Below are positions 1-64,000 of a stretch of DNA of 64,000 nucleotides, one piece after another (position 1 is the first letter of the stretch; each line of letters opens with the position of its first letter). The notes beneath the pieces were generated by a model. The model saw nothing but the letters and a program-made list of their open reading frames with translations, was not told the DNA's origin and did no database searches. This DNA comes from Candidatus Binatia bacterium (GTDB lineage: Bacteria > Desulfobacterota > Binatia > UBA9968 > JAJDTQ01), in assembly GCA_963666515.2 (NCBI GenBank), contig OY762897.2, forward strand, positions 3,488,001-3,552,000. The letters run 5' to 3'. A program made the translations under genes and the position numbers.

Positions 1-273
1 CATCGCCGCCAAATGCTCGCGGATGTTGTCGTCGTAGCGCCGCAAGTCTTCCGTGGAAATCTCTGCATCGACCCGTGCCGCCAGTCTCCGATAGACGTCG
101 CTACGCCCTTCACCGTCGAAACCCTCTTTGCCCGGCCTTGTGTCGTCGAGCAGTTGCTTGGTGTCCGCGTAACCCAGCAGATTGTGAAGCCACGACAGTA
201 GTGTCAGCCGCTGCTCAAGTTGAGAGTAGGAGGGGGCGGTGTTAGGGCGCGGCTTTGCGCTTCGTCGAGACAT
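1..273 (-). CDS. res: Type III restriction endonuclease Res subunit, N-terminal part (runs off window start)
   Basis: Not in ORF track. ATG at 273-271 overlaps the mod stop (TGATG). Open frame to the window edge: MSRRSAKPRP...LEQRLTLLSWLHNLLGY...DLRRYDDNIREHLAAM. Identity rests mainly on translational coupling to mod; helicase motifs lie outside the window. Confidence 0.72.
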   Translation of the reverse strand, partial: MSRRSAKPRPNTAPSYSQLEQRLTLLSWLHNLLGYADTKQLLDDTRPGKEGFDGEGRSDVYRRLAARVDAEISTEDLRRYDDNIREHLAAM

Positions 274-3200
274 CAGCCCGTCGCTCCGGCGAACATCCTC
301 GCCTTGAACAGCGGTTCCACCGGCTTGGCGTCGCGAATGACCGAGTCACCGTTGACGTACAGCGTTTCCGTACCGTCACTCAGACCGCTTTCCGCGACAA
401 ATTGCCGATCTCGCGCAAAGTCTTCCTGCGTCCAACCCTCGGTATCGCGCCATACGACCGTCACGTCGCGTCCCGGCGCCTCGTGTGTCTCCCCGCGATA
501 TACGAGGTAGCGCCGTCCGCCGTCGTCGTACACTCGCCGCGTGTGGACATGCAGCCCCAGCAGGTAGGCGAAGGTCTCCGGCACGTCTGCCGTCTGCTCT
601 CGCGTGTTGCCGTTGGCGTGGGTGCGCAGCCGGTAGTCGAACGGCCGAGTCAACTTGGCTGCATTTAGCAGCGTCTCACTCTGCTTGGTTTCCCACTTCA
701 GCATGTACTTGAGCAGGTAGCCGTCGATGCGGTCCTCCAGATTCAGCCGCCCCGCCTCCTCATCGAATCCGATACTATCCAGCGCGTCCTCATAGGACTC
801 CAACCGCATGTACTTGATGATGCGGGGCGACCGTTGCACCTCTTCCGGCGTGGCATTGCGCTTGGGTCTGCCGTCCTTCCACTCGGGCGTGAATGCTACC
901 TTCTTGATGCGCGGCAGCAGCACCGTATCGAAGTACTGACCCATCTCCACCAGAACGAACCTCCGCCTGCCGCCGTCCTCCCGGTTTAGGTTAATGACGG
1001 CGTGGCCAGTGGTGCCGGAGCCGGCGAAGTAATCGAGGCAATGCCTACCGGGTTCTACGCGAGAAGCCAAAATAGCGTCACCGACAGTATGCACGGACTT
1101 CGGATACGGAAAAGGATTATGTTTGCCGATTATGTCCCCGAGCAGATTTGCACCCAGAATTCCAGCGTTATATCGAGAGTCAGTCCAATTGCTAAAGAGG
1201 GCTGGAGTTTTATCCTCGGTAGCGATCAACTGGTATATGTTTCCGTTGTCACTACACCCCAATTTGCCGTCACGGAGCAACGACAAGCACGACTCATAGG
1301 ATCGGCGCCAGACTCGTTCTTCACTAGCCGCTCCTAGCGGATACACCCTGGTATATCCTTCTCCGGTATTGCCGGTTGGGTAGTCGGCAATTTCGACTGC
1401 GGGAGGCGGCTCTAGCCCCTTCACTTCATTGGTATTAGTATCGACCAACACGGCATAAAAGCTATTTGGACGCGCATAACGAAAGTTGCTCTCCGCAGTA
1501 CCGCTACGCTTGAACGGACGGCGCTCAATATCTTGTTTGGTCATGCGTCCCGCCAGCGTCCGATTCGATGTTCTTTTTACACAAGTGAGCATGTATTCGT
1601 GGGTAGTTGATAATGTTGTCGCTTTCCCACCTTGTGGATGGTGGTTGACGATTATCATTTCGCGGCGTAGGGACGGAAAACGCTTATCGACCAATTCACA
1701 AAGGTCAACCATCTGGAAATCATCGATAGCGATGTACGACGTTGGATCGTCAGCGAGCAACGGCATTACAGCAGAGATCCGGTTTTCCATCAAGGTGAGC
1801 CACGATGAGCGTAGGTATCCGTTTCTGTATAGGATTTCTGAATCCCCGGTATTGTAAGGTGGGTCGATATACAGACACTGAACGCTGTTGCCAAACCTCT
1901 CGTCCATCAGCCGGAGCGCCTGCCAATTCTCGCTGTGAACAAGAAGGCCATCGGTCATGTCGTCGATGTCGTCGAAGGACGCCACAAGCCGGTCGGTAAA
2001 TTCGGCGTCGAAATGGCGTGTATCGAGGGACAGTGTGGGCTGTGATTGCAGGAACGACGCTGAGCGATCGGCGCCGTCGATGCCCATCAATTCCTGCCAC
2101 TCTTCCCACTGTGCCGCATTGACGGCAATCTCCGGGTAGAAGTCTGGATCGACGTTCCCCATCGTAATGCAGTACTGCGTCTCAACGACGAACTTGCGCT
2201 TCTCCCAGAGCATCTTCTGGAAACCTTCGATCTGGGCCAGGAAGTCGATGATGTCCCTGCCGACGGACTTGATGAGGCGCATCTGCTGGAACCACCCGTC
2301 CGCGGCGTACTCGCCCGCTGCCTCCAGATTGTCCAGGTTCAGCACCTCGTTCTTGAGGTAGAAGTCCAGCTCCCGTGAGAGGAAACCGTGCAGATCCTTG
2401 TGGATGAAGAAGTCCGAATCGTTGCGCCGGATGTACTGGCGCAAGTGGTGCTCCAAGTGGCTGACCGGCTCGCCGTTCCCGTTACGCCGCCGCTCCGGAG
2501 TCAGCGCGGGCAAGGCCTCCGGTACAGCCTTCAACCGCTGTGGAATCTCGATGACGGCGTCGGCGATGATCTTGTCCTGTTGGTGGTTCCTCTGGCCGTG
2601 CCGGCTTTTTTCTTTTACAGTCAGCGGGCGATATTCGAAGGGAATCGTGACAGACCGGGCAGTTTCATCCCAGTCCGTTTTCTCAACCAGCGGCAGGAAG
2701 AACCGCCTGTCACCCTTGACATTGTTCTGCTCGACGTTAGCGGCTTCGAGCCTGAAGCGCACCGACACGCCGTTGGGCGCCTTCCAGTCGTAATTGTGGA
2801 AGTGCTCGCCGGTCTTCACGTAGTACTGGTCGCTATTCGCCCAGTGGAGATAGACCTCCTCACCGTTGTAGGGAATCGCGTACCGCTCATTGCGAGAGTA
2901 CCTCCGTCTGGAGATGAAGTCCCCATCCTGGTAGTACCGGCTGAAGAAGGTGTACAGGTGGTTGTAGGTGTCGGACTCAACGGCCTGCCGGCTACGCCGA
3001 TACTCCGCGGCCGCCTTGGCGTCCAGGTATTCCCGCCCGACCGGCGTGTCCGCGTAGGCGGTGCTCAACTCGCCGTCGGCATCCAGCGCGCGGCTGCCCA
3101 GATTCGCCACCACTTTCTGGCGGGCCTTCTCCAGGTTGGCCGTCACCCGTGCCTCCCGATCAAGGGCCCCCTGGTCCAAGTCGCCGGCGATGCGCGCGGG

Positions 3201-3359
3201 CAACCCCTCGCTGATGAACCTCTCGATGGCATCCCGCTTGTGGTTCATGATGCGGTAGATGCCGAAGTCCAGGTCCGCGCAGTCGAACTGGAACAGCTCG
3301 CGCAGCAAGCCTTGGAATTTCAGAAGGTGAGTTTCGCTGGCGGCAGATTCGCTGGTCAT
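273..3359 (-). CDS. mod: Type III R-M site-specific adenine DNA methyltransferase (Mod)
   Basis: 1028 aa. Catalytic IDPPYNTG precedes the SAM-binding DYFAGSGTTGHAV (beta-class order). N-terminal DLDFGIYRIMN and YNGEEVYLHWANSDQYYVKT are typical of long Mod proteins. Confidence 0.92.
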   Translation of the reverse strand: MTSESAASETHLLKFQGLLRELFQFDCADLDFGIYRIMNHKRDAIERFISEGLPARIAGDLDQGALDREARVTANLEKARQKVVANLGSRALDADGELSTAYADTPVGREYLDAKAAAEYRRSRQAVESDTYNHLYTFFSRYYQDGDFISRRRYSRNERYAIPYNGEEVYLHWANSDQYYVKTGEHFHNYDWKAPNGVSVRFRLEAANVEQNNVKGDRRFFLPLVEKTDWDETARSVTIPFEYRPLTVKEKSRHGQRNHQQDKIIADAVIEIPQRLKAVPEALPALTPERRRNGNGEPVSHLEHHLRQYIRRNDSDFFIHKDLHGFLSRELDFYLKNEVLNLDNLEAAGEYAADGWFQQMRLIKSVGRDIIDFLAQIEGFQKMLWEKRKFVVETQYCITMGNVDPDFYPEIAVNAAQWEEWQELMGIDGADRSASFLQSQPTLSLDTRHFDAEFTDRLVASFDDIDDMTDGLLVHSENWQALRLMDERFGNSVQCLYIDPPYNTGDSEILYRNGYLRSSWLTLMENRISAVMPLLADDPTSYIAIDDFQMVDLCELVDKRFPSLRREMIIVNHHPQGGKATTLSTTHEYMLTCVKRTSNRTLAGRMTKQDIERRPFKRSGTAESNFRYARPNSFYAVLVDTNTNEVKGLEPPPAVEIADYPTGNTGEGYTRVYPLGAASEERVWRRSYESCLSLLRDGKLGCSDNGNIYQLIATEDKTPALFSNWTDSRYNAGILGANLLGDIIGKHNPFPYPKSVHTVGDAILASRVEPGRHCLDYFAGSGTTGHAVINLNREDGGRRRFVLVEMGQYFDTVLLPRIKKVAFTPEWKDGRPKRNATPEEVQRSPRIIKYMRLESYEDALDSIGFDEEAGRLNLEDRIDGYLLKYMLKWETKQSETLLNAAKLTRPFDYRLRTHANGNTREQTADVPETFAYLLGLHVHTRRVYDDGGRRYLVYRGETHEAPGRDVTVVWRDTEGWTQEDFARDRQFVAESGLSDGTETLYVNGDSVIRDAKPVEPLFKARMFAGATG

Positions 3360-3460
3360 AACGCCATTGCTCCCTTACGGCGTCAACTCTATCTTGTCAG
3401 GGATGGAAGAAACTCCACATTCATCAATATATGTCGGCAAGAATGCGCGATACTTTAGCG

Positions 3461-3850
3461 CTAGTGCAGCGACCGTGCCTCGCCGAGCACGAACTCGGCG
3501 ATCTGGGCGTCGAAGCGATCGCCGCCGGCGGTGACCATCTGGTAGGTGCCGTGCATGGTGCCGTAGGGGGTGGAGAGGGGGCAGCCGGAGGTGTACTCGA
3601 AGGACTCACCTTCCTCCAGCACCGGGCTCTCGCCCACCACGCCCGGTCCCTTGACCTCCTCCACGTGGCCGGTGGCGTCGGTGATGATCCAGTGGCGGCT
3701 GACGAGTTGCACGGTTTCCGAGCCGTCGTTGCTGATCTCCACGGTGTAGAGATAGAACCAGCGGTTGTGCTCGGGGAATGAACGGTTGGGGTCGTATTCG
3801 GTGGTGACTTCGACCCGGACCCCGCGTGTGACCGCCTTCGAGCTACCCAA
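3461..3850 (-). CDS. apaG: ApaG protein
   Basis: QLVSRHWIITD, VKGPGVVGESPVL, FEYTSGCPLSTPYGTMHGTY signature; GGAGG upstream of TTG start. Confidence 0.95.
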   Translation of the reverse strand: MGSSKAVTRGVRVEVTTEYDPNRSFPEHNRWFYLYTVEISNDGSETVQLVSRHWIITDATGHVEEVKGPGVVGESPVLEEGESFEYTSGCPLSTPYGTMHGTYQMVTAGGDRFDAQIAEFVLGEARSLH

Positions 3851-3868
3851 GGGAACCTCCCTCTTCGT

Positions 3869-5128
3869 TCACTTCGATTCCCCGCACACCGACAGGATGG
3901 TGAGCGCGTACACCTTGGTGGCGGCGACGAGATCGTCGATCTTCATGGCGCGATTGCGCGCCTGGCTGATGTCTTCCCTCTGGCGGGGCGGCCCGTAGCA
4001 CACGGCCGGAATCCCCGTCTCGTTGAACATGTTCATGTCGCGCCACATGCTGATCTCGGCCGAGGGCGGCGCCGGGGGATCAGCGCCCATGACGTCGCGG
4101 TGGGCTTGGTCGATGGAGTCGATCAGCATGTCGGCGTTCCGCGCCACGTGCCCCCTGGAATACTGGTAGACCGACACCTCCGAGTCGAAGTCCAGGGTCG
4201 CCATCACCGCTTCGATCTCGCGCCTAATGGCCTGCGGATCGGTCTTGGGCACGATGCGCACGTCGTAGTAGATGTCGCAGTAGCCGGGGCCGCCCCGGGT
4301 CGCGGCCACCTGGGCCTTGGGGATCATGGTGCCGCCGGGGAACTCGAAGCGCGCCTTGTGCTCATAGTCGATGGCCCATTGTTCCAGCGCGATGACCGCG
4401 TGGGCCATCTTGATGTAGGGGTTGGGGTGGGCCCGCAGGGACTCGCCCCTTTCCAGCCGCGGGGTGTACAGCTCGCGGCCCTTGCAGCGGATCTTGAGCC
4501 AGACCGCGCCGCACTCCCCCATGATGATCCCGAATCCGGAGGTCTCGCCGACGAGGGCGTAGTCGGCGGTGACGCCTCGGTTGACCAGCCACCAAGCGCC
4601 GAAGCCCTCGCCCGGGAAGTTTACGCCCTGGGTGTCGTCCACCGACGGCTCGCCGGTCTCGGTGGCCACGCCGGTGACGTAGAGGTCGCCGCCGAGCACC
4701 ACGCCCGCCTTGTTGAGCGCCCTGGCCGCGATCATGAAGGCGCAGAGCTGGGCCTTGTCGTTGATGAGGCCCTTGCCGAACATCAGGTCGCCGTCCACCC
4801 ACGCCCCTTCCATCCGCACGTCCGCCTCGGAGGCGTCGGCGGATAACTCGGGGCCCGTGTCCATGTGGGCGTTGAGGATGAGGCTCGATCCGCCGCCCGC
4901 GCCCCGGATCAGGCCCACCGCGTTCACGCTCTCGTCGGTGATCCACTGGAGCCAAGCCTCGATGCCGTTGCGCTTGAGCCATGCCACGGTCGCTTCGCCG
5001 AGCGCTCTTTCCCTGGCATGAGGGCTGGGGATGTTGCCCAGCTCCAGGCACAACTGGACGAGATCCTCGCGGTCCTGTTCGATGATTTCCTTGAGGCGCT
5101 GTGCGGTATCGATCATGCCCCTATTCAT
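3869..5128 (-). CDS. M20/ArgE-DapE family metallo-deacylase/peptidase (divergent; start uncertain: 5152, 5128 or 5116)
   Basis: LILNAHMDT, GKGLINDK, ALVGET and GIPAVCYGP motifs. Confidence 0.85.
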   Translation of the reverse strand: MNRGMIDTAQRLKEIIEQDREDLVQLCLELGNIPSPHARERALGEATVAWLKRNGIEAWLQWITDESVNAVGLIRGAGGGSSLILNAHMDTGPELSADASEADVRMEGAWVDGDLMFGKGLINDKAQLCAFMIAARALNKAGVVLGGDLYVTGVATETGEPSVDDTQGVNFPGEGFGAWWLVNRGVTADYALVGETSGFGIIMGECGAVWLKIRCKGRELYTPRLERGESLRAHPNPYIKMAHAVIALEQWAIDYEHKARFEFPGGTMIPKAQVAATRGGPGYCDIYYDVRIVPKTDPQAIRREIEAVMATLDFDSEVSVYQYSRGHVARNADMLIDSIDQAHRDVMGADPPAPPSAEISMWRDMNMFNETGIPAVCYGPPRQREDISQARNRAMKIDDLVAATKVYALTILSVCGESK

Positions 5129-5185
5129 ACTCGACGGCCAGATTCCCTGCAAGGAACGTGCGCGTCAGCGTTGGCCCAGCCGTGA

Positions 5186-5310
5186 TGGGCCCCGGATCAA
5201 GCTTGCCCTGGGCTTGACCCGGGGCCCGGGGTGACGCTTTCCGTCATTCCGGGCTTGACCCGGAATCCAGACGCCCGTTCTCTGGACCCTGGATCGTGTC
5301 CGGGGTGACG
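5186..5310. repeat. Cluster of palindromic repeat family A (CGTCATTCCGGGCTTGACCCGGAATCCAG and variants)
   Basis: Full copy at 5242-5270, inverted variant at 5282-5310, nested variant at 5186-5236; further copies at 36715-36743, 42931-42959 and 48811-48825 (partial). Confidence 0.85.
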
Positions 5311-5382
5311 TTATGGTGAAGGACCGTGGTCGCTACCGCAAGTTGAATCTGTTACAGGTCTCGGACAGTAGGAGGTGGTAGC

Positions 5383-6360
5383 GTGGCCAGGCAACGACCG
5401 AATTCACGGATGAAGCGGGTCAAGGCGATGCTGGAGATCGCCGCCGGCGCCTACGGCGACCGCAAGCTCGACCTGGGCGTGGCGCTGGACGTCTCCATCC
5501 GCTCCAGCGACGAGGAGGACAACATCTTCCCGCCGCTCCGGCTCGGCGTCCACGGCGAGCTCATGGGCGGCATGAAGGCGCCCATTGAGGTGGGAAAACG
5601 CCGGGTCGATGTCTCCCACGTGAACCCGTCGGTCATCGCCACCATGGCTTACCGCGGCAAGGGTTTCTACAAGGAACCGCTGCCCCTGCGGGCGCTGGCG
5701 TGCTTTCCTTCCTGGGACCGCATCGCCTTCGTCGTCTCGGCCGAGTTGGGAATCCGCTCGGTGCGGGACATCGTCCGGAACAAGATACCGTTGACCGTGT
5801 CTACCCGGGCCTCGGGAATCGACAACTCCACCGCCTACGCCATTTCCAACATCATGTCGCTGTACGGTCTGTCGTTCCGGAAGATCGTCCGTTGGGGCGG
5901 CAAGATCGACGAGTGCGCTCATCCCTCCTCCCCCAAGCGCATCGAATCCATCAAGGCGAGACGCGTGGACGCGGTATTCGATGAAGGGTTGCCGACCAAA
6001 TGGCTGGAGGCCGCTCTGGAGAACGGCTACGAGGTGCTCCATCTCGACGAGGACGTGATCCGGGGCATGGAGGACCTCGGCTTCAAGCGAGCCGTGATAC
6101 CCAAACGACAGTTCCCCGGCCTCAAGGAAGACGTCCGCACCGTGGACTTCAGCGGCTGGCCCATCATCACGCACAAGTGGCTGAGCAAAGACATGGCCTA
6201 CTCGCTGTGCGAATCCATCTACCGCCGCCGCCGCGATATCCCGGTGGACGCCGCCCGTCTGAACATACGGGAGGTCTGCCGCGACACCGACGCCGGCCCG
6301 CTGGGCATCCCGCTGCACCCCGGCGCGAAGCAGTTCTACAAGGACAAAGGGTTTCTATAG
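5383..6360 (+). CDS. TAXI-family TRAP solute-binding-like protein without an evident signal peptide
   Basis: C-terminal GIPLHPGAKQFYKDKG and the LRALA...FVV...GIRSVRDI segment are typical of TAXI proteins. Confidence 0.75.
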   Translation: MARQRPNSRMKRVKAMLEIAAGAYGDRKLDLGVALDVSIRSSDEEDNIFPPLRLGVHGELMGGMKAPIEVGKRRVDVSHVNPSVIATMAYRGKGFYKEPLPLRALACFPSWDRIAFVVSAELGIRSVRDIVRNKIPLTVSTRASGIDNSTAYAISNIMSLYGLSFRKIVRWGGKIDECAHPSSPKRIESIKARRVDAVFDEGLPTKWLEAALENGYEVLHLDEDVIRGMEDLGFKRAVIPKRQFPGLKEDVRTVDFSGWPIITHKWLSKDMAYSLCESIYRRRRDIPVDAARLNIREVCRDTDAGPLGIPLHPGAKQFYKDKGFL

Positions 6361-6527
6361 GCGCAACAGCTGGCGGGTGAGTGATTTGATTGGTATAAGG
6401 TACAGACTTGCCGGCATTTCACACGCGGTCCGTTGAAGGATCTTGGCAATGCGCCGAGCCGCTGAAACACTGCATGACGGCAGGCATGGCTCGTCCATTG
6501 ATCACCGAACTAAAAGGAGGAGCAAGT

Positions 6528-6857
6528 ATGACGAGAACTACCGCATTGTTGGGGTTTGCCCTGGCACTTGTGTTCCTGGTCTCGGCGTGTGCAACACCGA
6601 AAGTGGTCAGTGTCCAGAAAATCGGTGACGACGACCTGAATTGCCAACAGATCAAAGAGCAGTTTGCCGAGGCCCAGGATTTCGAAAGAAAGGCGCGAAG
6701 AGAGAAGGGTGCAACGGGGACAAATGTCGCGGCAGTGGTGTTCTTCTGGCCAGCCTTGCTGGCGACCTACTCGAACATTGAAGAAGCCGTGAACGCTGCG
6801 AGGGATCGGCAGGACCGTCTCCAGAAGCTCGCGGCAAAGAAGGGCTGTAAGATTTGA
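6528..6857 (+). CDS. Small hypothetical lipoprotein
   Basis: AAGGAGG at 6514-6520, hydrophobic signal and lipobox LVSA-C; 109 aa; visibly AT-richer than neighbours. Confidence 0.8.
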   Translation: MTRTTALLGFALALVFLVSACATPKVVSVQKIGDDDLNCQQIKEQFAEAQDFERKARREKGATGTNVAAVVFFWPALLATYSNIEEAVNAARDRQDRLQKLAAKKGCKI

Positions 6858-6973
6858 ACTGCTCTTGCACCAAGTACCCCTATAACGATCTCTGACGGAA
6901 AGATCCCGGATTTCCGGCAGTTGGCGGGAGAATAAGGGAAGACGACGCGTAGTGCGCCTGTACCGTCGTGTGG

Positions 6974-7348
6974 TCAGTCTCTGGCCACGGTCAACGTCAT
7001 GCGATGGCCCTGGACCACCCGGATCTCGGCGCCCGCGGGGATTGCTGCCGCTCCCGTTTCGGTGCGCGCGCGCCACAACTCGCCGTTGACGTAGACGTAT
7101 CCGTTGGGATCGAGGGTGTCTCGCGCGACGCCGCGCCGGCCCACGAGGCGGGCGGCGCCCGTGGCTTCGAGTTGGTAGGCCCGGCGCAGGAACGGATAGA
7201 AGATCACGTCCTTCAGCACCACCACGCCCAGCACGGTGAGGGCCACCCACACCGGCAGCCCCAGCCACGCGTGCAGCACGGCCACCAGGACGGCCGTGAG
7301 GGCCCAGCCGGGAACCTGAAACAGATAGTAGCGGGTGATGGTCCGCAT
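6974..7348 (-). CDS. NfeD-like short membrane protein (C-terminal OB fold)
   Basis: Two N-terminal hydrophobic segments, then LVGRRGVA...PNGYVYVNGELWRAR...IPAGAEIRVV; this is the tail of track ORF 6974..8413. Confidence 0.85.
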   Translation of the reverse strand: MRTITRYYLFQVPGWALTAVLVAVLHAWLGLPVWVALTVLGVVVLKDVIFYPFLRRAYQLEATGAARLVGRRGVARDTLDPNGYVYVNGELWRARTETGAAAIPAGAEIRVVQGHRMTLTVARD

Positions 7349-7425
7349 CGGGGTCCAGGAGGCCGTCCGAGTCGTCCGGAGCCTGCCGCGAGACGGTATT
7401 CGATGACCCGGGCCGGCCTCTCGAA

Positions 7426-8406
7426 CTACATGGCGCCGGCGAAGAGCCGCAGGGTCTCGCCGCGGTCGGCGTCGCCCACGTTGTACGGAATGATCGCCAC
7501 CTGGTTGATGGCGCTCTGCTTCAACTCCGCGACCTTGGCGCTGCACTCGTCGGGGGTGCCGGCGACGGCGAACTTGTCCACCAGCCAGTCCGGGATCACG
7601 CGGGCCTGGGCGGCGAGCGGGTTCATGTGCTGGTAGTAGTTGTAGGCTTGGTGGATGTCGTCCAGCACCTTCTGCTCCTGCTCGTCCAGGGTGAAGGGCA
7701 GCGGGTGGGCGATGACCCGGGCCACGTGGGCCTTGACCGCGTCCTTGGCTCCGGGGCCCTCGGAAACGGCGCACGGCACCCACAGCACCAGGTCGATGTC
7801 GGAGAGCTTGCGGCCCGCGGACTCGGCTCCGGCGGCGATCCGTTCCACGGCTCTCTCGATGGCGCCGGAATCCACGCCCACGAGGATGATCACGCCGTCG
7901 GCAATCCGGCCGGAAAGCTCCAGCATCTTGGGGCCGCTGGCGGCCGCGTAGAACGGGATCTTCCGGTTCTGGGCGAAGTTGAGGTGTATCTTGCTGCCGC
8001 TCTCCAGCTCGGCTTCGCCGCCCTCGATGACCGCCCGCATCTGCGCCACCGCCGCCTCGAACTCCGACAGCCGCGCCTGCTTCCGGCCCATGGTCTCCAG
8101 GGAGCTGTCGCCGAGGCCGATGCCCACGGCGAACCGCCCGGGCGCCATCTCGTCCAGGGTCGCATAGCCGCTGGCCAGCACCGAGGGGTGCCGGGTCACG
8201 GGGTTGGTGACACCGGTGCCGATGATCACCTTCGAGGTGGTGAGCGCCACCGCGGCCATGTTGACGAAGGCCTCGCGCCAGATGAGGTGCGAGTCGCCGA
8301 CCCAGATGTGGCTGTAGCCCAGATCCTCCGCCTGTTTGCTGAGCTGGATGATGCGCGACATGGGTTCCGTGGGGAACATGCCCACGCCGTACTGTAATGT
8401 GCTCAC
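7426..8406 (-). CDS. Luciferase-like (LLM) flavin- or F420-dependent oxidoreductase, Mer-like
   Basis: IWVGDSH, IGTGVTNPVTRHP, GRFAVGIGLGD, AASGPKMLELSGRIADGVI. Confidence 0.9.
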   Translation of the reverse strand: MSTLQYGVGMFPTEPMSRIIQLSKQAEDLGYSHIWVGDSHLIWREAFVNMAAVALTTSKVIIGTGVTNPVTRHPSVLASGYATLDEMAPGRFAVGIGLGDSSLETMGRKQARLSEFEAAVAQMRAVIEGGEAELESGSKIHLNFAQNRKIPFYAAASGPKMLELSGRIADGVIILVGVDSGAIERAVERIAAGAESAGRKLSDIDLVLWVPCAVSEGPGAKDAVKAHVARVIAHPLPFTLDEQEQKVLDDIHQAYNYYQHMNPLAAQARVIPDWLVDKFAVAGTPDECSAKVAELKQSAINQVAIIPYNVGDADRGETLRLFAGAM

Positions 8407-8534
8407 CGAGCAACCTCCTTGGGCGACAACCGCTTAGTCATACCGGCCTCACGCCCGCCTTTGTCAACGTTTACGACAGGTTATGGTCATACTATCCAAG
8501 ATCCGACCCCCACGGTCCCCGCGGCGGCCGTTTT

Positions 8535-9704
8535 CTACTCGCTGATGATCACCCCTCGTTCCGGCGGCGGCGTCTGCTGGCTGCGGCCCGCCACGGTCAG
8601 TTCGCCGTCGATCATCACCACCGAGATGCCCGGCAGGTCGCCCTTGGCGAAGGAATCCAGGGCGTCCGTGGACACCGAGCCGGTGATGCGGTCCATGATC
8701 ACCAGGTCCGCGGGCCTGCCCTCGGCGATGATGCCCAGGTCCAGGCCGTGGGCGCGGCCGGTGTTGCCGGTGGCCATGGCCACGGCGTGTTCCGGGGCGA
8801 TGCCGCCCAGGGAGGCGAGGAAGCATATCTCCCGCAGGATGCCCCGTGGCACCACGCCGGTGCCGCCCGGCGTGTCCGTGCCCACCAGCACCCGGCTCTC
8901 GGCGCCGTGCTCCCGGACCGCGTCGGTCAGCACCATTCCCATGCGCAGGTTGCCGGAGGTGCAGATCTCGACGTAGTACTCCGTCTCGGCCACGATGCGG
9001 CGCAGGTCCTCCTCCGGCATGGGGATGGGGCCGCCTGTGCTGTGGCCGATGACGTCGGGGTCGATGGCCTTGACGATGTCCACCCCCGCCACTTGGCTCA
9101 CGCCGGAACGGGAGACGCCGCCGGAGTGGATCTTGACCTTGATGTCCCGCGCCCGGGACCACTTCACGTATCGCTCGGCCTCGCCGGTGGGCAGCAGGCT
9201 GTAGTCGTAGAAGATGAACTTGACCAGGCGGATGCCGGCCTCGGCGATGGTGTCGAAGTCCTTCTCCTCCAGGCCCGGCACCAGCAGCAGCGTGCCGCCG
9301 TGCACCCGCACGCCGGTGGGGCGGAAGTTGTCCCAGCAGCGCTTGGCGACGATGGCCAGCGACACCGCGCACAGCGGGTCCGGCGGCAACGGCAGCCCCG
9401 GCACGTGCAGCTCGCCGGCGGAAATGATGGAGGTGACGCCGCCGTGCATGTAGTGGGTGATCCAGCCCATGGAATTCTGCGCCGGCGTGAAGTTGCCGAA
9501 GGTGGGGTGGGAGTGCGAGTCGATGAGACCGGGGACCACCGTGGTGCCGTTGGCGTCGATGGTGCGGTCGGCGTTGCCGCCCAGGCCGTTGCCGATCTCC
9601 TGGATGACGCCGTCGGCTACGAAGACCGAGTCGGCGTCCCGGAGCGGCTCCTCCAGCATCCCTGTTGCCAGCGTACCGATGTTCTTGATCAGAGTGGTGG
9701 ACAT
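8535..9704 (-). CDS. Metal-dependent amidohydrolase, enamidase-like
   Basis: PGLIDSHSHP, GGVTSIISAGELHVPG, HSGGVS, GTDTPGGTG, AMATGNT. Confidence 0.85.
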   Translation of the reverse strand: MSTTLIKNIGTLATGMLEEPLRDADSVFVADGVIQEIGNGLGGNADRTIDANGTTVVPGLIDSHSHPTFGNFTPAQNSMGWITHYMHGGVTSIISAGELHVPGLPLPPDPLCAVSLAIVAKRCWDNFRPTGVRVHGGTLLLVPGLEEKDFDTIAEAGIRLVKFIFYDYSLLPTGEAERYVKWSRARDIKVKIHSGGVSRSGVSQVAGVDIVKAIDPDVIGHSTGGPIPMPEEDLRRIVAETEYYVEICTSGNLRMGMVLTDAVREHGAESRVLVGTDTPGGTGVVPRGILREICFLASLGGIAPEHAVAMATGNTGRAHGLDLGIIAEGRPADLVIMDRITGSVSTDALDSFAKGDLPGISVVMIDGELTVAGRSQQTPPPERGVIISE

Positions 9705-9771
9705 ACGCTTGAGGCCCTTCTCGGCAAGATTCCAGATTGAGGACCGTAGCACAGAAGCCTGCGAAATTCAG

Positions 9772-9842
9772 GGGGCGACCGCAGGTCGCCCCTACACATG
9801 CTCCAGCGATGAACCTCATGCAGGGGCGACCCGCGGTCGCCT
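9772..9842. repeat. Inverted pair of REP-like palindromes (family C, G[T/C]AG-GGGCGACCYGCGGTCGCCC)
   Basis: Copy on - strand at 9772-9796 (TGTAGGGGCGACCTGCGGTCGCCCC) and on + strand at 9819-9842 (TGCAGGGGCGACCCGCGGTCGCCT); third copy at 50337-50357. Confidence 0.75.
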
Positions 9843-10603
9843 CAGTGCGACAGTATCTGGCTCAGGAACAGCTTGGTGCGGTCGGACTTCGGGTTGTTGA
9901 AGAATTCGGTCGGGGTGTTCTGCTCGACGATCTGGCCCTCGTCCATGAAGATCACGCGGTCGGCCACCTGGGAGGCGAAGCCCATCTCGTGGGTCACCAC
10001 CAGCATGGTCATGCCGGACTCGGCCAGGTCCACCATCACTTCCAGCACCTCCTTGATCATCTCGGGGTCCAAGGCCGAGGTGGGCTCGTCGAACAGCATG
10101 ACCTTGGGGCGCATGCACAGCGAGCGGGCGATGGCCACGCGCTGCTGCTGCCCGCCGGAGAGCTGGCCGGGATACTTGCCGGCCTGGTCCGGGATGCGCA
10201 CCCGTTCCAGGTATTCCATGGCGATGCGCTCGGCCTCCGCCCGCGGCAGCTTGCGCACCCACATCGGCGCCAGCGTGCAGTTCTCCAGCGCGGTGAGATG
10301 GGGGAACAGGTTGAACTGCTGGAACACCATGCCGACCTCGCGGCGGACGACGTCGATGTTCTTCAGGTCGTGGCTCAACTCGGTGCCGTCCACGGTGATG
10401 GAGCCGCTCTGGTGCTCCTCGAGCCGGTTGATGCAGCGGATGAGCGTGGACTTGCCCGAGCCGGACGGGCCGCAGATGACGATGCGCTCCTGCGGCGCCA
10501 CCTCCAGGTCGATGTCGCGCAGGACGTGGAACGAGCCGAACCACTTGTTGAGGCCGGTGATGCGGATGATGGCGTCGCCCGCAGGCGTTTCGGCGGTGGG
10601 CAT
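9842..10603 (-). CDS. aapP: General L-amino acid ABC transporter ATP-binding protein
   Basis: [34 protein letters not shown]; last gene of the aapJQMP operon. Confidence 0.92.
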
Positions 10604-10615
10604 GGTGCGGTCTCC

Positions 10616-11728
10616 TTACCGGCGCGTGGTGTCCAGGCGCCGCTCCAGCTTCATGGAGTAGCGCGACATGGAGAAGCAGATGACGAAGAAGAACAGCGCC
10701 GCGAACAGGAAGGTCTCGTGATCGACCTTGCCGATCCAGTCGGGATGGGTCTGCAGCAGCCGCGCCTGGCCGAGGATGTCGAACATGCCGATGATGATCA
10801 CCAGCGTCGTGTCCTTGAACAGGCCGATGAACGTGTTGACGATGCCGGGGATCGAGACCTTGAGGGCCTGGGGCAGGATGATGAAGCGCATGGCCTGCCA
10901 GTAGCCGAGCCCCATGGCCTGCGCGGCTTCGTACTGGCCCTTGGGGATCGCCTGGAGACCGCCGCGGATGACCTCCGCCATGTACGCGGAGGCGAACAGG
11001 GTGATCATGATCATGACCCGGGTGAGCTGGTCAAGGGTCACGTCCGGGGGCAGGAACAGTTGCAGGATGACGATGGCCACGAACAGCAGCGTGATCAGCG
11101 GGACGCCGCGGATCACCTCGATGAACGCCACCGACACGACCCGGACCGCGGGCAGGCGCGAGCGCCGTCCCAGCGCCAGCAGGATGCCCACGGGCAGCGA
11201 CAGCGCGATGCCGGCGAGCCCGGCGATGACGTTGAGCATGAAGCCGCCGAACTTGTCGGTGCCGACGCCGTCGAGACCGAAGCCGCCCAGCAGCAGGACC
11301 CCGGCCAGCAGCGGATAGGCGGCGGTGAACCAGCGCCCGTAGCGGGCGCCGGGGAGGCGCTCGAACAGGACGTAGGCCAGGGCCGGGGCCAGCAGCACCA
11401 GGGCGATGTTGACCCGCCAGCGCAGCTCCGCCGGGTAGAAGCCGTAGATGAACTGGCCGATGCGCTGGTCGAGCCACGCCCAGCACGCGCCCACGCCGGC
11501 GCAGTCGTTGCCCACGACGCCGCTGAAATCCGCCTCCAGGAACGCCCAGCGGAAGAACGGCGGCAGCGCCAGCGCCAGCACCGCGACGGACGCCGCGGTG
11601 AGCGCCAGGTTGAGCCCGCTCGAGAAGAGGTTGGCCCGCAGCCACCCGAACAGCCCCACGGTGCTTGCCGGGGGCGGCCGCTGCGGCAGCAGCTCGGCCT
11701 GGAGTCGATGGAAGGCGCGGACGCTCAT
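10616..11728 (-). CDS. aapM: General L-amino acid ABC transporter permease
   Basis: Starts MSVRAFH at ATG 11728, overlapping the aapQ stop; GWLRANLFSS, GACW, IRGVPLITLLF, AEVIRGGLQAIPKGQYEAA. Confidence 0.9.
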   Translation of the reverse strand: MSVRAFHRLQAELLPQRPPPASTVGLFGWLRANLFSSGLNLALTAASVAVLALALPPFFRWAFLEADFSGVVGNDCAGVGACWAWLDQRIGQFIYGFYPAELRWRVNIALVLLAPALAYVLFERLPGARYGRWFTAAYPLLAGVLLLGGFGLDGVGTDKFGGFMLNVIAGLAGIALSLPVGILLALGRRSRLPAVRVVSVAFIEVIRGVPLITLLFVAIVILQLFLPPDVTLDQLTRVMIMITLFASAYMAEVIRGGLQAIPKGQYEAAQAMGLGYWQAMRFIILPQALKVSIPGIVNTFIGLFKDTTLVIIIGMFDILGQARLLQTHPDWIGKVDHETFLFAALFFFVICFSMSRYSMKLERRLDTTRR

Positions 11729-12912
11729 CGTTCCACCAGCGCGATCGACGCGTTGTACCAGTTCATGAACGCCGACGTGAGCAGGCTCAGGGTGAGGTAG
11801 AAGGCCATGTAGATGGAGATCACCTCCAGGGCCTGCCCGCTCTGGTTCAGCACGGTGTCGCCGATGGAAACGATGTCCTGGTATCCGATGGCGACCGCGA
11901 GGGAGGAGTTCTTGGTCAGGTTCAGGTACTGGCTGGTGAGCGGCGGCACGATCACGCGCAACGCCTGGGGCAGGATGATCTTGCGCGTGGTGAGGCCCCG
12001 GCGCAGGCCCAGGGCGCCGGCGGCCTCCACCTGCCCCCGGCTCACCGACAGGATGCCGGCGCGCACGATCTCGGCGATGAACGCGCCGGTATAGGTGGAC
12101 AGCGCCATCCACAGCGCCACCAGTTCCGGCGTAACGTTGAAGCCGCCGCGCAGGTTGAACCGGCCCATCACCGGCGCGTCGAAGGTCACCGGCTGGCCGG
12201 CCGCGAACCAGGCCGCCAGCGTTGCGCCGGCGATCAGGGCCAGCGCGCACCAGCCCGAGGGAAAGGTCCGGCCGGTGCGCTGCTGGCGCGCCCTCGCCCA
12301 GCGGGCCACGGCGAAGGCCGCGACCACCCCGGCCAGCAGCGCCGCCAGCACCAGCGTCGCACCATCCCCGAAGACCGGCCACGGCATCCGCACCCCGCGG
12401 TTGTTCAGGTAGACGGCGTCGGCGAAGGCGAGGCTTTGACGGACCTTCGGCAGCGCCAGGATGACGACCCACCAGAAGATGATCTGCAGCAGCAGCGGGA
12501 CGTTCCGGGTGAACTCCACCCAGGCGCCGACGATCCGGCTCACCAGGAAGTTCCGCGACAGCCGCGACACCCCGGCGAGAAAGCCGATGACCGTGGCCGC
12601 GGCGATGCCGAGGACGGCCACGACGATGGTGTTGAGGCCGCCGACGATGAACGCCCGGCCGTAGGTGGAGGTGGACTGGTAGTGGATGAGCCGCTGGTTG
12701 ATGTCGAAGGAAGCGGTGTCGAACAGGAAGCCGAAGCCCGAGGCCAGGCCGGCGCGCTGGAGGTTGGTGGCGGTGTTGGAGACGACGACCGCGGCCAGCA
12801 GGATCAGCCCCAGGACCAGCAGAATCTGCCAGAGCACCCCGCGCGCCCGCTCGTCGGTCCACAAGCGGCTGAGACGCAGGGTATTCGACCTGTCGGGTTC
12901 AACGGAAGGCAT
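11725..12912 (-). CDS. aapQ: General L-amino acid ABC transporter permease
   Basis: GFGFL...ASFDI, RNVPLLLQIIFW, AFIAEIVRAGI, QYLNLTKNSSLAVAIGY. Confidence 0.92.
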   Translation of the reverse strand: MPSVEPDRSNTLRLSRLWTDERARGVLWQILLVLGLILLAAVVVSNTATNLQRAGLASGFGFLFDTASFDINQRLIHYQSTSTYGRAFIVGGLNTIVVAVLGIAAATVIGFLAGVSRLSRNFLVSRIVGAWVEFTRNVPLLLQIIFWWVVILALPKVRQSLAFADAVYLNNRGVRMPWPVFGDGATLVLAALLAGVVAAFAVARWARARQQRTGRTFPSGWCALALIAGATLAAWFAAGQPVTFDAPVMGRFNLRGGFNVTPELVALWMALSTYTGAFIAEIVRAGILSVSRGQVEAAGALGLRRGLTTRKIILPQALRVIVPPLTSQYLNLTKNSSLAVAIGYQDIVSIGDTVLNQSGQALEVISIYMAFYLTLSLLTSAFMNWYNASIALVER

Positions 12913-13023
12913 GGACGCAGAGCCCGCGGCTCGGAGCCGCCTGAGGGCTCCCTCGTGGCCGCGTTCCCCGGCCCCGCTCCCGTGCCGGTCGAAAGCGGGG
13001 CCGGAGGAACGCCGCCGTGCGGT

Positions 13024-14061
13024 CTACCGGAACGGCGGCGCGTAGAGGATGCCGCCGTCTTTGTAGAGCGCGTTCAGCCCTCGCGCGAGCCCCAGCTTGG
13101 TCTTCGGCCCGAGGTAGCGGTCGAAGATCTCCGCGTAGTTGCCTTCGGCCGCAATGGCGCGGACCGCCCACTTGGCGTCCAGGCCCAGCATCTCGCCGAA
13201 GCTCCCTTCCTTGCCGAGCATGCGTTTGGTCTCGGGATTGTCCGAGCCCTCCGCCATCTTCGCCACGTTGGCCTGGGTGACGCCGTTCTCCTCGGCGATG
13301 ATCAGCGCGTTCAGGACCCAGCGGGCGATGTCCGCCCACTGGTCGTCACCCTGGCGGACCAGCGGACCCAGCGGCTCTTTCGAGATGATCTCGGGGAAGA
13401 CCATGTGCTTGTCGGCATCCGCGAAGGTCGCCTTGGTCGCGGCCAGGCCCGATGCGTCGGTCGTGTACACGTCGCAACGCTCGGCCTCGTACGCGGCGCG
13501 CGCCTCGGCGTTGGTCTCGATGGGCACCGGCTCGTACTTGATCTTGTTGGTGCGGAAGAAGTCCGCCAGGTTCAGCTCGGTGGTGGTGCCGGTCTGGATG
13601 CAGACCGAGGCGCCGTCGAGCTGTCTGGCGCTCTTCACCCCCAGCGCCTTGCGTCCGATGAAGCCCTGGCCGTCATAGTAGTTGACGCCGATGAAAGTGA
13701 AGCCGAGGTTCACGTCGCGCGACAGGGTCCAGGTGGTGTTGCGGGACAGGACGTCGATCTCGCCCGACTGAAGCGCCGGGAAGCGGTTCTTCCCGGTCAG
13801 GTTGACGTACTTGACCTTGCTCGCGTCACCCATCACGGCCGCGGCAAGGGCCTTGCAGTAGGCCACGTCGAACCCGGTCCAGTTGCCCTTGTCGTCGGTG
13901 AAGGCGAAGCCGGGCAGCCCGGTGTTGATGCCGCAGGAAAGCTGGCCGCGCTTGCGGACGTCGTCCAGCGTCCCGGCGACGGCATGGGACGCCGCCACGG
14001 CCACCACCAGCACCGCGGCCGCGAGGCTCCGCGAAAGCCCTCGTACAAGATTTTTCCTCAT
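13024..14061 (-). CDS. aapJ: General L-amino acid ABC transporter substrate-binding protein
   Basis: Signal peptide; RFPALQSGEIDVLSRNTTWT, GTTTELNLADFF, ISKEPLGP, GGILYAPPFR. Confidence 0.93.
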   Translation of the reverse strand: MRKNLVRGLSRSLAAAVLVVAVAASHAVAGTLDDVRKRGQLSCGINTGLPGFAFTDDKGNWTGFDVAYCKALAAAVMGDASKVKYVNLTGKNRFPALQSGEIDVLSRNTTWTLSRDVNLGFTFIGVNYYDGQGFIGRKALGVKSARQLDGASVCIQTGTTTELNLADFFRTNKIKYEPVPIETNAEARAAYEAERCDVYTTDASGLAATKATFADADKHMVFPEIISKEPLGPLVRQGDDQWADIARWVLNALIIAEENGVTQANVAKMAEGSDNPETKRMLGKEGSFGEMLGLDAKWAVRAIAAEGNYAEIFDRYLGPKTKLGLARGLNALYKDGGILYAPPFR

Positions 14062-14215
14062 GACTGAAGCCCTCCTCTTTTGAGTTTTCACTAAACGGAC
14101 ACCCTACAGATACATTAACGATATCGTCGCCTCCGTTATCTGGCAAGTGGTCCACAACGTCGTGATCGAGCGGGCCGAGGACCGTTCGGCCCGCGCGGCA
14201 ATCGGGATCTCCACC

Positions 14216-14926
14216 TCAACCTCCCAGGTACGCCTGCTTCACCGCGGGGTCGGCCAGCAGGTCCGCGGACTTCCCCTCCAGCACCAGGCTGCCGTTCTCC
14301 AGCACGTAGCCCCTGCCGGCGAACTGGAGCGCGAGCTGCGCGTTCTGCTCCACCAGCAGAATGGTGGTGCCTTCCCGGTTGATCTCCTTGAGGGCGTCGA
14401 ACACGCTCTTCATCATCAGCGGGGCCAGTCCCATGGAAGGTTCGTCCAGCAGCATGAGCTTGCGGCCGCTCATGAAGGCCCGGCCCACCGCCAGCATCTG
14501 CTGCTCGCCGCCGCTCAGGGTGCCGGCCTTCTGGTGTTCCCGTTCCGCGAGGCGCGGGAAGATGGACAGGACGCGGTCCATGTCCTGCCTGACGCCGCTG
14601 TCCCTGCGGGCGAAGCAGGAGAGCCTCAGGTTCTCCATCACCGTGAGGTTGTCGAACAGGCGCCGCCCCTCGGGCACGTGGGAGATGGCGAGCTGGCTGA
14701 CCACCTTGTCCGCGGGGTATCGCAGCAGGTCCTCGCCCCGGTAGGTCATGCGCGTCCCCGCCTCCACCGGCACCATGCGCGAGATGGCCAGCAGCGTGGT
14801 GCTCTTGCCGGCGCCGTTGGCGCCGATGATGCAGACGCTCTCGCCCTCGTCGATCTCGAAGCTGACCCCCTGCAGGGCGCGGATGCGGTCGTAGGAGACG
14901 CGCAGGTTTTCGACGGACAACAACAT
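14216..14926 (-). CDS. livF: Branched-chain amino acid ABC transporter ATP-binding protein (set 1)
   Basis: MLLSVENL start; GANGAGKST, HVPEGRRLF, LSGGEQQMLA, DEPSMGLAP. Confidence 0.9.
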   Translation of the reverse strand: MLLSVENLRVSYDRIRALQGVSFEIDEGESVCIIGANGAGKSTTLLAISRMVPVEAGTRMTYRGEDLLRYPADKVVSQLAISHVPEGRRLFDNLTVMENLRLSCFARRDSGVRQDMDRVLSIFPRLAEREHQKAGTLSGGEQQMLAVGRAFMSGRKLMLLDEPSMGLAPLMMKSVFDALKEINREGTTILLVEQNAQLALQFAGRGYVLENGSLVLEGKSADLLADPAVKQAYLGG

Positions 14927-14931
14927 GGCCG

Positions 14932-15702
14932 CTACGTCTCGGTGGCTCCCAGGTAGGCCTCGATGACCCTGGGGTTGTTCTGTATCTCCTCGGGCGTGCC
15001 CTCGGCGATCACCTCTCCGAAGTCCAGCGTCTGGATACGCTCGCACAGCTCCATGACGAACCGCATCCGGTGCTCGATCAGGAAGATCGCCAGGTTCAGC
15101 TCCCGGTGCACGCGCCGGATGATCTCCATGATCTGCACCAGCTCGTCGGGGTTCATGCCCGCGGTGGGCTCGTCCAGCAGCAGCAGCCGGGGCTCGGTGG
15201 CCAGCGCCCGGGCCATCTCGACCCGGCGCTGGGCGCCGTAGGGCAGGTTGGGGACGGCCTGGTGCGCCAGGTGGCGGATGTCCAGCATCTCCAGCAGGGC
15301 CAGGGCCTTGTCCTCGATCTCGCGCTCTTCCCGGTGCCGCCGGGGCGTGCCCAGGCAGGCGCCGAGGAGGCCGTAGCCGATCCTGGAGTAACGGGCCATC
15401 TTCACGTGCTCCAGGACGTTCATGTGCCGCCACAGCAGCAGGTTCTGGAAGGTCCTGCCGATGCCCATCGACGCGATGCGGTGGGGCGGAAGGCCGCTGA
15501 TCCGCTCGCCGTCGAGGTAGATGTGGCCGCGGGTGGGGTTGTAGATGCCGGTGATCAGGTTGAAGATCGTGGTCTTGCCGGCGCCGTTGGGTCCGATGAG
15601 CCCGCGGATCTCGCCGGGCTCGATGGCCAGCGCGTAGTCGTGGACCGCGCGCAGGCCGCCGAACTGGTGGGTGATATTGTCAACCTTGAGGAAGGGCATC
15701 AC
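14932..15702 (-). CDS. livG: Branched-chain amino acid ABC transporter ATP-binding protein (set 1)
   Basis: FGGLRAV, GPNGAGKTT, LPYGAQRRVEMARALA, VIEAYLG. Confidence 0.9.
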   Translation of the reverse strand: MMPFLKVDNITHQFGGLRAVHDYALAIEPGEIRGLIGPNGAGKTTIFNLITGIYNPTRGHIYLDGERISGLPPHRIASMGIGRTFQNLLLWRHMNVLEHVKMARYSRIGYGLLGACLGTPRRHREEREIEDKALALLEMLDIRHLAHQAVPNLPYGAQRRVEMARALATEPRLLLLDEPTAGMNPDELVQIMEIIRRVHRELNLAIFLIEHRMRFVMELCERIQTLDFGEVIAEGTPEEIQNNPRVIEAYLGATET

Positions 15703-16966
15703 GTTCCCTTTCCGGGTCCGTCTTCGGCTTGAGGATGGCCTCGGGGTCGAACTCCTTGAAGGCCACCAGCCCCGTGGGCCGGTAGATCATCACCAGGATG
15801 AGCAGCAGCGGGATGATGATCCACTTGAAGATCTCCAGCGGGCGCAGGGCCTCGCCGAGAAGGTTGATGCCAACGGCGCCGATGATGGAGCCGTAGACCG
15901 AGTTCAACCCGCCGAAGTAGACCATGGCCAGCACCTCGGCGAGCTTCTGGATGCCGAAGGTTCCCGGGTTGACGTATCGCAGCACGTGGGCGAACAGGCC
16001 GCCGGCCACCCCGGCCCAGAAGGCGGCGAACAGGAACCCCACCATCTTGGTGAAGCGCGTATCCACGGTCATGGCCGTGGCCGCCATCTCGTTGTCCCGC
16101 ACCGCGTTGAGCGCCTTGCCGAGGGTGGAGCGGACGAAGTTGTTGATGACCCAGACGCAGGCCACCGTCCACAGGAACACGGTGGGCAGCCCCGCCCAGT
16201 CCGGCTGCCCCCCCAGCCCGCGCGCCCCGCCCACGATCTCCAGGTTCTCGATCAGGCTCTTGACGATGAACATGAACGCCAGCGAGATGATGGCGAGGTA
16301 GTCGCCGCGGGTGCGGAACGAGGGGATGGCCACCACCAGGGCGCTTACCGCGGCCACCAGGCCGCCGACGACCAGGATCACCGGGAACAGGAACGGCCCC
16401 AGTACGGCCGGCAGCAGGGCGGAGCCGAATACCCTGTGGCTGGTGAAGAGATCGATGGTCAGCACCGAGGCCACGTAGGCCCCCACCGCCATGAAGCCGG
16501 GATGGGAGCACGAGAACTCGCCCATGTAGCCGTTGATCACGTTGAGGCTCAGGGTGACCATCACCGCGATCAGGGTGAAGCGGAGGACCAGGTCCCGGTA
16601 GTCGCTCAGGCCGGACCACATCTCCAGCGTGACGTAGAAGAGGCCGAGATGGACGGCCGCGGAGACCGCCAGCGGGAAGGCCAGCAGCCGGCCTGCAGCC
16701 AGGTTGGCGAGGGCGGCGGTGAAGCGGGCGATGACCGCGATGGGCACGGCGTAGATCAGCAGCACGTACAGCGCGGCGCCGGGGAACAGCAGGGGTTTCT
16801 TGAGCGCGGTGACAATGCCGAAGAGCACCGGGATCTTGGGCAGGCCCAGCGAGTGGGCCAGGAGCGTTCCCACCTGGATCTCCAGCACCACCGCGACGAA
16901 CCCGCCGGCCAGCCAACCGAGGAGGGGCACCCGTGAGAACCCGCGCATCATTTCAGCCGCATCCAT
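15680..16966 (-). CDS. livM: Branched-chain amino acid ABC transporter permease (set 1)
   Basis: LNVINGYMGEFSCSHPGFMAVGAY, RTRGDYLAIISL, AVRDNEMAA. Confidence 0.88.
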   Translation of the reverse strand: MDAAEMMRGFSRVPLLGWLAGGFVAVVLEIQVGTLLAHSLGLPKIPVLFGIVTALKKPLLFPGAALYVLLIYAVPIAVIARFTAALANLAAGRLLAFPLAVSAAVHLGLFYVTLEMWSGLSDYRDLVLRFTLIAVMVTLSLNVINGYMGEFSCSHPGFMAVGAYVASVLTIDLFTSHRVFGSALLPAVLGPFLFPVILVVGGLVAAVSALVVAIPSFRTRGDYLAIISLAFMFIVKSLIENLEIVGGARGLGGQPDWAGLPTVFLWTVACVWVINNFVRSTLGKALNAVRDNEMAATAMTVDTRFTKMVGFLFAAFWAGVAGGLFAHVLRYVNPGTFGIQKLAEVLAMVYFGGLNSVYGSIIGAVGINLLGEALRPLEIFKWIIIPLLLILVMIYRPTGLVAFKEFDPEAILKPKTDPERERDALPQG

Positions 16967-16988
16967 GGCAAAGGCAACCGCGGCGCCG

Positions 16989-17912
16989 TCACAGCCTCAG
17001 CCGCGCGCTGTAGGGCTCGCCGAAGAAGCCGTGCGGCCGGACCACGAGGATCAGCAGCACGATGGAGTAGGCGATCAGGTCGCGCAGGCTCGAAGGGAAG
17101 ATCATGGCCGTGAAGATCTCGATGAAGCCGAGCAGGAAGCCGGCCAGCGTGGCCCCCATGACCGAGCCCCTGCCGCCCAGGATCGCCGCCACGAAGGCCT
17201 TCCAGCCGAACGTGATTCCCATGTAGGGGTCCAGGACCGGGTAGGCCAGGGCGTAGAGTATCCCGGCCGCGGCGGCCAGCGCCGAGCCCAGGGCGAAGGT
17301 GAGCGCCGCGATGCCGTTGATGGACACTCCCATCAACGGCACCGCCACGTAGTCGAACGCCATCGCCCGCATGGCCAGGCCCCACTTGGTCTTGCGCACG
17401 AACAGGTGCATCCCCGTGGCCAGCAGCAGCGCCACCACCACGATGAGTATCTTCGTGTTGGTGATGAAGACGCCGCCCATCTCGTAGACCGTGGTGTCGA
17501 TGAGGGACGGGAAACGGATGCGCCGGGCGCCGAGCAGGGCCAGGTTGCCGGTCTCCAGGATGATGCCGATCATCAACCCGGTGATGGCGGCGGAGGCGCG
17601 CGGCGCGGCCCGCAGGGGCCGGTAGCCGATGCGCTCCACGAGCATGCCGACGAACGACGTCAGCACCATGGCGAGCAGGATGGTCAGGATCAGGATCAGC
17701 CAGGGCGGCAGCGCCAGGGCGCCCTGGGCGGCCATGGCGATCAGCACCGCGGCGACGCCGACGCCGATGTAGGCGCCCACCATGAAGATGTCGCCGTGGG
17801 CGAAGTTGAACAGCATCAGGATGCTGTAGACCATGGAGTAGCCCAGCGCGATGAGGGCGTAGAAGCTCCCCCACTGCAGGGCGTTCACCAGGTTCTGGAG
17901 AAACAGCGCCAT
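16989..17912 (-). CDS. livH: Branched-chain amino acid ABC transporter permease (set 1)
   Basis: YALIALGYSMVY...FNFAHGD, KAFVAAILGG. Confidence 0.9.
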   Translation of the reverse strand: MALFLQNLVNALQWGSFYALIALGYSMVYSILMLFNFAHGDIFMVGAYIGVGVAAVLIAMAAQGALALPPWLILILTILLAMVLTSFVGMLVERIGYRPLRAAPRASAAITGLMIGIILETGNLALLGARRIRFPSLIDTTVYEMGGVFITNTKILIVVVALLLATGMHLFVRKTKWGLAMRAMAFDYVAVPLMGVSINGIAALTFALGSALAAAAGILYALAYPVLDPYMGITFGWKAFVAAILGGRGSVMGATLAGFLLGFIEIFTAMIFPSSLRDLIAYSIVLLILVVRPHGFFGEPYSARLRL

Positions 17913-17922
17913 CGGCTACCGG

Positions 17923-17959
17923 CCCGGGAGCGAGGGCGGGACGCCCTCTCGCTCCCGGG
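17923..17959. other. GC-rich intergenic stem-loop after livK (possible mRNA-stabilising or attenuating hairpin)
   Basis: CCCGGGAGCGAGGGCG-gga-CGCCCTC(tc)GCTCCCGGG, between the binding-protein and permease genes; no U-tract. Confidence 0.55.
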
Positions 17960-17983
17960 GGATGACTCGGAACGGTTGAGCCG

Positions 17984-19153
17984 CTACGGGCAGACGGACT
18001 TGTAGAACTCGAACTGGCCCTTGTCGCTGATGCGGACGATGACCGCGCACTTGATGGGGTCGCCCTCCGGCGTGAAGGTCATGTTCCCGGTGATGCCGGC
18101 GAACTTCTTGATGCCGGCCATGGCGTTCTTGACGGCTTCACGGTCCTTCTTGAGGTCGCCGGTGAGCCCGCCGGTGGCCTTGACCGCGGTCGCCACGATG
18201 CGCAGCGAGTCCCAGGTCAGGGCGGCGACGTCGTCGGGCACGTAGCCGTGCTTCTTGTTGTAGCGGTCGATGAACGCCTTGGTGGCGCCGGTGGCTCCCG
18301 CAGCCGCGTAGTGGGTGCTGAAGAAGGCCCCGTGGCAGTCCTTGCCGCACAGTTCCACCGTCTCGGCCGAACCCCAACTGTCGCTGCCCACGATGGGGCT
18401 CTTCAAGCCGAGCTGGCGCGCCTGCTGCACGATCAGCGCCACCTCGTTGTAGTACTGGGGCGTGAACAGCACCTGGGCGCCGGAACCGCGGATCTTGGTG
18501 AGCTGGGAGCTGAAGTCGGTGTCCTTGGTGGTGAAGCTCTCGTAGGCCACCACCGAGCCGGCGCCGTGGAGCTTCTCCCAGGCTCCCTTGAAGAACTCCG
18601 CCAGTCCCTTGGGATAGTCGCTGGCCTGGTCGTACAGCACCGCGGCTTTGGTGAACTTGAACTCGTTGGTGATGAAGTTCGCCAGCACCGGCCCCTGGAA
18701 CGGATCCAGGAACGGCGCGCGGAAGACGTACGGCCGGTCCTTGGTGGTGTTGGGGTTGGTGGACCACGGACTGATCATCGGGGTTGCGCGGTCCTGCGAG
18801 ACGCCGCCCGCGGGCACCGCCTGCTTGGACGACTGCGGGCCGACGATGACCAGCACCTCGTCCTCGGTGATGAGCTTGGTGGCGGCCTTCACCGCGGACT
18901 CGGCCTTGGCCTCGTTGTCCTCGATGACCAGCTCCACCTTGTGCTTCTTCTTTCCGGCTTCGAGGCCGCCGGCGCCGTTGACGTCGGCCAGCCACATCTC
19001 GGCCGCAAACTTGGAGCCCTCGCCGACCTTCGGGATGTCGCCGGTCAGCGGGATGTTGAGGCCGATCTTGATGGTCTGCGCCGAGACGCCCAGGGACAGG
19101 GCGAAGACGGCTGCGATACACGTCGTGACGGACAACAGAGCCTTCCGTTTCAT
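17984..19153 (-). CDS. livK: Branched-chain amino acid ABC transporter substrate-binding protein (set 1)
   Basis: Signal peptide MKRKALL...SAQ; IKIGLNIPLTG, FRAPFLDPFQG, DFSSQLTKI. Confidence 0.88.
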   Translation of the reverse strand: MKRKALLSVTTCIAAVFALSLGVSAQTIKIGLNIPLTGDIPKVGEGSKFAAEMWLADVNGAGGLEAGKKKHKVELVIEDNEAKAESAVKAATKLITEDEVLVIVGPQSSKQAVPAGGVSQDRATPMISPWSTNPNTTKDRPYVFRAPFLDPFQGPVLANFITNEFKFTKAAVLYDQASDYPKGLAEFFKGAWEKLHGAGSVVAYESFTTKDTDFSSQLTKIRGSGAQVLFTPQYYNEVALIVQQARQLGLKSPIVGSDSWGSAETVELCGKDCHGAFFSTHYAAAGATGATKAFIDRYNKKHGYVPDDVAALTWDSLRIVATAVKATGGLTGDLKKDREAVKNAMAGIKKFAGITGNMTFTPEGDPIKCAVIVRISDKGQFEFYKSVCP

Positions 19154-19227
19154 GGCTATCCTCCTTCCGCTGCATCCCAAAGTTGAAAAAATCCTATCAC
19201 TCTTGCCCCACAGGCACAACGTTGTTT

Positions 19228-20580
19228 CTAACGCCGTTCCTCCGGGATCAGGCCGCGGGGCGCGAAGCGCAGCGCCAGCAGCAGCACCAGCCCCATGACC
19301 ACCAGGCGCATATGGGCGGCGCTCTGCATGAGGTGGTTGCGGACCGGGCTGTCCGGGGACAGCGGCGAGGTGATGATTTCCATCAGCCACAGGCCCAGGG
19401 GCTCGGCTTCGACCCAGAAGTACCACACCACGAAGCCGCCCAGGACGGCGCCCCAGTTGTTGCCGGAGCCGCCGACGATGACCATGACCGAGACCAGGAA
19501 GGTGAAGCGCAGCGGGTGGTACGTGATGGGCGTGAACTGTCCGTCCAGGGTCGCCAGCATGGCGCCGGCGACGCCGATCACCGCCGAACCCAGCACGAAG
19601 ACCTGCAGGTGCCGGGCGGTGACGTGCTTGCCCATGGCCGCGGCCGCGGTCTCGTTGTCCCGGATGGCCCGCATCATCCGTCCCCAGGGCGCCCGCAACG
19701 CCGCTTCGGACAGCCACAGCAGGACCGCCAGCACCAGGACGAAGAGCCCCGCGTAGCAGAGCTTCACCACGATGGACGACAGGTCCACCTGCGACACCCC
19801 CAGGCTTGCGGCCCACTCCCGGAACCACGCGGCGTTCTGCAGGTCCACCTCGTAGGGCACCGGACGGGGCAGGCCGGTGACGTTCTTGACCCCCCGCGCG
19901 AGCCACTCCTCGTACTTCAGGAAGGCGACGATGATCTCGGAGATGCCCAGGGTGGCGATGGCGAGGTAATCGGAACGGAGGCCGAGGCTGATCTTGCCAG
20001 CGGCCCAGGCCGCCCCCGCGGCCAGCACGCCGCCCACGAACCAGGAAAGGACGATGGGAAGGCCGAAGCCGCCGAGGTAGCCGGTCCTGGACGGATCCAC
20101 CGCCTCGATGGCCCGCACCGCGGGCTCGAACACGGCTCGGGCGGCGAAGTAGCCGCCGGCCACCACCAGGGCCACGGCCAGCTTGCGCCAGGCCGGGTGT
20201 CGGACCCGCCGGTAGACCATCACCGCGGCCGCCGCGGCGAGCAGCCCCATCGCCAGCGCCGCCACCACGCCGGCGCCGCCGGCCTGCCACGCCGCGGTCA
20301 CCGGCGGCATGGAGACCAGCACCCCCGCCAGCCCGCCCAAGGCAGCGAAGCCCATGACGCCGGCGTTGAACAGGCCGGCGTAGCCCCACTGGATGTTCAC
20401 CCCCAGGGTCATGATGGCCGAGATCAGGCACAGGTTCAGGATGGCGAGCGCCAGCGACCAGCTCTGCGCCACACCCACGAGGCAGATGAGCGCCGCCATG
20501 GCGGCGAACAGGGCCGTCTTGCGGGGAGGCCGCAGCGTCCGGCCGACGCGGACCGGCAAGGGCGCGGGACCTTCGCTCAT
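19228..20580 (-). CDS. livM: Branched-chain amino acid-type ABC transporter permease (set 2)
   Basis: Starts MSEGPAP; GVNIQWGYAGLFNAG, LRSDYLAIATLG, RAIRDNETAA. Confidence 0.87.
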   Translation of the reverse strand: MSEGPAPLPVRVGRTLRPPRKTALFAAMAALICLVGVAQSWSLALAILNLCLISAIMTLGVNIQWGYAGLFNAGVMGFAALGGLAGVLVSMPPVTAAWQAGGAGVVAALAMGLLAAAAAVMVYRRVRHPAWRKLAVALVVAGGYFAARAVFEPAVRAIEAVDPSRTGYLGGFGLPIVLSWFVGGVLAAGAAWAAGKISLGLRSDYLAIATLGISEIIVAFLKYEEWLARGVKNVTGLPRPVPYEVDLQNAAWFREWAASLGVSQVDLSSIVVKLCYAGLFVLVLAVLLWLSEAALRAPWGRMMRAIRDNETAAAAMGKHVTARHLQVFVLGSAVIGVAGAMLATLDGQFTPITYHPLRFTFLVSVMVIVGGSGNNWGAVLGGFVVWYFWVEAEPLGLWLMEIITSPLSPDSPVRNHLMQSAAHMRLVVMGLVLLLALRFAPRGLIPEERR

Positions 20581-21590
20581 GACGACTTCCCGCTGAAGAC
20601 CCCGGTGGGCTTCACCAGCAGCACCACCACCAGGATGAAGAACGACACGGCGAACTTGTAGTCGGTGGACAGGAACTGCACCAAGCCGTCCGGCCGCCAG
20701 CCCTCCGGTCCCAGGTAGGCCAGGAACTTCCGGTAGGGATAGGTGAGCAGGACCTCGGAGAAGGCCACCACGAAGCCGCCGACGATGGCGCCCAGCGGGT
20801 TGCCGAGGCCGCCGACGATGGCCGCGGCGAAGATGGGCAGCAGCAGCGACAGGAAGGTGAACGGCTTGAAGCTCTTGTCGAGGCCGTACAGCGTGCCCGC
20901 CACCGCGGCGAGGGCGCCGACGATGAGCCAGGTGACCGCCACTACCCGCTCCGGGCTGACGCCGGACAGCAGCGCCAGGTCCTCGTTGTCCGAGAACGCG
21001 CGCATGGACTTGCCGGTGCGCGTCCTCTCGAGGAACCAGAAGAGCGCCGCCACCAGCACCACCGCCACCACCACGCTGAGGGTCTGGGTGGTCTTGATGG
21101 CGAGGCCCTCGGACAGCCCGGTGAACGCCTTGAACTCCCGCACCGTGAGCAGGAAACGGGCGCCGTCGGTGAAGACCCGGTCGGCGGGGCCGACGACGAA
21201 GCGGATGAGGCCGTTGATGACGAACATCACTCCCACGGACACCACCAGCAGCATCACCGGCGGCGCCTTGGTGCGCCGGTAGAACCGGAAGACCCAGCGG
21301 TCCGTCAGCACGCACAGCCCGGCGGTGACCGCCATGCCCGCGGGCAGCGCCAGCAGCGCCGTGGGCAGCGGCCCGAGGCCCACGCCCCAGGATTGCAGCA
21401 GCCAAGTGCCGAGGATGGTGATCATGGCGCCGAACGCCATGATCTCGCCGTGGGCGAAGTTGGAGAAGCGCAGGACGCCGTACACCAGCGTGACCCCCAG
21501 CGCGCCCAGGGCGAGCTGGCAGCCGTAGGCGGTGGCCGGGACCACCAGGAAATTGCTCAGGAGCACCACCGCGTTGACGACGTCTTCCAA
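20577..21590 (-). CDS. livH: Branched-chain amino acid-type ABC transporter permease (set 2)
   Basis: LGVTLVYGVLRFSNFAHG, FAAAIVGGLG. Confidence 0.88.
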   Translation of the reverse strand: MEDVVNAVVLLSNFLVVPATAYGCQLALGALGVTLVYGVLRFSNFAHGEIMAFGAMITILGTWLLQSWGVGLGPLPTALLALPAGMAVTAGLCVLTDRWVFRFYRRTKAPPVMLLVVSVGVMFVINGLIRFVVGPADRVFTDGARFLLTVREFKAFTGLSEGLAIKTTQTLSVVVAVVLVAALFWFLERTRTGKSMRAFSDNEDLALLSGVSPERVVAVTWLIVGALAAVAGTLYGLDKSFKPFTFLSLLLPIFAAAIVGGLGNPLGAIVGGFVVAFSEVLLTYPYRKFLAYLGPEGWRPDGLVQFLSTDYKFAVSFFILVVVLLVKPTGVFSGKSS

Positions 21591-21593
21591 CGG

Positions 21594-22294
21594 TCATCCT
21601 CCGAGAAACGACTTGCGGACCTCGGGGTTGGCCAGCAGCGTCTGACCGGTGCCGGTAAAGCGGTTGCGGCCCTGCACCAGCACGTAGCCCTTGTCCGCCA
21701 GCTCCAGGGCCTGGCGCGCGTTCTGCTCCACGATGAGGACGGCAACGCCGCTGCGGGCGATGTCGAGGATGCGCTCGAACAGTTCGTGGGTGACGATGGG
21801 CGACACGCCGGCGCTGGGCTCGTCGAGCATGAGCACGCGGGGCCGGTTCATCAGCGCCCGGCCGATGGCCACCTGCTGGCGCTGGCCGCCGGACAGCTCG
21901 CCGGCGGGCTGACGGCGCTTGTCCCGGAGCGCCGGGAACAGCCCGTAGACTTCGTCCAGGGTGCCGGAGATGTCGTCGTCCCGGACGAACGCGCCCATCT
22001 CCAGGTTCTCGTGGACGGTCATGGAGCGGAACACGTTGTCCGTCTGCGGCACGAACCCCATGCCCTTGCGCGCCCGCGCCTGGGGCGCCAGCGCGGTGAT
22101 GTCCTCGCCGTCCAGGCGCACCGCGCCCGAACGGAGCTGCAACAGGCCGAAGAGCGCCTTCATGGCCGTGGACTTCCCGGCGCCGTTGGGACCCACCACC
22201 ACGGTGATCTCGCCGCGCTCCGCGGCGATGGCGCAGCCCCGCAGGATGTCCGGGCCGCCGTAGCCGCCGGTCAGCTCCTCGCCTACCAGCAGGC

Positions 22295-22298
<4 letters not shown>
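21594..22298 (-). CDS. livF: ABC transporter ATP-binding protein (set 2)
   Basis: Starts MSLLVGEELTGGYG; GPNGAGKST, LSGGQRQQVA, DEPSAGVSP. Confidence 0.88.
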
Positions 22299-23077
<779 letters not shown>

Positions 23078-23148
23078 CGGCGTGGCTGGGCATGCGGCGG
23101 GAAGGGCCGAAGCCCTTCCCGCCGCGGACTGCCGGACTGTCTGCGAGG

Positions 23149-24339
23149 CTACCGGTACTTGACCGTCTCGAACTTGCCGCCCTTGATGACGATCTGGCGG
23201 TAGCTGCCGGCGCTCTCACCCGGTCCGATCAGCTCCACCGCAGAGGCGCCGACGTAGTCCACGTCGCCGCCGCCGGCGAGGATCTTGAGCGCCTTGGCCA
23301 GCTCGCCCGGATAGATCTTCTCGCCGGGAGCGTTGGCCACCGACATCACCTTGTCCTTGAGCTTGCCGCTCTCGGTGGACTTGGACGCCTGCATGGCCAG
23401 CATGATCAGGGCGGCCGCGTCATACGATTCGCCCACGAAGGGGGAGTCCGCCTTGACGTTGGCCGCCTTGGCGAGATCCATGAACCTGGCCGCTCCCGGA
23501 CTGTCGGTGCCGGGATGGGCGCCGATGGAGCCTTCGAGGCCCTTGCCGATGGCCTTGACGATGGTATCGCCGATCATGCCGTCGGGCAGGTAGAACTTGT
23601 CGAAGGCGCCGGTGTCGAGGGCGCCCTGGATGATGCCCTTGCCGCCCTGGTCGAGGTAGCCGGCCACGATCAGGATGTCGCCGCCCGCGGCCGCCAGCGC
23701 CGCCACTTCGGCGCTGTAGTCGCCCTTGCCGTCCTCATGGGGCGCGGAGATCGTGATCTTGCCGCCGCGCTTCTTCACGTTGGCGGCGATGCTGTCCGCC
23801 AGACCCTTGCCGTAGTCGTTGTTGGTGTAGGTCAGCGCGGCCTCCTTGATCCCCGCCTCTTTCAGGATGTCCGCGACCACCTCGCCCTGGCGGGCGTCGG
23901 ACGGCGCGGTGCGGAAGAACAGGCCGTTGTCCTCGATGGTGGACAGGGACGGCGAGGTGGCCGACGGCGAGATCATCACGATGCCGTTGGGCTTGGCCAC
24001 GTTCTTGAGCATGGCGGTGGTGACGCCCGAACAGTCGCCGCCGACGATGGCGTTCACCTTGTCCGAGGTCACGATCCGCTCGGTGGCCGCCGACCCGGCC
24101 GCGGCGTCGCCGCAGGTGGAATCGGCGCGCACGGAGACGACTTTCGTGCCGCCGAGCAGCGCCCCGCTGTCGCTGACTTCCTTCATCGCCATCTCGGCGC
24201 CGGCCGCCATGGCCGGGGTCAGCGACTCGATGGGTCCGGTATAGCCGAAGACCACCCCCAGCTTGACGTCGGCGGCCAAGGCCGCTCCCGCCAGCGTGGA
24301 AACGAAAAGGAACAGAGTACCGGCAATCAGCTTTCTCAT
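23149..24339 (-). CDS. ABC transporter substrate-binding protein (LivK-like, set 2)
   Basis: Signal peptide; ISPSATSP, FFRTAPSDARQG, NNDYGKG. Confidence 0.88.
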   Translation of the reverse strand: MRKLIAGTLFLFVSTLAGAALAADVKLGVVFGYTGPIESLTPAMAAGAEMAMKEVSDSGALLGGTKVVSVRADSTCGDAAAGSAATERIVTSDKVNAIVGGDCSGVTTAMLKNVAKPNGIVMISPSATSPSLSTIEDNGLFFRTAPSDARQGEVVADILKEAGIKEAALTYTNNDYGKGLADSIAANVKKRGGKITISAPHEDGKGDYSAEVAALAAAGGDILIVAGYLDQGGKGIIQGALDTGAFDKFYLPDGMIGDTIVKAIGKGLEGSIGAHPGTDSPGAARFMDLAKAANVKADSPFVGESYDAAALIMLAMQASKSTESGKLKDKVMSVANAPGEKIYPGELAKALKILAGGGDVDYVGASAVELIGPGESAGSYRQIVIKGGKFETVKYR

Positions 24340-24439
24340 GGCTTCCTCCCTTCAGGCCGTTTTTCAGGCACACCCCGTTGGAACTCCCTTGAACCCGATC
24401 GTACGCCCATCTGACGTTTATCGTATGCCCATTCCCGTT

Positions 24440-25882
24440 TCAGATCAAAGGGTCCTGAAGCTGCTTCACCCCGTTGAGCGCCGCGATCTTGTAGGCCTCG
24501 CCCATTGTGGGGAAGTTGAACACGTTGTCGATGAAGTAGTCGATGGTGCCGTTGTAGCTCATCACCGCCTGCCCGACGTGGATCAGCTCGCTGGCCTGAT
24601 CGCCGATGATGTGCACGCCCATCAGGTGCCTGCCGTTGGGCTCGAACAGCAGCGCCAGCATGCCGTGCGGGTCGCCGATGATGCCGGCCTTGGTCACCTC
24701 CTCGTAGGTGGCCACGCCCTTGGCGTAGGGGATGCCCTTGTCGTCCAGCTCCTGCTGCGTATAGCCCACCATGGCGATCTCCGGGATGGTGTAGACGCAC
24801 ATGGGGAAGGGGGCCTTGCGCCCGCCCGCCCGGCGCCCCAGGGCGTAGCTGGCGGCCATGCGGCCCTGCTCGCTGCTGGTGGACGCCAGCGCCGGAAAGC
24901 CGACGACGTCGCCGGCGGCGTAGATGCTCGGGACCGAGGTCTGGAACAGCTCGTTGACCTTGATGAGGCCGTGCTCGGTGGTCTCCACGCCCACGTCCTC
25001 CAGCCCCAGCACCTTGGAAGCCACCTCGCGGCCGCTGGCCACGATCACCGCGTCCGCCTCCAGAACCCGGCCGTCGGCGAGGGTCACCCGCGCCCTGTCC
25101 TCCTCCCCGGACATCCGCTCGATCCGGTCGTACCACGTGCCCCAGACGAACTCGACGCCGTAGTCTTCCATGCGCCGGACCAGCATGTCCACGATGGAGC
25201 GTTCGGCGAAGGTCAGGAAAGTACGGTCCCGCTGGATCAGCGACACCTTGCAGCCCAGCACCGCGAACGCCGAGCCGTATTCCGCGCCGATGACGCCGGC
25301 GCCCACGACGATCACCGATTCCGGCAGAGTCGTGCGCTTGAACTCCAGCGTGAACACGGAGTCGGAGTCGAAGATGACCTCGTTGTCGATGGGTATGTCG
25401 GGCACGAAGCGGGGCCTCGACCCCGCGGCGATGATGATCTTGTCCGCCTTCAGGGTCATGGAATCCATGGGATTCCTGAGCACCCAGGCGTGCACCGAGT
25501 TGGGACCGTCCAGGGTGGCGTGGTAGCCGCGGAAGACGTCGATCCGGTTGCGGTCGCGGTAGACCTGCAGCCGCTCCTCCATCGCCGCCACCCGCCGCTC
25601 CACCACTTTCCGCACCCGGACGAACAGGTCCGACAGGGTGATGTCTTTCTTTTCCGTGAAGTCGGTGCCGTAGAAGGGGCGCTGGCGCACCCCGCGCAAG
25701 TAGATGATGGCCTCGCGCAAGGTCTTGCTGGGGATGGTGCCGGAAAGGAGCGTGATGCCGCCCAGCGTCTCCTGCCGCTCCAGGACGGCGACTCTGGCGC
25801 CCAACTCACACGCCTGAATGGCGGCCGTGTAGCCTGCAGGACCGCTGCCGATGACGATGACGTTGTAGTCGAAAGCCTGCAT
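24440..25882 (-). CDS. sthA: Soluble Si-specific NAD(P)+ transhydrogenase
   Basis: GSGPAG, GTIPSKTLREA, GAGVIGAEY, GDVVGFPALAS, VFNFPTMGEAYKIAALNG; no redox-active CxxxxC, as expected for SthA. Confidence 0.88.
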   Translation of the reverse strand: MQAFDYNVIVIGSGPAGYTAAIQACELGARVAVLERQETLGGITLLSGTIPSKTLREAIIYLRGVRQRPFYGTDFTEKKDITLSDLFVRVRKVVERRVAAMEERLQVYRDRNRIDVFRGYHATLDGPNSVHAWVLRNPMDSMTLKADKIIIAAGSRPRFVPDIPIDNEVIFDSDSVFTLEFKRTTLPESVIVVGAGVIGAEYGSAFAVLGCKVSLIQRDRTFLTFAERSIVDMLVRRMEDYGVEFVWGTWYDRIERMSGEEDRARVTLADGRVLEADAVIVASGREVASKVLGLEDVGVETTEHGLIKVNELFQTSVPSIYAAGDVVGFPALASTSSEQGRMAASYALGRRAGGRKAPFPMCVYTIPEIAMVGYTQQELDDKGIPYAKGVATYEEVTKAGIIGDPHGMLALLFEPNGRHLMGVHIIGDQASELIHVGQAVMSYNGTIDYFIDNVFNFPTMGEAYKIAALNGVKQLQDPLI

Positions 25883-25964
25883 GGATGCCGTGTCCGCGCC
25901 GTTCAAGAAACTCCATAGCAGATAGCGCGCCGATATGACACGGATACGGCCCGGAAGGGCCGGG

Positions 25965-26714
25965 CTACGGCGCGTTCAGGGCGCGGTAGACCAGCATGAG
26001 CCCGGTGAACACCAGCAGCACGAGGACGGCGCGGTTGAAGGTCTGCTGGCGGATGCGGTCCTGCGCCTTGAGGCCCAGGTAGAAGCTCGCCAGGATGAAC
26101 GCGGTGACGAACAGCGAGAGCTTCAGCGCCTCCGCGGTGAACAGGCCCCAGGTGGAGACGGCGATCACCTGCCAGAACTTGGCCATGATCATCGCCGTGG
26201 AGATGGCCTTCACGAAGTCGGCCTTGTCGAGCCGGAGGCCGTGGAGGTAGAGCGCCATCACCGGCCCCATGGTGTTGGTCAAGCCGAGAAAGAACCCGCC
26301 CACGAATCCCATCACCGGCGACATGAACCTCTCCGCGCGCGCGGGCGTGTCGAGGGTGAACGCGAACAGCCCGGCCCCCGAAAAGAGGATGACGACCGTC
26401 CCCAGGATCAGGTTCAGCACCCACAGGGGGAGCTGGGTCAGCTCCCAGGTGCCCAGGAACACACCCGCCAGCGCGAACAGGAACATGGACGAGAAGCGCC
26501 GCAGGGTGGCGGTGGGGATGCCGCGGCGGAACATCAGGCCCAGGTCCATCACCACGCTGGGAAGCAGCAGCACGACGATGGCCATGCGGATGTCGAGCAG
26601 CAGCGTCAGCATGGGGGTGGCGATGAGCGGGAACCCCATGCCGGTGGCGCCCTTGACGAAGCCCGCGAAGAAGATGGCCGCAGCCACGAGGGCGAGGGTG
26701 GGGTCAAGGGTCAC
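25965..26714 (-). CDS. TauE/SafE-family sulfite/organosulfonate exporter
   Basis: AGFVKGATGMGFPLI, GFVGGFFLG, multiple hydrophobic segments. Confidence 0.85.
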   Translation of the reverse strand: MTLDPTLALVAAAIFFAGFVKGATGMGFPLIATPMLTLLLDIRMAIVVLLLPSVVMDLGLMFRRGIPTATLRRFSSMFLFALAGVFLGTWELTQLPLWVLNLILGTVVILFSGAGLFAFTLDTPARAERFMSPVMGFVGGFFLGLTNTMGPVMALYLHGLRLDKADFVKAISTAMIMAKFWQVIAVSTWGLFTAEALKLSLFVTAFILASFYLGLKAQDRIRQQTFNRAVLVLLVFTGLMLVYRALNAP

Positions 26715-26717
26715 GAA

Positions 26718-28346
26718 TCAAGGCTTCCACCGCTTCTGCACGTCCTGCAGCCGCTCGCCCCGTTCCACGGGCACGGCGCGCTCGTCCAGCTTGGCGCCGA
26801 TGCGGTGGTGCTCGCCCTGGACCGCCAGGGCGGCCTCGTCGTCCAGCTCCGGCGGCCACAGGCCCAGGGAGTAGCCGTGCCAGGGGTTGCCGTACTTCAG
26901 TTCCGGCATCCCCAGCTCGTCCCAGAGCTTCCGCGCCCGCTCCATGTACTCCCGGGTGGGCAGCGACACCGGCGGGAACTCGGCCTTCTTGGTGGCGTCG
27001 ATGAGCAGGGAGGAGTCCTCGCTGTCGTAGTCGCCGGCGTGGCCGTGCAGGCGCACCAGGTTGATGGGCGAGTGCACGGTCTGGCGGCCCTCGATGATGC
27101 GCACGTCCTTGTGCGGCTGCGAGCGGTGGCAGATGGCCCAGTTGACCGCGGCGAAGTTCTCCGGGTCGATGTCGTCGTCCACCGCGATCACCACCTTGCC
27201 CAAGTCGTAGCGGAAGCCCAGCACCGCCATCATGGCCTGCCACGGGTCCAGCTTGTGGGTCTTGCGCATCTGCACCACCACGAACTGGCGCAGGTTCACC
27301 AGCGGCTCGTGCATGCCCACCCGAACCACGCTCTTGAGGTTGCAGTGGTTGCGCAGATGGTCCAGCACCAGCGATTCCCAGCCCCGGTGCTTGATCTTGC
27401 TGCTCTCGCTGGGCGTCACCTGGCTGAGCACGCCCACATAGTGGGGGTTCCTGCGGTGCGTGATGCAGGTCACCTCGAACACCGGGCTCAGGCTGCGCGG
27501 GTCCATGTAGCCGTGGGACTCGCCGAAGGGGCCTTCGGGCTCCAGCACGTCGGTGCGGATGTAGCCCTCGATGACGATCTCGGCGTTGGCCGGCACCTCC
27601 AGGTCCACGGTTTCGCACTTCACCAGCGGCATGGGCCGGCCCAGGATGGCGCCGGCCACCCCCAACTCGTCCACCCCGTAGGCGATCTTCTGCACCGCCA
27701 CGTAGGAGAGGCACGGCACCGCGCCGATGACCCCGGCCGCGGGCAGCGGTTGTCCCAGGGCGCTGGCCTTGTTCCAGTGGATGGCCAGGTCCTGCTGGGC
27801 GCTGATGAGGTAGACGCCGGTCTTGGTGGGGGACTTGATCTGGCCGCGGTAGTTGCCGACGTTGCGGATGCCGGTGTCCGGGTCCTTGGTGATCCAATGG
27901 CAGGCGGTGAAGTACGGCCCGTTGTCGAACCCCGGCGTCGAGATGGGCACCGGGAACTCGTCGAGGCCGCCGTGCTCCAGCAGCCCGTCGCCGACGTGGA
28001 TCTCCTCCTTGACCGGGCCCGTCTCCACCAGCTCCGGCGCCAGCGGCGCGGCCACCGCCGCCGACCACTTCTCGAAGCTCTTGCCCGGCTCGCAGCCCAT
28101 GCCCAGGGCGTAGATGGCCTCGTTGGACGCCAGCGCCCCCAGCACCACCGGGGTCTCGTAGCGCCGCCCCTTGGCGTCCACCACGTTCTCGAACAGGAAC
28201 GCCTTGCGCTCGTGGTCCGGCAACCCCAGGAACTGCCACCGCACCAGCGGATGCAGCTCCGTGTCCTTGTCTACCGGCGCAGCCACCCGCGTGAGCAGGC
28301 CCTGGCGGTCGAGGAGGTCGAGGTATTCTCGGAGGTCGTGGTACAT
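26718..28346 (-). CDS. UbiD-family prFMN-dependent (de)carboxylase
   Basis: DLREYL, NVGNYRG, VPANAEIVIEG, EGPFGE, VDDDIDP, LLIDAT. Confidence 0.92.
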   Translation of the reverse strand: MYHDLREYLDLLDRQGLLTRVAAPVDKDTELHPLVRWQFLGLPDHERKAFLFENVVDAKGRRYETPVVLGALASNEAIYALGMGCEPGKSFEKWSAAVAAPLAPELVETGPVKEEIHVGDGLLEHGGLDEFPVPISTPGFDNGPYFTACHWITKDPDTGIRNVGNYRGQIKSPTKTGVYLISAQQDLAIHWNKASALGQPLPAAGVIGAVPCLSYVAVQKIAYGVDELGVAGAILGRPMPLVKCETVDLEVPANAEIVIEGYIRTDVLEPEGPFGESHGYMDPRSLSPVFEVTCITHRRNPHYVGVLSQVTPSESSKIKHRGWESLVLDHLRNHCNLKSVVRVGMHEPLVNLRQFVVVQMRKTHKLDPWQAMMAVLGFRYDLGKVVIAVDDDIDPENFAAVNWAICHRSQPHKDVRIIEGRQTVHSPINLVRLHGHAGDYDSEDSSLLIDATKKAEFPPVSLPTREYMERARKLWDELGMPELKYGNPWHGYSLGLWPPELDDEAALAVQGEHHRIGAKLDERAVPVERGERLQDVQKRWKP

Positions 28347-28620
28347 GGAGAAGAAGTATCCGGCTCAGGCTTGGCTAAGCGGGTTCACACACTTGACGGA
28401 TCGAAAGCGTCCAGTTCACGGTTCTCGCACCGGACTATACGCGATTTTCCGAACCGTGATCAATGGAGGCGGGATCGAGGTTATCTTACCGGCGCCACCC
28501 GGTCACCAGATCCGGTCTTGGCATCCCAACAAGCGCTTGGTAGAAAACCGAAAGGGGGCGCCCCCCTGGCTCTGCCCAAGACGAACGGCGCAAGCCAAAC
28601 GGCACCTGACGAGGGAGTGA

Positions 28621-30174
28621 ATGGCGGAGGAGATCAAGACCTCGGAGCAGAAACTCGCGGAGCTCGAGGCCCACGTCCTCCAGGGCGACGCCCGGGCGGT
28701 GGACAAGCAGCACGGCGAGGGCAAGCTCACCGCCCGGGAGCGCATCGACAGGCTCGTGGACCCGGGCTCCTTCACCGAAGAGTTCATGCTGGCCGAGACC
28801 CAGTGCACGGACTTCGGCATGGCGGAGCGGCGGCAACCCACCGACGGGGTGGTTTGCGGCTTCGCCCGCATCGACGGGCGCCCGGTGTACCTGTTCGCCC
28901 AGGACCGCACGGTGCTGGCGGGGGCGGTGGGCAGCGCCCACGCCGACAAGATCGCCAACGGCATCCGCACCGCCCGCTCGCTCGGGATGCCGTGCATCGG
29001 CCTCTACGACTCGGTGGGCGCGAGGATCCAGGAGGGGCTGAGCGTCACCACCGCCATCGGCCGGATCTTCTTCGAGAACAGTATCGCGTCCGGCGCCGTG
29101 CCGCAGATCTCGGCGGTGATGGGGCCGTGCATCGGCGTGGCCTCCTACTCGCCGGCGCTCACCGACTTCATCCTCATGGTGCGGGGCACCAGCCAGATGT
29201 TCATCACCGGCCCGCCGGTGATCAAGGAGGTGCTGGGGGAAGAGGTGACCATGGAGGAGCTGGGAGGGGCGCACATCCACTCCGAGGTGTCGGGAGTGGC
29301 GGACGTGGTGAGCGCGGACGACGAGGCCTGCCTGGCGCAGATCCGGGAGCTGCTGGGGTTCCTGCCGGCCAACTGCAACGAGCCGCCGCCGCGCCGGGAG
29401 ACGGACGACGACCCCGAGCGGCGCCTCGACGGCATCGAGGAGCTGGTGCCCGACGACAAGCGCAAGCCCTACGACATCGTCAAAGTCATCAAGGCGATGG
29501 TGGACGGCGGGGAGTTCCTGGAGCTGAAGCGCCGGTTCGCGCGCAACCTGGTGATCGGCTTCGGGCGGCTCGACGGCTACCCGGTGGGCTTCGTGGCGAA
29601 CCAGCCCATGTTCCTGGCCGGCAGCCTGGACGTGGACGCCTCCGACAAGGCGGCGCGCTTCATCCGCTTCTGCGACGCCTTCAACATACCCATCGTCACG
29701 CTGATGGACGTGCCGGGGTTCTTTCCGGGCCGGCAGCAGGAGGAGCAGGGCATCATCCGGCACGGCGCCAAGATGCTCTACGCCTACGCCGAGGCCACGG
29801 TGCCCAAGATCACCATCGTGCTGCGCAAGGGCTACGGCGGCGCCAAGCAGGCCATGTGCACCCGCGAGATGGGCGCCGACCAGCTCTGGCTGTGGCCCGG
29901 GGTGGAGCTGGCGGTCATGGGCGGCGGCGGCGCCGTCAACGTGCTTTACCGGCGCGAGATCGCCGCCTCCGACGACCCGGAGCGCACCCGCCGGGAGAAG
30001 ATGGCCGAGTTCAACGAGCGCTTCAACGGCCCCTTCGAGGCCCTGTCCAAGCAGTTCTCCCAGGCCGCCATCCAGCCCGCGGAGACCCGGGCGCGGCTGA
30101 CCCGCACGCTGGCGCTGCTGCGCGAGAAAAAGGAGACCCGGCCCGCCAAGAAGCACGGCGTGATGCCGGTGTAG
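28621..30174 (+). CDS. Acyl-CoA carboxylase carboxyltransferase subunit (PccB/MmdA-like)
   Basis: GKLTARERI, GARIQEG, MFITGPPVIK, RFIRFCDAFNIP, IIRHGAK, KKHGVMPV. Confidence 0.93.
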   Translation: MAEEIKTSEQKLAELEAHVLQGDARAVDKQHGEGKLTARERIDRLVDPGSFTEEFMLAETQCTDFGMAERRQPTDGVVCGFARIDGRPVYLFAQDRTVLAGAVGSAHADKIANGIRTARSLGMPCIGLYDSVGARIQEGLSVTTAIGRIFFENSIASGAVPQISAVMGPCIGVASYSPALTDFILMVRGTSQMFITGPPVIKEVLGEEVTMEELGGAHIHSEVSGVADVVSADDEACLAQIRELLGFLPANCNEPPPRRETDDDPERRLDGIEELVPDDKRKPYDIVKVIKAMVDGGEFLELKRRFARNLVIGFGRLDGYPVGFVANQPMFLAGSLDVDASDKAARFIRFCDAFNIPIVTLMDVPGFFPGRQQEEQGIIRHGAKMLYAYAEATVPKITIVLRKGYGGAKQAMCTREMGADQLWLWPGVELAVMGGGGAVNVLYRREIAASDDPERTRREKMAEFNERFNGPFEALSKQFSQAAIQPAETRARLTRTLALLREKKETRPAKKHGVMPV

Positions 30175-30342
30175 GAAGACGCTGATGAGGTTGTGCGGGC
30201 GCCATCAGGGCGCCATCTTGCTGGCCGGGCTAAAGGAACCAAGTTGCGTGCCGAGTTATCATTGTATGAACGCACTTGACATCGGCGGCGTTTCCTGGTG
30301 CTGTATTTCTGGAACAACCGTCCATCATGGCGGGCCACGACC

Positions 30343-30564
30343 ATGAGCCTGATCGTTTCCGAAGTCTACGATGCCCTGATCGAAGCCGGGAGTTCCCCTG
30401 AGAAGGCAAAGGCCGCGGCCTCCGCCATCCCCGTTACCGAGCACCTGGCGACGAGAGAGGACATCGCAAGACTCGACAAGAAGATCGCGGTTCTCAATAT
30501 CGCGGTGTTCAGCTTCGGCCCGGCCATCCTCGCCTTGCTGGTGAAGCTGACTTTCTTCCCGTAG
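30343..30564 (+). CDS. Small hypothetical membrane-anchored protein (DUF1640/CCDC90-like architecture)
   Basis: EVYDALIEAG...KAKAAA...LATREDI, short coiled coil and C-terminal hydrophobic helix; 73 aa. Confidence 0.65.
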   Translation: MSLIVSEVYDALIEAGSSPEKAKAAASAIPVTEHLATREDIARLDKKIAVLNIAVFSFGPAILALLVKLTFFP

Positions 30565-30576
30565 GTCGGTCAGGCC

Positions 30577-31044
30577 CTACTTCCGTCCTGTCTCCCGTTG
30601 CGTCATGATCGCCAGCCGGGTGAGGCCGGCGGAGCGGGCGGCGTCCATCACTTCCACCACCACTCCGTGAGGCACGCGGCGGTCCGCGCGGATGAGCACC
30701 TGCGGGTCGCGGCGCTGTCCGGCCGTCGCGCGTTGCTCGCCGGTCCCCGGTTGTCCGGCTATCCGTTGCCGTGCGGTTTCCCGGAGCCTCGCGGCCAGCG
30801 CCGGGAGGGCCACCCGCTCCCCGTCCACACGGACCTCGCCCTCCGGCGTGACGAGGATGCGTATGTCGCCGTCCTCGCGCTCCACCTGCGGGGCGGAGGC
30901 GTCGGGCAGGTCCACGGTGATGCCGGGATTGGCCAGGAAGTTCATGGACAGGGCGAAGAAGATCAGCAGGTTGAAGATGGTGTCCACCACCGGCGTCATG
31001 TCGATGAAGCCGCCCGCCGGGGTTCTGCGTGGCCGGAAGTCCAT
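30577..31044 (-). CDS. exbD: Biopolymer transport protein ExbD/TolR
   Basis: IDMTPVVDTIFNLLIFF, VLIRADRRVPHGVVVEVMD. Confidence 0.9.
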   Translation of the reverse strand: MDFRPRRTPAGGFIDMTPVVDTIFNLLIFFALSMNFLANPGITVDLPDASAPQVEREDGDIRILVTPEGEVRVDGERVALPALAARLRETARQRIAGQPGTGEQRATAGQRRDPQVLIRADRRVPHGVVVEVMDAARSAGLTRLAIMTQRETGRK

Positions 31045-31045
31045 G

Positions 31046-31702
31046 TCAGTCGGTGTGCCCGTCGGCGCCGGCCCGGTCCGCCTCGGGACCGGCCGAGTCC
31101 ATCTCGGGACTGACCAGGTCCATGAAACGAGTGCACAGCCGCTCCATCTCCAGGATGAGGGCGTTGGCCTTGTTCAACAGGTAACGGTGCATCACGATGG
31201 TGGGGATGGCCACGCTCAGCCCGGCCAGGGTGGTGATCAGCGCCTCGGATATCCCGCCCGCCAGGGTGGCCGGGTTGACCGCGCTCTGGGTGGAGATCAC
31301 CGAGAAGACCTCGATCATGCCCGAGATGGTTCCCAGCAGGCCGAGCAGCGTGCTGACCCCGGCGATGGTCCCGAGGGTATCGACGAACCGCTCCAGCCCG
31401 GCCGCCTCCTGGCGCCCAGCCTCTTCCAGGTGTTGTTTCATGACGTCGCGACGTTGCGCCGATACCCGCAGCCCGGCCGCCAGCACCCTGGCGACGGCCG
31501 CCGGGCTCCGGTCCAGCAACTCCAGGGCCGCGGGCAGGTCACGGCCGGCCACCAGCGCCTCGGCCCGCCGCACCAGGTCTGCGGGGGCCACCCGCTGCCT
31601 TCTCAGGCTGAACAGCCGCTCGACGAAGATGGCCAGCGCCGTGATCGAGCACAGCAGGATCGGGACCATGAAGAACCCGCCCTTGCCGAGGAATTCGAGC
31701 AT
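31046..31702 (-). CDS. exbB: MotA/TolQ/ExbB proton channel protein
   Basis: LGTIAGVSTLLGLLGTISGMI, GISEALITTLAGLSVAIP. Confidence 0.9.
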   Translation of the reverse strand: MLEFLGKGGFFMVPILLCSITALAIFVERLFSLRRQRVAPADLVRRAEALVAGRDLPAALELLDRSPAAVARVLAAGLRVSAQRRDVMKQHLEEAGRQEAAGLERFVDTLGTIAGVSTLLGLLGTISGMIEVFSVISTQSAVNPATLAGGISEALITTLAGLSVAIPTIVMHRYLLNKANALILEMERLCTRFMDLVSPEMDSAGPEADRAGADGHTD

Positions 31703-31724
31703 GAGCGGCCAATATCATTTATTC

Positions 31725-31753
31725 TTGACTTCGGGTAAAGGCTGCACTAGAAT
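31725..31753 (+). promoter_or_regulatory. Sigma70-like promoter spanning the left junction of the putative mobile element
   Basis: TTGACT (31725-31730), 17 bp, TAGAAT (31748-31753). Confidence 0.5.
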
Positions 31754-31858
31754 CCTTGATCGACAGGATCTTGACTCAGGAAGACAAGATATTTGAACTG
31801 GACTTCGTTCGTACATGAATACTATCGTAGGCCATCGCGAGTTGTAACGCTCGGTAGT

Positions 31859-33466
31859 TTAAGCGACGAGCTTCGCCTCATCGCAAATGGCATCGAGGTT
31901 CCTGGTGATGGCGGCAAAGCGCCGATGGGTCTTGGTATTGCCGCTCACGGCGTCGGGCGCAAGATGGGCCAGGCCGGGGCGAAGGATGCGGTTGTAGACA
32001 CGCGTGTAGAACATCGCCACCTTGAGGCCGTGTTCGGTCAAGTGGTAGCGGTAGGCGCCGGGGATGCGCTCGATCAGGCCGTGCAGGCGCAGGCGTCTCA
32101 GGTCGTAACTCATTCGGCCCGGGCGCATTGGACTGGGATCGAGGCCCAGGAGTGCACCGAGGTGCCCGCGCAGGTCGCGGTTGGAGAAGCCGCGGGCCGA
32201 AAGAGTGAACAAGAGCAGGGCCTGCATCAGAGCCTGCACGCGCTCATCGGCGAAGCGCAGGGCCGAGGCGCGTTGTCCGTGGAACTCCAGGCCGCGTTGA
32301 TGGCGTTGGAGTTCGTCTTCACCCAGGGCACAGTCGTGGCTGATGGTTTCTATCTGCAACAGACGACGGTTGGCTGTGAAGCCGACCTGGCACAACGCCG
32401 CCAGGTTAGACAGCCGCCGGCCCAGGGCGAAGTCATAGGTGTCGTTGACGGTGGTCTCGGTGCGCAGCGCCTGCCCTTCCTTGTGGTACTGCTTGATGCG
32501 CGAGTGCTTGTAGTCCACGTGCAAGGAAGGGGTGACGCCTGCGGTGATGACCCGGGTACGGAACCGACCGGGGGTGCGCCGGGTGACCCGGCGCTGGAAG
32601 ATCAACTGCACCTGGCTGGGGCGACCGAGATCGAGGTTCTCGCGGATCACGTCCTCGAAAAAGACGCGGCCCGAGGCCGGGCGGTCGAGCACCTGGGTCA
32701 GGCTGAACTCCGCTTGCAGGATGGAGATGTCGTAGCGCAGACCGGCGCGACGGTCCTGAGGCGTATACGGATGCGGCAGGCGATCGAACCACTTGCGCGC
32801 CAGTCTGTCGATGAAAGCGGCATCGAAGCCTTCGCAGATCTGTTGCAGCGCCTCGGGGTCTCCGCAGCAGCGCACGCCGTTGTCCAAAGCCTCGAACGGG
32901 ATGCCGCGCTCGCGCAACTGGCACTTGGCGTACTCGTTGCCGTTGAGGCACAGCTTGCCGTTGTACGGGAAGTAGGTGCAGAACTTGATGAAGAACGGCC
33001 CCGCCTGTTTGTCCACGCAATAGAAATACACATGGTTGACCATCGCGGTAGACGAGACCACCCACGGATAGGTGACCCCGGTGTCCGGGTTCCGGCGCCG
33101 CTCGGTGCGCATCACACGGGCCTTCTCCTGCGCTATCCCGATGTACAAAACCCCTTCGGTTCCCTTGAACCGCCCCAGGTACTCCTGCGTCACCTCGTCC
33201 TTGCGCTGGCCCTTCTTGAAGTGCACCACCTCGATCTGCTCCCGCTCCGCAAAGTCCTTCACCGCCTGCACGAACTCCCGACTCTTGGGCGCCAGCGCCA
33301 CCGTCGACGCAAACCGCTGGCCATGGTGCTTGTGCAGATACCCCACTACCCCGCCCACGCTCTGCAACTGCGGCACATACAGGTTCAAGTACAGGCGATC
33401 CACCGACTCGTATTCCAGCGTCACGTGATCGCGCAATACTTCCGCTACGGTTTGTGGTAGGCTCAT
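31859..33466 (-). CDS. Putative transposase/initiator-like protein, 535 aa, with C-terminal winged helix
   Basis: SVDRLYLNLYVP, LQAEFS, RIKQYHKEGQALRTETTVND and wHTH-like GFSNRDLR...MSYDLRRLRLHGLIERIP...YHLT; no DDE or HUH motif recognised; function inferred. Confidence 0.75.
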   Translation of the reverse strand: MSLPQTVAEVLRDHVTLEYESVDRLYLNLYVPQLQSVGGVVGYLHKHHGQRFASTVALAPKSREFVQAVKDFAEREQIEVVHFKKGQRKDEVTQEYLGRFKGTEGVLYIGIAQEKARVMRTERRRNPDTGVTYPWVVSSTAMVNHVYFYCVDKQAGPFFIKFCTYFPYNGKLCLNGNEYAKCQLRERGIPFEALDNGVRCCGDPEALQQICEGFDAAFIDRLARKWFDRLPHPYTPQDRRAGLRYDISILQAEFSLTQVLDRPASGRVFFEDVIRENLDLGRPSQVQLIFQRRVTRRTPGRFRTRVITAGVTPSLHVDYKHSRIKQYHKEGQALRTETTVNDTYDFALGRRLSNLAALCQVGFTANRRLLQIETISHDCALGEDELQRHQRGLEFHGQRASALRFADERVQALMQALLLFTLSARGFSNRDLRGHLGALLGLDPSPMRPGRMSYDLRRLRLHGLIERIPGAYRYHLTEHGLKVAMFYTRVYNRILRPGLAHLAPDAVSGNTKTHRRFAAITRNLDAICDEAKLVA

Positions 33467-33470
33467 GTCC

Positions 33471-33574
33471 GGCTCCGGTTGCTTCGGGCTTTTATGCCCA
33501 TTTGACCCTTTGAGGTCCGACCTTGCAAGGTCCCATGACCAGGGATTCAATCCCTGCTACAAGCGACCGGAGCC
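33471..33574. other. Multi-branched (five-way junction) structured leader, RNA or ssDNA
   Basis: 14-bp closing stem 33471-33484/33561-33574 enclosing four hairpins (33486-33499, 33504-33517, 33519-33532, 33540-33556). Confidence 0.65.
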
Positions 33575-33704
33575 AATCCCCTTACCCCCTCGTCGGTCTG
33601 AGGCGAAGCCTCGCTAGATAATTCACCATCATTCATCAGCCCACCCATTGATCTATCGGTTCAGCGATCCGTCCACCGCTCAGGCACCCCGAAAGGAGAC
33701 GCGC

Positions 33705-33974
33705 ATGGCAGCGGCAAAGAAGAAGGCCCCGGCGAAAAAGGCTCCGGCGAAGAAAGCCGCTGCCAGGAAAGCGCCGGCGAAGAAGGCTGCGGCCCGCAAG
33801 GCTCCTGCCAAGAAAGCGCCCGCTAAGAAGGCCGCTGCCAGGAAGGCGCCCGCCAAGAAAGCGCCCGCTAAGAAGGCGCCGGCGAAGAAAGCTCCGGCAA
33901 AGAAGACGGCCTCCCGCAAGGCGCCCGCCAGAAAAGCCGCCGCCAAGAAGAAGGCGCCGGCCCGGAAGCGGTAG
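33705..33974 (+). CDS. Histone H1-like Lys/Ala/Pro-rich protein
   Basis: AAGGAG upstream; 89 aa made almost entirely of [10 protein letters not shown] pentapeptides with varied synonymous codons. Confidence 0.85.
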
Positions 33975-33995
33975 CGCCGGGACGTCCGCGCCGTC

Positions 33996-34724
33996 GTGGA
34001 CGACGTCAACCTGTTCGTGGCCTTCCTCGCCGGGGGCCTCTCTTTTCTCAGCCCCTGCGTGCTGCCGCTGATCCCGTCCTACCTGTCGTTCGTATCCGGC
34101 ATATCGCCCCGCGAGATGGGGGAGGGCGGTTCGGGCACGGCCCGGGTCATGGGCAACGCCGCGGCCTTCGTGTTCGGCTTCTCGGCCGCCTTCGTCGCCC
34201 TGGGGGCGTCCGCGAGCCTGCTGGGAAGGCTGCTGGTCGGGTACCAGGACGCGGTGCGCGTCGGCGGAGGCCTGTTCATCCTGGTGGTGGGACTTTACCT
34301 GACCGGGCTGTTCAAGGTCGCCACCCTGGAACGCTACGCGCAGTTCAACCTGCGCAGCAAACCGGCCGGCTATATCGGGTCGGTGCTGGTGGGGCTTACC
34401 TTTGCGGTGGCGTGGATACCCTGCGTGGGGCCGATCCTCGGAGCCATCCTGACGCTGGCCGGCGCCGCCGGCGAGGTCCACCGCGGCGTGCTGCTGCTGT
34501 CGGCCTACGCCGCCGGCTTGGCGCTGCCGTTCCTGCTGAGCGCCCTGGCCATGAACCGGTTCATCAGGGTCTCCCGCGCCGTCGGCCCCTGGCTGCCGGC
34601 CATCCACGTGTGCGCGGGCCTGCTCCTGGTCGCCGTCGGCTTCCTCCTGCTCACCGACAACATGACCGCCCTCAACGCCTACGCCCTCCGCCTCACCCCT
34701 GCCTGGCTGATCACACGGCTGTAG
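33996..34724 (+). CDS. ccdA: Cytochrome c biogenesis protein CcdA
   Basis: [14 protein letters not shown] and [10 protein letters not shown] redox cysteines. Confidence 0.93.
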
Positions 34725-34887
34725 CCGCGCGGCTTACGTAACGCGCAGCAACTCCCACAAGCCTCTCGGGCTGACAATCCGCAACCCCTCAACTGGCGGG
34801 GCATCCAGAAGGTCCTTGTCTCCGGATACCAGTCTTGTGTCACCACACTCCGTATATCCCTTAAATGCCTCCTACCAAGGGACGCGA

Positions 34888-34940
34888 TTGTCAAATCAAT
34901 TGTCTAGTGATACGCTTGTTAATACCGTTAAGTGCATCAC
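34888..34940 (+). promoter_or_regulatory. Putative promoter and operator of the Phd/RelE module
   Basis: TTGTCA (34888-34893), 17 bp, TACGCT (34911-34916); imperfect inverted repeat GTGATACGCTT (34907-34917)/AAGTGCATCAC (34930-34940) overlapping the -10. Confidence 0.5.
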
Positions 34941-34950
34941 AGGAGTTCTG

Positions 34951-35232
34951 ATGGCGAAATTACCCCAAATTATACCCGTGACCGACCTGCGGCAGGATGC
35001 GGCGGCCGTGTTGAAGCGAGTCGGCGAATCGCGCGAGCCCTTCGTCATTACCCAGCGCGGCCGGGCGGCGGCGGTGCTGCTGAGTGCGGAAGCGTACCAG
35101 CGTGCGGAGTCTGAACGGCAAATGCTCAGGCTGCTGGCGCAAGGGGAGAAGGAGATCGCCGAGGGGCAGGGTACCGACCTGGACACTGTGCTGGCGGAAG
35201 CCGACGCGCTGCTCGCGGATGAAGATTCGTGA
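34951..35232 (+). CDS. Phd/YefM-family antitoxin
   Basis: IIPVTDLRQDAA...EPFVITQRGRAAAVLLS; AGGAG upstream; overlaps the toxin start (GTGA). Confidence 0.9.
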   Translation: MAKLPQIIPVTDLRQDAAAVLKRVGESREPFVITQRGRAAAVLLSAEAYQRAESERQMLRLLAQGEKEIAEGQGTDLDTVLAEADALLADEDS

Positions 35233-35513
35233 GCGTCCGATTCACGCCATCCGCCCGGGCGCAATTCCTTGCCGCGATTGCCTATATCAAACGGGACAAC
35301 CCGGAAGCAGCGAGACGGTTTCGGCGACGGGCCGAGGATGTCCTGCGCCGACTCGATAAATTCCCCGACTCCGGCAGAGCCATTCCCGAGTTTCCGGAGG
35401 TGCCCTACCGGGAAGTGATCATCGCTCCGTACCGTTTTTTCTACCGCAAAGAAGACGACAACGTCTGGATCGCGGGCGTGTGGCACGGCGCCCAACTCTC
35501 GGATGAACCCTGA
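35229..35513 (+). CDS. RelE/ParE-family toxin
   Basis: VRFTPSA...YIKRDNPEAA...FPDSGR...YREVIIAPYRFFY...VWHGA. Confidence 0.9.
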   Translation: MSVRFTPSARAQFLAAIAYIKRDNPEAARRFRRRAEDVLRRLDKFPDSGRAIPEFPEVPYREVIIAPYRFFYRKEDDNVWIAGVWHGAQLSDEP

Positions 35514-35529
35514 GATTCGGGGAGGCAAT

Positions 35530-36741
35530 GTGAAATCGGTACCGGCAGACAGTGACTCCGAACTTCTGGCCCGTGCCGCGGCCATCCACGCCCGTGTCCT
35601 CACCATGGACACACACGTGGACATCCCGCCTGATTTCGGCACCGAGAGCTACGACCCCAGGGAGGCGAAGCGGGGCCGGGGCCAGATCGATCTGGTGGGG
35701 ATGGAGCACGGGGGGCTGGATGCGGTCTTCTTCATCGTCTACGTGGGGCAGGGCGAGCGCAACACGGCCGGGTACGCCCGCGCCATGGCGGACGCCTTCG
35801 CCAAGTTTGCCGCCATCCGGCGGATGACGGACGTGCAGTATCCGGACACGATCTCCCTGGCGCGGACGGCCGCGGACGTTCGCCGCATTCACGTCGAGGG
35901 GCGGCTGGCGGCGCTCATCGGTATCGAGAACGGCCATGCGCTGGGGCGTGACCTGCGGATCCTGGACACCTACTACGACTTTGGCGCGCGCTACCTGGGG
36001 CTGACCCACAACGGCCACAACGACCTCGGCGACTCGGCGGTGCCCTACCCGCGCCTCAAGGACTCGCCCAGCGAGCACGGCGGCCTCACCGACTTCGGGC
36101 GCGCCGTGGTCGGGCGCGCCAACGATCTGGGCATCATGGTGGATATCTCCCACGCGGCCATGACCACCGCTCTGGAAGCCATCAAGACCTCTCGCGCGCC
36201 GGTGGTCGCGTCCCACTCCAGCGTGAAGGGAGTCTACGACCACCCGCGCAACCTGACCGACGAGGCGCTGACGGCGCTCCGGGACAACGGCGGAGTGGCC
36301 CAGATGGTGGCCTTCGACGCCTACCTGCGGCCGGTGTCCGGCGAGAGGCAGGCGGCGTTCCGCGCCCTCCGAACGGAGATGGGGATCAAGGGATTCGCCG
36401 ACTTCCAGCGGTTGAGCGACGAAAAGCGCGATGTCTGGCACACCCATCGTCAGGAGATCGACGTCAAGTGGCCCAAGGCATCGGTGAGCGACTTCGCCGA
36501 TCACATCGACTACGCGGTCAATCTCATCGGCATCGACCACGTAGGCATCGCCTCGGACTTCAACGGAGGCGGCGGAATCGCGGGTTGGGACAATGCCCGG
36601 GATACCCTCAATGTCACTATCGAGCTGGTGCGCCGGGGCTACACGGAACCCGATATCGCGAAACTGTGGGGCCACAACCTGCTACGGGTGATGGAGGCCG
36701 TGGAGGGGTTTCGCCTGGATTCCGGGTCAAGCCCGGAATGA
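35530..36741 (+). CDS. M19 membrane dipeptidase family protein
   Basis: DTHVD, IGIENG, LTHNGHN, VDISH, ASHS, GIASDFNGG; GGAGG before GTG 35530. Confidence 0.92.
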   Translation: MKSVPADSDSELLARAAAIHARVLTMDTHVDIPPDFGTESYDPREAKRGRGQIDLVGMEHGGLDAVFFIVYVGQGERNTAGYARAMADAFAKFAAIRRMTDVQYPDTISLARTAADVRRIHVEGRLAALIGIENGHALGRDLRILDTYYDFGARYLGLTHNGHNDLGDSAVPYPRLKDSPSEHGGLTDFGRAVVGRANDLGIMVDISHAAMTTALEAIKTSRAPVVASHSSVKGVYDHPRNLTDEALTALRDNGGVAQMVAFDAYLRPVSGERQAAFRALRTEMGIKGFADFQRLSDEKRDVWHTHRQEIDVKWPKASVSDFADHIDYAVNLIGIDHVGIASDFNGGGGIAGWDNARDTLNVTIELVRRGYTEPDIAKLWGHNLLRVMEAVEGFRLDSGSSPE

Positions 36742-36743
36742 CG
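36715..36743. repeat. Family A palindromic repeat overlapping the dipeptidase 3' end
   Basis: Exact reverse complement of 5242-5270; contains the TGA stop at 36739-36741. Confidence 0.88.
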
Positions 36744-36797
36744 GTTGGAGCCCGCGATGACGGGGCGGGCCTGGGCGAAGGCGGCAAACGGAAACGA

Positions 36798-37343
36798 CTA
36801 ACGGAACAGGTTCAGCACCGGGTCTATCAGGTAGGAATCGAAGGAGTACAGGCCGAGGCCGTGAGCGATCTGGCCGGCGGGCAGCGGGAACGAGAGAGCC
36901 TCCTCCAGGCCGATCTTGAAGAAGACGTACACGCCCAGGCTGTACAGGAGGCTGGTGAGCCAGAGCTCACGGGCCTGATAGCGGAGAAATATCGTCGGGA
37001 TGACCAGCCCGCCGACCTTGAATCCCAGGAGCCACAGGCCCACCGCGAAGGCCACGGCCCAGAAGGAGATCTCCAGCGTGCGCCGGCGCACCATGGCAGG
37101 CTCCAGCACGGGGCCGGCCTCCGCCAGGGGATCCGGCGCTGCCGGAACATCGCCGAGCCCGACCGGCCGGAGCCCCAGCCACAGGCTGTAGGCCAAGTGC
37201 ATCACGGCCATGGCCAGCACCGGGTAGCCGATGGCCAGGGGGAAGAAACGCGTGCGCGCCGGCCACTCCTGCGCCTCCCACACCGCCCAGGAGAGGAGCG
37301 TCACCAGCAGCACGCCGATGACGACATCGGTCCGGTTACGCAC
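36798..37343 (-). CDS. tctB: Tripartite tricarboxylate transporter small subunit
   Basis: About four TM segments, RFFP motif, C-terminal FPLPAG; overlaps the tctA end. Confidence 0.82.
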   Translation of the reverse strand: MRNRTDVVIGVLLVTLLSWAVWEAQEWPARTRFFPLAIGYPVLAMAVMHLAYSLWLGLRPVGLGDVPAAPDPLAEAGPVLEPAMVRRRTLEISFWAVAFAVGLWLLGFKVGGLVIPTIFLRYQARELWLTSLLYSLGVYVFFKIGLEEALSFPLPAGQIAHGLGLYSFDSYLIDPVLNLFR

Positions 37344-38832
37344 CCGGCTCCTCCTGGAGCTTGGCCCGCTTCGCCATCCAGTCCTGCAGCCCGGGCAGGA
37401 AGATCACGACCAGGGCGATCCCGAAGGTTACCATGACGATGGGACGCGTCAGGAACCAGAGCCCGTAAATCTCGTAGGAGATGAACAGGTTCCGCTCCAC
37501 CAGCGACCCCAGCACCAGGCCCAGCACCAGCGGGGGGCGCGGCCAGCCGTGGTTCACCATGATCACGCCCATCACTCCGAACACCAGCGTAGTGGCCATG
37601 GCGAAGTAGGAACCGGTGTTGGCGAAACCCGCCAGGAAGATGAGCATGAACAGCGAGGGGATCAGCAGCGATCCGCGCACTTGGGTGATCTTCGCCAGAT
37701 GGTTCAGGAACAGCAGGCACAGCACCACGGTGATGATGTTCGAGATGACGATGAGCCAGACGAACGAGAAGGTCAGAGCCAGATGCTCGGTCAGCATCTT
37801 CGGCCCGGGCTGCAGTCCCTGGATGATGAAAGCGCCCAGCAGGATAGCGGTGGTGGCGCTGCCGGGCACCCCGAAGGCAACGGTGGGGATCATGGCGGCG
37901 CCGATGCCCGAGTTGTTCGCCGCGCCCGGCCCCAGGACGCCGCGCACGTCGCCCTTGCCGAAGCCGCTCTTGTCCCTGGTGCTCTGCACCGCGTGGGCGT
38001 AGGACACCCACTGGGACAGCGCGGCGCTCACTCCGGGCACGAGGCCGAAGAAGGTGCCGATCATGCTGCAGCGGACGGTGAGGCCGATGTGGACGAAGGT
38101 GTCCTTGACCCCCTGCCACACGCCGCCCAGCTTGCCCACCTTGGTGTCGGCGATGGCGGAGCCCTTGACCCACAGCTCCACGATCTCCGGCACCGCGAAC
38201 AGCCCCACGGCCGCGGCGATGAGGCCGACCCCTTCCCACAGGTGCACGAGGCCAAAGGTATAGCGCTCGAGGTTCTCCTGGTAGTCCAGGCCGACGGTGG
38301 ACAGCACGAGCCCCAGTCCGCCCGCCAGCACCCCCTTGAGCTTGTTGTCGCCGCTCAGGGCCGCGAGAAAGCAGATCCCCAGGATGGCCAGGGCGAAGAA
38401 CTCCGGCGACTTGAAGGACAGCACCAGCGGGGTGACGATGGGAATGGCCAACGCCAGGGAGAAGGCGCCGACGATGGCGCCTACCAGCGAGCTCATGAGC
38501 GCCGCGCCCAGGGCGCGGCCGGCCTCGCCCTTTTTCGCCATGGGATGGCCGTCGATGATGGTGGCGGTGGACACCACCTCCCCGGGCACGCCGAACAGGA
38601 TCGAGGTGATGTCGCCGGTGGTGCCGGTGACCGCGTACATCCCGAGCAGGAACGCGAACGCCTGCACCGGGTCCATCTCGAAGATGAACGGCAGCATGAG
38701 CGCCACCGCCCCGGGGCTGCCGATGCCGGGCAGTATCCCGACGATGAACCCCAGGAAGATGCCGATGCACATCAACAGGAACGTGGTCTGGTCGAATACC
38801 TGGATGAGTCCTGTGACGAAGGCTTCCAGCAT
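37336..38832 (-). CDS. tctA: Tripartite tricarboxylate transporter large subunit
   Basis: VGILPGIG, ILFGVPG, DGHPMAKKGEAGRAL, AANNS, PLVLGLVLG. Confidence 0.93.
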   Translation of the reverse strand: MLEAFVTGLIQVFDQTTFLLMCIGIFLGFIVGILPGIGSPGAVALMLPFIFEMDPVQAFAFLLGMYAVTGTTGDITSILFGVPGEVVSTATIIDGHPMAKKGEAGRALGAALMSSLVGAIVGAFSLALAIPIVTPLVLSFKSPEFFALAILGICFLAALSGDNKLKGVLAGGLGLVLSTVGLDYQENLERYTFGLVHLWEGVGLIAAAVGLFAVPEIVELWVKGSAIADTKVGKLGGVWQGVKDTFVHIGLTVRCSMIGTFFGLVPGVSAALSQWVSYAHAVQSTRDKSGFGKGDVRGVLGPGAANNSGIGAAMIPTVAFGVPGSATTAILLGAFIIQGLQPGPKMLTEHLALTFSFVWLIVISNIITVVLCLLFLNHLAKITQVRGSLLIPSLFMLIFLAGFANTGSYFAMATTLVFGVMGVIMVNHGWPRPPLVLGLVLGSLVERNLFISYEIYGLWFLTRPIVMVTFGIALVVIFLPGLQDWMAKRAKLQEEPGA

Positions 38833-38993
38833 GGCGTCGTGGGCAACGGGAACGGTTGATTCGCTGTTTTACGGTTAGAGTTGAAGCTTCAGGTTAGAGT
38901 CAGGAGAGCGGGGCCCGGCCCGCACCCGCCTGCCGCGGACGCGGGCCGGAGCCCGGTATCACCTACGTTGATTCGACGGCACGCCGCCGGTCT

Positions 38994-40037
38994 TCAGCCC
39001 TTGTCAATGAGCGCCTTGATCTTGTCCATGAGGGGCTTGGGTGTGTTGAGCAACTCGTCGACAATCTTGGCCACGCCGTCGCCCCGCCTGGGCTGCAGAT
39101 TGCGGTTCTGCTTCTTGGCCAGCGCCTGGACCTGCGGGTCGTTGTACGCCTTGGCAAAGGCGTCGCGCAGGGCCTCGACACGGTCTTTCGGCACTCCGGG
39201 CGGCAGCGTATGGACGATGCTGATCTGGTTGGTGGCGTTCATCGCCCTCAGCATGGCGATCTCGTCCTTGCTCTTGCCCTGCTCCTTGGCCAGCACCTCG
39301 GCCGCGGGCACGCCCTTCAGCAGCGGGTGGTCCTCTCCCTCGCCGGCGATGATCAGCACCCGGCAGCACTTGCCCTCACCCTCGAACATGGCGATCTCGG
39401 TGCTGGCCATGGTCTGGAACGTCGTGCAGAAGCCGTTGACCTCGCCGTTCTTCACCGCCAGACGCTGCGCGCCGCCGCTGGGGAATCCCGTGACGGCCTT
39501 GAAGTTGCTGCCGAAGATCGCGTTGAAGAAAACCGGCTCGAGGTGGGACAGGCCGCCCTTGTCGAAGCTCGACACGATGATCTGCTTCTTGGTCTTCACC
39601 GCCTCGGCGAAGGTGTTCACACCCGCATCCAGCCGCACCGCGCACGCGGAGTTGGCGCGGAACGCGCTCGCCACCCAGTTGAACTTTCTGCCGTCGAAGT
39701 TCATCCCAGCCACGCCGCGGGCCTGCTTCATCACGAGGCTGCTGCTGACGGCCGCCATCACGGTGCCGTCCCGGCGCTCTTTGTTGTACACCGTGTTGGC
39801 CGCCAGCGCGCTGCCGCCGCCATCCTTGTTCTGGACCACGATGCGGGGGCTGCCGGGAATGTACTTGTGCAGAACCGGCGCGATGAGCCGGGTGGTAAGG
39901 TCGGTGGTGCCGCCCGGACCGTAACCCACGACAATGCGGAGCTGCTTGCCCTTGTAGAAATCCGCCACCGCGTCGCCCCACGCGGGGCTCGCCAGGAGCA
40001 GCAAACCTGCCATCAGAACGAGACTTCGTCTAAACAT
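38994..40037 (-). CDS. tctC: Tripartite tricarboxylate transporter substrate-binding protein (Bug/TctC)
   Basis: Signal peptide MFRRSL...AWG; FYKGKQLRIVVGYGPGGTTD, VVQNKDGGGS, PPGVPKDRV. Confidence 0.88.
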   Translation of the reverse strand: MFRRSLVLMAGLLLLASPAWGDAVADFYKGKQLRIVVGYGPGGTTDLTTRLIAPVLHKYIPGSPRIVVQNKDGGGSALAANTVYNKERRDGTVMAAVSSSLVMKQARGVAGMNFDGRKFNWVASAFRANSACAVRLDAGVNTFAEAVKTKKQIIVSSFDKGGLSHLEPVFFNAIFGSNFKAVTGFPSGGAQRLAVKNGEVNGFCTTFQTMASTEIAMFEGEGKCCRVLIIAGEGEDHPLLKGVPAAEVLAKEQGKSKDEIAMLRAMNATNQISIVHTLPPGVPKDRVEALRDAFAKAYNDPQVQALAKKQNRNLQPRRGDGVAKIVDELLNTPKPLMDKIKALIDKG

Positions 40038-40111
40038 GCGTGCCTCCTCTCGGGTTTTGATCGTGCGATTAACCGACTTTACGGCGTCCGTGTCAACCCC
40101 TAATCCGGCCG

Positions 40112-41488
40112 TCAAGGCGCGTTGTCCTGCTCCCTGAGCATGTCCAGCGCCTGCTCCACCAGCCGGCGGCGCAGCCGGCGCTCCTCGTCCGCGTCGAGCG
40201 ACGGGTCGCCGAACACGTGCGGGATGGCCCGCCCCGACATGATCCGCTTGGCGCCGGTGTTCTCCGACACGGACACGAGATTGGTCACGTGCACCGTGGG
40301 GATGCCGGCCCTTTCGAGTTCCTTTGCCATCGCTGCGCCGCAGCGAGTGCAGGTCCCTCAGGCGGAGGTGAGTATGACGCCGTCGACGCTGTCCTCCTCC
40401 AGCGACGCCGCGATGTCCCGCGCCATGTCGGCGGCGGTCTCCACCGGCGTGCCGTTGCCCGTGGTGGAGTAGAAATACTCGTGCAGCCCGCCCAGCGACC
40501 CCTCCCGCACCGCGTCCCGCAGCACGTCCAGGGGGATCAGCCGGTTGGGGTCCTCGTTCACCGCCGCGGTGAAGAAGCCGCCGTGCACGGACTCGAAGTC
40601 GTCCGCGGCGAGTTGCTCCCGGCTCTCCAGGTGGTAGGCGCCGAAGTGGGTGGACAGGTACGACTTGATGCCGTCCGGGTTGCCGCGGGGAACCAGGCCG
40701 CCGGTGGTGACCAGCGCGACCTTGGCATGGCCGAGGTCGCGGATGCCCGGCGCCGGATCGATTTCCTGGAACGGCGGCAGCGGGATCTCGGTCTCCATCG
40801 GCCCGCCCGCGAGCTTGGCCAGCAGCAGGTCCACGGCCCGTTCGGCCGCGCGCCTGGACACCCGCGTGTTCCACCGGCCGCCGCGGGGAAGCAGACCCTC
40901 CTCGCCGCCCGGCGCCACGCCGCGGGCTATGCCGGCCGTGGAGGATATGTCGAGCCCTTCCTCGTTGCCCGGAGCCGCGGCCTCGGCGCTCAGCATCTTC
41001 GCGATGAGAACGGCCGAGCGCTCGAGGACGGCGCGCATGTCGCCGGACGACTCCCCGGTCGCGACCACCGGGATGTCGCGCCTGATCAGGTCGGCGCCGG
41101 GGTTTGACGGCGACATGGCGGTCAGCACCGGTATGCTCAGCTCGGCGCCCACCGCAGGTGTTCCGGGCCAGCCGCCCGCCGCCCGGCACAACCCCGCGCA
41201 GGCCAGCCCGTAACGGCCGGAGCCGAAGGCGGGCCCGGCGAACAGGAGGTCCGGCTCGGCCTCCTTCACCAGATCCAGGAGCCGCGCCGTTGCCTCCTCC
41301 TCGTTCTCGGAGAAGTGGTCGTCGCCGCAGTAGACGGTAGCGACGATGCCGGCGCCCTCTCCCAGCAGAGTTTGCAGCAGCCGCCCAGGCCCCACCGCGC
41401 CTTCCAGCACTCCGGGCGGCAGGCCCGCGCTCTCCTCTCCGCCGAGGCCGGCGAAGAATTGGTTCACGTAGTGGACGATTCGTTTCAT
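40112..41488 (-). CDS. grdB: Glycine/sarcosine/betaine reductase-family selenoprotein B, 458 aa with Sec at TGA 40360-40358
   Basis: HYVNQFFAGLGGEE, CGDDHF, GPAFGSGRYG, ALVTTGGLVPRGNPD, HGGF; reading through TGA gives ILTSA-U-GTCTRCGAAMAKELERAGIP, joining track ORFs 40358..41512 and 40112..40330. Family call; substrate unknown. Confidence 0.92.
40325..40351 (-). promoter_or_regulatory. Bacterial SECIS-like hairpin
   Basis: On the mRNA 3' of UGA: TGC(AC)TCGCTGC-GGC-GCAGCGA(TG)GCA; perfect 7-bp stem beginning 11 nt after the UGA, with a G-containing apical loop. Confidence 0.75.
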
Positions 41489-41576
41489 GTGACCTCCCTG
41501 GCCCTGTTCCACGTCCCCAATCGCCGTTCCTGCGAAACCGGGAATCCGAGCGTAGTAATTCTCACGGCGAACCCGT

Positions 41577-42833
41577 TTACCCCGGCCTGGCCGTCAGCGT
41601 CGAGCCGCCGATGGGGTCGATGGCGCCGATGATGTTCTGGACCGGGATCTCCACCGTGCCGGCCGGCTCCCCCTGGATGGCGCCCAGAAAGGCATCGCCG
41701 CCGATGACCACCTCCATGGATTCGTCGAGGCACACCTTCTCGGGACAGTTGCCGACGCTGACCATGGCGTCCGCCTGGGGGGCCACGTCCACCAGCGCCG
41801 GGCCGTCGCCGCCGGACTCCTCTTTGGCCACCAGCACCGTGCGCAGGCCCGCCTCCTCGCAGGCCCGGCAGGCCAGCATCAGGTCCACGTCGGCCTGGCC
41901 GCCTCCGTCCTTGGTGATGACCACCGCATCGGCCTCCACCACGTGCCGGAGCAGGCGCGCCGCGTGCCATGCCGTCTCCGCCTTGTCGTCGTAGGTGGCG
42001 CAGTGGTTGGCCAGCACCATGCCCGCGAACGCCAAGTCCTGGTCGTGCCGGCGGTGAAGCTCCCGGATCATCGGGTGGTTCAGGATGTCGTGGGTGGCGT
42101 TCTTGGTGGGCTTGGTATAGCCGTCGTTCACCAGCGCCCCGTCCAGCAGCTCGTTGGGATGCACCACGCTCGGCACGATGTCCCTGGTGCTCTTGCCGTA
42201 GAAGAGCTTCTGGCGGCCGATGCCGTGGGAGTAGGCGAAGCTCAGGTAGCCCACGCGCGGCAAGTCGGGTGACGCGTTACGGCCCAGGTCCAGGGAAAAG
42301 GCTTCGGTGCGGGCCGGCTCGACCCCCTGCGTGGTCTGGGCCAGGAAGACCGCCGCCCGAAGCCCCGCGCGCATGAGCGCCAGGCCGAACTCGCCGGGGT
42401 CGGCGCCCTCCCGCGCCCTGGGCAGCACCACCAGGCCGGGCATTTGGCCGAACCGGCTCAACTCGCTGCCGGGGCCGCACATGTCGATGATGGCCTCCTC
42501 GGACCTGGGCAGCGAACCGGAGGTCACCACGGCCACACCGTCCAGCGCGTGGGTGCGGCCGATACCGCACTGGGCCAGCGGCCCCAGGCTTCCGGGGAAC
42601 GGATTGCCGTTCTCCGGCGCCTTCCAGCGCGGCTCCACGATGTCCACCACGTGCAGCACCCGGGCGCGGTCCCCGGGCACGACGATGCTCAACTCCACGT
42701 CGTCGATGAGCGGCTCCGTCACCAGCTCGGCGCGTAGCGCGTCGCGGTTGACAACGAGTTCGCCTTCCCGATATTCGGTGTGGGCGCCCCAGGAAAGGGA
42801 CCGGACAGGGTAATGGGCCAGCTCGAAATCCAC
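41577..42833 (-). CDS. Glycine/sarcosine/betaine reductase component B proprotein (GrdE/PrdA-like)
   Basis: IVVPGDRARVLHVVDIVEPR, GRTHALDG, IIDMCGPG, VHPNELLDGAL, NHPMIRELHRRH, AMVSVGN; AGGAGG before GTG 42833. Confidence 0.88.
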   Translation of the reverse strand: MDFELAHYPVRSLSWGAHTEYREGELVVNRDALRAELVTEPLIDDVELSIVVPGDRARVLHVVDIVEPRWKAPENGNPFPGSLGPLAQCGIGRTHALDGVAVVTSGSLPRSEEAIIDMCGPGSELSRFGQMPGLVVLPRAREGADPGEFGLALMRAGLRAAVFLAQTTQGVEPARTEAFSLDLGRNASPDLPRVGYLSFAYSHGIGRQKLFYGKSTRDIVPSVVHPNELLDGALVNDGYTKPTKNATHDILNHPMIRELHRRHDQDLAFAGMVLANHCATYDDKAETAWHAARLLRHVVEADAVVITKDGGGQADVDLMLACRACEEAGLRTVLVAKEESGGDGPALVDVAPQADAMVSVGNCPEKVCLDESMEVVIGGDAFLGAIQGEPAGTVEIPVQNIIGAIDPIGGSTLTARPG

Positions 42834-42930
42834 GTGACCTCCTGGTGCTGTGCCTGGGATCGGTTTCGAGGCAAACCCCTGTCTACCAAACCCGGCAGCG
42901 CAGTGCGACACCCGAACCGCCCTCCGTATC

Positions 42931-42959
42931 CGTTACCCCGGGCTTGACCCGGGGTCCAG
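42931..42959. repeat. Family A palindromic repeat (variant)
   Basis: CGTTACCCCGGGCTTGACCCGGGGTCCAG; compensatory changes relative to 5242-5270. Confidence 0.82.
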
Positions 42960-42981
42960 CGAGCAGTGACCGGGTGTCGAG

Positions 42982-44037
42982 GTGGCGAAGTTGGCCGATC
43001 CTGCAACAGACACCACGGACGAGGCCCCGCTGGAGCCCGACCTGCCCATCTGCGACCCGCACCACCACCTGTGGCGGCGGCCGGACAACCCTTACCTGCT
43101 CGACGATTTCTTGCGCGACGTCTCGGGCGGCCACCGGATCGTGTCCAGCGTGGCGGTGGAGTGCGGCGCCATGTACCGGGAAACGGGGCCGCCGGAGCTG
43201 CGTCCGGTGGGGGAGACGGAGTTCCTGGAAGGAATCGCGGTCGAGAGTGCGCGCGCCGAGACCGCTGAACGGGACCCTTCGACTTCGCTCCGCTACGCTC
43301 AGGGCGAACGGGGAAGGCCCTTGCCCGCGGTAGCGGCGGCCATCGTGGCCTATGCCGACTTGGCCCTGGGGGACGGTGTGGCCGCGGTGCTGGAAGCGCA
43401 CCTGGAGGCCAGTCCCGGCCGCCTGCGCGGCATCCGCTATTCCACCATGTGGGACGCCTCGGACTCGTATCGCAGCGTGCCGCGGCCCGGCCTGCTGCGG
43501 GACGCCGCGGTCCGCAAGGGCTTCGCGCGCCTCCAGCCCCTCGGCCTGAGCTTCGACGCTTGGCTCTATCACCCGCAGCTTTCCGAGCTGGTGGAGCTGG
43601 CGCGGGACTTCCCGGAGACGTCCATTATCCTCGACCACATCGGCGGGCCGCTGGGGCTCGGACCCTACGAGGGCCGGCGCGACGAGGTGTTCCGCGCCTG
43701 GAGCGCCGACATGGCGGCCCTGTCGTCGTGCCCCAACGTGGTGCTCAAGCTGGGCGGCGTCGGCTCGCTGCGCTCGGGTTACGACTGGCACACGCGCCAG
43801 CCCAGGCCCGGCTCCGCCGAGCTGGCCGAGGCCATGCGGCCTTGTTTCGAATTCTGCATCGAGAAGTTCGGCGCCGGCCGCTGCATGTTCGAAAGCAACT
43901 TCCCGGTGGACCGGGTGTCCTACTCGTACGTGTCCGTGTGGAACGCCTTCAAAATAATAACGCGGGGGTGTTCCGAGGCGGACCGGAATACGCTGTTCCA
44001 CGACACGGCCGCGCGGGTCTACCGGCTGGTAGAATAG
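42982..44037 (+). CDS. Amidohydrolase_2 family protein (lactonase-like)
   Basis: CDPHHHLW, LRGIR, SFDAWLYHPQL, ILDHIGGP, RCMFESNFPVD. Confidence 0.9.
   Translation: MAKLADPATDTTDEAPLEPDLPICDPHHHLWRRPDNPYLLDDFLRDVSGGHRIVSSVAVECGAMYRETGPPELRPVGETEFLEGIAVESARAETAERDPSTSLRYAQGERGRPLPAVAAAIVAYADLALGDGVAAVLEAHLEASPGRLRGIRYSTMWDASDSYRSVPRPGLLRDAAVRKGFARLQPLGLSFDAWLYHPQLSELVELARDFPETSIILDHIGGPLGLGPYEGRRDEVFRAWSADMAALSSCPNVVLKLGGVGSLRSGYDWHTRQPRPGSAELAEAMRPCFEFCIEKFGAGRCMFESNFPVDRVSYSYVSVWNAFKIITRGCSEADRNTLFHDTAARVYRLVE
43275..43311. repeat. Family B palindromic repeat inside the amidohydrolase CDS
   Basis: CCCTTCGACTTCGCTCCGCTACGCTCAGGGCGAACGG; near-identical intergenic copy at 47537-47573. Confidence 0.88.
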
Positions 44038-44072
44038 CATCCTTCGACTGTCGGATGCGGGAGACGAAGCCG

Positions 44073-44888
44073 ATGAGCGACGACAAGGTTCTCTACGAGG
44101 TCAGGGAGCAAACCGCGTGGGTCACGCTGAACCGCCCGGAGGCGTTGAACGCCATCAACGAGGAGATGCGGGGGCTCATCATCGAGTTCTGCGCACGGGC
44201 GGAGGCGGACCGGGACGTGCAGGTGGTGCTCTTCCGGGGCGCCGGCGAGAAGGGCTTCACCGTGGGCGGCGACCTGAAGGAACGGGCCCGGCGCAACGCC
44301 GAGCCAGCCGCGGAACAGGCTTCGCCGCTGGAGGCCCGGCAGGCGAAGCAGGCGCCGGGCACCCACTCGCCCATCGACGCGGTGGCGTCGCTGCAGAAAC
44401 CCTCCATCGCGCTGCTGCACGGCTACGTGGTGGGGGCCGGGCTGCTGATCGCCATGGCCTGCGACATCCGCATCGCCGCGGACAACGCCCGCCTGGGGGT
44501 CACCGAGGTGCGGCGCGGCTTCATGCCGGCGTCCGGCGGCACCCAGCGGCTGGCCCGCCTCGTGGGCATCGCCAAGGCGCTGGAGATATGCCTTTCGGGC
44601 GAACTGATCGACGCCGGGGAAGCGTACCGCATCGGCCTCGTCAACAAGCTGGTATCGGTGGGAGAGCTGACGCCCGCCGGCGAGGAGATGGCCGCGTCTT
44701 TCGCCAAGGGCGCGCCCCTGGCGCTGCGGTACGTCAAGGAATCGGTGCACCACGGCGCCGGGTTGCCGCTGGCACAAGGGCTTCGGCTGGAATCCGATCT
44801 CGCTGCCCTGGTGCTCACCACCGAGGACAGCAAGGAAGGCCCGCGAGCCTTCGTGGAGAAGCGCCCGCCGGTATGGAAGGGCCGGTAG
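44073..44888 (+). CDS. Enoyl-CoA hydratase/isomerase (crotonase) family protein
   Basis: VTLNRPEALNAI, GGDL, MACDIRIA, GGTQRLARLVG, EGPRAFVEKRPP. Confidence 0.92.
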   Translation: MSDDKVLYEVREQTAWVTLNRPEALNAINEEMRGLIIEFCARAEADRDVQVVLFRGAGEKGFTVGGDLKERARRNAEPAAEQASPLEARQAKQAPGTHSPIDAVASLQKPSIALLHGYVVGAGLLIAMACDIRIAADNARLGVTEVRRGFMPASGGTQRLARLVGIAKALEICLSGELIDAGEAYRIGLVNKLVSVGELTPAGEEMAASFAKGAPLALRYVKESVHHGAGLPLAQGLRLESDLAALVLTTEDSKEGPRAFVEKRPPVWKGR

Positions 44889-44961
44889 CTGCTCCCGCCT
44901 GCCGTCAGGGTCGGCGACACGTTGCCCTTGTCGTCCACGTGCCCGCCCGCGACCTCCTCAG

Positions 44962-47487
44962 CTACTTGACGGCTTCGGCCTCCTCCAGCGCGGTGATCTC
45001 CTCTTCGCTCAACCCCAGCACCTCGCCAAGGACGTAGGCGTTGTGGGCGCCGATCCAGGGCGGGGGGAGGGCGGCGCCGGCCTTGGAGCGGGACGGGATG
45101 CCGGGGAGGCCGTGGTGGGCGACGCGGCCCCAGGGGGGCTCGTCCATCTCGACGATGTGGCCGCGCTCGCGCAGGTGGGGGTCGTAGTAGAGGTCCTCGC
45201 CGGACATGGGGATGCCGGCGGCAACGCCGGCTTCCTGCAGGCGGCGGAAGGCCTGGCGGGCGGTCTGGGTGCGGGTCCACGCGGTCAGCTTCTCATCCAA
45301 CTCGTCTCGGTGCTGTCGGCGCCCTTCCCTGACCGCGAAGCGCGCGTCCTCGGCCCATGAACCCGCGCCGATGACGCCGGCCATGGCCTGCCACTCCTCG
45401 TCGGTCTCGCAGGCGATGATGATCCAGTCGTCGTTGCCGGCGCAGGGGTAGCAGCCGTAGGGGGCGTAGGGATCGCCCAAGATTTCCCGGTAGCCCAGCG
45501 TGTCCCATTCGTTGCCGTTGACGGTGTAGTCGAGGATGGCGGGACCCATCATGGCGCCTTGGGCCTCCAGCATGGCAGCCTCGATGAACTGCCCTTCCCC
45601 GGTTCGCTCCTGGTGCTCCACGGCCGCGGCGACGCCCAGGGCCATGGTGATGGCGCCCACCCGGTCGGGCCAGGCGATCTTGCAGCGCGCCCGCATGGGC
45701 GAGTCGGGATAGCCCCACAGGCGCATGAGCCCGGTGTAGGCCAGGAGTTGCCAGCCCCAGGCCACCCAGGACTTGAGCGGCCCTTCCCGGCCCCAGCCGG
45801 GCATGGACACCTGGATGATGCCGGGGTTCACCTTGCGCAGCGACTCGTAGTCGAAGCCGAGCCGCTCCATGACCCCGACGCTGAAGTTCTCCACCACCAA
45901 CTGGGACTGCTCCACTAGGCGGCGGAACAGCTCCTTGCCCTGGTCATGGCGCAGGTTCAGGGTGACGCCCAGCTTGGCCCGGTTCATGTCGGCGTGGATG
46001 GCGGCGCCCCGGCCCCGGGCGGCCACGGTGTTGGACTCGATCTTGAGCACCTCCACGCCGTAGTAGCCCAGGATCTCGGTGCCCAGGGGGCCGGCGAACT
46101 GCTGCGTCAGGTCCGCCATGCGGAGCCCGGAGAGCATGCCGTCGGTGGGCGCAGCCTGCCAAGTTGCTGCGGAGGGACGCCCTTCGACTTCGCTCGGCTG
46201 CGCCTCGCTACGCCTGTCCTGAGCCTTGTCGAAGGGCTCAGGGCGAACGGAGAGATCGCCCTCCGCATTTCGCACGGCAGCCCGGGTTTCCCTGCCCTGC
46301 TCCAGCTCGGCCAGCACCTCCTCGCGGTGCTGGTCCAGCAACGGCGCCGGACGGCGCACCCGCATGGGGGTGCGGGACAGGCGCATGGGGAAGCCCGGTG
46401 CGCGGTAGCGGCCGATGACCGGGTGCTCGATCTCCTGGAGCCAGCAGCGCGCGGCCAGTTGCTCGCCCTCCACGAACTCGCCCACGGTGTTGAGCGGGGC
46501 GGCGGAGAGGTGGCGGCGCTGGGCCTCGGCCACGAACTCGTCCGCGGTGAAGCCGCTGATGAACTCCGCCGCCACCGCGGAGGCTTCGTCGCTCCGGGCG
46601 TCGCGGTAGGCCATGTCCTCCCATTGCGGCTCGGACAGGACCGTCCCCGTCATCCAGTTCTGAGTGAACTCGCGCCACATGTGGGGCAGGTTGGCGGTGA
46701 AGTGGACGTAGCGGCCGTCCTTGCAGCGGTAGATGTTGGTGACCGAGCCGCCGTAGGTCCTGGCCCCGGGCCGGCGCCCCATGCGGTTCTCCAGGGTGTA
46801 GCGGGCGATGGAACTGCTGTTGGTGAAGGTCAGCGCCTCCTGGAGCGAGACGTCGATGCGCTGGCCGGTGCCGCTACGCCGCCGGTGCCGCACCCCGGCC
46901 ACCGCCAGGGTCGCGGCCACGCAACCGGCCACCTGGTAGGCCGAGTGCGACGGCGCGGTGCACGGCCCGCGCTGGTCGTCTCCCTGGCCGTAGAGAAAGC
47001 CGCCGGCGCCGTTGGTGATGGCGTCGCTGGTCTTGTAGTGGCGGTAGGGGCCGGTGCGGCCGAAGGGGGTCATGGACACCGTCACCAGCGCGGGGCAGCT
47101 CTCCTGGAGCCACGCGTCGGTGAAGCCCCAGGACTCCAGGCGGCCCAGCGGGGTGGCTTCGACGAACACGTCCGCGGACAGCAGCAGCTTCGTGAAGACG
47201 TCCCGGTCGCCTTCGGCCGAGAGGTCCAGCACCAGGCTGCGCTTGTTGGTGTTGGCGTGGATGGAGGTGAGGCTGCGCTCAAGGTCCTCCGCGCCGCCGG
47301 CGAAGGGCGGGAGGCGGCGCTCAGGGGCCCCCTCCGGCGGCTCCACCTTGATGACGTCGGCGCCGAGATCGGCCAGCAGCCGGCCCGCGTAGGCCGCGGG
47401 CACGTCGCCCAGTTCCACGACCCGGAGGTGGGCCAGCGCCGCACGCGGCTCGCGTTCGCTGCCGCGCTCAGTCTCGCGTTCGGTCAT
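44962..47487 (-). CDS. Family III (CaiB/BaiF) CoA-transferase, two fused domains
   Basis: LADLGADVIKVEPPEG...NTNKRSLVLDL and a second copy GVEVLKIES...MNRAKLGVTLNL...VENFSVGVMERLG. Confidence 0.92.
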   Translation of the reverse strand: MTERETERGSEREPRAALAHLRVVELGDVPAAYAGRLLADLGADVIKVEPPEGAPERRLPPFAGGAEDLERSLTSIHANTNKRSLVLDLSAEGDRDVFTKLLLSADVFVEATPLGRLESWGFTDAWLQESCPALVTVSMTPFGRTGPYRHYKTSDAITNGAGGFLYGQGDDQRGPCTAPSHSAYQVAGCVAATLAVAGVRHRRRSGTGQRIDVSLQEALTFTNSSSIARYTLENRMGRRPGARTYGGSVTNIYRCKDGRYVHFTANLPHMWREFTQNWMTGTVLSEPQWEDMAYRDARSDEASAVAAEFISGFTADEFVAEAQRRHLSAAPLNTVGEFVEGEQLAARCWLQEIEHPVIGRYRAPGFPMRLSRTPMRVRRPAPLLDQHREEVLAELEQGRETRAAVRNAEGDLSVRPEPFDKAQDRRSEAQPSEVEGRPSAATWQAAPTDGMLSGLRMADLTQQFAGPLGTEILGYYGVEVLKIESNTVAARGRGAAIHADMNRAKLGVTLNLRHDQGKELFRRLVEQSQLVVENFSVGVMERLGFDYESLRKVNPGIIQVSMPGWGREGPLKSWVAWGWQLLAYTGLMRLWGYPDSPMRARCKIAWPDRVGAITMALGVAAAVEHQERTGEGQFIEAAMLEAQGAMMGPAILDYTVNGNEWDTLGYREILGDPYAPYGCYPCAGNDDWIIIACETDEEWQAMAGVIGAGSWAEDARFAVREGRRQHRDELDEKLTAWTRTQTARQAFRRLQEAGVAAGIPMSGEDLYYDPHLRERGHIVEMDEPPWGRVAHHGLPGIPSRSKAGAALPPPWIGAHNAYVLGEVLGLSEEEITALEEAEAVK
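46180..46250. repeat. Compound family B repeat inside the CoA-transferase linker
   Basis: CCCTTCGACTTCGCTC...CGCTACGC...GCTCAGGGCGAACGG with a nested inverted part CCTGAGCCTTGTCGAAGGG. Confidence 0.85.
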
Positions 47488-47536
47488 GCGGAAAACCTGG
47501 AGAAACTCTGATCAGATTGCGGTCGTCCCGAGAGCG

Positions 47537-47573
47537 TCCTTCGACTTCGCTCCGCTACGCTCAGAACGAACGG
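47537..47573. repeat. Family B palindromic repeat, intergenic copy
   Basis: TCCTTCGACTTCGCTCCGCTACGCTCAGAACGAACGG. Confidence 0.88.
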
Positions 47574-47609
47574 GAAGCAGCTTCATTCCCGTGTCGTCTG
47601 GCGCCCTGT

Positions 47610-48731
47610 CTACACCTGGGGCTCCAGGATCTCCAGCCCGTCGAGCCGGTCGATGAGGTAGAGCAGCCCGTTCTCGTCGTGGAAGACGTCGTTGCTCTGG
47701 ACGGCGTTCTGCCCCTTGCCGGGCTCGGGCACGTAGTAGCCCACCTCCCTGGGTTGGTAGGGGTTGGACACGTCCACCGCGCGCAGGCCGCCGCTGAACC
47801 AAGTGACGTAGAGCACGTTGCCGTAGACCTGCTCCGCGGGCTGGTGCGCGCCGTAGCGGTCGGCGGGCTCGCCGTCGAGGTCCGGCATGAACGTGGAGAT
47901 GGGCACCGGGTGTTTCTCGTCGGAGATGTCCACCACCCACATGAAGGCGTAGGGCAGCGGGGCCGCCTTCTGGGCTTCCTCGTCCACCACCACGAGCACC
48001 TCCCGGCCCATGAGCTTCTCGGGCATGGGCAGGGTCGTGTGCGTGGGCGACGGATAGGGAGGACTCGTGTCGAAGTGGCTCACCAGCGCGGGCTTGCTCA
48101 TGTCGGAGATGTCGAGGATCACGAAGCCGCCGTGCCAGTAGCTCACGTACAGGCGGTCGCCCCGCCGGATGGGATGGTGGCAGCGGTGCATGGTGCCCGG
48201 CCAAGTCGGCTCCTCGCCGCCGGCGACCCACTGACCCGGCATCCACCAGCGGCCCACCTCCTGCGGGTTGGCCGGGTCCGCCAGGTCCAGGATCATGCAG
48301 ATGTTGCCGACGTATCCTTCCGGGACCGGGGAGAAGTAGGCGTAGCGGCCATCGAAGGTGAAACGGTGGACGCCCTTGGCCGACGCCTTGAAGAACGCGG
48401 TCTCCCGCGGCCTAGCCGGATCCGACACGTCGAAGATCTTGAGGCCTCCTTGCGCGTCCTGGTTGTTCTCGTACCGTTCGTAGTTGACGATCATCACGCC
48501 GTCGCTCACCGCGGCCTTGTGGGAATGGATGCCGGGGGGCACGTCGAGCTGGGCCACGAGCCTGGGATTCTTCGGATCGCGCACGTCGATGACGGAAGTG
48601 CCGTGAGGCGGGTCCATGTGCCCCACGTAGGCGAAGCCGTTGTCCACCTCGATCTTGCCGCCGCCGGGCAGGTCCATGCGGCTCACCTGCCTGATCTTGC
48701 TGGCCGTGCCGAATCCGTTGCCTGTCGCCAT
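47610..48731 (-). CDS. LVIVD-repeat beta-propeller protein
   Basis: Repeated V/I-I-D-V-S-D-P units (SVIDVRDPKNP, KIFDVSDPARP, MILDLADPANP, VILDISD, RAVDVSNP); several conserved-looking His. Confidence 0.85.
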   Translation of the reverse strand: MATGNGFGTASKIRQVSRMDLPGGGKIEVDNGFAYVGHMDPPHGTSVIDVRDPKNPRLVAQLDVPPGIHSHKAAVSDGVMIVNYERYENNQDAQGGLKIFDVSDPARPRETAFFKASAKGVHRFTFDGRYAYFSPVPEGYVGNICMILDLADPANPQEVGRWWMPGQWVAGGEEPTWPGTMHRCHHPIRRGDRLYVSYWHGGFVILDISDMSKPALVSHFDTSPPYPSPTHTTLPMPEKLMGREVLVVVDEEAQKAAPLPYAFMWVVDISDEKHPVPISTFMPDLDGEPADRYGAHQPAEQVYGNVLYVTWFSGGLRAVDVSNPYQPREVGYYVPEPGKGQNAVQSNDVFHDENGLLYLIDRLDGLEILEPQV

Positions 48732-48856
48732 CGCGATTCTCCTTTCGCTAGCGAGCCCGTAGGCAGGCTCAACGCCTAAATGCACGATTCGTTGGGAAAT
48801 GGCAACGACGAAGCCCGGAATGACGTGAAGGGGGGCGTTGTGCTAGGGTGGTGCCC

Positions 48857-50311
48857 ATGAGCGAGATCCATTTCGTCGACACGACGTTGCGGGACGGACA
48901 GATGAGCCTGTGGGCCACGCGCATGCGCACCGGCATGATGCTGCCGGTTGCCGAGCGCATGGACCGGGCGGGCTTCGACGCCGCCGAGTTGATGTCCAGC
49001 ATCTTCCTCAAGAAGTGCGTCCGGGACCTCAAGGAAGACCCCTTCGAGCGCATCCGGCGGGTGAAGGAGAAGATGCCCAACACCCCGCTGCGCATGACCT
49101 CTGGGCGGTTCAACGCCTTCGAGGTGACGCCCTATTCCCTGTACCAGCTCTACCTGGAGCGCATGCGCGCCAACGGCATGTCCCAGGCCCGGATATCGGA
49201 CGAGTGGAACGATCCGGAGGGGTGGAAGCAGAAGGTGCAGACGGTGAGGGAAGCCGGGCTCGAGCCCATCATCAACCTGATCTACTCGGTGTCGCCCAAG
49301 CATACCGACGAATACTACGTCGAGCGGGTGCGCCAGGCGGCGGCCCTGGACGTGCCGCGCATCTGCCTGAAGGACCCCGGCGGCCTCATCACCCCGGACC
49401 GGGTGCGCACGCTGGTGCCGCTGGTGCTGGAGAACGTCAACGGCGCGCCGGTGGAGTTCCACACCCACTGCACCACCGGCCTGGGGCCGCTGTGCTGCGT
49501 GGAGGCCATCAAGCTTGGCATCACCATCGTCAACACCGCCATCCCGCCGCTGGCCAACGGCTCGTCCAACCCGTCGCTGTTCAACGTGGCGGCCAACGCC
49601 CGGGCGCTGGGCCACACCACCACGGTGGACGAGGAGTCCATGCAGGCGGTGTCGGAGCACTTCACCCGCATCGCCGAGCAGGAAGGCCTGCCGCCGGGCC
49701 GCCCGGTGGAGTACGACTACGGGCAGTACCTCCACCAGGTGCCCGGCGGCATGTATTCCAACCTGCGCCACCAACTGGAGAAGGTGGGCCTCGGCCACAA
49801 GTTCCACGAGGCGCTGGAGGAGTGTGGCCGCGTGCGGGAGGAGTTCGCCTACCCCATCATGGTGACGCCGCTGTCCCAGTTCGTGGGCAGCCAGGCGGCC
49901 ATCAACGTGATCGTCGGCGAACGCTACGCCCAGGTCACCGACCAGAGCATCCTCTACGCCCTGGGGCTGTGGGGCGAAGAAGGCAGCCGGCTGATGGACC
50001 CGGAGGTCAAGGACAGGATCCTGGACCGGCCGCGCGCCCGTGAGCTGGCCAAGTGGGAGCCGCCGCAGCCGTCCATCGCCGAGATCCGCAAGGGCTTCGA
50101 GCCCGGCCTCTCGGACGACGACCTGCTGCTGCGCTGGCTCGTCACCAAGGAAGAGTTCAACGCCATGCGCGAAGCCGGCCCGGCGACGCCCTACACCGGC
50201 AACGGCGTCGTGGGGCTCCTCCGGAACCTCCAGGGGCAGAAGGCCAACCACGTTTTCATCCGGAGACCGGGGCTGAGGCTGTCACTGCAGGGGTCGGCCG
50301 GGGACGCCTAG
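48857..50311 (+). CDS. Pyruvate carboxylase subunit B / oxaloacetate decarboxylase alpha-like carboxyltransferase without a biotinyl domain
   Basis: DTTLRDG, EDPFERIR, CLKDPGG, HTHCTTG, HQVPGGMYSN, YPIMVTPLSQFVGSQA; no (A/E)MKM motif. Confidence 0.88.
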   Translation: MSEIHFVDTTLRDGQMSLWATRMRTGMMLPVAERMDRAGFDAAELMSSIFLKKCVRDLKEDPFERIRRVKEKMPNTPLRMTSGRFNAFEVTPYSLYQLYLERMRANGMSQARISDEWNDPEGWKQKVQTVREAGLEPIINLIYSVSPKHTDEYYVERVRQAAALDVPRICLKDPGGLITPDRVRTLVPLVLENVNGAPVEFHTHCTTGLGPLCCVEAIKLGITIVNTAIPPLANGSSNPSLFNVAANARALGHTTTVDEESMQAVSEHFTRIAEQEGLPPGRPVEYDYGQYLHQVPGGMYSNLRHQLEKVGLGHKFHEALEECGRVREEFAYPIMVTPLSQFVGSQAAINVIVGERYAQVTDQSILYALGLWGEEGSRLMDPEVKDRILDRPRARELAKWEPPQPSIAEIRKGFEPGLSDDDLLLRWLVTKEEFNAMREAGPATPYTGNGVVGLLRNLQGQKANHVFIRRPGLRLSLQGSAGDA

Positions 50312-50336
50312 GAGCCTGTCCGGGTAGTCGAATTTT

Positions 50337-50357
50337 GGGGCGACCGCGGGTCGCCCC
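50337..50357. repeat. Family C REP-like palindrome
   Basis: GGGGCGACCGCGGGTCGCCCC, matching the copies at 9772-9842. Confidence 0.7.
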
Positions 50358-50387
50358 AGGCGCCGGTGCACGGCGGGAGGTATCCCA

Positions 50388-51464
50388 ATGACCACGAACA
50401 CGGAAGCCGAAGCATTCTACCGGGAAGTGGACGAGAAGCACTTGGTGCCGCTGTGGAACATCACCCAGGACGCCTTGCCGGCTGAGCCGCGGTCGCCGGT
50501 GAAGGCGCACCTGTGGCGTTGGGAGGACCTGCGCCGGCTGGCGCACCAAGCGGGTGACCTGGTGCCCATCGAGCGCGGCGGCGAGCGGCGCGTGCTGGGG
50601 CTGGTGAACCCGGGACTGGGCGGCAAGCACGCGGCCACTCGTACCCTGTGGGCCGCGGTGCAGATCGTCAAGCCGGGAGAGATCGCGCCGTGTCACCGGC
50701 ATTCGCCGTCGGCCATCCGCTTCATCATCGAGGGCGACCGCACCTACACCAACCTGAACGGCGACAAGTGCGTCATGGGCCGGGGCGACTTGGTGCTGAC
50801 GCCGAGCTGGGACTGGCACGACCACGGCTGTGAGTCGGACGAGCCCATGATCTGGATGGACGGGCTGGACCTGCCGCTGGTGGGGGATCTCGACGCGACC
50901 TTCTTCGAGATGTACCCGGACCACCGCTTCCCCATCACCGACGTGAACGAGTCGGAGCGGAAGTTCGGCGTGACGCACCTCCGCCCCACCTGGGAGAAAC
51001 CGCCGGAGAACCGCTCGCCGCTGCTGAACTTCAAGTGGGAGCCCACCTATGACGCCCTGCAACGCATCGGCGAGGGGCCGGCGAGCCCCCATGACGACGT
51101 CTGCTTCGAGTACCTGAACCCGAGCACCGGGGGGCCGGTGCTGCCCACCATGAGCTGCACCATCCAGATGGTGCGGCCCGGCGTCCGCACGCAGGCCCAC
51201 CGGCAGGTGCACAGCTCGGTCTACCTGGCCTTCAGTGGCAAGGGCTACTCGGTGGTCAACGGCGAGCGGTTCGACTGGGAGCAGGGCGACTTCTTCGTGG
51301 TGCCGCCCTGGGCTTGGCACGAGCACGCCAACGACACCGACGGCGAGTCCATCCTGTTCGCCATCCACGACACCCCGGTGATGAAGGCCCTTGGACTCTA
51401 CCGCGAGGAAAGCTATACAGAGGGAGACGGACACCAGGAGATCACGGCGACCTTCGAGGCATGA
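50388..51464 (+). CDS. Gentisate 1,2-dioxygenase-like bicupin
   Basis: ERRVLGLVNPGL, HRHSPSAIRF, GDLVLTPSWDWHDH, WMDGLDLP, second cupin HRQVHS...WHEH. Confidence 0.88.
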   Translation: MTTNTEAEAFYREVDEKHLVPLWNITQDALPAEPRSPVKAHLWRWEDLRRLAHQAGDLVPIERGGERRVLGLVNPGLGGKHAATRTLWAAVQIVKPGEIAPCHRHSPSAIRFIIEGDRTYTNLNGDKCVMGRGDLVLTPSWDWHDHGCESDEPMIWMDGLDLPLVGDLDATFFEMYPDHRFPITDVNESERKFGVTHLRPTWEKPPENRSPLLNFKWEPTYDALQRIGEGPASPHDDVCFEYLNPSTGGPVLPTMSCTIQMVRPGVRTQAHRQVHSSVYLAFSGKGYSVVNGERFDWEQGDFFVVPPWAWHEHANDTDGESILFAIHDTPVMKALGLYREESYTEGDGHQEITATFEA

Positions 51465-51505
51465 GCCTTCAGGGCGAACGCCCGCGAAACGCGGAAAGAC
51501 CGGAA

Positions 51506-51748
51506 ATGGCGAAGTACCTGCAATGCAGCGAGTGCGGCAAGCTGGCGTTCTACTACGACGGCTACGTCGGCACCGAGAAGCCCTTCTACCTCAAGAACAT
51601 GATCTACCCGGACGGCAGGCAGCCGGAAACGCCCCGCTGCATAAGCTGCAACGCCGTCCCCCGAATGCTCTTCGACTTCATCAAGGAAGACAAGGAGCCC
51701 CTCCCCACACCCCAGCCCACGCCGGAACCCGAATCGCCGTCCGAGTAG
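51506..51748 (+). CDS. Small hypothetical Zn-ribbon-like protein
   Basis: CSEC...CISC pair and Pro-rich tail; GC3-biased codon usage; alternative start at 51461. Confidence 0.7.
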   Translation: MAKYLQCSECGKLAFYYDGYVGTEKPFYLKNMIYPDGRQPETPRCISCNAVPRMLFDFIKEDKEPLPTPQPTPEPESPSE

Positions 51749-51771
51749 GCGGCACGGGCCTGCTACGAAAA

Positions 51772-51885
51772 TTACCGTCCGGGAAATTCTGGCTGCCCAC
51801 AGGGCATTCGAGCCATCAAGTTCCCGATCGGTAAATTACAGTTGCACTTCCGTCGGGATTCGTTTAACATTCCCGATCGGTAAAT
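51772..51885 (+). promoter_or_regulatory. hipBA promoter with repeated operators
   Basis: TTCCCGATCGGTAAAT at 51821-51836 and 51870-51885, inverted variant TTACCGTCCGGGAA at 51772-51785; TTGCAC (51842-51847), 17 bp, TAACAT (51865-51870). Confidence 0.75.
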
Positions 51886-51888
51886 CTC

Positions 51889-52131
51889 ATGCCGACTCGA
51901 ACACTCACACCCGCAGAGGTCGGCGACGTCGTCCGCACTGCCCGCAAGGCTGCGGGTCTGCGACAGTATGAGCTTGCGGGCGCCGCCGGCGTCGGTCTGC
52001 GCTTCATCGTCGATCTCGAGGCCGGAAAGCCCACCGCGCAGATCGGCAAGGCGCTCCAGGTCCTGGAGGCGCTGGGGTGTACGTTCGACATCGTGCCGCC
52101 ACCCGTGGCAAAGGGAAGGGGATCCCCGTGA
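51889..52131 (+). CDS. hipB: HipB-like (y4mF-type) XRE antitoxin
   Basis: RKAAGLRQYELAGAAGVGLRFIVDLEAGKPT HTH; overlaps the hipA start. Confidence 0.88.
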   Translation: MPTRTLTPAEVGDVVRTARKAAGLRQYELAGAAGVGLRFIVDLEAGKPTAQIGKALQVLEALGCTFDIVPPPVAKGRGSP

Positions 52132-53387
52132 GCCCGTCCCTCGACGTCTGGTGGGACCGCCGGCTTGTCGGCCGGCTCACTCAAGATCGCCATGGCGAGC
52201 TTGGCTTCGTCTACGCCGCCGGCTGGCTTCAAAGTGAAGACGCGCCGGCTCTGTCGGCGTCGCTACCCAAGCGCGCCGAACCATATTCCCGCCGTGAATG
52301 CCGTCCGTTCTTCGGCGGCCTCTTGCCCGAAGAAGGCCAGCGGCAGGCCGTGGCTCAGGCGCTCGGCGTTTCCCGTGGCAACGATTTCGCCCTCCTCGAC
52401 AAGCTCGGCGGCGACGTCGCCGGCGCGTTGCAACTGCTGCCACCCGGCGAGTCGCCTGCGGCTCCCAATACCGGGCGGCCGCCGAAGTCACTCGACGAAG
52501 CTGGCCTCATCCGCGTGCTGGATTCTCTGCCGACGCGTCCGTTACTGGCCGGTGAAGATGGTATGCGGCTTTCCCTGGCCGGTTCCCAGTCGAAGGTCCC
52601 GGTGGTCCTGGTTGAAGGGAAGGTGGCGTTGCCCTCCTCGGGGCAACCCACAACCCACATCCTCAAGCCATCGATCGCGCGTTTTCCTGGAACCACCGAG
52701 AACGAAGGCTTTGTCATGCGTCTCGCAGCAGCGGCAGGGCTCGATGTCGCCCCAGTGGAACCCCGAGCGGTACGGGACCGCCGGTTTCTTCTGGTGGCGC
52801 GCTACGACCGGTCGGTTGACGCCGACGGCCGCGCGCACCGCATCCACCAGGAAGACTTCTGCCAAGCGCTGGGGATAAACCCGGAACGGAAATACGCATC
52901 CGAAGGAGGCCCAACCCTCAAGGATTGCTTCGCGCTGGTCCGCCGGGTGTCGTTACGGCCCGCTGTGGAAGTCCTGAAGCTGCTCGACGCCGTCATCTTT
53001 AATCTGATCGTGGGAAACGCCGACGCCCACGGCAAAAACTTTTCGATCCTGTACGACGAAGGCGGACCACGCCTTGCGCCATTCTACGACCTTCTGGCGA
53101 CGGCCGCCTATCCCGAACTTTCAACCCGGATGGCGATGAAGGTGGGCAAACGCTCGACCCTCGGCGAAATGGACGACAAAGGCTGGGCGGCGTTCGCAGC
53201 CAACACAACCCTCGGCCTGCCCCTGATTCGCCGCCGGATCATCGAGATCAGCGAAGCCGTCGAGTCCCATGCAGAGGAAGTCGCCAAGGAACTGATGCAT
53301 GCCGGACTCGATGAACCGCTTCTATCGAGGATCGCCGAGCTGGTTGTCGGCCGGGCAGGCCGTTGTCGGCTCACGGTTCGGGAATAA
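52128..53387 (+). CDS. hipA: HipA-family serine/threonine kinase toxin
   Basis: LSASLP, FFGGLLPEE, SLAGSQSK, HILKP, RIHQEDFCQALG, GNADAHGKNFS, LAPFYD. Confidence 0.93.
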   Translation: MSPSLDVWWDRRLVGRLTQDRHGELGFVYAAGWLQSEDAPALSASLPKRAEPYSRRECRPFFGGLLPEEGQRQAVAQALGVSRGNDFALLDKLGGDVAGALQLLPPGESPAAPNTGRPPKSLDEAGLIRVLDSLPTRPLLAGEDGMRLSLAGSQSKVPVVLVEGKVALPSSGQPTTHILKPSIARFPGTTENEGFVMRLAAAAGLDVAPVEPRAVRDRRFLLVARYDRSVDADGRAHRIHQEDFCQALGINPERKYASEGGPTLKDCFALVRRVSLRPAVEVLKLLDAVIFNLIVGNADAHGKNFSILYDEGGPRLAPFYDLLATAAYPELSTRMAMKVGKRSTLGEMDDKGWAAFAANTTLGLPLIRRRIIEISEAVESHAEEVAKELMHAGLDEPLLSRIAELVVGRAGRCRLTVRE

Positions 53388-53432
53388 GGCCGGTGGCAAC
53401 GACTCCAACCATGCCTGTCCTGAAACCAACGT

Positions 53433-53891
53433 CTACGGCCCGCATTTCACCAGGGTGATCTGGCCGGTGTCGCGGTCGTAGGTGGCGACTCCGGTGCCGG
53501 AACCGCAGCCATCGACGACCGTGGCCTTCACGACGAAGGTGGTGGCGGTGCCGGTGGTAACCGACGGCGTCACGTTGGCGCTTTGCGCGTAGCCGTAGGT
53601 CGTCAGGTCCGTGGTCTTGGTCGTGTAGGTGTTGTTTTCCAGGAAATAGGCCTCCTGCGCGAGGGCCATGTTCTTGACGTTGGCCTGGGCGTCCGCGTCG
53701 AAGCCCTTGCGCCGGTAGGAGCCGAACTGCGGGATGGCCACCGCCGCCAGGATGCCGATGATGGCGATGACCACGAGCAGCTCGATCAGGGTAAACCCGC
53801 GCGGCCCCCGGCGGTTTCTCGGCCGTGCCTCCGCGGCGCGCTCTCCAATGGAGCCGTCCACGATGCCCTGCGTTGCGCCGACCTTTTTCAT
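53433..53891 (-). CDS. Type IV pilin (32-aa leader, 120-aa mature)
   Basis: G|FTLIELLVVIAIIGILAAVAIP prepilin site; C-terminal Cys pair. Confidence 0.92.
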   Translation of the reverse strand: MKKVGATQGIVDGSIGERAAEARPRNRRGPRGFTLIELLVVIAIIGILAAVAIPQFGSYRRKGFDADAQANVKNMALAQEAYFLENNTYTTKTTDLTTYGYAQSANVTPSVTTGTATTFVVKATVVDGCGSGTGVATYDRDTGQITLVKCGP

Positions 53892-53900
53892 CCGTGACTC

Positions 53901-55121
53901 CTATGGCGCCATGCTGCCGATCTGAAAGATCGGCAGGTACATGGAGATGACGATGCCTCCGATCACCACTCCCAGGACGATCATCAGCACCGGCTCCATC
54001 AGCGTGGTCAGCCGCACCACCGCGCGGTCCACCTCCTCCTCGTAGAACGCCGCTACCCGGTTGAGCATGGCATCGAGGGCGCCGACGCTTTCCCCCACGG
54101 CCACCATGTGGCAGACCATCGCCGGGAACAGGCCGCTGGCCGTGAGCAGCTCCGCCAGCGTCACCCCCCGCTGCAGGCCGTCCCGGGCCTCCAGGATCGC
54201 CTGCTCCAGGACCTTGTTGCCGGTGGTCCCCGCGGTGACGGTCAGGCTGTCCAGCAGCACCACGCCGGACTGGAGCAGCAGCCCGGTGTTCTGGCTGAAA
54301 CGGGCGATGGCCGACTTGCGCAGCAGGTCCCCGACGAGCGGAACCCGCAGCAGCCATCGATGCACCGAACGCAGACCCCGGTCCGTGCGGCAAGCCAGGT
54401 GAATCGCCGCGGGAACCGCCGAAAGGACCAGGACGAGAATCAGGAAGTAGTCATACAACCAGCGGCTCAGCGCGATGGTGATCTCCGTCAACGGGGGCAG
54501 GACCTGCCCCATGCCCCGGTAGACTTCGGCGAACACGGGAATCACGTGAAGGAGCAGCACGGACACCACCACCGTCGCCACGATGACGATGGCCGCGGGG
54601 TACAGCATGGCGGTCTTGACCTTCCGTTTGAGCCGGGCGGAACGCTCGATGAAGACCGCCAGCCGGGCGAGGACCTCGGCGAGGACGCCGCCGTGCTCGC
54701 CGGCGGCCACCATGCGGACGAACAGGTCGTCGAACAGCCTGGGGTGCCTGGACATGGCCGCGGTCAGGGTCATGCCGTTGGACACGTCGGACCGCACCGC
54801 CTGAAGCGCCTTGCGGACCACGCCGTTGCCGGTCTGGTCGGCGAGCACCCGCAGGCATTCGACGATGGGCACGCCGGCTTCGATCATGACGCCGAAGTTC
54901 CGCGTCAGCATGACGACGTCGTCGGCGCCGACCCTGGGCGCGAGTCCCGGGAGGGTGATCTCCCGCCGGAGTCCCGGCCCTTTCTCCCGGATGGCGGAGC
55001 GGAGCGGCCGTATCCGGCGCCGGCGAAGCTCGGCCGCGACCGCGGCCGGGTCCGCCGCCTCCATCTCCCCCCGCAGGAGCCGGCCCTCGCGGTTCCTTCC
55101 CTTCCAACGGTAGAGCGCCAT
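53901..55121 (-). CDS. pilC: Type IV pilus platform protein (T2SS F family)
   Basis: AGVPIVECL, MVAAGEHGG, AMLYP, MVAVGESVGALDAML, MYLPIF. Confidence 0.9.
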   Translation of the reverse strand: MALYRWKGRNREGRLLRGEMEAADPAAVAAELRRRRIRPLRSAIREKGPGLRREITLPGLAPRVGADDVVMLTRNFGVMIEAGVPIVECLRVLADQTGNGVVRKALQAVRSDVSNGMTLTAAMSRHPRLFDDLFVRMVAAGEHGGVLAEVLARLAVFIERSARLKRKVKTAMLYPAAIVIVATVVVSVLLLHVIPVFAEVYRGMGQVLPPLTEITIALSRWLYDYFLILVLVLSAVPAAIHLACRTDRGLRSVHRWLLRVPLVGDLLRKSAIARFSQNTGLLLQSGVVLLDSLTVTAGTTGNKVLEQAILEARDGLQRGVTLAELLTASGLFPAMVCHMVAVGESVGALDAMLNRVAAFYEEEVDRAVVRLTTLMEPVLMIVLGVVIGGIVISMYLPIFQIGSMAP

Positions 55122-55133
55122 GGGCTCACTCCT

Positions 55134-56768
55134 TCATCCGCGGCTGCGGGCGCCCTCGGGGTCCGGCTCCGTCACCCGCAGCGCCTCCTCGACGGTGGTG
55201 ACCCCCTGCCGGACCTTGCGGACCGCCGCCTGGCGCAGGGTGCGCATGCCCTTCTCCATGGCCGCGGCCTTGAGATCGGCCGCGGAACCGCCGCGCAGGA
55301 TCATCCTCCGCAGATCGTCGGTCAGGGTCATGACCTCGTAGACGGCCACGCGCCCGCGGTAACCCGTGTGTTGGCATTCCGGACAGCCGGCGCCGCGAAA
55401 GTTTTCGACGTCGCGCACCTCCTCCACCCGGCGCCCCGCCGCCGCGGGTTGCAGCGCCGCCCGCGCCTTGCACGCCTCGCACACCCGGCGCAGCAGCCGC
55501 TGGGCCGCCACCATGGTGACGGCCGACACGATCAGGTAGGGCTCCACGCCCATGTCGAGCAGGCGGTGGACGCTGGAAGGAGCGTCGTTGGTATGGAGGG
55601 TGGTCAGCACCAGGTGGCCGGTCAGCGCGGCGTTGACGGCGATGCGGGCGGTTTCGGCGTCCCGTATCTCCCCCACCATGATGATGTCGGGGTCCTGGCG
55701 CAGGAACGCCCTCAGGCAGGCGGCGAACGTCAGGCCGATCTCCCCGTGGGTCTGCACCTGGTTGATGCCGGCGAGATGGTACTCCACCGGGTCTTCCGCG
55801 GTGGAGATGTTCACTCCCGGCTGGTTCAGCTCCGACAACATGCCGTAGAGGGTGGTGGACTTGCCGCTGCCGGTGGGGCCGGTGAGCAGGATCATGCCGG
55901 CGGGCTTGCTCATGGCCTCGGTGAAACGTTGCCGGTCGCCGCCTTCCAGGCCCAGCCGGTCGAGGCCGGTCACCAAGTCGGACCGCTGCAGCAGGCGCAG
56001 CACCGCCTTCTCCCCGAAACGCGTCGGCAATACGGAAACCCGCACGTCCACCTCGCCGCCGGCGGCGTCCAGCCTCAGCCGGCCGTCCTGGGGCAGGCGG
56101 TGCTCGGCGATGTCGAGGCCGGCCATCACCTTGATGCGGGAGGTCAGGGCCAGCCTCATCTCGTCGGGCGGCGTCATCACCTCCTGGAGGATGCCGTCGA
56201 TCCTGAAGCGCACGCGGACGCTCTCGTCATACGGCTCGACGTGGATGTCGCTGGCCCCGCGCGCCACCGCGTCCTGCATCAGCGAATCCACCAGCGCCAC
56301 CACCGGCGCCTCCTCGGCCTCCTTTCGCGAAACCGCCCGGCCGGCGGAGTCGAGACGGCGGTCGAGAATCTGCTGGATGACGGACGGGCGCACCAGCACC
56401 GCCCTTACGTGGCAACCCGTCAGGAACCGGATCTCGTTCACGGCCGCGAGGTCGGCGGGGTCGCTCATGGCCACGTCGAGCGCCGAGTCCGCGCGGGACA
56501 GGGGGACCACGTGGTGTTTCCGCATGAGGGACGCCGGCAACAGCGCGAGCGCGGCGTCGTCCGGCTCGGCCTCGTCCGGCTTGGTCTCCTGGAGGCCGAA
56601 CCGCCCGGCCACGAAATCCATGAGGCGGTTCTCGTCCACGGCCCCGTCCCGGACCAGCGCCGCCAGCGGGTTCACGCCGGTCCGGCGCTGCATCGCCGCG
56701 GCGCTCTCCCGCTCCTCGCGCGTGACGACGCCCGCGCGCACCATCAAGTCTCCCAGGGACCACTCCAT
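55134..56768 (-). CDS. pilB: Type IV pilus assembly ATPase (GspE/PilB)
   Basis: ASDIHVEP, RLPQDGR, GPTGSGKSTT, LRQDPDIIMVGEIRD, TGHLVLTTLHTND, CEAC/CPEC. Confidence 0.92.
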   Translation of the reverse strand: MEWSLGDLMVRAGVVTREERESAAAMQRRTGVNPLAALVRDGAVDENRLMDFVAGRFGLQETKPDEAEPDDAALALLPASLMRKHHVVPLSRADSALDVAMSDPADLAAVNEIRFLTGCHVRAVLVRPSVIQQILDRRLDSAGRAVSRKEAEEAPVVALVDSLMQDAVARGASDIHVEPYDESVRVRFRIDGILQEVMTPPDEMRLALTSRIKVMAGLDIAEHRLPQDGRLRLDAAGGEVDVRVSVLPTRFGEKAVLRLLQRSDLVTGLDRLGLEGGDRQRFTEAMSKPAGMILLTGPTGSGKSTTLYGMLSELNQPGVNISTAEDPVEYHLAGINQVQTHGEIGLTFAACLRAFLRQDPDIIMVGEIRDAETARIAVNAALTGHLVLTTLHTNDAPSSVHRLLDMGVEPYLIVSAVTMVAAQRLLRRVCEACKARAALQPAAAGRRVEEVRDVENFRGAGCPECQHTGYRGRVAVYEVMTLTDDLRRMILRGGSAADLKAAAMEKGMRTLRQAAVRKVRQGVTTVEEALRVTEPDPEGARSRG

Positions 56769-56865
56769 AGGCTTGCTCCGACGCGAATTCCCCTGAAATG
56801 GTTAATCGGCGTCTGCGCGCAAACCTATAGCGGAAATCTGTAGGGGACGGTCGTGGGGATCGAAC

Positions 56866-59579
<2,714 letters not shown>

Positions 59580-59580
<1 letters not shown>

Positions 59581-60902
59581 CAACGGTCCCTCGTGCGCGG
59601 GTCGATGCGGCGGCGGATTTCCTCCACCAGCCGGTCCACCGGAATCCTCACCTGGGTCATGGCGTCGCGGTCGCGCAGGGTCACGGTCTGGTCCGTCATG
59701 GTCTCGTGGTCCACGGTGACGCCGAAGGGGGTGCCGATCTCGTCCTGACGCCGGTAGCGCCGGCCGATGGAGCCGGCCTGGTCGTAGACCACGGGGAAGT
59801 GCTCCTTCAGGATGTCGCGGATCTCCTGGGCCCGTTCCGGCTGTCCGTCCTTCCTGAGCAGCGGGTAGACGCCGGCCTTGAACGGCGCCAGGCGCGGGTC
59901 GAGCCGCAGCACGGCCCGGCGCTCGCCCGCCACCTCCTCCTCGTCGTAGGCGTCCACCAGGAACGCCAGCAGCGGCCGGTCCACGCCCGCGGAGGGCTCG
60001 ATGACGTAGGGGACGTAGCGGCTGCGGGTGACCTCGTCGAAGTACGTCATGTCCTTGCCGCTGTACTCCATGTGCTGCTTCAGGTCGAAGTCGCTGCGGT
60101 TGGCGATGCCTTCCAGCTCCGACCAGCCGAAGGGGAACTCGTACTCCACGTCCACGCAGGCCTTGGCGTAGTGGGCCAGCTCGTCGCTGCCGTGGGGGCG
60201 GAGGCGCAGGTTTTCGGCGCGGATGCCGTTGTCCACGTACCACTGCATGCGCGCATCCTGCCAGGACTGGAACGCCTCTTCGTCCTCGCCCGGCTTGACG
60301 AAGTACTCGATCTCCATCTGCTCGAACTCGCGGGTGCGGAAGATGAAGTTGCCCGGGGTGATCTCGTTGCGGAAGCTCTTGCCGATCTGGGCGATGCCGA
60401 AGGGGATCTTCTGGCGCGCGGTGTCGAGGACGTTGGTGAAGTTGACGAAGATGCCCTGGGCGGTCTCGGGCCGCAGGAACACCGTGCTGGCGGTGTCCTC
60501 CACCGGCCCCATGAAGGTCTTGAACATGAGGTTGAACTGCCGCGCCCCGGTGACCTCGCCGCCGCAGTCCGGGCACTTGCCCGCTTCCTCCAGGAAATCC
60601 TCGCGGAAACGGTGGTGGCACACCTTGCACTCCACCAGCGGGTCGGAAAAGCCGGCCACGTGGCCCGACGCCTCCCACACCCGCGGGTGCATCAGGATCG
60701 AGGCGTCCAGGCCCACGGTGTCGTTGCGTCCGGTCACCACCGCCTTCCACCACGCCTCCTTGACGTTGCGCTTCAGCTCCACGCCCACGGGCCCGTAGTC
60801 CCAGGTGCTGCCGATCCCTCCGTAAATCTCGCTGGACGGAAAGATGAACCCTCTCCGCTTGCAGAGGTTGACGACCTTCTCCATCGTCGCGTGTTGGTTC
60901 AT
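59580..60902 (-). CDS. glyQS: Glycine--tRNA ligase, alpha2 homodimeric type
   Basis: [57 protein letters not shown]. Confidence 0.96.
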
Positions 60903-60961
60903 GGGTGCTGTGGTTCTCCTGTCTGTCGGAATACGCGTCCTTCGACTACTCGGCCGGATTC

Positions 60962-61735
60962 TTAGCGGAACGAACCGTCCAGGAACGCTACGGACTTGAG
61001 CTTCTTACTAATCTGGTACTGGATAAACAAGGGCAGGATGTCGCGGGCCTCCCTGAGGGCCGGCCCGGAGAAGGCCGGCGTCTCCCCGTCCACCCAGCCG
61101 CGCCGCTGAAAGTAGACCAGGACGCCCAGCCCCTCGGACGAAAGGGGCACCGCCTCCTTGCGAAAGCCGTAACAGTTCCGGCACAGCACGCCGCCGTCCC
61201 GCGGACTGAACCCCCAACGGCCGTTGCCGTTCGCGTGACCGGACGCGGGCGTGGCCCCGCAACGCTGGCAGTGCTCCAGGGTGGGCTGAAACCCGGCCAG
61301 CCGCAACAGCGTCAACTCGAACGCCGTGAGGAACTCCGTCGAGGCCTCGTTCCTTTCCAGGAACCGCAACCCGTCAAGCAGGTGGTCGAACAGCGACAGG
61401 CTGTCGTCGCCGTCCCGCGTCAGCTCATCGGTGATCTCAACGAGGTAGGAGGCATGCGCGATCTTGGCCAGGGTCCGGGTGATTTCCCGGAACACGTACA
61501 CCCAGTCGCAGGCGTGGACGAAGGCCAGCGCGCTGTTGGAACGCTGATGGAAACGCAACTGGACGAGCGTGAAAGGCTCCAGGACGTTCAGGAACCGCTT
61601 GCGGGAGCGCTTGGCCCCCTTGGCGATGCCCCTGATCTTGCCGAAATCCCGCGTCAGAAAAGAGACGATCTTGTCCGATTCGCCGTAGGCCCAGGATCGC
61701 AGCACGATGGCCGGGCTCGACCGTATCGCCGGCAC
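60962..61735 (-). CDS. recO: DNA repair protein RecO
   Basis: [29 protein letters not shown]...CRNC. Confidence 0.93.
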
Positions 61736-61894
61736 TCAGTACCCCCCGACATGAACGGCGTCCCCCCGGCCTGATGATCTCCCGCCCGGTCCCGCCGCGC
61801 AATCGCCGATATCCGTAACGTATACACCAAGGAGCCGCAAAAGTCGCGAGGAAACGTCGATTCCCGCACAACTTGCCGTTGTGCACCCGTCTGT

Positions 61895-61933
61895 TCCGGC
61901 TACCTTGACAAGGTGCCGGACGGTGATTAACTT
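61895..61933 (+). promoter_or_regulatory. grpE-dnaK promoter with an inverted repeat over the -35
   Basis: TTGACA (61905-61910), 17 bp, TAACTT (61928-61933); TCCGGC(T)ACCTTG-A-CAAGGTGCCGGA at 61895-61920. Confidence 0.6.
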
Positions 61934-62007
61934 CTGTCGGCCATTGCCGGGCGGGGGGCTGTTTTTCGCCCGCGACCACGGAAAGGACTCCGGAGACAGA
62001 CAGCATC

Positions 62008-62649
62008 ATGGGCGAAGAGAGCAGAGATCAGGCCGAAGCGGCAGCGGAAAGCGAAGAAACGGCCACCCCGGCCGACGCCGACCCTGCCGCCGGAGAAGCC
62101 GAGGAGCCCTCGGAGATCGAGCGGCTTGCGGCGGAGCTGGAGGCCGCGCGGGAGGAGGCGCGGCGCAACCACGACCTCTACCTGCGCGAGGCGGCCGAGA
62201 CCGAGAACTACAAGAAGCGCGTAACCCGCGAGAAACAGGACGCTATCCGGTACGCCAACGAGTCGCTGGTGCGGGATCTGCTGCCGGTGATCGACGACCT
62301 GGAGCGGGCGGCCCAGCACGCGCCGGCGGACGGCAACCCGCAGCCGTTGCTGGACGGCATCGGGCTGGTGCTCAAGGGGTGCCTGGAGGCGCTCCAGAAG
62401 CACGGGGTCACGCAGGTCACGGCCAAGGGACATCCCTTCGACCCGGAGAAGCACGAGGCGTTCGCCCAGGTGGAGACCGGCGAGCACGAGCCCAACACGG
62501 TGGTGGACGAGGTCCACCGGGGCTACTACCTGGCCGACCGGCTGCTGCGGCCGTCCCTGGTGAGCGTGGCTAAGGCCCCGACTTTACAGGAAAAAGACGG
62601 TCAGGAAAAAGATGGAACCGCGGTTGAAAACGACCGGGCCGATGATTAG
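62008..62649 (+). CDS. grpE: Nucleotide exchange factor GrpE
   Basis: AETENYKKR, LLPVIDDLERA, FDPEKHEA, GYYLADRLLRPSLVSV. Confidence 0.96.
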   Translation: MGEESRDQAEAAAESEETATPADADPAAGEAEEPSEIERLAAELEAAREEARRNHDLYLREAAETENYKKRVTREKQDAIRYANESLVRDLLPVIDDLERAAQHAPADGNPQPLLDGIGLVLKGCLEALQKHGVTQVTAKGHPFDPEKHEAFAQVETGEHEPNTVVDEVHRGYYLADRLLRPSLVSVAKAPTLQEKDGQEKDGTAVENDRADD

Positions 62650-62691
62650 ATTCACACCGGGACCGCAGTTGAAGGACAAGGAGACGTAGAG

Positions 62692-64000
<1,309 letters not shown>

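Follow-up and report, generated by a model that had tools for sequence, protein, structure and literature searches.

We propose, with a probability that we would put at about 0.45, that the end of the insertion sequence described here encodes an outward antisense ncRNA of the RNA-OUT/art200 type, read from the strand opposite to the gene and repressing the transposase. An extended −10 element in codons 2–4 of the gene would start outward transcription at the first G of a closing stem (around 33471, + strand); the RNA would fold into this stem and three or four hairpins (33471–33574) and would continue through the end motif and a GNA hairpin to the element end at 33617, possibly beyond. By pairing with the leader of the transposase mRNA, it would cover the Shine-Dalgarno sequence and hold down transposase synthesis, i.e. 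it would act as a copy-number control. Repression of the transposase is the most likely job of this RNA because it would be the exact complement of the mRNA leader, including GGAG. From the sequence we infer three things: that the RNA is made, where its 3′ end lies, and that it represses.

The Mobile Element and Its Ends

The window, i.e. the whole stretch of 64,000 nucleotides that was analyzed, contains at 31747–33617, on the − strand, a mobile element with one gene and without terminal inverted repeats, which measures 1,871 bp including the CTAG at both ends. The genome of the window holds nine copies of the 1,871-bp element, 100% identical to each other, with unrelated flanks and in every case bounded as CTAG...CTAG. 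The element is an unclassified, widespread insertion sequence. Four metagenome runs, whose kind is not on record, gave contigs in which the element was about 8–12 times as deep as its flanks; these contigs showed neither an empty site nor a circle junction.

The element end next to the start of the gene (33589–33617, + strand) is composed of CTCGTCGGTCT, the hairpin GAGGC-GAA-GCCTC, a G and CTAG, and it is conserved both as a motif and as a covarying stem. The end motif, AGACCGACGAG in the gene sense, was near-invariant across 53 distinct ends, in which the stem of the terminal hairpin was GAGGC/GCCTC (47 ends), GGGGC/GCCCC (five) or GGGGT/ACCCC (one), with a loop that read GNA on the + strand in 44 of the 53. 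The GCGAAGC hairpin that a preliminary description of this DNA had noted on the + strand is contained in GAGGC-GAA-GCCTC, at 33600–33612. The end motif is followed by an nTGTAt motif of moderate conservation, and a word similar to one in the stem arms, CTCG-W-C-GG, recurs in the end motif.

At the other end (31747–31769, + strand), CTAG is followed by the hairpin ATCCT-TGATCGAC-AGGAT at 31752–31769, while the gene-3′ end of the homologues reads, on the gene strand, ...CAAG-N3–6-CTAG. There are hairpins within a few bases of both element ends, and no inverted repeats. The tetranucleotide at the gene-5′ boundary was CTAA in 40 and CTAG in 11 of the 53 ends, and the one at the gene-3′ boundary was CTAG in 12 of 12 aligned multi-copy 3′ ends and also in the other 3′ ends in which one could be recognized. 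The boundaries can be written as CTAR (gene-5′) and CTAG (gene-3′); they are unequal in 40 of the 53 ends, which would speak against a simple duplication of a 4-bp target. The flanks beyond CTAG displayed no further conservation.

The Protein Encoded by the Element

The gene (31859–33466, − strand, with its ATG as the complement of 33464–33466) codes for P0001, a protein of 535 amino acids that is a putative transposase of no known family. In the comparison with Pfam (hmmscan, E ≤ 1) the sole match was AbiEi_4, with an E of 0.06 that is below the threshold; DEDD_Tnp_IS110, Transposase_20, Y1_Tnp, OrfB_IS605, OrfB_Zn_ribbon and a RuvC domain were all absent. NCBIfam gave nothing at E ≤ 1, the Y1/Y2 HUH transposase families gave no match at E ≤ 1, and no His-hydrophobic-His motif was seen by eye in the protein consensus. 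Besides P0001, the element holds no separate transposase gene.

Concerning protein structure, a C-terminal winged helix was recognized with VIA-align (Z 8.5, rmsd 3.3 Å, 95 residues aligned), and the N-terminal domain (residues 1–270) gave in the PDB only matches with Z ≤ 5.2, with a weak TBP-like or helix-grip resemblance. Foldseek on the PDB, run with the whole of P0001 and with the N-terminal domain, returned nothing at E ≤ 0.001, the comparison with PDB sequences at E ≤ 1 gave chance-level rows only, and the ESM Atlas contained for P0001 only "hypothetical" clusters. Among the matches listed, the homologues of P0001 make up at least 8,000 protein clusters at 90% identity, all of them unnamed or "hypothetical", and by record titles their loci belong to at least nine phyla. 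Carriers of the family include Cupriavidus ulmosensis CV2 (L034), Rhodococcus koreensis, and plasmids of Caballeronia sp. SBC2 and of Burkholderia sp. YI23. Full-text literature searches found no paper on this insertion-sequence family.

The Junction Next to the Gene

The multi-hairpin structure was found as the preliminary description had it: positions 33471–33574 form a 14-bp closing stem around four hairpins. In the closing stem (P1), the 14 nucleotides GGCTCCGGTTGCTT at 33471–33484 pair with AAGCGACCGGAGCC at 33561–33574, with 93% complementarity; the 5′ arm is the complement of the gene's Shine-Dalgarno sequence, and its first base, 33471, is the predicted +1 of the antisense RNA. Reading along the + strand, the enclosed hairpins are GGGC-TTTTAT-GCCC (33486–33499, from the MFE fold), which corresponds to P4 of the homologues; two similar hairpins (33504–33532), GACC-CTTTGA-GGTC at 33504–33517 and GACCT-TGCA-AGGTC at 33519–33532, which represent a duplicated P3; and CAGGGAT-TCA-ATCCCTG (33540–33556, from the MFE fold), which is the variable hairpin P2. 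It was also correct that the closing stem ends 4 nt from the ATG and that its sole imperfect pair, T·G when read on the + strand, becomes C·A in the mRNA. The GGAG Shine-Dalgarno sequence is inside a stem arm. The designation as a five-way junction holds for the window element and does not extend to the family, since most homologues are four-way, with three inner hairpins; the duplicated P3 occurs only in the window element and in one homologue, L021.

The folding is better than expected by chance, with none of 200 dinucleotide shuffles as good in each of four folds. The 156-nt segment folded as RNA gave −64.5 kcal/mol (z −4.84) for the + strand and −65.7 kcal/mol (z −3.28) for the − strand, and the + strand of the 147-nt segment (33471–33617) gave −64.3 kcal/mol (z −5.82) as RNA and −30.4 kcal/mol (z −4.38) as DNA. 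A cmscan search of Rfam release 15 with positions 31000–35000 of the window (both strands, E ≤ 10) returned four chance-level rows, none of them in 33471–33617, and no tRNA or tmRNA was found in the window. An ORF of 50 codons on the + strand (33465–33617) was considered as a gene and rejected; its ATG is upstream of the predicted RNA start, and the CATG that creates this ATG is not conserved.

Conservation and Covariation among Homologues

The preliminary description had made its proposal depend on a conserved structure with covariation among homologue leaders, and both are strongly present: the junction is retained in about 50 distinct elements that belong to at least nine phyla. The leaders were aligned with covariance models (R1 and R2) built from four well-aligned seeds; the MAFFT leader alignments A3 and A4 were discarded, as their inner hairpins were misaligned and RNAalifold recovered just 8 stem pairs. 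Alignment A9, of the antisense strand, has 52 distinct rows and 1,388 pair cells, of which 97.3% were paired, although such covariance-model alignments are fitted to the structure and hence biased towards it, and cell counts from related homologues are not independent events. In A9, 28 of the 29 pairs were changed on both sides, a level reached by none of 500 shuffles, and sliding the partner by 1–3 columns brought pairing down to 49% or less. The sense-strand alignment was 94.8% paired across homologues.

The conservation is unevenly distributed. The arms of the closing stem are near-invariant in sequence, and the unpaired bases of the junction are weakly conserved. The inner hairpins P2, P3 and P4 show double changes in 18 of 18 pairs and keep their pairing while their sequences change completely. 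Both R1 and R2 missed L093 and L096, in which there is an extra hairpin and the fold is visible by eye, and the leaders of the distant or truncated relatives L012–L018, L026 and L058 gave no match to R1 or R2. In the genome of the window, the search with the RNA model gave nine matches, all of them in the nine element copies and adjoining the gene.

Which Strand Folds

The hint that the single T·G pair gave of + strand folding generalizes to the homologues, whose imperfect closing-stem pairs were, in the gene sense, 36 A·C against 2 G·T. Considering the 594 cells of this stem (54 distinct sequences by 11 pairs) in the gene sense, 556 were Watson-Crick, 36 were A·C or C·A, 2 were G·T and none was of another kind. 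An imperfect pair that is A·C in the gene sense is G·U on the antisense strand. The closing stem (helix 1) was 99.7% paired in the antisense alignment versus 94.7% in the sense alignment, and a fold-based count of wobbles in this stem, in which both strands were treated alike, gave 29 antisense versus 1 sense. The wobbles fall on seven or more positions and on both arms, and fully compensated closing stems occur as well, e.g. GGACTCC/GGAGTCC in L037 and L093.

It is only on the antisense strand that the loops read as the stable motifs C(UUCG)G and GNA. The loops of this strand include 25 UNCG tetraloops, 21 of them closed by C-G, and 16 C(CUCG)G, while those of the sense strand include no UNCG and 4 GNRA. 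Other measures made no distinction: the inner hairpins have no strand asymmetry (7 sense versus 5 antisense wobbles, in counts that are alignment-dependent), the energy of the whole structure does not separate the strands (antisense more stable in 29 of 56, mean difference −0.6 kcal/mol), and neither do the bit scores of R1 and R2, which differ by no more than a few bits. It seems, from these sequence patterns, that the junction folds on the + strand, antisense to the gene. The G·T wobbles and the GNA loops would also fit a fold of single-stranded DNA.

A Predicted Antisense Promoter in the First Codons of the Gene

Codons 2–4 of the gene contain on the + strand, at 33455–33463, the predicted extended −10 element TG(G)TAGGCT of an antisense promoter. 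Of 56 distinct homologues, 54 have TAnnnT immediately before CAT, on its 5′ side, and 43 have the upstream TG; the spacing between the −10 element and the first base of the stem was 7 nt in 42 of the 56, and 6 or 8 nt in 7 each. The motif stands out against the codon usage of these genes: codon 3 was NTA in 55 of 56, with an amino acid that varied (V, I or L), while in the rest of the same ORFs NTA makes up 4.4% of the V/L/I codons; codon 4 was NCA in 43 of 56, versus 8.2% of the P/A/S/T codons elsewhere.

TG-n-TAnnnT is predicted to be an outward antisense promoter that starts at the first base of the stem. The RNA so predicted would begin 3–5 nt away from the start codon with the bases GGCUCC, which are complementary to the Shine-Dalgarno sequence GGAGCC. 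No −35 element was evident, and a promoter scan that requires one did not list the site; no intrinsic terminator was found after the junction or after the terminal hairpin. On the sense side, there was upstream of the stem no consistent TAnnnT, and no −10 element was comparably conserved.

Three functions had been suggested beforehand, namely a folded ssDNA site, a translation-repressing leader and an element-encoded ncRNA used by the protein. An ncRNA of the + strand fits best, because the conserved antisense extended −10 element is placed at the first base of the stem, and the mRNA leader is disfavored as the main role because the stem of the mRNA strand carries mismatches. A folded ssDNA site is conceivable, above all at the terminal GNA hairpin.

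Other Interpretations of the Conserved Structure

A possible, though rather doubtful, alternative is that the antisense RNA contributes directly to transposition, with the 535-aa protein binding it as a scaffold or guide, in analogy to the IS110 bridge RNA, the IS1111 seekRNA or the omega-RNA of TnpB/IscB; whatever speaks for an antisense RNA speaks for this alternative too. It is not obvious why a simple antisense repressor should need a four-way junction that persists across phyla, and an architecture kept in at least nine phyla, with inner stems that are free to change, exceeds what a plain repressor needs. The absence of a recognizable catalytic fold in P0001 leaves room for an unusual mechanism, the model matches in the genome of the window are confined to the nine element copies next to the gene, and the element, which lacks inverted repeats, has the short core CTAG at its boundaries. 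Continuing past the element end (YUAG), the antisense RNA could also include flanking sequence in its 3′ part. However, with a target that is just CTAG and flanks that are unconserved, no programmable guide would be needed. Furthermore, the unpaired bases of the junction are weakly conserved, and the predicted RNA showed no more than chance complementarity to the other end: across its last 45 nt, the longest exact, ungapped match was 4–9 nt (shuffle mean about 6.3, maximum 7–11) in those 44 of the 56 elements for which both ends were defined. It is conceivable, but doubtful, that the junction RNA is the obligatory partner of a new RNP transposase, which would recognize or join DNA at CTAG by means of an outward RNA containing the element's own end and possibly the flank; if true, this would be a third RNA-dependent transposition system beside the IS110 bridge RNAs and the TnpB/IscB omega-RNAs.

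It is unlikely that the fold acts as + strand ssDNA, in a movement like that of IS200/IS605 or IS91 with one active strand, whose hairpins the transposase would recognize; insertion would then be 3′ of CTAG, with a YTAG of the element itself at the opposite end. The G·T wobbles are on the + strand alone, this strand folds well as DNA (z −4.38), and the terminal hairpin, whose + strand reads C-GNA-G at 44 of the 53 ends, belongs to the d(GCGNAGC) type of stable DNA mini-hairpin. The hairpins a few bases from both ends, the lack of inverted repeats and the unequal bounding tetranucleotides point in the same direction. Nevertheless, ssDNA would leave unexplained the TG-n-TAnnnT fixed 6–8 nt before the stem, and it does not account well for the abundant C(TTCG)G loops, which are a hallmark of RNA rather than DNA stability. 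No Y1/Y2 HUH match at E ≤ 1 and no His-hydrophobic-His motif were seen, and the junction, which begins 43 nt from the end, is farther inside than the hairpins that known ssDNA transposases read, which are near the tips.

A role of the structure in the transposase mRNA, where the closing stem would hide the Shine-Dalgarno sequence and translation would be low or transcript-limited, is improbable as well. The fold-back inhibition of IS10 and IS50 offers a parallel of mRNA structure. GGAG was inside the stem arm, 3–5 nt from the start codon, in 56 of 56, and the fold of the mRNA strand is good as well (−65.7 kcal/mol, z −3.28, with 94.8% paired across homologues), but the mismatches tolerated in the stem break the helix of the mRNA strand and not that of the antisense strand (36 versus 2), the stable loop motifs are on the opposite strand, and the search for a conserved sense promoter, which would define the transcripts with the 5′ arm, was negative. 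This mRNA fold could coexist with an antisense RNA, as IS200 uses both, according to PMC4513863.

That the stem arms and hairpins are dsDNA inverted-repeat sites for a winged-helix protein, with no nucleic-acid fold, is very improbable: the C-terminal winged helix of P0001 (Z 8.5), the near-invariant stem arms and the recurrence of CTCG-W-C-GG in the end motif would suit such sites, but the inner hairpins keep pairing under complete sequence change (18 of 18 double changes) and symmetric half-sites would not yield the 36:2 excess of one mismatch class.

Meaning of the Findings

This element family is very abundant, yet it is recorded as "hypothetical protein" and matches no transposase family. 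The covarying structure, with a promoter motif in the first codons, provides a marker for its annotation and possibly a way into the chemistry of its transposition. If the antisense RNA is merely a repressor, it would be a new and unusually elaborate antisense copy-number control, and if the protein needs the RNA, the element would be a new RNA-dependent mobile element. Possibly, genes adjoining the insertion sites are also expressed from the predicted outward promoter.

Comparison with Known Systems

In RNA-OUT of IS10/Tn10, an outward promoter inside the element end gives a stably folded RNA that is antisense to the ribosome-binding region of the transposase mRNA. The element studied here resembles it, as judged from predicted features, in the opposite-strand promoter motif inside the element, which reads towards the end, and in the complementarity to the ribosome-binding region. 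However, RNA-OUT consists of one stem-loop, about 70 nt long and overlapping the start codon, while for the present element a four- or five-way junction is predicted, about 90–105 nt in size and followed by at least 43 nt more, in an RNA that would start 3–5 nt short of the start codon. Other differences are the location of the promoter motif inside codons 2–4 and an IS family and protein unrelated to IS10.

In IS200, according to PMC4513863, the art200 sRNA, encoded opposite the tnpA 5′UTR, blocks translation initiation, and the structure of the tnpA 5′UTR represses translation independently. The present element is like IS200 in the lack of inverted repeats and in the hairpins near the ends, and unlike IS200/art200 in having no Y1 transposase, no Rfam match at E ≤ 10 and a multi-branched architecture.

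The IS110 bridge RNA and the IS1111 seekRNA are described (PMC11208160, PMC11187229) as structured ncRNAs located in a non-coding end next to the gene. Our element shares with IS110/IS1111 a single gene, the absence of inverted repeats, a short core boundary and a structured ncRNA candidate next to the gene, but it has no DEDD/IS110 domains, its RNA would be antisense to the gene and its target is a fixed CTAG. The loops of bridge RNAs and seekRNAs are complementary to the target and to the donor DNA, i.e. the element end; the exact, ungapped complementarity of the predicted RNA to the other end, in 44 elements, was not above chance.

The omega-RNA or reRNA of TnpB/IscB (IS200/IS605, IS607) is a structured RNA over the transposon end, reading across the boundary next to the target motif. 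The predicted RNA likewise overlaps the element end and would read out across the boundary; in contrast, there is no RuvC or OrfB_IS605, no separate transposase gene, and the orientation is opposite to the gene. Finally, the element resembles the subterminal ssDNA hairpins of IS200/IS605 in its end hairpins, in the lack of inverted repeats, in the unequal boundary tetranucleotides and in GNA loops and wobbles restricted to one strand, and it differs from them in having no HUH transposase and in a multi-branch fold of 100 nt, placed 43 nt inside the end and with a promoter motif at its first base.

The leader structure in the window

Two 14-nt inverted repeats, GGCTCCGGTTGCTT at 33471-33484 and AAGCGACCGGAGCC at 33561-33574, form a closing stem with one imperfect pair, and the minimum-energy fold of either strand places this stem around four hairpins. 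The start codon of a minus-strand ORF of 535 codons (33466 down to 31859) lies 4 nt from the stem end, and a stem arm contains the GGAG ribosome-binding site of the gene. The imperfect pair is C·A on the mRNA strand and T·G on the + strand, and GCGAAGC is read on the + strand within GAGGC-GAA-GCCTC (33600-33612). The structured leader, its sole imperfect pair and the GCGAAGC hairpin were thus found as the preliminary description had given them. The expectation that the folding energy would be better than that of shuffled controls was also borne out, as the real fold outdid 200 dinucleotide shuffles in all tests, with z values over 156 nt of -4.84 (+ strand) and -3.28 (- strand), and over 33471-33617 of -5.82 (+ strand as RNA) and -4.38 (as DNA).

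Conservation of the fold

Searching one genome per species gave 80 loci with relatives at 58-75% identity, assigned by record titles to Pseudomonadota, Acidobacteriota, Chloroflexota, Planctomycetota, Gemmatimonadota, Actinomycetota, Verrucomicrobiota, Latescibacterota and Candidatus Binatia. With the window, there were 81 leaders. A GGAG-start codon pattern could be recognised in 79 of them (the two without it, L026 and L058, were left out), and these represented 57 distinct 135-nt leaders; the junction set (n = 56) leaves out L049, where the stem was not cleanly found. One common plan holds throughout the set: CTA[A/G]-C-GAGGC-NNN-GCCTC-AGACCGACGAG at the element end, a variable spacer, a closing stem GGCTCCGGTCG...CGACCGGAGCC enclosing three inner hairpins, and 3-5 nt between stem and start codon. 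The five-way junction of the preliminary description, with four inner hairpins (one duplicated), stands for the window element and L021; most homologue leaders have three.

Since the inner hairpins were not alignable by MAFFT, two mirror-image covariance models were built from four well-aligned seeds, for the gene strand (A5/R1) and the antisense strand (A6/R2), and further leaders were aligned to R1 and R2. In the antisense alignment (A9, 52 distinct rows), fitted to the model and composed of relatives, 97.3% of 1,388 cells were paired, both sides had changed in 28 of 29 pairs, and the covariation score was 0.496 versus 0.168 in shuffles. None of 500 shuffles reached any of these measures, and sliding the partners by 1-3 columns gave at most 49% pairing. 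The gene-strand alignment (A10, 51 rows), subject to the same reservations, was 94.8% paired, and its controls behaved in the same way. The leader is therefore conserved and covarying among homologues, and there is hardly any doubt that the structure is real and selected. The Rfam search suggested by the preliminary description gave no family match.

Both models missed L093 and L096, and neither matched the distant relatives L012-L018. The end motif, the stem and TATGGT-CAT are still there in a Rhodococcus homologue at 53% identity, and the leader has diverged in a Mycobacterium homologue at 41%. In L013 and L015 (25-29% identity) the junction is absent and a different upstream hairpin is held in common, roughly TAACCCGG-N-CCGGAACCAnACAGG(G)TTA, so the superfamily more generally may have structured leaders, of a kind other than the junction. 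L050, a Chloroflexia contig, has two copies of the junction motif in opposite orientation (369-468 and 1098-1198); these inverted copies, within about 700 bp of each other, belong to two elements placed head to head.

The strand that folds

Evidence that the folding strand is the one antisense to the gene, the + strand of the window, comes from three independent features. Of the 594 stem cells (54 distinct sequences x 11 pairs), 556 are Watson-Crick; read in gene sense, the rest are A·C or C·A (36) and G·T (2), with no other mismatch class among them, so that on the antisense strand they give 36 G·U and 2 A·C. Helix 1 was paired in 99.7% on A9 versus 94.7% on A10. When wobbles were counted on separately folded strands, and accepted only with two Watson-Crick pairs on each side, the closing stem had 29 antisense versus 1 sense and the inner hairpins 5 versus 7. 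The stem wobbles occupy at least seven positions in both arms, include gene-sense changes of both kinds (G-to-A and T-to-C), and occur alongside fully compensated versions such as GGACTCC/GGAGTCC and CCAGT/ACTGG, a pattern that would be expected if G·U were a tolerated intermediate on the folding strand.

Loops were compared in hairpins whose stem was 4 bp or longer. On the antisense strand, UNCG tetraloops number 25 (21 with C-G closure, including 18 C(TTCG)G), and there are a further 16 C(CTCG)G loops; on the gene strand there are 4 GNRA loops and no UNCG. RNA loops of the cUUCGg and YNMG types have unusually high stability. Of the 53 distinct ends, taken from the 73 of 81 leaders with the end motif, 44 have a terminal hairpin whose antisense-strand loop is GNA, and the stem of this hairpin covaries. 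Whole-structure energies and covariance-model scores did not separate the strands. Stem wobbles and loops together favour the + strand, as the preliminary description had hinted, and we set the probability that the structure folds as antisense RNA at about 0.7.

A predicted antisense promoter

The six antisense-strand bases directly 5' of CAT, the start-codon complement, are TAnnnT in 54 of the 56 distinct sequences, with TG one base upstream in 43; from the last T to the first closing-stem base there are 7 nt in 42 sequences, 6 nt in 7 and 8 nt in 7. This is the geometry of a predicted extended -10 sigma-70 promoter with its putative start at the first G of the stem. In the window, the predicted motif is TG(G)TAGGCT (33455-33463, + strand), with +1 predicted at 33471. 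Codon usage indicates that conservation of the motif acts on the nucleotides and not on the protein: codon 3 is GTA, ATA, CTA or TTA in 55/56, so that its amino acid varies (V, I, L), and NTA elsewhere in the same ORFs makes up 4.4% of 6,336 V/L/I codons, while codon 4 is NCA in 43/56, and elsewhere NCA accounts for 8.2% of P/A/S/T codons. Upstream of the stem, no sense -10 fixed to a similar degree was seen. The predicted antisense site was absent from the output of the promoter scan, which demands a -35.

Junction and promoter motif together fit an outward-reading antisense RNA whose 5' end would lie at the closing stem. Such an RNA would form the junction (33471-33574) and extend past it, across the conserved CTCGTCGGTCT motif and then the GNA hairpin, as far as the element end at 33617. 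As no terminator was visible past the junction (promoter/terminator scan, sequence and fold), it may enter the flank. Directly downstream of this outward-facing end, the predicted promoter aims at an Ala/Lys/Pro-rich protein gene (33707-33974, + strand) with 15-nt repeats, AKKAP-like, resembling a histone H1 tail. Another promoter-like site (31725-31753, + strand, 10/12 matches) reads into the element and combines TTGACT of the flank with TAGAAT of the element's first bases; in the homologues whose 3' ends were inspected, this end likewise begins with TAGAnT or TAGTGT on that strand.

The host element and its protein

Nine 100%-identical copies (L001-L009) and one degenerate fragment were found in the window genome by DNA search. 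Alignment of the copies, whose flanks are unrelated to one another, sets the element at 31747-33617 (1,871 bp, CTAG at both ends), and neither it nor a repeat search revealed terminal inverted repeats. Among distinct ends, the gene-5' boundary is CTAA in 40/53 and CTAG in 11/53, the other boundary being CTAG. The relic L010 (G000:C1:2645461-2645643; 90-92% identity) carries an internal deletion that brings together window positions of about 33111 and 33438, and the same 327-nt skip (33110 to 33438) occurs in contigs of metagenome runs X1-X3.

In most of the homologues L021-L096, AACTTGACTCA immediately follows the stop codon and (T)CAAG-N3-6-CTAG lies about 20-25 nt beyond, so a CTTGA(C)/(G)TCAAG hairpin is possible at their 3' ends; in the window element the 3' region is longer, and the word TTGACTCA lies on the opposite strand. 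At the other end, the final 70-85 nt of the element (3' stem arm, end motif and GNA hairpin; window 33550-33635) reach a contig depth 3-4 times that of the element body in runs X2 and X3 and are abundant in X5, a run of another organism (626 versus about 3). This excess fits an end common to many related elements.

The host is an unclassified insertion sequence with one 535-aa protein (P0001) of no known family. P0001 had a single sub-threshold Pfam match (AbiEi_4, E 0.06) and none in NCBIfam. Its homologues exceed 8,000 clusters among the matches listed, all unnamed or 'hypothetical' and chiefly on contigs of ~1.8-2 kb. Annotated matches in the plasmid collection, including those of Burkholderia, Caballeronia, Rhodococcus and Mycobacterium, are likewise 'hypothetical protein' or similar, except for a weak match (25% identity) labelled 'ArsR family transcriptional regulator'. 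In AlphaFold models the C-terminal part forms a winged helix (Z 8.5, rmsd 3.3 Å, 95 residues), and the N-terminal domain, confidently folded (pLDDT 85), has no PDB match above Z 5.2; ESM Atlas and a profile search of PDB sequences gave nothing further. The most conserved stretch, SLHVDYKxSRIKQYHKEGQALRTETTIND (residues about 317-345, window 32432-32517), falls in a low-confidence part of the model, and contig depth there, in metagenome runs, is 5-7 times that of the rest of the element. With its many invariant H, D, Y, K and R residues, this stretch is a candidate for the catalytic centre.

Role of the predicted RNA and comparison with known systems

The predicted RNA is the exact complement of the transposase leader, Shine-Dalgarno included. 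Repression of transposase synthesis is tentatively proposed as its chief role, at somewhat less than even odds. A role as cofactor of transposition has its appeal, given that different phyla retain the fold and that no catalytic domain can be recognised in the protein. Against it, CTAG is a fixed target, the junction bases are weakly conserved, and the RNA has no complementarity to the other element end above shuffles (longest match 4-9 nt versus a shuffle mean of ~6.3, for the 44 of 56 elements in which both ends are defined). We find this role unlikely, and an RNA-dependent transposase, which would be categorically new, equally so.

If the + strand folded as single-stranded DNA in an IS200/IS605-like mechanism, the promoter motif and the UUCG loops would be left unexplained, and the Pfam search of P0001 found no HUH transposase; such a mechanism has rather poor odds, even though it would account for the wobbles, the GNA loop, the absent inverted repeats and the unequal boundaries. 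An mRNA leader hiding the Shine-Dalgarno may well coexist with the antisense RNA; as the main role it is improbable, since the mismatches tolerated in evolution weaken precisely the mRNA-strand helix. Binding sites in duplex DNA can practically be dismissed, since all 18 inner pairs covary freely and the stem mismatches show a one-sided excess that symmetric sites would not yield.

The closest working models for the predicted antisense RNA are art200 of IS200 and RNA-OUT of IS10. The former, art200, is encoded opposite the 5'UTR of IS200 tnpA and blocks translation initiation, and an inhibitory 5'UTR structure acts alongside it (PMC4513863). Full-text literature searching turned up no paper on the present element family. 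An antisense RNA in an insertion sequence is an already known kind of thing; what is new here, as far as the sequences indicate, is the multi-branched architecture, the putative promoter embedded in codons 2-4, the start predicted to fall precisely on the closing stem, and a host element that is unclassified and very abundant.
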